Origin: a virus
Lineage: Duplodnaviria > Caudoviricetes
DNA length: 31,447 bases
Virus record (IMG/VR): IMGVR_UViG_3300032233_000328
Span: 1-31,447 of that record
Direction: 5' to 3' (one strand)
Each line of letters begins with the position of its first letter. Position 1 is the first letter of the stretch. The notes below the pieces were generated by a model. It saw only the letters and a list, made by a program, of their open reading frames with translations, had not been told where the DNA came from and made no database searches. A program made the translations under genes and the position numbers. This document shows, piece by piece, positions 1 to 31,447 of the stretch.

Positions 1-123
1 ATACCAAACAACCTACGCATTAAAAGATTCATCGTAGAAAGAAACGAAGACGCTATTGAAAATATCAAAGAGAAGGTAGAGTTAGCACGTGAGTATTACG
101 AACAATTAAAGAGTATAATATGA
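1..123. repeat. Terminal direct repeat (copy 1), identical to 31325-31447; indicates circular assembly
   Basis: The 123-nt string ATACCAAACAACC...GAGTATAATATGA occurs at both ends; it is the 3' end of the 30776 exonuclease gene. Confidence 0.97.
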
Positions 124-569
124 CACGAGAAGAAAAATGCAAGTACGCAAAAGAAAGCGGTTATAAGTACGATGTGAATACGGGTAAGATTTACGGAATA
201 AAAGGTAAGGAAATAACACGTAGGCACAAAGGATATATAGCTATTAATTTACGAGTAGGAGAAAAAAACGAAAACTTATTTGCTCATCAATACGCTTGGT
301 GGTTATGCTTTAATGAATTAGTTGAGGAGTTGGACCATATTAACGGAGTTCGTGATGACAATAGAATAATTAACCTTAGAAGCGTTACACGACAACAAAA
401 CCAATGGAATAGAAAAACTGCTAAAGGCTATTATTTTAATAAGCGTGAGGGCAAATTTAGAGCAAAAATATATTTAGATTGGAAAGAAATAAACTTAGGT
501 TATTTTGATACCGAACAAGAAGCAAAACAAGCATATATAAATGCAAAAGAAAAATATCATATAATTTAA
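120..569 (+). CDS. HNH homing endonuclease with C-terminal AP2 DNA-binding domain
   Basis: HNH motif LDHINGVRDDNRIINLRSVTRQQNQWN, followed by AP2-like FRAKI...INLGYFDTEQEAKQAY. Confidence 0.88.
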   Translation: MTREEKCKYAKESGYKYDVNTGKIYGIKGKEITRRHKGYIAINLRVGEKNENLFAHQYAWWLCFNELVEELDHINGVRDDNRIINLRSVTRQQNQWNRKTAKGYYFNKREGKFRAKIYLDWKEINLGYFDTEQEAKQAYINAKEKYHII

Positions 570-588
570 CAAATAAAAACAAAGTAAA

Positions 589-828
589 ATGCAGTACGAC
601 AACACGAACAAAGTTGTAATCTTTAAGAACAACAAAAAAGAGAAAGAAACACAGCCTGACTATACAGGAACTGTAAACGTAGAAGGTAAGGACTATTCTG
701 TTAGTCTATGGATCAAAGAAGGTAAATCAGGTAAATTCTTCGCTGGTAGCATTCAAGAACCATTTAAAAAGATGGAGAACTTTAGCGATAAGGTAAATAA
801 GAAAAATGACTCTGATCTTCCGTTTTAA
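589..828 (+). CDS. Small ssDNA-binding-like protein
   Basis: QPDYTG...VSLW...KFFAGSIQEP pattern of small phage SSB-like proteins; acidic DSDLPF C-terminus; lies just after the ERF/exonuclease genes across the circular junction. Confidence 0.6.
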   Translation: MQYDNTNKVVIFKNNKKEKETQPDYTGTVNVEGKDYSVSLWIKEGKSGKFFAGSIQEPFKKMENFSDKVNKKNDSDLPF

Positions 829-855
829 AACAAAAGTGAAATAGAATAGTTATAT
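829..855 (+). promoter_or_regulatory. AAC-N17-GTT motif (candidate phage ECF sigma promoter)
   Basis: AAC at 829-831, GTT at 849-851 (AGTTATAT); same spacing as five other sites. Confidence 0.5.
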
Positions 856-858
856 TTG
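851..858 (+). promoter_or_regulatory. Bacteroidota primary-sigma -7 element (TAnnTTTG)
   Basis: TATATTTG in an intergenic region just upstream of a structured leader; no clear -33 TTG. Confidence 0.7.
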
Positions 859-864
859 TGAAAT

Positions 865-957
865 AGTTCTCGTTCCACACTATAAGAACTTAAAGAAGTT
901 ATTGACCCTGTCAATGAAAGAGAAGTGGAACGCTCTGGATTTGGTAGGGTTTTTTAT
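865..957 (+). ncRNA. Structured leader RNA: two hairpins with complementary loops, ending in a terminator
   Basis: Stem AGTTCT 865-870/AGAACT 885-890 with loop CGTTCCAC (871-878); stem 905-914/941-950 plus T-tract, with inner stem AGAG/CTCT exposing GTGGAACG (925-932), the exact complement of the first loop. Confidence 0.7.
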
Positions 958-977
958 TTAAATAAATTATTTTTATT

Positions 978-1187
978 ATGAAGAACAAATTTTATTATGT
1001 AGAAAGCATTAATTTGTACATTAATCTTAATCTACTGCTTTCTTTTCAGCTAGTTGAAAGAACTTTTATGAATTTTGAAAAAGGCAAAATGGATAAACGG
1101 ATGGAATGCTGCTTATCTATTGGAACTAACGCTTTCTTTTGTGAAGAATTTCATTTTAATATACTTACAAATATCTTAACTAAATAA
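978..1187 (+). CDS. Hypothetical protein
   Basis: 69-aa ORF in the operon direction, ending 2 nt before the next ATG; AT-rich. Confidence 0.55.
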   Translation: MKNKFYYVESINLYINLNLLLSFQLVERTFMNFEKGKMDKRMECCLSIGTNAFFCEEFHFNILTNILTK

Positions 1188-1189
1188 TA

Positions 1190-1903
1190 ATGGCACGACC
1201 TATAAGAAAAAATGTAGATTATTTCCCACATTATTTAAGTGATGGTAAGAAAATGTATTTTATTGAACATAAATACGGAAATGATGGATATGCAGTTTGG
1301 TTTAAATTGCTTGAAAGTTTAGCAAGTACAAATGACCATTGGTTAAATTTAAATGACCGTTCTAATATAATGTTTATGAGTGCTAAATGTAAAGTATCAG
1401 AAGACTTATTGTTTAGCATATTAGACGATTTAAGCGATTTAGGAGAAATTAGTAAAGAACTATGGCAATCCAAAGTTATCTGGAGTGATAAGTTTATTGA
1501 ATCTATAGAAGATGCATATACACGTAGAAATAATAAATGTATTGATTTTGATAGTTTATGTAAACATTTACTCAGTTTAGGTATACATAAACCTAATAAA
1601 TGCAAACTTAAAAGTGACATTAATACACAAAGTAAAGTAAATGAAAGTAAAGTAAATGAAAGTATAGAGGAACGCAAATTAAAATTTGCTCAAACACTAA
1701 AGCCTTTTGTAGAAAAATATGGTAGGGAATTCCTAAATGATTTTTATTTATATTGGACTGAACCAACACAAGACAATAAACAACTTAACTTTGAACTTCA
1801 AAAAACTTGGAGTTTAGATAGAAGATTATCTACTTGGTTAAAACAAGCTAAAAAATTTGGAAATACTTTACCTAAAAACGAACAGAATAAATTTTGGTTA
1901 TGA
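1190..1903 (+). CDS. Putative replication initiator (DUF4373 / Lin1244-like N-terminus)
   Basis: N-terminal MARPIRKNVDYFPH...GYAVWFKLLE; low-complexity linker; C-terminal FYLYWTEP...TWSLDRRLSTW; immediately upstream of the helicase. Confidence 0.7.
   Translation: MARPIRKNVDYFPHYLSDGKKMYFIEHKYGNDGYAVWFKLLESLASTNDHWLNLNDRSNIMFMSAKCKVSEDLLFSILDDLSDLGEISKELWQSKVIWSDKFIESIEDAYTRRNNKCIDFDSLCKHLLSLGIHKPNKCKLKSDINTQSKVNESKVNESIEERKLKFAQTLKPFVEKYGREFLNDFYLYWTEPTQDNKQLNFELQKTWSLDRRLSTWLKQAKKFGNTLPKNEQNKFWL
1629..1664. repeat. 15-bp tandem repeat (AAAGTAAAGTAAATG x2.4) inside the initiator gene
   Basis: Copies at 1629-1643 and 1644-1658, partial at 1659-1664; encodes SKVNESKVNES. Confidence 0.85.
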
Positions 1904-2889
1904 ATGGATTTAAAATAACGGAGCCAAGCGACGTTCTTAAACAACTAAAGAAGCATAGAGACAATTACCACGATAGGGGTGTTTATTTAGGCTTTGAGCA
2001 AATAGACAAATATTATTCTATGCAGCTTGGTGGTTGTACAGACTGGACAGGATTCCCAATGAGTGGTAAAACACAAGTGCTTATGGAGTTACTTATGAAC
2101 ACTTCCGTCTTTTATGGGTGGAAGCATTTAATATGCTTTCCTGATGTAGGTAATAACGTAGAAATTATAGCAGACTTTATACATAAAAAGACGAATAAAA
2201 CTTTTGATCCAAAGAAGCCAAATACTATAACTGATTCTGATATTGAAAGAGAAATAGAATGGGTGACAAAACATTTCAAAGTTCTGACTAAAGTAGATGT
2301 AAAAGCTAAACTAACACCTATGCAATTTTGGGATATAGCTGCTGAAATCAAATCTAACGGAGAACTACATACGGCAAGTATAGATAGTTGGAAGGATATG
2401 AGCCATCCTTACGATGAGTATGGTGGTTATGCAACTTATTTAGAGTATTGTTTGCCATATAGGAACCATATAGCAGAACAATATAATTTACATTTACACA
2501 CAATTATTCATCCTAAGCTAACAGAGAAGGTTAATGGAACAAGACAGCCACCATCTCCATATGATTTAAAGGGTGGTTCGGAATGGTTTAATTCAGGTAA
2601 ATCAATGATTACTGTACATAGACCTGATGTAATGCACAATATGGCTGAGATTTATTTTAATAAGATTAAACCAAGAAGTGTAGGTGATATTGGTAAAGCT
2701 GAATTACATTTTGATATTAATTCTCTTACGTATTACGATATAGATGTAGTTGCGCCAAATGATCACAGACAAATTTACGCAGCACCTAAAGGCGAGATAA
2801 AGACGAAAAATGTATTGCCAAATGAAATGCAAGAATTTTACAAGCCTTTGGAACAGAATACTAACTTTGACGATAAATTACCTTTCTGA
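1900..2889 (+). CDS. SF4 (DnaB / T7 gp4 / Twinkle-like) replicative helicase
   Basis: Walker A GFPMSGKT, Walker B-like SIDSW, IIHPK, YDLKGGSEWFN and VHR motifs; start taken at the ATGA overlap (1900), alternative 1894. Confidence 0.82.
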   Translation: MNGFKITEPSDVLKQLKKHRDNYHDRGVYLGFEQIDKYYSMQLGGCTDWTGFPMSGKTQVLMELLMNTSVFYGWKHLICFPDVGNNVEIIADFIHKKTNKTFDPKKPNTITDSDIEREIEWVTKHFKVLTKVDVKAKLTPMQFWDIAAEIKSNGELHTASIDSWKDMSHPYDEYGGYATYLEYCLPYRNHIAEQYNLHLHTIIHPKLTEKVNGTRQPPSPYDLKGGSEWFNSGKSMITVHRPDVMHNMAEIYFNKIKPRSVGDIGKAELHFDINSLTYYDIDVVAPNDHRQIYAAPKGEIKTKNVLPNEMQEFYKPLEQNTNFDDKLPF

Positions 2890-3146
2890 TGGACTTAGTA
2901 AAATTAAACTTAGCATACTTAAATCTTAGCTTAACTGCTAATAAGATACTCTTTAGGTCTAAATACGAACCTAAAAAGAAAGCAGAACTGGATAAGCAAG
3001 TAGCAGACTTAGATCAAGTGCGTGAAGTGCTGACTATTTTAGAAGCGAGTAACCGTGTTTTAGAACGAAAGCTACTTGAACTACACGAAGATAACCTTAG
3101 ATTAACACGAATGAATGATGATTTAAAACTAATAATAGACCTATGA
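2889..3146 (+). CDS. Hypothetical coiled-coil protein
   Basis: Leu-rich heptad pattern; overlaps neighbouring genes at both ends. Confidence 0.65.
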   Translation: MDLVKLNLAYLNLSLTANKILFRSKYEPKKKAELDKQVADLDQVREVLTILEASNRVLERKLLELHEDNLRLTRMNDDLKLIIDL

Positions 3147-3814
3147 AAATACTTGAATTACACGCAGGATCTAGAAGCATAGGAAGAGCAGCTGAAAAAT
3201 TAGGTCACGAAGTTTTTAGCGTAGATTGGCAACCATTTGAAGGAATAGACCTTGTAATGGACATTGAAGAACTTAGGATGCACCATTTGCCGTGGATACC
3301 CGATATGATATGGACGGCTCCCGATTGTACAACGTACTCTATTGCGGCTATTTCTCACCATAGAGATGGAACAAGACCTAAAAGCGACTACGCTAAAAAG
3401 TGTGATGCTGTAAATCTAAATGTATTGTTTTTGATAAGGGCTTGTTTGGAGAAAAATTCTAATCTAAAATGGTACATTGAGAATCCGAGAGGTATGATGA
3501 GGAAGATGCCGTGGATGATAGGACTACCTAAAGCCTGTATATGGTATTGCCGTTATGGGGATTCTCGTGCCAAACCTACAGATATATGGTCAAATAATAT
3601 TTTTAGCCTTATTGAACCTAATGCAACTTGGATTCCTCGTCATCAATGCCATAACGACAACCCTAATTGTCATCACGAAAAAGCACCGAGAGGAAGTAAA
3701 ACAGGAACACAAGGATTAAAAGGATCATATGAACGTAGTCAATATCCTGAAGAATTGTGTATTGAAATAATTAACGCAACAGAAAAATCTTTGTTAAATA
3801 AAGTAATATTATGA
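3143..3814 (+). CDS. C5-cytosine DNA methyltransferase-like protein
   Basis: Motif I-like ILELHAGSRSIG, catalytic-type APDCT, motif VI YIENP; compact phage type. Confidence 0.78.
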   Translation: MKILELHAGSRSIGRAAEKLGHEVFSVDWQPFEGIDLVMDIEELRMHHLPWIPDMIWTAPDCTTYSIAAISHHRDGTRPKSDYAKKCDAVNLNVLFLIRACLEKNSNLKWYIENPRGMMRKMPWMIGLPKACIWYCRYGDSRAKPTDIWSNNIFSLIEPNATWIPRHQCHNDNPNCHHEKAPRGSKTGTQGLKGSYERSQYPEELCIEIINATEKSLLNKVIL

Positions 3815-4182
3815 ACGAAGAGCAGTTATTAGAATTTTTAAACCTAAACTACATAGATGACTTACAAAAAAGCGAAGACATCTACTGCGAGTATGACTGC
3901 TATAGTAAAAGGTTTAATATGGTAGTAGAGTTAAAATGCCGTAATACACATTACGATGAATTAATGTTAGAGAAGTACAAGTACGACAAGCTAAACAAAC
4001 ACGAAAGACCTTACTACATAAACTCTACTCCTAAAGGAATCTATATATTCAATGTAAAAAATATAGCTCCTAAATGGGTAACTAATCAGATGCCTAAACA
4101 AACTGAGTTTGAAAACACGGAGAAGATAGATAAAACTTATTGCCTACTAAACATAAAAGAAGCCATATGCATAAAGTATTAA
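3811..4182 (+). CDS. Putative PD-(D/E)xK nuclease
   Basis: YDC...VVELKCR...YDELMLEKYKY fits the restriction-endonuclease-like active-site pattern. Confidence 0.6.
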   Translation: MNEEQLLEFLNLNYIDDLQKSEDIYCEYDCYSKRFNMVVELKCRNTHYDELMLEKYKYDKLNKHERPYYINSTPKGIYIFNVKNIAPKWVTNQMPKQTEFENTEKIDKTYCLLNIKEAICIKY

Positions 4183-4721
4183 AGCCTAAAAAATGCCGTG
4201 TATGTAAATCTGAGTTTACTCCTACGTACGCGACCACACAGAGCGTTTGTTCTGTTAAATGTGCGGTGGTTAATACGGAAGTTAAAAAGTCTCAAGAATG
4301 GGCAAAGAAAAAAAAAGTGCTTAAAGACGAACTAACCACCGTTCAGGATTTAATGAAGGTAGCCCAGCAAGTGTTTAATAAATATATTCGTTTAAGAGAT
4401 CAGGGTAAGAATTGTATTAGCTGCGGACAGAAACCAAAGAAAGAGAACGCAGGACATTTCTACAGCGCGGGAACGCATACATCTGTAAGGTTTGACGAAC
4501 GAAATGTACATCTTCAATGTGAACATTGTAATACATTCCTTTCGGGCAATTTACTTAATTACCGTGAAAATCTCTTAAATAAGTTAGGATTTGAGGAATT
4601 TGAGTTATTAAGTGTTGAAGCTACGAAAACACGAAAGTACACACGAGAAGAATTAAAAGAGGTTATTAGTATATACAAACAAAAGATAAAAGATGTATCT
4701 AATAGCCCTAATAACAGTTGA
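4167..4721 (+). CDS. ninG: NinG/Rap-like recombination endonuclease
   Basis: CxxC...CSVKC N-terminus; AQQVFNKYIRLRD, CISCG, AGHF, RFDERNVHLQCEHCN, SGNLLNYR; ATG at 4167 preferred to TTG at 4140. Confidence 0.88.
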   Translation: MHKVLKPKKCRVCKSEFTPTYATTQSVCSVKCAVVNTEVKKSQEWAKKKKVLKDELTTVQDLMKVAQQVFNKYIRLRDQGKNCISCGQKPKKENAGHFYSAGTHTSVRFDERNVHLQCEHCNTFLSGNLLNYRENLLNKLGFEEFELLSVEATKTRKYTREELKEVISIYKQKIKDVSNSPNNS

Positions 4722-4842
4722 AGGAATAATAACACAAAGAAATAAATACAAATGCATAGGCGAAACAGAAAACTACTACGTAATAAAAAACGATGTTAAC
4801 AAGCACGAGTGTATAAGAAAGCACTTTTTTATTAAAGAATAA
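4693..4842 (+). CDS. Small hypothetical protein (49 aa; not in ORF track)
   Basis: ATG 4693 reads MYLIALITVEG...KHFFIKE to TAA 4842, filling the gap before the promoter. Confidence 0.5.
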   Translation: MYLIALITVEGIITQRNKYKCIGETENYYVIKNDVNKHECIRKHFFIKE

Positions 4843-4845
4843 TTT

Positions 4846-4853
4846 TATATTTG
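4846..4853 (+). promoter_or_regulatory. Bacteroidota -7 promoter element
   Basis: TATATTTG 15 nt upstream of ATG 4869, followed by the leader AAAAAAACACACT. Confidence 0.7.
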
Positions 4854-4868
4854 ACAAAAAAACACACT

Positions 4869-5177
4869 ATGAAAGATTACGACAGCTTTAGAATTTATGA
4901 CTTTACTGGATTCGAAAAAGAATTTGGTTTTAGTATGAAGGTAGATGGCAAATGGCAGGAATTTACTTGTACGGCAGACTACCACGTTAAGTATGATTCT
5001 CCTGAAGATAACTTTACAATGATCTTAGATAAAGCTAACGTACAAATGTACGATGCTACAAAAGAAGATTACGTAAGCTACAGTCTAACAAAAGACGAAT
5101 TAACTACTCTTCAAAGCTGGATGCACGATGCTACCCATTGGGATGAGTACTACGAGTATATGAACCTACATCAATAA
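4869..5177 (+). CDS. Hypothetical acidic protein (early-type gene)
   Basis: ORF track starts at TTG 4851, which lies inside the promoter; ATG 4869 follows the shared ACACT-ATG leader. Confidence 0.7.
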   Translation: MKDYDSFRIYDFTGFEKEFGFSMKVDGKWQEFTCTADYHVKYDSPEDNFTMILDKANVQMYDATKEDYVSYSLTKDELTTLQSWMHDATHWDEYYEYMNLHQ

Positions 5178-5180
5178 GCT

Positions 5181-5351
5181 ATGTATTTGTACTTTTTAAT
5201 AGTGACATACTTGTGCTTGGTATTTTCATATCTTGCATATAAGACAGAAAACTTTACCTTTGCATACATCCTGTTAGTTTTAGCAGGTTTAAATTTGATT
5301 GGTTTAACAATACTTTGGATAGATGGCGGTGACTATAACGTTTTCAGATGA
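5181..5351 (+). CDS. Small membrane protein with two predicted TM segments (56 aa; not in ORF track)
   Basis: MYLYFLIVTYLCLVFSYLAYKTENFTFAYILLVLAGLNLIGLTILWIDGGDYNVFR; starts 3 nt after the previous stop. Confidence 0.6.
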   Translation: MYLYFLIVTYLCLVFSYLAYKTENFTFAYILLVLAGLNLIGLTILWIDGGDYNVFR

Positions 5352-5544
5352 CGATCACAAAGAAGCTATAAAGGCTTTAAAGGTGAATGATTTTATCCAT
5401 TGTATGTGGGAGTTAGATCAATGGCTAAGAGCAGAATGTAAATATAACGAGAAAAGGGAAGAGAAAGAGATAGATGCGTTATACGAAGCAAGGGAGAAGC
5501 TAAACGATTTGCTACACGAAAACGGACTAAATCTTTATGAATAA
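5323..5544 (+). CDS. Hypothetical protein
   Basis: 73-aa ORF with a WELDQWLR...KY pattern seen in small phage proteins. Confidence 0.7.
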   Translation: MAVTITFSDDDHKEAIKALKVNDFIHCMWELDQWLRAECKYNEKREEKEIDALYEAREKLNDLLHENGLNLYE

Positions 5545-5677
5545 GCAACAATACCTTACCAAGCTACGTCAATATAGAGCGCATCGTAGGTCTAAAGACT
5601 GGGTGCGCTTTTGGTTTTTTAGTTCAGACGTTACTTGCCCTAACTTTCAGTTTGTAAGGTTAAACCCTGAAGAATGA
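5537..5677 (+). CDS. Small hypothetical protein (46 aa; not in ORF track)
   Basis: MNKQQYLTKLRQYRAHRRSKDWVRFWFF...NPEE; overlaps the previous gene end. Confidence 0.45.
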   Translation: MNKQQYLTKLRQYRAHRRSKDWVRFWFFSSDVTCPNFQFVRLNPEE

Positions 5678-5713
5678 AAAAACTTTTTAAGGCTATAGAA
5701 TTAATCTACGTGT

Positions 5714-6274
5714 ATGTTGTTAGCAGAATCTACAGAAACATCGACTGAATGGCTTAATAAGGTCGCTAAACATCACAAGTTTTTTGTAGGTGTGGTAGAG
5801 GGCTTCGGAGAGAAGTTCTACGCTGAGGACATCGTACAAGAAATGTATTTGAGATTATACAAGTACACTACGTGGGATAAGATAGTAAAAGACGGAGAAG
5901 TTAATAAAGGCTTTGTATGGTTTGTGCTAAGAAACATTTATGTAGATTTCTGTAAGCAAAAGAGTAGAATAGAGAAGTGTGATCTAAACGAAGCTATCTA
6001 TGTTTTTGATGACTCGGTAGATAAACACGAAACACACGCTAAAAACTCTATAGACTACAAAGTAACCGAAGAGATAAAGAGATGGCATTGGTACGATAAG
6101 ATGTTATTTGAACTATACAGAGATTCAGGAATGAGTATGCGTGAATTAGAAGCAGAAACCAAGATAAGTCTTACATCTATATTCCATACTATAAAGCATT
6201 GTAAGCAGCAATTACGAGAAGCAATAGGAGAAGATTATCAGGATTACATTAACGGCGATTATGAGTTACTATAA
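5714..6274 (+). CDS. ECF-type sigma factor (probable late-gene sigma)
   Basis: Region 2 AEDIVQEMYLRL...FVWFVLRNIYVDF; region 4 HTH GMSMRELEAETKISLTSIFHTIKH; 186 aa. Confidence 0.85.
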   Translation: MLLAESTETSTEWLNKVAKHHKFFVGVVEGFGEKFYAEDIVQEMYLRLYKYTTWDKIVKDGEVNKGFVWFVLRNIYVDFCKQKSRIEKCDLNEAIYVFDDSVDKHETHAKNSIDYKVTEEIKRWHWYDKMLFELYRDSGMSMRELEAETKISLTSIFHTIKHCKQQLREAIGEDYQDYINGDYELL

Positions 6275-6443
6275 TATGGATAATGAATACTACAGTAAAG
6301 AGGAAGCCCGTGAGTTAATAGCTTATTTAAGGCGAGAGATAGATAATATGCTACGTGAACACAATCAGTTATTAGATAAACACGAAGCGTTACAGGAAGA
6401 GTTTAACCAGTTAAAAGAAAGATATATTAATTTAGCACGATGA
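6261..6443 (+). CDS. Hypothetical coiled-coil protein
   Basis: Heptad-rich 60-aa ORF; start may be ATG 6276. Confidence 0.6.
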   Translation: MSYYNMDNEYYSKEEARELIAYLRREIDNMLREHNQLLDKHEALQEEFNQLKERYINLAR

Positions 6444-6616
6444 AAACGATACGAGCGTATTTAGAAAATCAAAAGGAGTTAGCATATGTCGCATTTGCTC
6501 AGAGTATGCAAGGCGAAGGTGTTAACTTATTGAATGGGAAACACTATTTAGAAAGAATAGTACACTTAGAGTTATTAATTAAAGAGTTAGGAAATGGAAA
6601 AGAAAAGAAGGGGTAG
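6440..6616 (+). CDS. Small hypothetical protein (58 aa; not in ORF track)
   Basis: ATGA overlap with the previous stop; MKTIRAYLENQKEL...KEKKG. Confidence 0.55.
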   Translation: MKTIRAYLENQKELAYVAFAQSMQGEGVNLLNGKHYLERIVHLELLIKELGNGKEKKG

Positions 6617-7052
6617 ACAGCCTAAAGTAGTTCAAGAAGTCGTAGAAATAGTAAAAGACGATGTACAAGAATTAGTAAACGACATCAAAGAAGATGTTTC
6701 AAAGGGTTTAGGAGATACTTTAGAGAAAGTATTTAAGAAGACTGGAATAGACAAAGTAGCCAAGTGGATTGCTGGAGAGGATTGCGGATGTGATAAGCGT
6801 AAGGAGAAGCTAAATAAAATGTTTCCTTATAGAAAGATTAACTGCCTAACGGAAGACGAACACGGAATACTTGAAACATTCTTTAGTAGAAACACGGCAG
6901 AGATAAGCCCAAGTGATCAACACGCACTACTAAAAGTGTACAATAGAGTTTTAAATGTAAAGCAGGAGCCTACAAGCTGTTCTTCTTGCTGGAGAGATAT
7001 AGTAATGCAGTTACGTAAAATATATAAAGAGTACGAAGATGCCAATTCCTAA
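6594..7052 (+). CDS. Hypothetical Cys-containing phage protein
   Basis: GLGDT...DCGCDKRKEKLN and C-terminal CSSC motifs; possible metal binding. Confidence 0.7.
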   Translation: MEKKRRGRQPKVVQEVVEIVKDDVQELVNDIKEDVSKGLGDTLEKVFKKTGIDKVAKWIAGEDCGCDKRKEKLNKMFPYRKINCLTEDEHGILETFFSRNTAEISPSDQHALLKVYNRVLNVKQEPTSCSSCWRDIVMQLRKIYKEYEDANS

Positions 7053-7476
7053 GCCCAACCCATATGAAAGAATGAACGACTTTATGCAGAGATGTATGGG
7101 TGATGATAAGATGGTATCTGAATATGACACAGAACAACGTGCAGCGGTATGCCGTTCAGCATTTGAGGAAAATATGGCATCTGAGAAAGTTTCTTTTGAC
7201 TATGACGAAACACTAAGCACAGTTAAAGGAATGCAATTAGCAGAGGAATGGATCAATAAAAGCGCAGACGTATATATTATTTCAGCAAGGCAAGAAAAAG
7301 ACGGAATGTTAACACGTGCGAAGGCTTTGGCTATTCCTGAGAGTAGAGTATATGCTACAGGAAGCAATAAAGCAAAAGTAGAGAAGGTGAAAGAACTCGG
7401 TATAACAATACACTATGACAACAATGCGGAAGTGGTTAAGGAACTCGGAGAAGTCGGTAGGCTGTTTGGAAAGTGA
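7039..7476 (+). CDS. HAD-superfamily-like protein with N-terminal MPIPKP extension
   Basis: VSFDYDETL (DxD motif I), VYIISAR (motif II), KVEKV (motif III Lys), HYDNN (motif IV). Confidence 0.6.
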   Translation: MPIPKPNPYERMNDFMQRCMGDDKMVSEYDTEQRAAVCRSAFEENMASEKVSFDYDETLSTVKGMQLAEEWINKSADVYIISARQEKDGMLTRAKALAIPESRVYATGSNKAKVEKVKELGITIHYDNNAEVVKELGEVGRLFGK

Positions 7477-7654
7477 TTACTACATAGTATTCATAAACCC
7501 TGAGAGCCATCTTAAAACGTGGAACGCTCTAAAACTTATGCTGACTATAGCAGAAGCTAAGTACATAGTGTTTTATGACTACGAGATAGGTCTAATGGAG
7601 TTACATCCAGTAGATAAAGACGAATTTGAAGCATATACCTACAATCCTAATTAG
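7415..7654 (+). CDS. Hypothetical protein
   Basis: ORF track; the true start may be TTG 7466, which reduces the overlap. Confidence 0.5.
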   Translation: MTTMRKWLRNSEKSVGCLESDYYIVFINPESHLKTWNALKLMLTIAEAKYIVFYDYEIGLMELHPVDKDEFEAYTYNPN

Positions 7655-7749
7655 TGCAGTTAAATACACTTTTAGAAAGCAAACGTAAAGAATAAGAATA
7701 AAAGCAAACAAAAAGAGCAATATAAAGCACTTATTAAAACACGAAACAA

Positions 7750-8181
7750 ATGGGAAGACCTAATAAGATACACAGCCCAGAACATCTATGGGAGTTATTC
7801 CAAGACTATAAGAAGCATACTAAAGAAAACCCATTCATAGTAAAAGACTTTGTAGGTAAAGATGCTGAGATGGTATATAGAGAAAAGGAAAGACCTTTGA
7901 CAATAGAAGGTTTTGAAAACTATTGTGCAGACCAAGATGTAATACAAGATTTAGGAATGTATTTTAGTAATTCAAAAGGAAGGTATAAACGATTTTCTAC
8001 CATCTGTTCACGTATACGCAGGGAAGTGCGCTCAGACCAAATCGAAGGAGGTATGGCAGGAATGTATAATCCATCTATCACACAACGTTTAAATAGCCTT
8101 GTAGAGAAGACACAGACTACTATTATAGAACAACCCTTGTTTGATTTAGATTCCGAAGAAGATGCTGACGATAACGAATGA
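7750..8181 (+). CDS. terS: Terminase small subunit (P22 gp3-like DNA-packaging protein)
   Basis: MGRP...SPEHLWELFQDY...RPLTIEGF...DQIEGGMAGMYNPSITQRL; upstream of TerL. Confidence 0.85.
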   Translation: MGRPNKIHSPEHLWELFQDYKKHTKENPFIVKDFVGKDAEMVYREKERPLTIEGFENYCADQDVIQDLGMYFSNSKGRYKRFSTICSRIRREVRSDQIEGGMAGMYNPSITQRLNSLVEKTQTTIIEQPLFDLDSEEDADDNE

Positions 8182-8791
8182 GGATAATATGCTTTTAATG
8201 TCACGTTACCCCGACAAGTATTTTGACTTGGCTATTGTTGACCCGCCTTATGGGATTAATATGGATGGACAAAAGAAAAGTATAAATAAGAATCCTAAAC
8301 ATAACAGAAAGGAACACACTCAAAAGAATTGGGATAATGCAATACCTACTAAAGAATATTTTAACGAGTTAAAAAGAGTGTCGAAAAATCAAATAATTTG
8401 GGGGGCAAACTATTTTACTGAATATTTAAAACCAACAAAAGCTTGGATATTTTGGTATAAAGGGCAAAGAGATTTAACAATGTCAGATGGTGAAATGGCT
8501 TGGACTTCATTTGATACTGTTACAAGACAATTTGAATTAAATAGAGCTTCATTGATTGCTCAAAATACTTTTCATCCTACTGAAAAACCGTATAAATTAT
8601 ACAAATGGCTTTTAGCCAAATACGCCAAGCCTGAAGACAAAATACTTGACACACATTTAGGTAGCGGAAGCATTGCAATAGCTTGTCACGATTACGGATT
8701 TGATCTTACAACTTGTGAGCTTGACAAGGAGTACTTCGATAAAGCAATGCAAAGAATTAATAACCATACTGCACAAATAAAAATGTTTTAA
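8162..8791 (+). CDS. N6-adenine/N4-cytosine DNA methyltransferase (beta-class order)
   Basis: IVDPPYG, HPTEKP and ILDTHLGSGS motifs. Confidence 0.9.
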   Translation: MLTITNEDNMLLMSRYPDKYFDLAIVDPPYGINMDGQKKSINKNPKHNRKEHTQKNWDNAIPTKEYFNELKRVSKNQIIWGANYFTEYLKPTKAWIFWYKGQRDLTMSDGEMAWTSFDTVTRQFELNRASLIAQNTFHPTEKPYKLYKWLLAKYAKPEDKILDTHLGSGSIAIACHDYGFDLTTCELDKEYFDKAMQRINNHTAQIKMF

Positions 8792-9948
8792 TGTTCAAAG
8801 TAACTACTGCTATACGAAAGATACTTGCCTTAAAAAAACGGATTAAGATTATACAAGGCGGAACATCGGCAGGTAAGACATTCGGTATACTACCGATATT
8901 AATAGACAAAGCTGCAAGACATTCTGGATTAGAGATAAGCGTAGTAGCTGAGACTATTCCCCATTTGCGTAGAGGGGCTTTACGTGACTTCCTAAAGATA
9001 ATGAAATGGACTAACCGTTATCACGAAGAGCATTACAATAAGTCTCTTTTGAGATATGAGTTTGCAAACGGAAGCGTGATGGAGTTTTTTAGTGCTGACG
9101 ATGCAAGTAAGCTACGTGGTGCGAGAAGGGACATACTCTACATAAACGAATGTAACAACGTCACTTTTGAATCATACAACGAGTTAGCTATCCGTACAAA
9201 GAAAGAGGTTTACTTAGACTTTAACCCCGCTAATGAGTTTTGGGTGCATACGGAACTAAAAGACGAATCAGATTCTGATTTCATTATTCTTACTTACTTA
9301 GATAACGAAGCCTTAGACCAATCTATAGTAGAACAGATAGAGAAGAACAAGGAGAAAGCTAATACATCTGAGTATTGGCGTAACTGGTGGAATGTTTATG
9401 GACTTGGATTAGTAGGTAGCTTAGAAGGTGTCGTGTTCAATAATTGGAAAATAGTGGACATATTGCCAAAAGATGCACGGATGATTGGTGTAGGTTTAGA
9501 CTTTGGATATAGTGTAGATCCTACTTCGATAATAGAGGTCTACCAATACAACGGTCAGCGAATAGTAAACGAGAAAGTGTATAGAACGGGTATGCTTAAT
9601 TCTGACATAGCAAAGGAACTACATAAGAACGTTCCTGTATACGCTGATAGTGCAGAGCCTAAAAGCATAGAAGAGATACGCAGACACGGAATTACGATAA
9701 AAGGAGTAACCAAAGGAAAAGACTCTATTAACTACGGAATAGATGTAATGCAACGTCAGGACTATTTAGTGACATCTACAAGCACGAACCTAATCAAAGA
9801 ACTTAGAGCGTATTGCTGGGATACGGATAAGACAGGAGTAAGATTAAACAAACCTACGGGAACAGATCACGCTATAGATGCATTAAGATACCACGAGATG
9901 GAAACTTTAGGACTAAACACAAGCTATGGAACATACGCCATCCGTTGA
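8791..9948 (+). CDS. terL: Terminase large subunit (PBSX family)
   Basis: Walker A QGGTSAGKT, Walker B ILYINE, DFNP, nuclease GLDFG and DHAIDALRY. Confidence 0.95.
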   Translation: MFKVTTAIRKILALKKRIKIIQGGTSAGKTFGILPILIDKAARHSGLEISVVAETIPHLRRGALRDFLKIMKWTNRYHEEHYNKSLLRYEFANGSVMEFFSADDASKLRGARRDILYINECNNVTFESYNELAIRTKKEVYLDFNPANEFWVHTELKDESDSDFIILTYLDNEALDQSIVEQIEKNKEKANTSEYWRNWWNVYGLGLVGSLEGVVFNNWKIVDILPKDARMIGVGLDFGYSVDPTSIIEVYQYNGQRIVNEKVYRTGMLNSDIAKELHKNVPVYADSAEPKSIEEIRRHGITIKGVTKGKDSINYGIDVMQRQDYLVTSTSTNLIKELRAYCWDTDKTGVRLNKPTGTDHAIDALRYHEMETLGLNTSYGTYAIR

Positions 9949-10108
9949 AGAAATGGTAGCTATAGTACAAGAGTATATATACGAAAGAAAGCGTGTAAGA
10001 GTACGAATTGTATTTGACAACCCTATGAGTATGCGAAAGCATATAATAATGCTAAACGAGGCTTATTCATATGTATTAGCATATAGAAACAACACAAACA
10101 CGAATTAA
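9926..10108 (+). CDS. Hypothetical protein
   Basis: 60-aa ORF overlapping the TerL end. Confidence 0.55.
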   Translation: MEHTPSVEEMVAIVQEYIYERKRVRVRIVFDNPMSMRKHIIMLNEAYSYVLAYRNNTNTN

Positions 10109-10117
10109 AAGTTTTAA
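10090..10117 (+). promoter_or_regulatory. AAC-N17-GTT motif upstream of tail operon
   Basis: CAAC 10090-10093, AGTTTTAA 10110-10117, ATG at 10122. Confidence 0.6.
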
Positions 10118-10121
10118 TACT

Positions 10122-10808
10122 ATGAAGTTAGAATTACTAATACCAACAAGTTTAGACGAGATTCCATTAAAGCATTATCAGGAATTTAGAAAGACTGTTG
10201 ACACTTCAAACGATGCTGAGTTCATATCTGAAAAGATGGTGCAGTTATTCTGTGGCATAGAGTTAAAGGATGTAGTAAAGATAAAAGCTACTGACCTTTC
10301 GGATATGGTAGAACACTTCAACCGCATATTTGCGGTGAAACCAACCTTTAAACACCGCTTTAAGATAGGAGATATTGAATTTGGATTTATTCCAAACTTA
10401 GAACAGATTTCTTGGGGTGAATATATAGATGCTGAAAAGTATTTAAGTAGCTGGGATAATATGCACAAAGCTATGGCGGTGCTTTACAGGCCTATCAAAA
10501 ACACGAAAGGAGATAAGTACGAGATCATAGACTACGAAGGAACGGGTGAGTATGCCGAACTAATGAAGTTCACACCAGTAAGTATAGCAATGGGCGCATC
10601 GGTTTTTTTTTGGACTTTAGGACTCGAATTATTGGAGGCTTTAGCGGACTATTTGGAGAAGGAGACGAGGAAGATGAGCAAAGCGACTACAGCGAACAGT
10701 CACAGTTTGGGAAGCAATGGGGATGGTATCAGTCAATCTATGCAGCAGCTAAAGGAAATATTCTCGACTTCGATAGAGTCACAAAGCAGCCACTTGTTAA
10801 AGCACTAA
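10122..10808 (+). CDS. Putative tail assembly chaperone (gpG-like, zero frame)
   Basis: Contains a G GTT TTT TTT slippery run at 10601-10611; first gene of the tail cluster. Confidence 0.6.
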   Translation: MKLELLIPTSLDEIPLKHYQEFRKTVDTSNDAEFISEKMVQLFCGIELKDVVKIKATDLSDMVEHFNRIFAVKPTFKHRFKIGDIEFGFIPNLEQISWGEYIDAEKYLSSWDNMHKAMAVLYRPIKNTKGDKYEIIDYEGTGEYAELMKFTPVSIAMGASVFFWTLGLELLEALADYLEKETRKMSKATTANSHSLGSNGDGISQSMQQLKEIFSTSIESQSSHLLKH

Positions 10809-10882
10809 CGTTTCTAACATTTGAGAAGCAAAAGACGGAGATAGAAATTAGACAGATTAAAAAACAACAACAAAAATGGTAG
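10610..10882 (+). CDS. -1 frameshift extension (gpT-like) of the 10122 gene; fusion about 253 aa
   Basis: The -1 frame opens at the T9 run, has no ATG start, contains QFGKQWGWYQSIY and overlaps the next start at 10876. Confidence 0.7.
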   Translation: MDFRTRIIGGFSGLFGEGDEEDEQSDYSEQSQFGKQWGWYQSIYAAAKGNILDFDRVTKQPLVKALTFLTFEKQKTEIEIRQIKKQQQKW

Positions 10883-11331
10883 GATTTTATAGCGTAATTG
10901 ATAACATAAAGGCGGAACTTATAGCATCTCCGTTCGTAAATACAGTTACAGAAGGTAGCATCTTTGAAGTAGACTTAAACAAACAGACGATATTCCCTTT
11001 GTCACATATTATGGTAAATAATGTGAACATAGAGCAGAACGTGATGAGGTTTAACATTAGCGTTATTGCTATGGACATCGTAGATATATCTAAGAGTGAA
11101 ACAACGGATGTGTTTAAAGGGAACGACAACGAACAGGATGTGTTAAATACTCAGTTAGCAGTATGCCAAAGATTAGCAGCAAGTTTATTCAATGGTGATT
11201 TGTCAGATACAAACTACCAATTAGACGGAGTGCCAAGTTGCGAACCATTTACAGAGCGTTTTGAAAACTTGTTAGCTGGGTGGACTATGACCTTTGATAT
11301 TATAGTGCCTAACGAAATGAGTATTTGCTAA
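10876..11331 (+). CDS. Putative tail terminator / tail completion protein
   Basis: 151-aa acidic alpha/beta protein (FPLSHI...GWTMTFDI); position in the tail cluster. Confidence 0.5.
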   Translation: MVGFYSVIDNIKAELIASPFVNTVTEGSIFEVDLNKQTIFPLSHIMVNNVNIEQNVMRFNISVIAMDIVDISKSETTDVFKGNDNEQDVLNTQLAVCQRLAASLFNGDLSDTNYQLDGVPSCEPFTERFENLLAGWTMTFDIIVPNEMSIC

Positions 11332-11861
11332 TGCAAAAAGACGAAATACAAAAGGCTTTAGAGCGCTTTAGAGACCACGTAGTAAACCAAGCTAAACGAA
11401 ACCTTACCACTAAGGATAAAAACGTATCTAAGAAGCTACATCAGTCCATTAAAGGTGATGTTAAAGTAATGCCTAATTCCATTGGGATGTATTTTGCTAT
11501 GGAAGAGTACGGAGCGTACCAAGATCAGGGTGTAAGAGGTAAGCGCAGTTCTGCTAAAGCACCTAACTCTCCGTTTAAGTTTGGTTCGGGTACAGGGCGA
11601 AAAGGCGGACTTACTGAAGCAATGCAAAAATGGGTAGAAAGACGAAGAATTCAGTTCAAGAATAAGGACGGAAAATTTATGTCGTATAAATCTACTGCGT
11701 GGGTAATGACTAAAAGTATATACTCAAAAGGAATTAAACCGAGTTTATTTTTCACTAATCCATTTGAAGCAGCATACAAAAACTTACCTGAAGAGTTAAT
11801 AGATAAATACGGACTCGAAGCGAGTAAACTATTTTTTGATATAATTAAACAACCTAAATAA
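11325..11861 (+). CDS. Putative neck/tail morphogenesis protein (HK97 gp10-like)
   Basis: Basic protein with L..SI, YGAYQDQG and GIKPSLFFTNPFE patterns. Confidence 0.55.
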   Translation: MLMQKDEIQKALERFRDHVVNQAKRNLTTKDKNVSKKLHQSIKGDVKVMPNSIGMYFAMEEYGAYQDQGVRGKRSSAKAPNSPFKFGSGTGRKGGLTEAMQKWVERRRIQFKNKDGKFMSYKSTAWVMTKSIYSKGIKPSLFFTNPFEAAYKNLPEELIDKYGLEASKLFFDIIKQPK

Positions 11862-12937
11862 TGGCGAATATATTTGCACGTTCACCTTTCATAGTAGAAA
11901 TAAACGAAACAGGACAGATAGAAACTAAGGTAGAGTTATTTATTTGGAATGGTACGGGATCAGCCCCAGCATCTCCTACTTATACTTTAAGTAAGTTGAT
12001 TCCAGCACCTACAATAACACGAACTACCTACAATATATCGCCATATATCAAAGAGTATTTATCACACGTAGAATTTCAGAATAACTATAACGTAGGCAAC
12101 CAAGCGTTAACTACTACTGAGTGGTGTAATGTATCTGTAAAGAGATATAAGAAAATAAGCACATCTTTTGTTCAAGTAGGATCTACTACTACTTACAAAG
12201 CGTTTGATGGGTATACGCTCTACACGGAAGGATATAACGAAGACTTAGGAGATATTTTATTAGCTGCGAAAACGTATTATTTTCTATATGATTCCGCTGC
12301 GGTTTTAGCTACCGACACTTTAAAGAGGGCTGGGAGTATAACCTGGAATGCAACAGCTGGATATAAGGTTAAATACACGGAGTTGGTTACAGGCACTACA
12401 AACACGGTTACCATTCCATCAAGTGGTGTTGTTACTTCGTATAGAGTAAACCCTAACTACTACGACAACGGATGTCTCACGCAGATTACAGACGCATCTA
12501 ATAACGTTCTTTGGGAAGCTACATTTAAACCTAAGACAGAATGCCAATATGAGCCTATCTGCTGCGACTTTATTAACCGTTATGGTGCTTGGCAAAGGGA
12601 ATACTTTTTTAAGGCTTCTAAGCGCAATATAAACGTGGAAAACACGGAGTATAATTTGCTTCAGTCTAACCTTGTTAATTACGATGTATTAGAAGGTCAA
12701 AGAAAAACATTCAATACAAATTACTCTGAGGTTATTACTGTAAACACGGATTGGGTAAACGAAGACTTTTCTAATAACTTACAGGAGTTAATGACGAGTG
12801 AGCGGATTCTTTTAGATAACAGACCAGTTAAGATAAACACGAAAGCTACTGAGTTATTCAAACAGATCAATACTAAGATGATTAACTACACTTTAGAATT
12901 TCAATACGCAACTGATATAATCAATAACGTAGTATAA
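11861..12937 (+). CDS. Putative tail tip / distal tail protein
   Basis: Beta-rich, Thr/Tyr-rich 358 aa; FINRYGAWQ...ELMTSE; coupled to the next gene. Confidence 0.55.
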   Translation: MANIFARSPFIVEINETGQIETKVELFIWNGTGSAPASPTYTLSKLIPAPTITRTTYNISPYIKEYLSHVEFQNNYNVGNQALTTTEWCNVSVKRYKKISTSFVQVGSTTTYKAFDGYTLYTEGYNEDLGDILLAAKTYYFLYDSAAVLATDTLKRAGSITWNATAGYKVKYTELVTGTTNTVTIPSSGVVTSYRVNPNYYDNGCLTQITDASNNVLWEATFKPKTECQYEPICCDFINRYGAWQREYFFKASKRNINVENTEYNLLQSNLVNYDVLEGQRKTFNTNYSEVITVNTDWVNEDFSNNLQELMTSERILLDNRPVKINTKATELFKQINTKMINYTLEFQYATDIINNVV

Positions 12938-15288
12938 TGCGAAAGGTACAAGTATACATAGAAGGTCAAAGGTTAGAACTATTTGAAGACGAACAGATAC
13001 AAATTACTTCAAGCGTTCAGAACGTTCAGGATATAGCTAAAGTATTTACGGATTTCTCGCAAAGTTTTACCGTACCAGCTTCCGAACATAACAACCAAAT
13101 CTTCCAGCACTTCTACGAAACAGATGTAGACTCTACGTTAGATCATCAGCTAAGACGAAACGCAAAGATAGAAATAGACTTAGTCACTTTCAGAACGGGG
13201 AAGATTCAGTTAGAAAAAGCAAATTTAAAAAAGGGTAGAGTAGAAAACTATTCAGTTACTTTCTATGGTGATGTTAGAACGCTTCAGGATTACTTTGGGG
13301 ATGATAAATTAGCAGTATTAGATTTCTCTCCTTATACGAGCAGTTACTCAGGCGCAGAGGTGCAGTCACGAATCACAGACACTACAGACTACGACATCCG
13401 TTATCCTTTGATTAGTTCGGAGAGAGTATGGTCTTATAGTGACAATACAAGTACGGATATTTTTCATACAGGAACACGTATGAACTATTACGAGTTATTC
13501 CCAGCTATTAAAGTTAGAAGGGTATTTGATGCTATAGAAACGAAGTATGGTGTAGATTTTACAGGAACATTCTTAACAGATCAAAGATTTGACAAAGCAT
13601 TCCTTTATTTGAAAAACACGGAGTCTTTTGAATTTGCTACTGAGCCACAAAAAATAGATTTCACGTACTATAGTGGCTACGATACGACTTCACATATTGC
13701 CCGTAATGTATTTAACACTACAGACGATACTTTACATATAGAATACGATTCAGAAGATATATTCCCATCTTTAGGAACGCACAATATTAATTTTATATGT
13801 AACTCCGTTTCGAACTCTTCAGCAACTTATTATATTGACGTATACAACAACGGATTTTTAGAGACAACAATACAAGGACAAGGAACTGGAAATATTGACA
13901 CGCTGACCTATGAAAATCAAATAGGATTAGACAAGAATTTTTATTTCGTAGTAAGGGCAAATGCAGCTATTACAATTGACATAGATGTATATTACAATCA
14001 ATATAGGACCGAATATTACGACGATGGAAGTGGTACTTTACAAACTATTTATTTACTATACATATTTACCGCTACTACTGCTCCGCTTACGTTAGTCGCT
14101 AACTTAGATATAAACGGAAACATCCCTGATATGACAGTATCAGATTTTGTTAAAGGAGTACTTAAAGAATTTAATCTAACTATAGCACCTATAACCCAAA
14201 CATCTTTTGAGTTAATGCCATTAGAAGATTGGTATTCTAAAGGCAGAATAATAGACATAACAAAGTATACAGATATAGATAGTATAGATATTCAACGAGT
14301 GCCGTTATATAAGCGCATATCGTTTAAATATCAGCAGAGCGAATCTTTTATGAATGGTCAATTTTCAGATACATTCGGAAGAGAATACGGAAGTTTGGAG
14401 CAGACTTATGATTACGATGGCGCAGAATATTTAGTAGAGTCTCCATTTGAGAATTTATTACATAACAAATTTACTGGTACTGATCTTCAGGTAGGCTATT
14501 GCATTAATCGTAATTGGGGTAAGTATATTCCTAAACCTATGTTATTATATATGGCGGAGCAAAAGACGTGTAACTTTAAATTTAACAACGGTTCCTCTGT
14601 AGCTACTTTAACTAACTATATACCATTCGGACAAGACACGTATGCTAATAGTCAATACTATAGCTTAAACTTTGGGCCTGAGATTAGTTCTTTACGTGAT
14701 ATAGTAATTAACAATCATATCTTTAATACCTACTACTCTAATTACATAAATAACTTGTATGTAAAAAAGAATAGATTGGTATATGTTAAATGCTATCTAC
14801 CTCTTTCTATACTTGCTTCTATTCGTTTAAATGACCGTGTAGTAATACGAGATAAACGATACGTAATAAACGAGATGAGTTCTAACCTGACTACGGGAGA
14901 AGTGAACTTAGTTTTGCTTTTAGATTTTAGAAGATTCATTCGTAAGAAACCGAAATTTATTATAGATAAAGCTGGTGGAATTTTTAAGTCTCCGGTTATT
15001 TTACCAAACAAATGTGTACAAGCTGACATAGACGTAGGCACTACAGGAATAACGGCAACGCCTAACAGAATCTTTGTAGACACAAACGTAGAATTTAATA
15101 TCCCTGCTAATCCTGATCCAGCCTATTACCTAATCACGGAAGATAGTTATAGATTAGACACAGAAGATTTCTTTGATTTAAGAAGTGAAGAAGGGACATT
15201 TGACGTTTTAACTATTGTAATAACGTATACATACGAAGACGGAACTACAGAAAAAGAAGACTATCCATTTATATTATCTGACCTATGA
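12937..15288 (+). CDS. Putative baseplate hub / tail tip protein
   Basis: 783 aa; N-terminal FSQSFTVPAS..NN.IF pattern typical of Bacteroidota siphovirus tail proteins; adjacent to the tape measure gene. Confidence 0.6.
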   Translation: MRKVQVYIEGQRLELFEDEQIQITSSVQNVQDIAKVFTDFSQSFTVPASEHNNQIFQHFYETDVDSTLDHQLRRNAKIEIDLVTFRTGKIQLEKANLKKGRVENYSVTFYGDVRTLQDYFGDDKLAVLDFSPYTSSYSGAEVQSRITDTTDYDIRYPLISSERVWSYSDNTSTDIFHTGTRMNYYELFPAIKVRRVFDAIETKYGVDFTGTFLTDQRFDKAFLYLKNTESFEFATEPQKIDFTYYSGYDTTSHIARNVFNTTDDTLHIEYDSEDIFPSLGTHNINFICNSVSNSSATYYIDVYNNGFLETTIQGQGTGNIDTLTYENQIGLDKNFYFVVRANAAITIDIDVYYNQYRTEYYDDGSGTLQTIYLLYIFTATTAPLTLVANLDINGNIPDMTVSDFVKGVLKEFNLTIAPITQTSFELMPLEDWYSKGRIIDITKYTDIDSIDIQRVPLYKRISFKYQQSESFMNGQFSDTFGREYGSLEQTYDYDGAEYLVESPFENLLHNKFTGTDLQVGYCINRNWGKYIPKPMLLYMAEQKTCNFKFNNGSSVATLTNYIPFGQDTYANSQYYSLNFGPEISSLRDIVINNHIFNTYYSNYINNLYVKKNRLVYVKCYLPLSILASIRLNDRVVIRDKRYVINEMSSNLTTGEVNLVLLLDFRRFIRKKPKFIIDKAGGIFKSPVILPNKCVQADIDVGTTGITATPNRIFVDTNVEFNIPANPDPAYYLITEDSYRLDTEDFFDLRSEEGTFDVLTIVITYTYEDGTTEKEDYPFILSDL

Positions 15289-15440
15289 TTAAGCACATAT
15301 TAGACATCCTAAAACTCGATGATTTCTACGGAAAGTCGGACTACATAGATATAGCTAAAGGAAGATATAAAATACCTACTTCTATTCGTGAAGCATACAA
15401 ACAAGGGAAACGTAAGTTAAAAGAAAAAGACTATAAGTAA
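15285..15440 (+). CDS. Small hypothetical protein (51 aa; not in ORF track)
   Basis: ATGA and TAATG overlaps at both ends; MIKHILDILKLDDFYGKSDYIDIAKGRYK... Confidence 0.7.
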   Translation: MIKHILDILKLDDFYGKSDYIDIAKGRYKIPTSIREAYKQGKRKLKEKDYK

Positions 15441-17299
15441 TGGCTGAAAAGAAAGTAATAGAGTTAGAAGTAAAGACGGAATCGTTTAAACCACTCAAAG
15501 CACAATTAAGGGAGGCACAAACATTAGTAGCAGAACTATCAGAAAAGTTTGGTGCAACATCTCAAGAAGCTATTGCTGCGGCTAAACGTGCATCTGAATT
15601 AAAAGACGCTATTGCAGACGCTAAAGATTTGACAGATGCATTCAACCCTGATGCTAAATTCAATGCTTTAAGTAATTCTATCGGTGGAGCATTAAACGGA
15701 TTTCAAGCATTTGAAGGAGCGTTAGGTTTAGTAGGTGTAGAATCTGAAGACTTACAAAAGACGCTTTTAAAAGTACAGTCTGCTATGGCTTTGTCTCAAG
15801 GTCTTCAGGGTGTAATGGAAGCCAAAGACTCATTTAAACAATTAGGAGCCGTTGTAGGCGATGTATTTGGCAAGATGTCTACAGCAAGTAAGGCTTTTGC
15901 TTTAACGGGTATTGGACTTCTCGTAACTGCTATCGGTACGCTTGTAGCTAATTGGGATAATGTAGCGCAGAAGTTAGGTCTTGTAAATGATAAACAAGAT
16001 GCTCTAAACTCTACAATGGATGCCTACAAAGAAGGCGCAAAAGAAGCTATACAGCAAACTACGGAAGTAGCTAATTCATTTGAACTTGCTCGTCAAGGTG
16101 TAATAAGCAAAGAAGAAGCTTTATTTGTATACAACGAAACGTTAGGAGATTCATTTGGTAAGGCAAAGAACCTAAATGAAGCAGAAGCATTATACGCTAA
16201 AAAGACGGATGCATATATAAAAGCTACTGCATTAAGAGCACAGGCCCAAGCATTATTTGCTAAAGCAGCAGATGAGCAGGTAAAAGCCTTGACTGCAAAT
16301 ATGGAAGACCAAACAGATGTGGTAGATAAAGCACAAGCTGGTCTAGCATCATATTTCTTTGGAGTAAAAGCAGGTGGAGAACAATTAATAAAATCACAGA
16401 AGGAAGCTACAAAAGAAGTAGAACGAACAAGTAAAAGGAAATCCAAAGCATTAAATGATTTAGCATCTGATTTACTTAAAGAAGCCGAGTTAATAGAGAA
16501 GAAAAACGGCATAGTTTCAGAGAACGAGAAAAAGACGCAAGACGCAATAGTCAAAAAGAAAAAAGAAACTACTCAAAAAGTAATAGAAGAAACAAGAAAG
16601 CAAGGAGAGATAACTCAAGAGCAAGAGGATTTCTTTACACAGATGCTTGTTGATTCTGAAGCTGAAAAACAAAAAATAAGAGACGAAGCCAAAGCCAAAC
16701 AGGAAGAGGAAGAGTTGATGCTAATGCAATTTAAAGGTGATCTATACAAACAAGACGTAGAAAACTTTGACGAAGCAGAAGCAAAGAAAAAACAACTCAG
16801 AGAAGATAACTTAAAGAGTGGTGTTCAACAAGCTAAGTTAGCTTTGGATTTAATTGCCTCTATAGCAGAATCAAATGCGGGTGAAGATGAATCAAGACAG
16901 AAAAAAGCGTTTCAATTAAGAAAAGCAGCTAACATAGCAAGTGCTACTATTGACGGATATAAAGCAGTATTATCTACATATGCAGATACTCCGGGTGGTC
17001 CTGTAGTTAAAGGTGTGGCTGCTGCTATTGCTGGAGCATTTGCTTTACTTCAAATATCTAACATAGCTAAATCAGAATTTACTCCATCAGGTGGTAATAA
17101 TTCTCCGTCAGCACCAACACCTTCAGGTGGTACATCTTCTGTAATTTCTCCTAACTTCAACATAGTAGGAAACGCACAAGCTACTAACCCACTTGCAGGT
17201 TTAGGCGGTCAACCTATTCAGGCCTATGTAGTGAGTGGTGAGGTTACGACAGCACAGAACTTAGATAGGAATAGAATTAATTACGCAACGTTCGGATAA
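15440..17299 (+). CDS. Tape measure protein
   Basis: 619 aa, Ala/Lys/Glu-rich helical with hydrophobic patches (GIGLLVTAIGTLVANWD); C-terminal QPIQAYVVSGEVTTAQ. Confidence 0.8.
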   Translation: MAEKKVIELEVKTESFKPLKAQLREAQTLVAELSEKFGATSQEAIAAAKRASELKDAIADAKDLTDAFNPDAKFNALSNSIGGALNGFQAFEGALGLVGVESEDLQKTLLKVQSAMALSQGLQGVMEAKDSFKQLGAVVGDVFGKMSTASKAFALTGIGLLVTAIGTLVANWDNVAQKLGLVNDKQDALNSTMDAYKEGAKEAIQQTTEVANSFELARQGVISKEEALFVYNETLGDSFGKAKNLNEAEALYAKKTDAYIKATALRAQAQALFAKAADEQVKALTANMEDQTDVVDKAQAGLASYFFGVKAGGEQLIKSQKEATKEVERTSKRKSKALNDLASDLLKEAELIEKKNGIVSENEKKTQDAIVKKKKETTQKVIEETRKQGEITQEQEDFFTQMLVDSEAEKQKIRDEAKAKQEEEELMLMQFKGDLYKQDVENFDEAEAKKKQLREDNLKSGVQQAKLALDLIASIAESNAGEDESRQKKAFQLRKAANIASATIDGYKAVLSTYADTPGGPVVKGVAAAIAGAFALLQISNIAKSEFTPSGGNNSPSAPTPSGGTSSVISPNFNIVGNAQATNPLAGLGGQPIQAYVVSGEVTTAQNLDRNRINYATFG

Positions 17300-17313
17300 G
17301 ATTAAAGTTATTA
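17286..17313 (+). promoter_or_regulatory. AAC-N17-GTT motif upstream of head protease
   Basis: CAAC 17286-17289, AGTTATTA 17306-17313, ATG at 17318. Confidence 0.65.
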
Positions 17314-17317
17314 GGAT

Positions 17318-17923
17318 ATGAAAATTATAGAATTGGTGATTGACGAGAAGGATGAGATGAGCGGTATAGATGCCGTTAGCGTAGTTCATTCTCCAGCGAT
17401 AGAGGAAAACTTTATAGCATTAGGAAAACACGAAGTAGAACTTAAAAAGATAGACGAAGAGAAACGCATCTTAATGGGCGCTGCTTTAATTCCTAATAAA
17501 CAAATCTACAGAGTAAACGAAAAGAAAGAGGAATACTACATTTTCTTTAGTGAGCAAACAGTTAAGAAGGCTTCTGAGTTATTCCTTATGCGTTCAAATC
17601 AGAATAACGCTACCTACGAACACAAAGACAAGTTAGAAGGTCTAAGCGTAGTTGAAAGTTGGATTATTGACGATGAGAAATCGGATAAAAGCCGATTATA
17701 TGGTTTTGATTTGCCAGTAGGAACGTGGATGATTTCTATGAAGGTAAATAACGATGAGGTGTGGAAAGACGTAAAAGAAGGTAAGATTAAAGGTTTTTCA
17801 ATAGAAGGTTACTTTGCAGACAGATACGAAATGAGCCTTAAAGATACGATTAGTGATCCGCAAACTGAAGACGAACTTATTGAAAAAATAAAAGAGATTA
17901 TCCGCAATGGCGAAGCAAACTAA
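17318..17923 (+). CDS. XkdF-like prohead serine protease
   Basis: EKRILMGAALIPNK, VVESWII, LPVGTW, VKEGKIKGFSIEG. Confidence 0.85.
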   Translation: MKIIELVIDEKDEMSGIDAVSVVHSPAIEENFIALGKHEVELKKIDEEKRILMGAALIPNKQIYRVNEKKEEYYIFFSEQTVKKASELFLMRSNQNNATYEHKDKLEGLSVVESWIIDDEKSDKSRLYGFDLPVGTWMISMKVNNDEVWKDVKEGKIKGFSIEGYFADRYEMSLKDTISDPQTEDELIEKIKEIIRNGEAN

Positions 17924-18041
17924 CGTCACTAACTTTCTTAAAAAGCCAAAGGTTAAAAGACCTAATGTTCACGCAAAGACGAAAGCGAGTAAATTGAAGT
18001 CAAGTAAAAATTACAAGAAACTTTATACAGGACAAGGATAA
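17907..18041 (+). CDS. Small highly basic protein (44 aa; not in ORF track)
   Basis: MAKQTNVTNFLKKPKVKRPNVHAKTKASKLKSSKNYKKLYTGQG; fills the gap exactly. Confidence 0.65.
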   Translation: MAKQTNVTNFLKKPKVKRPNVHAKTKASKLKSSKNYKKLYTGQG

Positions 18042-18662
18042 ATGGAAATTCCATATTTCATAAGATATAAAGATTTTACCACTATTGATCCAGCGGACTT
18101 ACTTTATTTAGACGATGTAAATAGTGATGTAATAAAGCGAGTTAGCGTACAGGACTTTGCAGATGGATTAGCACCAATCATTGAACCATCTCTAACAAAA
18201 GACAGGGGTTCGTTTTATGACACTACTACGCAAACTTGTACAAGTGGAGGTATTGAAGCTATGAGATTTAATTCTGTGGATTCTGATGCAACAAGTGGGG
18301 TAAGTATAGTAAATAACGGAAGCGGACACCCTACACGTATTACTGTCTCTAAGACGGGAGTATATAACATTATGTTTTCTGCTCAGTTACAAAGAACATC
18401 GGGTGGTTCGAGTAAGCAAGTAATTATATGGATGCGAAAAAACGGAACTGATGTAGCATATACGGCAACTCACTTAGCAGTACAAGCGAATGCTATTTAT
18501 TTAGTAGCAGCTTGGAACTTTTTCATAAAGTTAACTGCTGGTCAATATTGCGAGTTAATGTGGACACAAGACGATGCTATAGATATCAAATACGATCCAG
18601 CTAACACAACAGTTCCTTATCCTGAAACACCGAGTATAATTTTAACAGTAAACGAAGTATAA
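18042..18662 (+). CDS. Putative virion decoration/spike protein with C1q/TNF-like beta-sandwich
   Basis: ITVSKTGVYNIMFSAQL...IWMRKNG...LTAGQYCELMW...PSIILTV pattern. Confidence 0.55.
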   Translation: MEIPYFIRYKDFTTIDPADLLYLDDVNSDVIKRVSVQDFADGLAPIIEPSLTKDRGSFYDTTTQTCTSGGIEAMRFNSVDSDATSGVSIVNNGSGHPTRITVSKTGVYNIMFSAQLQRTSGGSSKQVIIWMRKNGTDVAYTATHLAVQANAIYLVAAWNFFIKLTAGQYCELMWTQDDAIDIKYDPANTTVPYPETPSIILTVNEV

Positions 18663-18732
18663 CGACTCATATATTGATCATTAAGCATTAAAAACACGGA
18701 TAATGACTAATATATTATACAAACTAATAGAT

Positions 18733-18933
18733 ATGGCAAAAAAACAAAAAACACTAAGTAACACATCTCCCAAAGGTGGTAGACGTGGATGTCTATGCGA
18801 TGACGGAACGTATAAGGCAGAATGTTGTGACGGAACACTACAAGCGCAAGGAGTAGGAAGCATCGTTAACCAAGAAACATCTACCGTAGTAAACACGAAT
18901 TCACAGCGAACTATCGTAACTACTCACGGGTAA
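18733..18933 (+). CDS. Small Cys-rich protein
   Basis: SPKGGRRGCLCDDGTYKAECCDGTLQAQGVG; ATG 18733 preferred to 18703. Confidence 0.7.
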   Translation: MAKKQKTLSNTSPKGGRRGCLCDDGTYKAECCDGTLQAQGVGSIVNQETSTVVNTNSQRTIVTTHG

Positions 18934-18938
18934 AAATA

Positions 18939-18966
18939 CAACAGAGTAAATAATAAATAGTTAATA
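18939..18966 (+). promoter_or_regulatory. AAC-N17-GTT motif upstream of scaffold/capsid operon
   Basis: CAAC 18939-18942, AGTTAATA 18959-18966, ATG at 18979. Confidence 0.7.
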
Positions 18967-18978
18967 AAAGAAAAAGCG

Positions 18979-19434
18979 ATGAGTACATTAAACAACATTT
19001 TATCTAAAATTGAAAAAGCTGATAAACTAAACGATGTTAAATTAGCTTCTCATAGAATGAATCTTGGAGCAGCTGAAGATATAGCAAAAGCAAAAGCTGA
19101 TTTAGATGGAATTTTAAAAGCATTGCCAGTAGAGTCTGCAAAATTAAAAGCTGCGGATGATAATATAGCAAAAGCAAAAGTAGCAGCGGCAAAAATGATT
19201 ACTGATTCACAATCTAATGCGGATAAAGCAATGGCAGCGGCTAATAAATATTCGGATAACGTTAGTAAAATGCTATCGAAAATTGGAACAACATTAGACA
19301 AAATTGATAAACAAGCTAAAGACCTTGGAATTGATCCTAAATCTATACCTGGTTATTCAGATGTCGATAAAGGTTATATGGCAGTTGACAACGCAAATAC
19401 AGCATTAAAAACTTATTCTTGGCAAAACGATTAA
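18979..19434 (+). CDS. Ala/Lys-rich helical protein
   Basis: 151 aa coiled-coil-like; internal 18-bp duplication. Confidence 0.7.
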   Translation: MSTLNNILSKIEKADKLNDVKLASHRMNLGAAEDIAKAKADLDGILKALPVESAKLKAADDNIAKAKVAAAKMITDSQSNADKAMAAANKYSDNVSKMLSKIGTTLDKIDKQAKDLGIDPKSIPGYSDVDKGYMAVDNANTALKTYSWQND

Positions 19435-19435
19435 T

Positions 19436-20044
19436 ATGAAAACAAACGTAATAAACCAAATTAAACAACTTCTTGGAATGGAAGTTAAACTTGAGCAAAT
19501 GATGTTAGCTGATGGAGTAACTGTAATCGAAGCGGATTCTTTTGATCCTGAGATGGCGGTAGTAATCGTAACAGAAGACGAACAAAAAATTCCTTTGCCT
19601 GTAGGTGAATATGAATTAGAAGATGGTCGTATTCTTGTGGTAGCAGTAGAAGGTATCATTGCTGAAGTTAAAGAAGCACCAGCACAAGAAGAAGAAGCGC
19701 CAATGGAACAACCTGAAGCGGAAGTGCCTGTTGAAGCGGAAGCTGAAGTAGAGGTTTCTACTCCTAAAAAGACGGTTGAGTCTATCATTAAAGAAACGTT
19801 CTTCTCTGAGATGGAAGCATTGAAACTTGAGAACGAAGAATTGAAAGCTAAATTGGAAACGTTTTCTAAAGTTGAGCCTACTACAGAAGTTACTACTGAA
19901 GAAGCTACTGAAAAAGTTGAACTCGAAGAAGTAAAACCTATTTCTTTCAACCCTGAAAAAACTAATCCTACAGAGTTCTTTAAACTTGCTTCTAAGAAAC
20001 CAAGAACTACTATGGATGTAATCCTTGAAAAACTTAATAAATAA
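19436..20044 (+). CDS. Putative capsid scaffolding protein
   Basis: Very Glu-rich; LPVGEYELEDGRILVV.EG.I motif; directly upstream of the capsid gene. Confidence 0.7.
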   Translation: MKTNVINQIKQLLGMEVKLEQMMLADGVTVIEADSFDPEMAVVIVTEDEQKIPLPVGEYELEDGRILVVAVEGIIAEVKEAPAQEEEAPMEQPEAEVPVEAEAEVEVSTPKKTVESIIKETFFSEMEALKLENEELKAKLETFSKVEPTTEVTTEEATEKVELEEVKPISFNPEKTNPTEFFKLASKKPRTTMDVILEKLNK

Positions 20045-20068
20045 TATTAATTCTTAATTTAAAAAACG

Positions 20069-21028
20069 ATGGCAACTACAACATCAATTACTACAACTTA
20101 TGCTGGTGAGTTCGCAGGTAAATACATCGCTGCTGCTCTCCTTTCTGCTCCAACTTTAGAGCAAGGTGGACTTACTATTCACCCAAATGTAAAGTACAAA
20201 CAAGTTATCCAAAAGGTAGCAACTGACGGAATCGTTAAAGATGCTACTTGTGACTTCGATGCTACTTCTACAGTAACACTTACTGAGAAAGTTCTTCAAC
20301 CTGAAGAATATCAAGTAAATTTGCAACTTTGTAAAAAATCATTTCATAGCACGTGGCAAGCGGCTGAGATGGGTTACGGAGCATTCGATGTTCTTCCTAA
20401 ATCTTTCGCAGATTTCCTTATTGCACACGTAGCTGAGAAAGTTGCTTCTCACATCGAAGGTGTTATTTGGGAAGGTAACAACGCTTCTGCTGGTGAATTC
20501 TCAGGAATTAACCGTCAGTTGACTACAGACGCCGAACTTCCATCTGCACAAGAAATTGCTGCTGTTGGTGGTGGTGTAAATGCTGGAAACGTTATTGCTC
20601 AGTTGGGTGCTATCGTTGATGCTTGTCCTACACGTTTGTATGGTGCGCCTGATCTTAAATTGTATCTTTCTTCTAACATCGTACGTGCTTATATCCGTGC
20701 TTTGGGTGGATTCGGTGCGTCAGGTCTTGGTGCTAATGGTACTAACAATCAAGGTACACAATGGTATACTAATGGTTCTTTGAGTTTCGATGGTATTCCA
20801 ATCTTCCTTGCTAACGGTATGGATAACAACAAAGGTTTGTTAACTACTACTACTAACCTACACTTCGCTACAGGTTTGATGTCTGACTTGAACCAAGTTA
20901 AAGTATTGGATATGGCAGAATTGGATGGTTCTGAGAACGTAAGAGTAATTATGCGTTTTACAGCTGATGCTAAATATGGTTTCGCTGGAGACATCGTAAC
21001 TTACGGAATTACAAACTCAGCTAACTAA
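20069..21028 (+). CDS. Major capsid protein
   Basis: 319 aa; TTYAGEFAGKYIAAALLS, VNLQLCKK; strong codon bias; follows the scaffold gene and is followed by a terminator. Confidence 0.85.
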   Translation: MATTTSITTTYAGEFAGKYIAAALLSAPTLEQGGLTIHPNVKYKQVIQKVATDGIVKDATCDFDATSTVTLTEKVLQPEEYQVNLQLCKKSFHSTWQAAEMGYGAFDVLPKSFADFLIAHVAEKVASHIEGVIWEGNNASAGEFSGINRQLTTDAELPSAQEIAAVGGGVNAGNVIAQLGAIVDACPTRLYGAPDLKLYLSSNIVRAYIRALGGFGASGLGANGTNNQGTQWYTNGSLSFDGIPIFLANGMDNNKGLLTTTTNLHFATGLMSDLNQVKVLDMAELDGSENVRVIMRFTADAKYGFAGDIVTYGITNSAN

Positions 21029-21049
21029 TATTACTGACTTAAATTAACG

Positions 21050-21080
21050 AGGGTGGTGGAATATCTGCCACCCTTTTTTT
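21050..21080 (+). terminator. Intrinsic terminator after capsid gene
   Basis: AGGGTGGTGGA-ATA-TCTGCCACCCT stem plus T-tract. Confidence 0.9.
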
Positions 21081-21103
21081 AATAACTTTAAATACTTTAA
21101 AAA

Positions 21104-21652
21104 ATGTCTTGTGATATAGCAAATGGTGTAGCAGAACCGTGTAAAACCGCAGTTGGTGGATTGGATGCAATCTACCTAATCAATTACGGAGATTACGCTG
21201 CTTCAGATATTACCTACAACGCAACAGCAACAGATCAGATTGACGATATCAATTCTGTTTCTTCTATCTACAAGTTTGAATTGAAAGGTGCAAACTCTTT
21301 CGAGCAAACTATTACTTCAAGCCGTGACAACGGAACTACTTACGTAGAGCAAACTTTGACTGTTACTCTTAAACAACAAAGCGCAGCTAAACACAAGTTG
21401 GTTAAATTGTTGGCTTACGGTCGCCCTCACGTTATCGTTAGAACACGTGCTGGTCAATACTTCCTTGCTGGTCTTGAGCGTGGAATGGATTTGACAAGCG
21501 GTGTTATCTCTAATGGTACTGCAATGGGAGACTTGAACGGATACACACTTACCTTTACGGGTATGGAAAACATCCCTGCTAACTTCTTGAACTGCTCTAC
21601 AGAAGCAGGATTAGTTTCAGTTATGTCTTCCGCTACTATTGTCACTTCATAG
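21104..21652 (+). CDS. Major tail tube protein
   Basis: 182 aa; MSC...EPCK..VGG, YVEQTLTVTL, GTAMGDLNGYTLTFTGME; high-expression codon bias. Confidence 0.75.
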   Translation: MSCDIANGVAEPCKTAVGGLDAIYLINYGDYAASDITYNATATDQIDDINSVSSIYKFELKGANSFEQTITSSRDNGTTYVEQTLTVTLKQQSAAKHKLVKLLAYGRPHVIVRTRAGQYFLAGLERGMDLTSGVISNGTAMGDLNGYTLTFTGMENIPANFLNCSTEAGLVSVMSSATIVTS

Positions 21653-21670
21653 TGTTTCTTTCATAGTGTT
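21646..21670 (+). repeat. Tandem TTCATAGTGTT (period 14) antisense to early-gene start regions
   Basis: Copies at 21646-21656 and 21660-21670; reverse complement matches 29094-29109 (16/16), 4864-4876 (13/13) and 30229-30244 (15/16). Confidence 0.8.
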
Positions 21671-21675
21671 AGATT

Positions 21676-21704
21676 GGGGAGGCTTCGGTCTCCCTTTTCT
21701 TTTT
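21676..21704 (+). terminator. Intrinsic terminator with cUUCGg tetraloop
   Basis: GGGGAGGC-TTCG-GTCTCCCT followed by TTTCTTTTT. Confidence 0.92.
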
Positions 21705-21707
21705 AAA

Positions 21708-21734
21708 AACAAAATCGAACTGCCGTAGTTAATA
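21708..21734 (+). promoter_or_regulatory. AAC-N17-GTT motif upstream of portal operon
   Basis: AAC 21708-21710, AGTTAATA 21727-21734, directly after a terminator; ATG at 21739. Confidence 0.7.
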
Positions 21735-21738
21735 TAGT

Positions 21739-22071
21739 ATGATTATCTTACAGGAAGTAGGTACGGCACAAAGTTTTTCATTTATCCCTCGTTCGGATAG
21801 CTATAATACTTTGCAGATTACAGATGAGCAAACGGGTGTAACATCAAATGTTACTATCACGTCTTTTGTTATAGGTCAGTATTACCACACGATTACGGCT
21901 ACATTTTCTTTAAAGCAGAATCATTACTACACACTAACACTTAAGCAAAACACGGACATCGTTTACAAAGACAAGGTATTTTGTACTAATCAGTCTATAC
22001 CGACTTTTAGCGTAAACAACGGTCAATACATAGTGAATACGTCAAATAACGACTTTATACTTTATGAGTAA
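21739..22071 (+). CDS. Putative virion structural protein
   Basis: 110-aa beta-rich ORF directly upstream of the portal. Confidence 0.55.
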   Translation: MIILQEVGTAQSFSFIPRSDSYNTLQITDEQTGVTSNVTITSFVIGQYYHTITATFSLKQNHYYTLTLKQNTDIVYKDKVFCTNQSIPTFSVNNGQYIVNTSNNDFILYE

Positions 22072-23821
22072 TATACACGTACTTAAACTGGCTCAATACG
22101 AACCGCCTGTAGTAGAAGAATCAAAGCGTAATGAATGGGTTACTTATGGTGAGAACAATTCTTACTATACTTTCCTTATGGAGCGTTACAAAAACTCTAC
22201 TACAAACAATGCTATAATAAATAATATCTCTCGTCTAATATACGGAAAAGGACTTAGTGCAACAGATGCTAACAAGAAGCCTAACGAGTACGCTCAGATG
22301 AAAGCTATGGTTAGTGCTGAAGACTTGCGTAAGGTGGTGTTAGACTTTGAGATGTTAGGACAAGCAGCGTTCCAGGTACATTATACTGCTGATAGAAAAA
22401 AGATACAGAAGTTATATCATATTCCCGTACATTTATTAGCGCCTGAGAAGTGTAATAAAGACGGAGAGATAGAAGCGTATTACTATTCTAATAATTGGGA
22501 AGATACACGCAACTATGCACCTGAAAGAATCCCAGCTTTTGGATATGGAAGCGAGAAGGTAGAGATACTAATTGTTCAGCCTTATTCTGTAGGGATGAAG
22601 TACTTTAGTTACGTAGACTATCAGGGTGGTATACCTTACGCAGTCTTAGAGGAAGAGATTTCTAACTATTTGATCAATGAGGTTCAGAGAGGATTTTCGG
22701 GGCGAATCGTAGTTAACTTTAACAACGGAGTTCCGACACCCGAAGAACAAGATATTATCAAATCTAAAGTTCTTAGCCAACTTTCAGGAACAGATGGACA
22801 CAAAGTTATTGTAGCATTCAATAACAACGCAGAGAGCAAAACTACGGTAGATGCAATGCCTGTAAACGATGCACCTGATTTGTACAATACTTTAAGTGAA
22901 GAATGTATGCGTAAGATAATGCTATCGCATAACGTTACTTCTCCTTTGCTTTTTGGTATTGCTTCGGCAAATGGTTTTAGTTCTAACGCTGACGAATTAC
23001 AAAACTCTTTTATCCTATTCGATAACTTAGTTGTTAGACCAAAGCAAGAAGTAATTTTAGACGCTATTGATAAAGTATTAGCATTTAATGGAGTTAGCCT
23101 TAATCTATTTTTTAGAACTCTTAAACCACTTGAGTTTAATGATCTTGAGAACGCACAGACACAAGAGCAAGTAATCGAACAGACGGGTACAGAATTAAGT
23201 TCACACGATGACCTAATTTCTAATGCTCTTATAGACTTAGGAGAAGAACCTAATGAAAATTGGCTTCTAATAGACGAATTTGAAGTTGACTATGATACTG
23301 ACGATAAAGAGAACGAAATACTTTCTAACGGGCTTAAATTATCTTTATTTGACAAAATAGTTAACCTTGTATCTACAGGAACGGCAAGACCTAACGCAAA
23401 ATCAGAGCAAGACGAAAAAATAGACGGAGTAAAGTTTATTACTCGTTACGTTTATGCTGGCGACACTACAGAGAAAAGTAGAAAGTTCTGTAAGAATATG
23501 ACTGCTGCCAATAAGATTTATCGTAAAGAAGACATTCAACTTATGTCTAAGCAAGTAGTAAATGAAGGATGGGGCCCGAGAGGGGCTGATACATACGATA
23601 TTTGGCTATACAAAGGTGGTGGTGCTTGTCATCACAGATGGAATAAAAGAGTATACGCAAGTTTTGAAGGAGTAGGTATAGATGTTAATTCCCCTAATGC
23701 TAAAATTATAGCTGGGAAGAAAGCGGAGCAGTATGGTTATGTAGTAAAGAATCCATCTTTAGTTTCTACTCGCCCTATTGATATGCCTAACAAAGGATTT
23801 TTACCAAAAGAAAATAAATAA
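22064..23821 (+). CDS. Portal protein with C-terminal extension
   Basis: WVTYGENN, STTNNAIIN, IMLSHNVTSPLLFGI, GFSSNADEL portal-type motifs; about 200 extra aa ending in SRKFC...YKGGGACHHRW. Confidence 0.8.
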   Translation: MSNIHVLKLAQYEPPVVEESKRNEWVTYGENNSYYTFLMERYKNSTTNNAIINNISRLIYGKGLSATDANKKPNEYAQMKAMVSAEDLRKVVLDFEMLGQAAFQVHYTADRKKIQKLYHIPVHLLAPEKCNKDGEIEAYYYSNNWEDTRNYAPERIPAFGYGSEKVEILIVQPYSVGMKYFSYVDYQGGIPYAVLEEEISNYLINEVQRGFSGRIVVNFNNGVPTPEEQDIIKSKVLSQLSGTDGHKVIVAFNNNAESKTTVDAMPVNDAPDLYNTLSEECMRKIMLSHNVTSPLLFGIASANGFSSNADELQNSFILFDNLVVRPKQEVILDAIDKVLAFNGVSLNLFFRTLKPLEFNDLENAQTQEQVIEQTGTELSSHDDLISNALIDLGEEPNENWLLIDEFEVDYDTDDKENEILSNGLKLSLFDKIVNLVSTGTARPNAKSEQDEKIDGVKFITRYVYAGDTTEKSRKFCKNMTAANKIYRKEDIQLMSKQVVNEGWGPRGADTYDIWLYKGGGACHHRWNKRVYASFEGVGIDVNSPNAKIIAGKKAEQYGYVVKNPSLVSTRPIDMPNKGFLPKENK

Positions 23822-24321
23822 TGGCAGAAGCATTATTAATCACGAGAGCAGATGTAGTTAAGTTTACTGCCGTAAATGGCAACGTAGACACGGATAAATT
23901 CATTCAGTTTATTAAAATTGCTCAAGACGTACATATTCAATCTATCTTAGGAACTGATCTACTAAACAAGATTAAAGCCGACATAGTAGCAAGTACATTA
24001 GCTAACCCATATTTAACGCTTCTAACGTCTTATATTAAGCCTATGCTTATACATTGGGCTATGGTAGAGTATTTACCTTTTGCAGCTTATACAATCGCAA
24101 ATAAGGGGGTGTATAAACACGAATCAGAGAACGCTGTAACGGTAGATAAAAACGAAGTAGATTTCTTAGTAGAAAAAGAACGTCAGATAGCTCAACACTA
24201 TACACAAAGATTTGTAGATTATATGGCATTTAATCAATCGTCTTTTCCTGAGTACAACTCTAACTCAAATGGAGATATGTACCCAAGAACGGATAATAAC
24301 TTTTTAGGCTGGGTTCTCTAA
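23821..24321 (+). CDS. Putative head-tail connector
   Basis: Helical 166 aa (IKIAQDVHIQSILGTDL...YIKPML) immediately after the portal. Confidence 0.55.
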   Translation: MAEALLITRADVVKFTAVNGNVDTDKFIQFIKIAQDVHIQSILGTDLLNKIKADIVASTLANPYLTLLTSYIKPMLIHWAMVEYLPFAAYTIANKGVYKHESENAVTVDKNEVDFLVEKERQIAQHYTQRFVDYMAFNQSSFPEYNSNSNGDMYPRTDNNFLGWVL

Positions 24322-24331
24322 TTTACACGCT

Positions 24332-24439
24332 ATGAAAAAATACAAACCGAAAGACAACAATATAAAGAAGTTAAAGTTATACTTACAGAAAGCGGAAAAA
24401 GATGGCGAACGACATAGGATGGGGAGCAGCAGTAAGTAA
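24332..24439 (+). CDS. Possible small basic protein (35 aa)
   Basis: MKKYKPKDNNIKKLKLYLQK...; fills the gap but overlaps the next gene and a promoter-like motif. Confidence 0.35.
   Translation: MKKYKPKDNNIKKLKLYLQKAEKDGERHRMGSSSK
24355..24382 (+). promoter_or_regulatory. AAC-N17-GTT motif upstream of tail fibre/RBP genes
   Basis: CAAC 24355-24358, AGTTATAC 24375-24382, ATG at 24402; lies within a possible small ORF. Confidence 0.45.
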
Positions 24440-24620
24440 CTTAATTGGATGGGGTAAACCTTCTGAAGAAGGGGACAACTTTATAGATGAGATTGCGCTT
24501 AATCTATTAGAGACTGAAGCAGACGATTTCTTAGTTACCGAAGCACTTACAAGTGCAGACAATGGATGGGGTGAAGCATACGATTATTCATATTGGGGAG
24601 ATACAATTCCTGAAAGATAA
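24402..24620 (+). CDS. Small acidic virion-associated protein
   Basis: Three GWG motifs and LLETEADDFLVTE. Confidence 0.6.
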   Translation: MANDIGWGAAVSNLIGWGKPSEEGDNFIDEIALNLLETEADDFLVTEALTSADNGWGEAYDYSYWGDTIPER

Positions 24621-24630
24621 AATATAAAAA

Positions 24631-25077
24631 ATGGCAGAGAAAAAAATTAGTCAGTTAACAGCGAAAGGTGCAGCAATAGCAGCTACGGATTTGCTTGTAA
24701 TTTCAGAAGATGCAGGTGGTGGTTCATATACAACTAAAAGTGTAACGGGAGCAAACATTTTAAGCCCTCGTGTTCAATCTGTGACAAGTTCAGCTACAGT
24801 AACTGCTACATCCGCAAATGATTTAGTAAAGATTACTGCACAAGCTGCTGGACTTACTTTGGCTAATCCTACGGGAACTTTTGTAGAAGGTCAAGCATTG
24901 ATTTTTAGAATCAAAGATAATGGTACTGCACGTTCTATTGGGTTTGGTGCTAAGTTTAGGGCTATCGGAGTTACTCTACCTACGACTACAACGATTAGTA
25001 AGACTACCTATGTAGGATGTATATATAATTCTACAGACGATAAATTCGATGTTATTGCATCTTTAACTGAAGCGTAA
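24631..25077 (+). CDS. Putative tail fibre / adaptor protein
   Basis: MAEKKISQLTA...TDLLVI anchor-type N-terminus; LANPTGTF.EGQ...IKDNGTAR beta domain. Confidence 0.6.
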   Translation: MAEKKISQLTAKGAAIAATDLLVISEDAGGGSYTTKSVTGANILSPRVQSVTSSATVTATSANDLVKITAQAAGLTLANPTGTFVEGQALIFRIKDNGTARSIGFGAKFRAIGVTLPTTTTISKTTYVGCIYNSTDDKFDVIASLTEA

Positions 25078-25916
25078 TGTACTACGGACTATTAGGATTA
25101 GCTGGTAAAGTTTCTGCTCCGTCTTTCACAGGATTGCTTGACACTTATTCAGGTGCTGCGGCAGCTTATTCTGCTGCTCGTAGATTAAGTTCTACTTATA
25201 CGGGTAGCCTTATTCGTGTAAGACGTTCAAGTGATAACACAGAACAAGACATAGGATACAATGGAAGCAATGTGCTTGACGAGACTGCCCTTACTACATT
25301 TGTAGGTGCTGGTAATGGATTTGTAACTACTTGGTATGATCAGAGTGGAAACGGGAATAATGTTACTCAATCAACAGCGTCTTATCAGCCTAAAATTGTA
25401 AATAGTGGTTCTGTTATTACATTATTAAGTAAACCCACCATTGATTTTAGTATAACTACTGGTTTTCAACAACTTGATTTTTCTTCTGGTAGTTATACAG
25501 CAGCTTCTGCATTTACTGTATTTAATAGGGCTAACAACATATCAACATATGGAGTTATATATGCTTATGCTGGTGCTGCTTATTCTTTTCATCAGCCTTT
25601 TTCAAATGGAGAAACTTATGATGGATTTTTTATGACATCAAGATTAAGTTTAGGTGGAAATATGCAAACAGCTGGTAATTATATATTACAACAAATAAAC
25701 AACGGTTCTACTCTGATAGATTATTATAATTCAACTGCAACTAATTCTGTAAGTGGAACTTTTGCTAAATCAAGTATATATAAAATTGCTGGAAATGCTG
25801 ATCCAATGTATTATTTTTCTGATAAAATGACAGAACACATACTATGGCTATCTGATAAGTCATCTGATAGGACAGGCATCAACACAAATATAAATACATA
25901 CTATTCAATCTACTAA
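25077..25916 (+). CDS. Putative receptor-binding protein, concanavalin A-like (GH54 arabinofuranosidase-like) fold
   Basis: AAAYSAARRL...IRVRRSSDNTEQDIG...GFVTTWYDQSGNGN. Confidence 0.7.
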   Translation: MYYGLLGLAGKVSAPSFTGLLDTYSGAAAAYSAARRLSSTYTGSLIRVRRSSDNTEQDIGYNGSNVLDETALTTFVGAGNGFVTTWYDQSGNGNNVTQSTASYQPKIVNSGSVITLLSKPTIDFSITTGFQQLDFSSGSYTAASAFTVFNRANNISTYGVIYAYAGAAYSFHQPFSNGETYDGFFMTSRLSLGGNMQTAGNYILQQINNGSTLIDYYNSTATNSVSGTFAKSSIYKIAGNADPMYYFSDKMTEHILWLSDKSSDRTGINTNINTYYSIY

Positions 25917-26161
25917 TGGAAGTTACAGGATATAAATACTACACAGAACAGGAAGCTATTGACGCAAGGGAGGCTTGTGATACATATTACGGCATTCCCG
26001 TATCTCCTACTGATGTTACACAGAATTGGGTGGAACATCAAGAAGCATCTTTAAACACACCTATCTTTTGGTATATTACACACGATGATAGCTTGAATGT
26101 GGTATTAGGTGCGCCAACTGACTTTGATGTTGAGACACCACCGTTCCCACCATTGAATTAA
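25916..26161 (+). CDS. Small acidic protein coupled to the RBP (possible chaperone/partner)
   Basis: TAATG overlap; 81 aa. Confidence 0.6.
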   Translation: MEVTGYKYYTEQEAIDAREACDTYYGIPVSPTDVTQNWVEHQEASLNTPIFWYITHDDSLNVVLGAPTDFDVETPPFPPLN

Positions 26162-26169
26162 CTTAATAC

Positions 26170-26196
26170 AAGGGCGGTTTAATCACCGCCTTTTTT
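26170..26196 (+). terminator. Intrinsic terminator
   Basis: GGCGGT-TTAATC-ACCGCC followed by T6. Confidence 0.8.
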
Positions 26197-26200
26197 GGCT

Positions 26201-27229
26201 ATGAGACTTTTATTTATTTTGATTAGTTTTTCGTCTTTCTCTCAGGCGCTATTAAAATACGATAACATAGAGTCTTGGACTTGGGCGGGTGCTTGGTGGA
26301 ATCCATCTCCAGCAGGATACTATACAAACGCTAAAGTAAGTGGTACTACTTCAGCAGCAATATTAGGAGCAGGTAATGGTACTTCAGCAATAGAGCAAAA
26401 TTGGTATTCATTACCTAATGTAAGTGGATTAAATCCATTATATGAATATGAGTTTAGATTTAGATTAGGATCGTATACATTCAGCAATTCAACAGCTACT
26501 ACAAAAGGTGTAGACGTAGCAGATATAGTAGATGTTCAAGTAAGTAGAGACAACGAATTAACTTATACATCAGAACTGCGTATTACAGGCTTTAATAACT
26601 CTACGTGGGCTTATCAGTCAGCAGCTATAAATCATACGGCAGACGGGACATATAATAGTTCTACGGATGTTTATACAAGTGTAAGTGGAAATAATAACGG
26701 ATTAAGTACGGGGTATTCTACAATTAAACTAAAGATTAGCGGAATAACTCAAATAGCGGTAGATATCTTAGCACGTGTTAATTCAGCTGGGGAAGAATGG
26801 TGGATAGATAACATTGAACTTTGGCAAATCACGAATCCATTACCTATAGAATTTGTTTCTTTTAAAGGAAACTTAGATAGTTTATGGTGGGAAAGCGCAT
26901 CTGAGTTTAATAACGATTACTATACTATAAGCCATAGCTTATACGGATATACCTTTAAAGATGTAGAATATGTAAACGGATTTGTTTACTCTATAGAGCC
27001 TAAACGCTATGCTATTAAGAATACGGAAGGGAAAGGCTATTTTAAACTATCACAAACGGATAAAGACGGTACTAAAACTGAGTTAGATATAATTTTTATT
27101 CAAGAACAAAAACAACGAATCTTATTAAAAGTAGTTAATATGTTAGGTCAGCAAGTAGAAATACTTAAAGACGGGGAAGTATACTTACTTATTTACTCAG
27201 ACGGAACTATTCAAAAGATAATTAAATGA
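26201..27229 (+). CDS. Secreted protein with Sec signal peptide and T9SS-cargo-like C-terminal region
   Basis: MRLLFILISFSSFSQ signal; PLPIEFVSF...W.SASEFNNDYY...YFKLSQTDKDG; terminal VVNMLGQQV...VYLLIYSDGTIQKIIK. Confidence 0.75.
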   Translation: MRLLFILISFSSFSQALLKYDNIESWTWAGAWWNPSPAGYYTNAKVSGTTSAAILGAGNGTSAIEQNWYSLPNVSGLNPLYEYEFRFRLGSYTFSNSTATTKGVDVADIVDVQVSRDNELTYTSELRITGFNNSTWAYQSAAINHTADGTYNSSTDVYTSVSGNNNGLSTGYSTIKLKISGITQIAVDILARVNSAGEEWWIDNIELWQITNPLPIEFVSFKGNLDSLWWESASEFNNDYYTISHSLYGYTFKDVEYVNGFVYSIEPKRYAIKNTEGKGYFKLSQTDKDGTKTELDIIFIQEQKQRILLKVVNMLGQQVEILKDGEVYLLIYSDGTIQKIIK

Positions 27230-27474
27230 CACCTCAGATAGTCGCAGATTATACAAAAAAGCACGGCACATCTTTCCTTTTGATTTGTGCTATATTTTGG
27301 CTTAATAACCGTCTTTCTAACGTAGAAGCTAAATTATATGACTGCTTAGAAGATAGCGCACAGATGAAAGCTACACCTGTACACAAACCAAGCCTACACA
27401 AATACGAACCTATCTACGCAATTTTACCAAAAGAAGAAAAATATGGAAAGTCTAAGAGACAGATGGAAAGCTAA
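27226..27474 (+). CDS. Putative lysis accessory membrane protein (holin/antiholin/spanin-like)
   Basis: Single N-terminal TM segment (SFLLICAIFWL) plus short helix; upstream of holin and endolysin. Confidence 0.5.
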   Translation: MTPQIVADYTKKHGTSFLLICAIFWLNNRLSNVEAKLYDCLEDSAQMKATPVHKPSLHKYEPIYAILPKEEKYGKSKRQMES

Positions 27475-27646
27475 AACTCCTGAGTTTTGGAAGAAAGTTC
27501 AACGAGTAGGAGTAATAGCTGGAGTTATTGGTGCTACTTTACTTGCTGCACCGATAGCCTTACCCGCTTCGATCATTACAGGGGCAGGGTATTTAGTAGC
27601 AGTAGGCGGTGTAACAGCTACACTTAGCCAACTAACCAAAGAGTAA
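27443..27646 (+). CDS. Putative holin
   Basis: RWKAKTPEFWKKVQ followed by two hydrophobic segments; directly upstream of the endolysin. Confidence 0.7.
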   Translation: MESLRDRWKAKTPEFWKKVQRVGVIAGVIGATLLAAPIALPASIITGAGYLVAVGGVTATLSQLTKE

Positions 27647-27649
27647 TCT

Positions 27650-28099
27650 ATGAATTTATCAAAACACGTAACTCTCGCAGAGTTTGAAAGAAGCGAAACT
27701 GCAATTAATAGAGGTATTAACAACTCTATGAATGAATGGGAAATTGAAAGAGCCAAGTTAGTATGTGAGAATTGCTTTGAACCTATACGTGCTAAAGTAG
27801 GTGCGCCTATACGTATTAACTCAGGTTTTAGAAGTGGCGCTTTGAATAGGGCAATAGGTGGTGCTTCCACATCTCAGCATAGTTTAGGCGAAGCGATAGA
27901 TTTAGATTTACACGATAGAGACTTGTTTGAGTGGGTTATTGATAACGTAGAGTTTGATCAATTAATTTTTGAAGGTGGAACTACTGATAAAGCAGATTGG
28001 TTTCATATCTCATACAGAAAAGGAAGACTTAGAAAGCAAGTGCTACGAATGGTAAAGAAGGGTGGAAAGACTACCTACATACCTTACGTAAGAAAATAA
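27650..28099 (+). CDS. Endolysin, peptidase M15A family
   Basis: INSGFRS..LNRAIGGASTSQHSLGEAID, FDQLIFE, WFHISY. Confidence 0.9.
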   Translation: MNLSKHVTLAEFERSETAINRGINNSMNEWEIERAKLVCENCFEPIRAKVGAPIRINSGFRSGALNRAIGGASTSQHSLGEAIDLDLHDRDLFEWVIDNVEFDQLIFEGGTTDKADWFHISYRKGRLRKQVLRMVKKGGKTTYIPYVRK

Positions 28100-28100
28100 C

Positions 28101-28123
28101 GCCGAGTAACCCCTCGGCTTTTT
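28101..28123 (+). terminator. Intrinsic terminator after endolysin
   Basis: GCCGAG/CTCGGC stem plus T5. Confidence 0.8.
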
Positions 28124-28133
28124 CATTTAAACT

Positions 28134-28913
28134 ATGACAAGAAAAAGACTCTTCTTCGATATTGAAGTAAGCCCAAACGTTGTTTTAAGCTGGAGAACTG
28201 GATATAACCTAACCATAACTCCATTTGACATTATTCAGGAACGTGCTATAATTTGCATTTGTTGGAAGTGGGAAGGTGAGAATGAAGTACATTCCTTAAC
28301 TTGGGATAAAAAGCAAAATGATAAAGCAATGCTAAAAACCTTTTTAAAAGAGGTAAATAAAGCAGATGAACTTATCGGACATAACTCAGATAGATTCGAC
28401 GTCAAATGGCTGCGTACAAGATGCGTTTATCATAGCGTTGATATGTTCCCTACCTATCAAACGTTAGACACGCTTAAAATGGCTAAAAGTGGCTTTATTT
28501 TTAATTCTAATAAGTTAGACTATATAGCCCAATATTTAGGAGTAGGAAAAAAGTTAGAAACTGGTGGTATTGATCTATGGAAAAAAGTGTGTTTAGAAAA
28601 AGACGAAACTGCTTTAGAACATATGGTAGAGTATTGCAAACAAGACGTAGTAATCTTAGAAAAGGTATTCGATAAACTAAGACCATATTCAAAGCATAAA
28701 CTAAACTACGCTATGTTAAGAGGTGGAGATAAGTTTGAGTGTCCGAATTGCGGTACGTACAATGTTAAGTTATCTAAGACGTACACAACGAGTGCTGGAG
28801 TAATGCGTCATTCTTTCGTATGTAAAGAAGGATGTCGAAGCGCATATACTGTTAGTAACAAAACTTATCAGGATTGGCTTAAACATCTTATCTTAGTCAA
28901 GAATATAAAATAG
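28134..28913 (+). CDS. DnaQ/RNase H-like (YprB-type) 3'-5' exonuclease with C-terminal zinc ribbon
   Basis: FFDIE (Exo I), GHNSDRFD (Exo II), YCKQDV (Exo III), CPNCG...CKEGC. Confidence 0.85.
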   Translation: MTRKRLFFDIEVSPNVVLSWRTGYNLTITPFDIIQERAIICICWKWEGENEVHSLTWDKKQNDKAMLKTFLKEVNKADELIGHNSDRFDVKWLRTRCVYHSVDMFPTYQTLDTLKMAKSGFIFNSNKLDYIAQYLGVGKKLETGGIDLWKKVCLEKDETALEHMVEYCKQDVVILEKVFDKLRPYSKHKLNYAMLRGGDKFECPNCGTYNVKLSKTYTTSAGVMRHSFVCKEGCRSAYTVSNKTYQDWLKHLILVKNIK

Positions 28914-28917
28914 TTTT

Positions 28918-28936
28918 TGTTTCTTTTAGGTGTTTA
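28918..28936 (+). promoter_or_regulatory. 3'-UTR segment antisense to early-gene leaders
   Basis: TGTTTCTTTTAGGTGTTTA can pair with 30218-30237 and 29085-29102. Confidence 0.6.
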
Positions 28937-28962
28937 GAGGGTGGCTTTGGCTGCCCTTTTTT
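28937..28962 (+). terminator. Intrinsic terminator ending the late region
   Basis: GAGGGTGGC-TTTG-GCTGCCCTT plus T-tract. Confidence 0.88.
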
Positions 28963-29051
28963 GTTAAATAGTATTTACATAAAAGCCCTTATTTGTAAAG
29001 AGTATTTACTATTAACAATCAAATGTTAATTAAATAATTGTTTAAAAGTAC

Positions 29052-29081
29052 TTGCTTATTAACAAAATAGACTTATATTTG
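29052..29081 (+). promoter_or_regulatory. Consensus Bacteroidota primary-sigma promoter (early)
   Basis: TTG 29052-29054, 19-nt spacer, TATATTTG 29074-29081. Confidence 0.88.
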
Positions 29082-29104
29082 TCGAAACAATTAAAAGAAA
29101 CACT

Positions 29105-29344
29105 ATGAAAAAACAACTGAAAGAAGCACGTATGCTTCACCTGAGAGCAGATCAGCTTTTAGAACTTTGCGAAGAAGCGCAAAAGAAAGTAGAATCAATG
29201 TGCAGATGGAATGTAGAGGTAGCAATCCCTAACGGATTTGAAACCCATTCTGACGAAGACATTGAATTTCAAGAACGAGTAGTAGAACGTATATGGAGAA
29301 GCTACCGAGTATTAGTAAACAAAATCAATGAGAACACGATATGA
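29105..29344 (+). CDS. Hypothetical early protein
   Basis: First ORF after the consensus promoter. Confidence 0.75.
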   Translation: MKKQLKEARMLHLRADQLLELCEEAQKKVESMCRWNVEVAIPNGFETHSDEDIEFQERVVERIWRSYRVLVNKINENTI

Positions 29345-29478
29345 AAGACGATTTAATTAAATACGTTGAACAATTAGAAATTGAACGACAAGAGAACGCT
29401 GAAGTATATTCAGAGGAAACACTAAACAGATTAGACAATTTAATTAAAGAATATCACAAATTTATATTATCGCTATGA
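29341..29478 (+). CDS. Small hypothetical protein (45 aa; not in ORF track)
   Basis: ATGA overlaps at both ends; MKDDLIKYVEQLEIERQEN... Confidence 0.7.
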   Translation: MKDDLIKYVEQLEIERQENAEVYSEETLNRLDNLIKEYHKFILSL

Positions 29479-29663
29479 AAACACGAAACCCATTTAAGAA
29501 AGCAGTACAGGCATTGAATCAACACCTAAAAGCTACTACATTAGAGAACGAGTTTATCCCTAATAACGGAGTAAGACACGGAGACTTAAAACGCTACTGG
29601 GATAATTACAATGCAGCATTAGTTAACCGAATCTCAGAAATCAGAAATTATGAAAAGCTATAA
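29475..29663 (+). CDS. Hypothetical protein
   Basis: 62-aa ORF, ATGA overlap. Confidence 0.65.
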   Translation: MKTRNPFKKAVQALNQHLKATTLENEFIPNNGVRHGDLKRYWDNYNAALVNRISEIRNYEKL

Positions 29664-29793
29664 GATAACATACAGAGTAAAAGTCAAAGAGTGGGAGACA
29701 CGTTATTTAATAGTTCGTGCTTACACACATTCGGAAGCTAAAGAACGCTTTACACTTTGGAAAGGATTAATAACAGATATACACGAGATATGA
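29650..29793 (+). CDS. Small hypothetical protein (47 aa; not in ORF track)
   Basis: MKSYKITYRVKVKEWETRYLIVRAY...DIHEI; ATGA overlap with the next gene. Confidence 0.65.
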   Translation: MKSYKITYRVKVKEWETRYLIVRAYTHSEAKERFTLWKGLITDIHEI

Positions 29794-30209
29794 ACTACGA
29801 ACTAAACACGATTAGAAACACGAAAAAAACTTTTGCTAAGAACACACGCTATATGTTCGAAGACTTCTTAATAACTTGCCCTTTCTCTATGTCTTATCTA
29901 CGTGAGAAGAACCGAAAACAAGAAGTAATGCAATGGAGACAGATAGGAATGGCTTGGTATGCTATGGAGTATAACTCTTTAACACAAGCTGGAGAGTTCT
30001 TTAATCACGATCACAGCACAGTAGTACACGCTCTTAAATGTATTCAGGACAGGAAATGGAATCCGTCTTTATCTAACAAGGTAGATGCAATTTTAGAACT
30101 GATGCAGTTAGAAATAGAAAGTTCAGATCAGATAGGAATGCGAGAAGTTAACTCATTAGTTTACTTAGAAAAATTAATTAGAAAGAAACTTGCTTTTGTT
30201 GAAAAGTAG
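29790..30209 (+). CDS. DnaA domain IV (C-terminal HTH)-like DNA-binding protein
   Basis: RKQEVMQWRQIGM...SLTQAGEFFNHDHSTVVHALKCI matches the DnaA signature SLxxIGxxFxRDHTTVxHA; start reassigned to ATG 29790. Confidence 0.8.
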   Translation: MNYELNTIRNTKKTFAKNTRYMFEDFLITCPFSMSYLREKNRKQEVMQWRQIGMAWYAMEYNSLTQAGEFFNHDHSTVVHALKCIQDRKWNPSLSNKVDAILELMQLEIESSDQIGMREVNSLVYLEKLIRKKLAFVEK

Positions 30210-30217
30210 TATATTTG
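30190..30217 (+). promoter_or_regulatory. Bacteroidota primary-sigma promoter
   Basis: TTG 30190-30192, 17-nt spacer, TATATTTG 30210-30217. Confidence 0.8.
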
Positions 30218-30239
30218 TAAACACTTAAAAAGAAACACA

Positions 30240-30779
30240 ATGAAACATTTATTCAAAGCGTTGGCTGAGTTCCAACAAGAAGTGCCAGTAATCTTTAAAG
30301 GTACAACAGCAGGAAGCGGAAACTTTGCTTATCAGTATGCAGACCTTCCAGCTATTCTAAACGTGATTAATCCTTTAATGCAGAAACACGGATTAGGATT
30401 TACCCAACTAACTAACCACAAAGAGGGAGTTGACTATTTAGTAACTGTAGTATTTCACGTAGAAAGCGGAGAGACTTTAGAAACATCGTTACGCCTAATG
30501 CCTGACGTAGAGTTAAAAGGTCAAAACATATTCCAGTCTTACGGAAGCCAACTTACTTACTTTAGACGTTACGGCATCTCTCAGATTTTAGGTTTGGTTA
30601 CGGACAAGGACACGGATGCAGTAGGCGAAACTACCAAGAAAAAGATATTCCCTAATGAACGTTTTGAAACGGGAATGAATATGGTGTTTAAAGGCGAAAT
30701 AACAAAAGCACAATTCCTTAAAGCCGTTAAAGGATACGAACTAACAGAAGACCAATCTAAACAACTCGAAGCGATATGA
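30240..30779 (+). CDS. erf: ERF-family single-strand annealing recombinase
   Basis: YQYADL..I...INPLMQKHGL, HVESGE, YGSQLTYFRRYGISQILGLVTDKDTD. Confidence 0.9.
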   Translation: MKHLFKALAEFQQEVPVIFKGTTAGSGNFAYQYADLPAILNVINPLMQKHGLGFTQLTNHKEGVDYLVTVVFHVESGETLETSLRLMPDVELKGQNIFQSYGSQLTYFRRYGISQILGLVTDKDTDAVGETTKKKIFPNERFETGMNMVFKGEITKAQFLKAVKGYELTEDQSKQLEAI

Positions 30780-31447
30780 AAATTAGATGTAGCGCAATAG
30801 GAAAGCTGATGAGTACTCCCCGATCAAAAGGGGAGACACTCTCAGAAACGGCAAAGACTTACATTCAGGATTTGTTTAAGGAAAAGGAGTTAGGTATATC
30901 ACGGGAGTTTTGGAGCAGATATACCGACAAAGGACTACAAATGGAAGACGAAGCTATTGATTTCGCTGGTCAAGTGTTAGGATGGGATTTCGTAGTAAAA
31001 AACGAACAAGGCTACGAGAACGAATGGATAACTGGAACACCTGACGTAATTACAAAGGACTTACTTGCCGACATTAAATGTTCTTGGGATGGAAACACCT
31101 TTCCTTTATTTGACATTGAGTTAAAGAATAAGGATTACTTTTGGCAACTACAAGGCTATATGTGGTTAACGGGATTAGACCAATCTGAGTTAGTTTATTG
31201 CCTAATGGACACACCTCATCAAATAGTAGAAGACGAAGTACGTAGAGCGCATTGGAAAGCTGGACTTATTGACGAAGATTTAGACCTACGTGAAGCAGTC
31301 CAGTCGCAACATTCATTTGATCACATACCAAACAACCTACGCATTAAAAGATTCATCGTAGAAAGAAACGAAGACGCTATTGAAAATATCAAAGAGAAGG
31401 TAGAGTTAGCACGTGAGTATTACGAACAATTAAAGAGTATAATATGA
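30776..31447 (+). CDS. YqaJ/lambda-exonuclease-like recombination nuclease
   Basis: IRCSAIG, KGLQMEDEAI, GTPD, DIKCSW, YFWQLQGYMWLTG; paired with ERF. Confidence 0.88.
   Translation: MKIRCSAIGKLMSTPRSKGETLSETAKTYIQDLFKEKELGISREFWSRYTDKGLQMEDEAIDFAGQVLGWDFVVKNEQGYENEWITGTPDVITKDLLADIKCSWDGNTFPLFDIELKNKDYFWQLQGYMWLTGLDQSELVYCLMDTPHQIVEDEVRRAHWKAGLIDEDLDLREAVQSQHSFDHIPNNLRIKRFIVERNEDAIENIKEKVELAREYYEQLKSII
31325..31447. repeat. Terminal direct repeat (copy 2)
   Basis: Identical to 1-123. Confidence 0.97.

Follow-up and report, generated by a model that had tools for sequence, protein, structure and literature searches.

Does the 3' end of a structural transcript act, as RNA, on the early genes of the same phage? 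The window (the whole stretch of DNA analysed here, 31,447 nt) raises this question: directly behind its tail-tube-like gene, and ahead of a terminator, lies a short tract complementary to start codons in other parts of the genome. The original prediction held that structural-gene transcripts use this tract to shut off the translation of early genes.

The sequences at 1-123 and 31325-31447 of the window are identical, so the record represents a complete, circularly closed phage genome (31.4 kb, with a 123-nt terminal repeat). Its source is freshwater, and nearly all of its genes are carried on the plus strand. PHROG and Pfam scans identified an early block containing Erf, an exonuclease, SSB, a replication initiator, a helicase and NinG, with a sigma factor as its last gene, at 5714; terminase, tail, head, portal, endolysin and an exonuclease follow. 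Among cultured phages, relatives were found only in Nonlabens phages P12024S and L (tube identity 34%). The features under discussion are as follows.

4846-4876, plus strand: early promoter box and predicted target 3, the leader and ATG (4869) of a 102-aa gene; 13/13 complement
5714-6274, plus strand: phage sigma factor, likely late activator (phrog_1740, E 6e-9)
21104-21652, plus strand: tail-tube-like gene, 182 aa, with element A at the 3' end of its mRNA (phrog_19091, of unknown function; AlphaFold model; Foldseek)
21646-21670, plus strand: seed of element A, two copies of an anti-start-codon motif (complementarity to starts; TTCATA conservation)
21676-21704, plus strand: intrinsic terminator of A, with UUCG loop and U tract
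28889-28896, plus strand: degenerate host-type -7 box TATCTTAG of element B, a putative promoter
28903-28938, plus strand: seed of element B, paralogue of A, located where the late genes give way to the early ones (duplex energies; occurrence in relatives)
28936-28964, plus strand: intrinsic terminator of B (terminator hairpin)
29074-29109, plus strand: early promoter box and predicted target 1, the leader and start codon (ATG at 29105) of the 79-aa first early gene; 16/16 complement
30210-30244, plus strand: early promoter box and predicted target 2, the leader and ATG (30240) of erf (ERF family); 21/25 complement

The product of 21104-21652 may fold like a tail tube: the top Foldseek rows for its AlphaFold model (pLDDT 79) were phage tail tubes at E 4e-3 to 5e-3, with none at E<=1e-3, and the label combines these weak rows with gene position. 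Just past the tube terminator, at 21707-21741, lies a two-part motif, AAAC[AG]-N12-18-GTT, which occurs in 27 of 41 genomes and may serve the phage sigma factor as a late promoter. The early region also encodes, directly upstream of the erf promoter, a protein with a DnaA C-terminal helix-turn-helix (29790-30209; Bac_DnaA_C, PF08299, E 2.8e-10).

Seeds and predicted targets in the window

Direct comparison bore out the two perfect matches that had been claimed for element A: nucleotides 21646-21661 are the 16-nt complement of 29094-29109, and 21657-21669 are the 13-nt complement of 4864-4876. The 15/16 complement to the erf start was upheld as the core of a match at 21 of 25 positions between 21646-21670 and 30220-30244, and a cUUCGg terminator does follow the tube stop, with its stem at 21676-21695. 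The three targets lie 15-23 nt downstream of boxes at 4846, 29074 and 30210, each reading TATATTTG, the Bacteroidota -7 promoter element; the 102-aa gene heads the block whose last gene is the sigma factor. These were said to be exactly the genes led by such promoters. All three are indeed so placed, but a fourth intergenic TATATTTG box, at 851, has a leader with no long match to the seed (-12.3 to -13.2 kcal/mol), so that the statement applies to three boxes of four. The 851-975 region is of interest in its own right. It comprises the box, a structured leader, a 15-codon upstream ORF (ATG 914) and a terminator-like end, precedes the 978 ORF and the replication initiator, and looks like an attenuator; its exact 12-nt core was found in 2 of 41 genomes.

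Duplex energies calculated for A were -23.5 kcal/mol with erf, -23.0 with the first early gene and -19.4 with the 4869 start. Their mean, -22.0 kcal/mol (z=-6.6), was equalled by none of 200 shuffles. Among the 58 starts of the window the three targets took ranks 1, 2 and 5 by duplex energy; ranks 3 and 4 went to the starts at 15285 and 6440, and A pairs with some non-early starts (15285, 10122). The seed had been described as unpaired, and opening it is calculated to cost just 1.7-3.2 kcal/mol, compared with 0.1-1.1 kcal/mol for the targets (0.1 for target 1). The perfect complement of A to the three starts sums to 39 nt, a value reached by none of 3000 dinucleotide shuffles (mean 19.2, maximum 34); on this evidence, and that of the 200 shuffles scored by energy, we rejected a chance match between AT-rich sequences.

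Ranked by the same sum, A came top of 6,285 plus-strand search windows. The next that did not overlap it was at 28906-28940, which is element B; a second element near 28918 had thus been correctly anticipated. Duplex energies of B with the three targets were -21.8 (erf), -17.0 and -12.2 kcal/mol (ranks 1, 2 and 17 of 58), again with none of 200 shuffles as good. The start of the sigma factor pairs poorly with both elements.

Conservation and covariation across relatives

The window was compared with 40 near-complete relatives (the 14 shortest of 54 records were left out), and these 41 genomes were grouped into 23 lineages, defined as clusters at 90% tube identity. Element B was present in 35 of the 41, in 32 by a strict rule and in 3 by a relaxed one, the usual layout in relatives being a -7 box, then a U-rich seed of 25-50 nt, then a terminator. 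What is conserved at the centre of the system is therefore B and not the tube UTR. In most relatives a canonical TATATTTG/TACATTTG box lies right where the last late gene stops, so that B doubles as a late 3' end and a candidate gene in its own right, 50-70 nt long; given this host-type box, B RNA would probably be present before late transcription. The B of the window is atypical, in that its box reads TATCTTAG and its seed pairs with leaders but has no anti-AUG. A -33 TTG was found at the B box in 2 of 19 cases, as against 30 of 50 early promoters; for bacterial units of similar layout, described below, the figure was 36 of 98 among the matches listed. With the -33 mostly absent and a degenerate box here, B may be a weak promoter unit or only a late 3' end. 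One relative, G045, carries two tandem promoter-short RNA-terminator units at its late/early boundary (29622-29770, oriented to the tube gene), the first of which alone has an anti-start seed.

Element A was followed in 280 tube loci, obtained from five scans of viral contigs. A terminator stands 3' of the tube stop in 278 of the 279 loci with room for one, and TTCATA is present in 40 of 101 distinct tube UTRs (shuffles gave a mean of 2.0 and a maximum of 8) versus 0 of 110 distinct capsid UTRs. The case for A had also drawn on its duplication. The tandem is real in the window, but its first copy shares nucleotides with the final codon and the stop of the tube gene, and only 47 of 280 tube loci have one; we rejected it as a defining feature and regard it as lineage-specific. 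Within the last 130 nt of the tube gene, a host-type box that could serve as an internal promoter of A was found in 1 of 23 lineages and a late-type motif in 0 of 23. In one clade (for example G007, G009, G026 and G043; loci L043-L076 and L207-L224) the tube UTR retains a conserved pyrimidine-rich tract, and its shifted anti-AUG no longer suits the promoter-led starts.

An expression look-up returned six runs with 7-14% of the words, all as contigs. A metatranscriptome contig of a 93% identical relative covers the capsid gene, the tube gene and part of A (19959-21666, depth 14.3); it comes from a single study, and an assembled contig of this kind cannot show strand or a small RNA, so that we give it no weight as evidence. 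Unlike that RNA contig, which ends at 21666, a contig from what is probably a DNA run crosses the A terminator.

Pairing was scored lineage by lineage. In each of the 19 lineages with an element B, it beat its shuffles (no more than 3 of 200 as good). For A the same was true of 13 of 23 lineages (at most 4 of 200); in 9 it did no better than shuffles, and 1 was borderline. With B, promoter-led starts were better partners than late starts in 19 of 19 lineages, and with A in 14 of 19; the sigma start was weaker than the promoter-led starts in 18 of 18, even where sigma has a host-type box of its own.

A separate question is whether seed and leader change together. The promoter-led starts of each genome were tried against all elements, and self pairs were compared with non-self pairs. 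The check for covariation in relatives that accompanied the original prediction gave a positive answer for both elements, with a self preference of -4.84 kcal/mol for B (p=1e-5, n=19) and -1.57 kcal/mol for A (p=0.0003, n=23). When genomes were clustered at 80%, the own leaders ranked first for B in 5 of 5 (p=0.008), and A gave p=0.003. B kept its preference when only distant targets were scored, those beyond 1 kb or those beyond 3 kb (p=1e-5, n=16). Late starts, the control, showed no self preference (A p=0.99, B p=0.36). The other, internal early starts showed a small one for A (p=0.0002) and none for B (p=0.26). Close relatives often cross-pair, and the own rank is greater than 1 for many genomes.

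A held-out set of contigs gave p=4e-5 for B (n=13) and p=0.036 for A (n=17), although its tube proteins are 74-99% identical to those of the first set, so that the two are not phylogenetically independent. This set was drawn from 98 long loci, of which 44 were new, 23 of these had a promoter-led start, and 17 remained after dereplication. Viral contigs picked by pattern supplied 120 loci, of which 94 had a terminator and 27 a promoter-led start downstream. The 14 that remained after dereplication gave p=0.087 for self-pairing, which is not significant; 8 of the 14 have no protein match to this phage group.

On a tree of capsid and tube, distinct seed states go with distinct leader states. Clade-specific seed types (ACACT, ACGCT, AACGT and AATT) are matched to their leaders, and in G006 a perfect 16-nt match between seed and leader is of unrelated sequence. 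Seeds and leaders diverge fast and in step, even within the close pairs G005/G006 and G000/G047. As a separate observation, across 19 lineages the pairing of late starts is slightly poorer with the A of the same genome than with that of other genomes, a hint of avoidance (+0.27 kcal/mol, upper-tail p ~0.005, one of six tests).

Probable RNA pairing and its alternatives

What these genomes show is the complementarity itself, its conservation, its covariation genome by genome, and how poorly late and sigma starts pair. Complementarity to early starts that changes in step across relatives suggests that A and B act as RNAs, and we consider it likely that both are terminator-capped RNAs that pair in trans with early leaders and starts and would block early translation, in the manner of FopS and GibS of Bacteroides. 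Substitutions bear on the choice between RNA and DNA. In alignments restricted to Watson-Crick pairs and to unique element positions, wobble-compatible transitions outnumbered the remaining transitions by 31 to 13 (p=0.010). One class carried the signal, with G in the element opposite U in the target (19:3), and the second was neutral (12:10); at a stricter alignment score p was 0.11, rows share ancestry, and the flanks had the opposite bias (43:78). The G-U wobbles thus speak modestly for pairing as RNA and against a site in DNA.

Alternatively, the motif could be bound by a phage protein as DNA (or RNA), its orientation at early promoters being the reverse of that ahead of the two terminators. 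Such a site would explain the operator-like position of the motif just downstream of promoter boxes. The DnaA-type helix-turn-helix protein of the early region is a candidate binder, and half of the wobble test is neutral. The motif is, however, non-palindromic, centred on the start codon and always inverted ahead of a terminator; its mismatches are asymmetric, with 19 of element G against target U and 3 of the mirror type; and its layout of promoter, seed and terminator is that of proven sRNAs. A protein site would, moreover, need wholesale change of sequence between clades, and we judge it very improbable. We give still less credence to the view that B works only in cis, by folding onto the neighbouring early leader in read-through late transcripts, with A a leftover or the start of an antisense peptide. 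In most genomes B precedes the first early promoter by 117-450 nt, which would suit this view. The persisting self preference for targets more than 3 kb away led us to reject pairing of B in cis only, and A, with its conserved seed, is 7-15 kb from its targets. A peptide read from the anti-AUG was rejected likewise: the frames are 3-24 codons long, mutually unrelated and not conserved.

Two further readings accept an RNA and differ on what it is for. A and B could be generic anti-start RNAs whose targets are host mRNAs, as a form of host shut-off, or an RNA-binding protein of the host such as RbpB; seeds and phage leaders would then match as a by-product of both following the start sequence that the host prefers. 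The seed core is indeed common to bacterial FopS-like units across Bacteroidota, and FopS RNAs are reported, in the accessible part of the source, to have many targets and to bind RbpB (PMC11697453). The small preference of A for its own internal early starts, and its conservation in some clades despite a poor fit to phage starts, point the same way. Set against these are clade-specific perfect matches of 13-16 nt to the phage's own leaders, which exceed any generic start consensus, and the lack of self preference of B for other early or late starts; we think this reading quite unlikely.

It is also unlikely, in our view, that the elements serve mainly as a lock against superinfection, whereby B from a resident genome, in a carrier state or already infecting, silences incoming phages with matching leaders. 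The molecular mechanism would be the same trans pairing, and seed-leader pairs would diverge into immunity types. Element B, with its host-type box, can do without any phage protein, and its seeds and leaders diverge in step between close relatives, as such a lock would have it. A protein repressor is not evident, since no integrase or CI-type repressor family was matched by the 55 proteins compared with PHROGs or the 26 compared with Pfam. A search of genome contigs with the capsid protein, however, gave 91 pattern matches of which none was confirmed, and hence no host or prophage in that collection; A belongs to a structural mRNA, which is made only during lytic growth; and close relatives cross-pair frequently.

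Known RNAs and a proposed order of events

Trans pairing with early leaders, the reading we prefer, has its closest precedents in Bacteroides. Bacteroidota are reported to initiate translation without Shine-Dalgarno pairing, with mRNA structure and the bases just upstream of the AUG being important (PMC6847099, accessible part). FopS comprises 14 paralogues in Bacteroides, one of them derived from a 3' UTR; FopS-10 pairs beside a start codon and blocks initiation in vitro, with compensatory rescue; and BLAST placed a FopS sequence in one Bacteroides phage, to which the accessible part of the paper assigns no function (PMC11697453). Like FopS, the phage elements are multicopy and consist of an accessible, single-stranded anti-start seed followed by an intrinsic terminator, with a host sigma -7 box (for B, in 35 of 41 genomes, and with the -33 TTG in the 2 of 19 noted above). 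A lies in a 3' UTR, as one FopS member does, with no internal box in 22 of 23 lineages, and pairing is predicted over the initiation region. The core of the R1'-type FopS seed is shared by A. Phage seeds nonetheless change by clade with their targets, the B of the window having no anti-AUG, whereas FopS seeds are nearly invariant; and the predicted targets here are the phage's own early genes, whereas those of FopS are host glycan transporters (PMC11697453, accessible part).

FopS (RF04319) was also the best Rfam match at A. The alignment runs the full length of the model and shares the seed core, but the middle of the model is missing and the score is 26.1 bits (E 0.16-4.9) against a gathering score of 56, so that FopS/GibS-like action is predicted without membership in the FopS family. 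The same model recovered 13 over-threshold copies in a Bacteroides control, and no family reached its gathering score in 9 half-genomes of relatives. GibS of B. thetaiotaomicron resembles A and B in its long, AU-rich, unstructured seed and its pairing with start codons in trans, and differs in its length of about 145 nt, its two seeds and its chromosomal metabolic targets, as far as the accessible part of the source describes them (PMC7366714); this comparison is one of features.

Among other phage regulatory RNAs that act by base pairing are P22 sar, P1 c4 and P4 CI RNA, in which geometry or targets differ from those of A and B. Lambda OOP, PreS and VpdS of VP882 are phage-made RNAs that tune phage or host genes by base pairing, as A and B are predicted to do; OOP is antisense to cII-O and PreS acts mainly on host mRNAs, whereas here several unlinked early first cistrons, encoded by the phage itself, are the predicted targets (bioRxiv 10.1101/2024.10.31.621285, accessible part). 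Cis-encoded antisense RNA of the OOP type does not describe these elements: A and B are on the same strand as their targets, and A is 7-15 kb away from them. What the elements do share with trans-acting inhibitors of initiation is complementarity, beyond chance, to unlinked initiation regions. Compensation between seed and leader is seen in nature across these genomes; repression itself is predicted from sequence.

Similar units occur in other genomes. The cultured Nonlabens/Persicivirga phage P12024S (NC_018271), the closest cultured relative found, has the same gene order. Its tube UTR is U-rich and has a terminator, and between its late and early genes lies a unit of TATATTTG, seed and terminator, both units being unannotated; their pairing with its six promoter-led starts was not significant (z=-1.2 for each unit), at a tube identity of 34%. 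In Bacteroidota genome contigs, units with promoter and anti-AUG were followed by a terminator in 99 of 120 among the matches listed, with family-specific seeds in Chitinophagaceae, Mucilaginibacter/Pedobacter (Sphingobacteriaceae), Prevotellaceae and Marinilabiliaceae (L366-L485), which suggests that the FopS layout extends beyond Bacteroidaceae. In Flavobacteriales the strict pattern for a host-encoded unit was found in 8 of 401 genomes, equal to background (the reversed pattern gave 8 matches in 7 genomes). We found no description of a phage RNA that blocks the starts of its own early genes in Bacteroidota, in literature searches with little coverage of subscription journals.

The events of an infection could be ordered as follows. 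Host polymerase would make the early mRNAs and, from its host-type box, B at the same time. B would then accumulate from early infection onward and, like a timer, cap translation of the first cistrons, A and B pairing with promoter-led early mRNAs so that ribosome loading is blocked. The phage sigma factor, spared by both elements, would switch on the late operons. Finally, the capsid-tube mRNA, with A as its 3' end, and the last late mRNA, with B as its 3' end, would supply a larger dose that completes the shut-off; A might act within the whole mRNA or after processing. The original label of late-to-early shut-off survives in part. A fits a late dose and late starts pair poorly, but A pairs well in 13 of 23 lineages only, and B is nearly universal and has a host-type box of its own, so the label covers only A and read-through into B.

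A broader version is possible, but we hold it more tentatively, at somewhat less than even confidence: in a widespread group of freshwater Bacteroidota phages, early shut-off would be achieved by RNA only, the 3' ends of late operons silencing early first cistrons while sparing the late sigma factor, with seed and leader co-evolving as lock and key. One late-operon 3' end would then double as a stand-alone sRNA with a host promoter, and the code may define immunity groups.

Proteins are usually credited with early-gene shut-off in phages. According to the accessible part of a recent account (bioRxiv 10.1101/2024.10.31.621285), few regulatory RNAs encoded by phages are known. The two-copy layout at the ends of late operons and the genome-by-genome test of covariation, with its controls, are new here. 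The idea is directly testable, since natural swaps of seed and leader provide ready-made compensatory pairs, and a cultured relative, P12024S, has a matching layout. A and B are predicted to be a phage version of a type of regulator known from gut Bacteroides; if this is true, an abundant group of phages uses the 3' ends of its structural operons as trans regulators of its own early genes.
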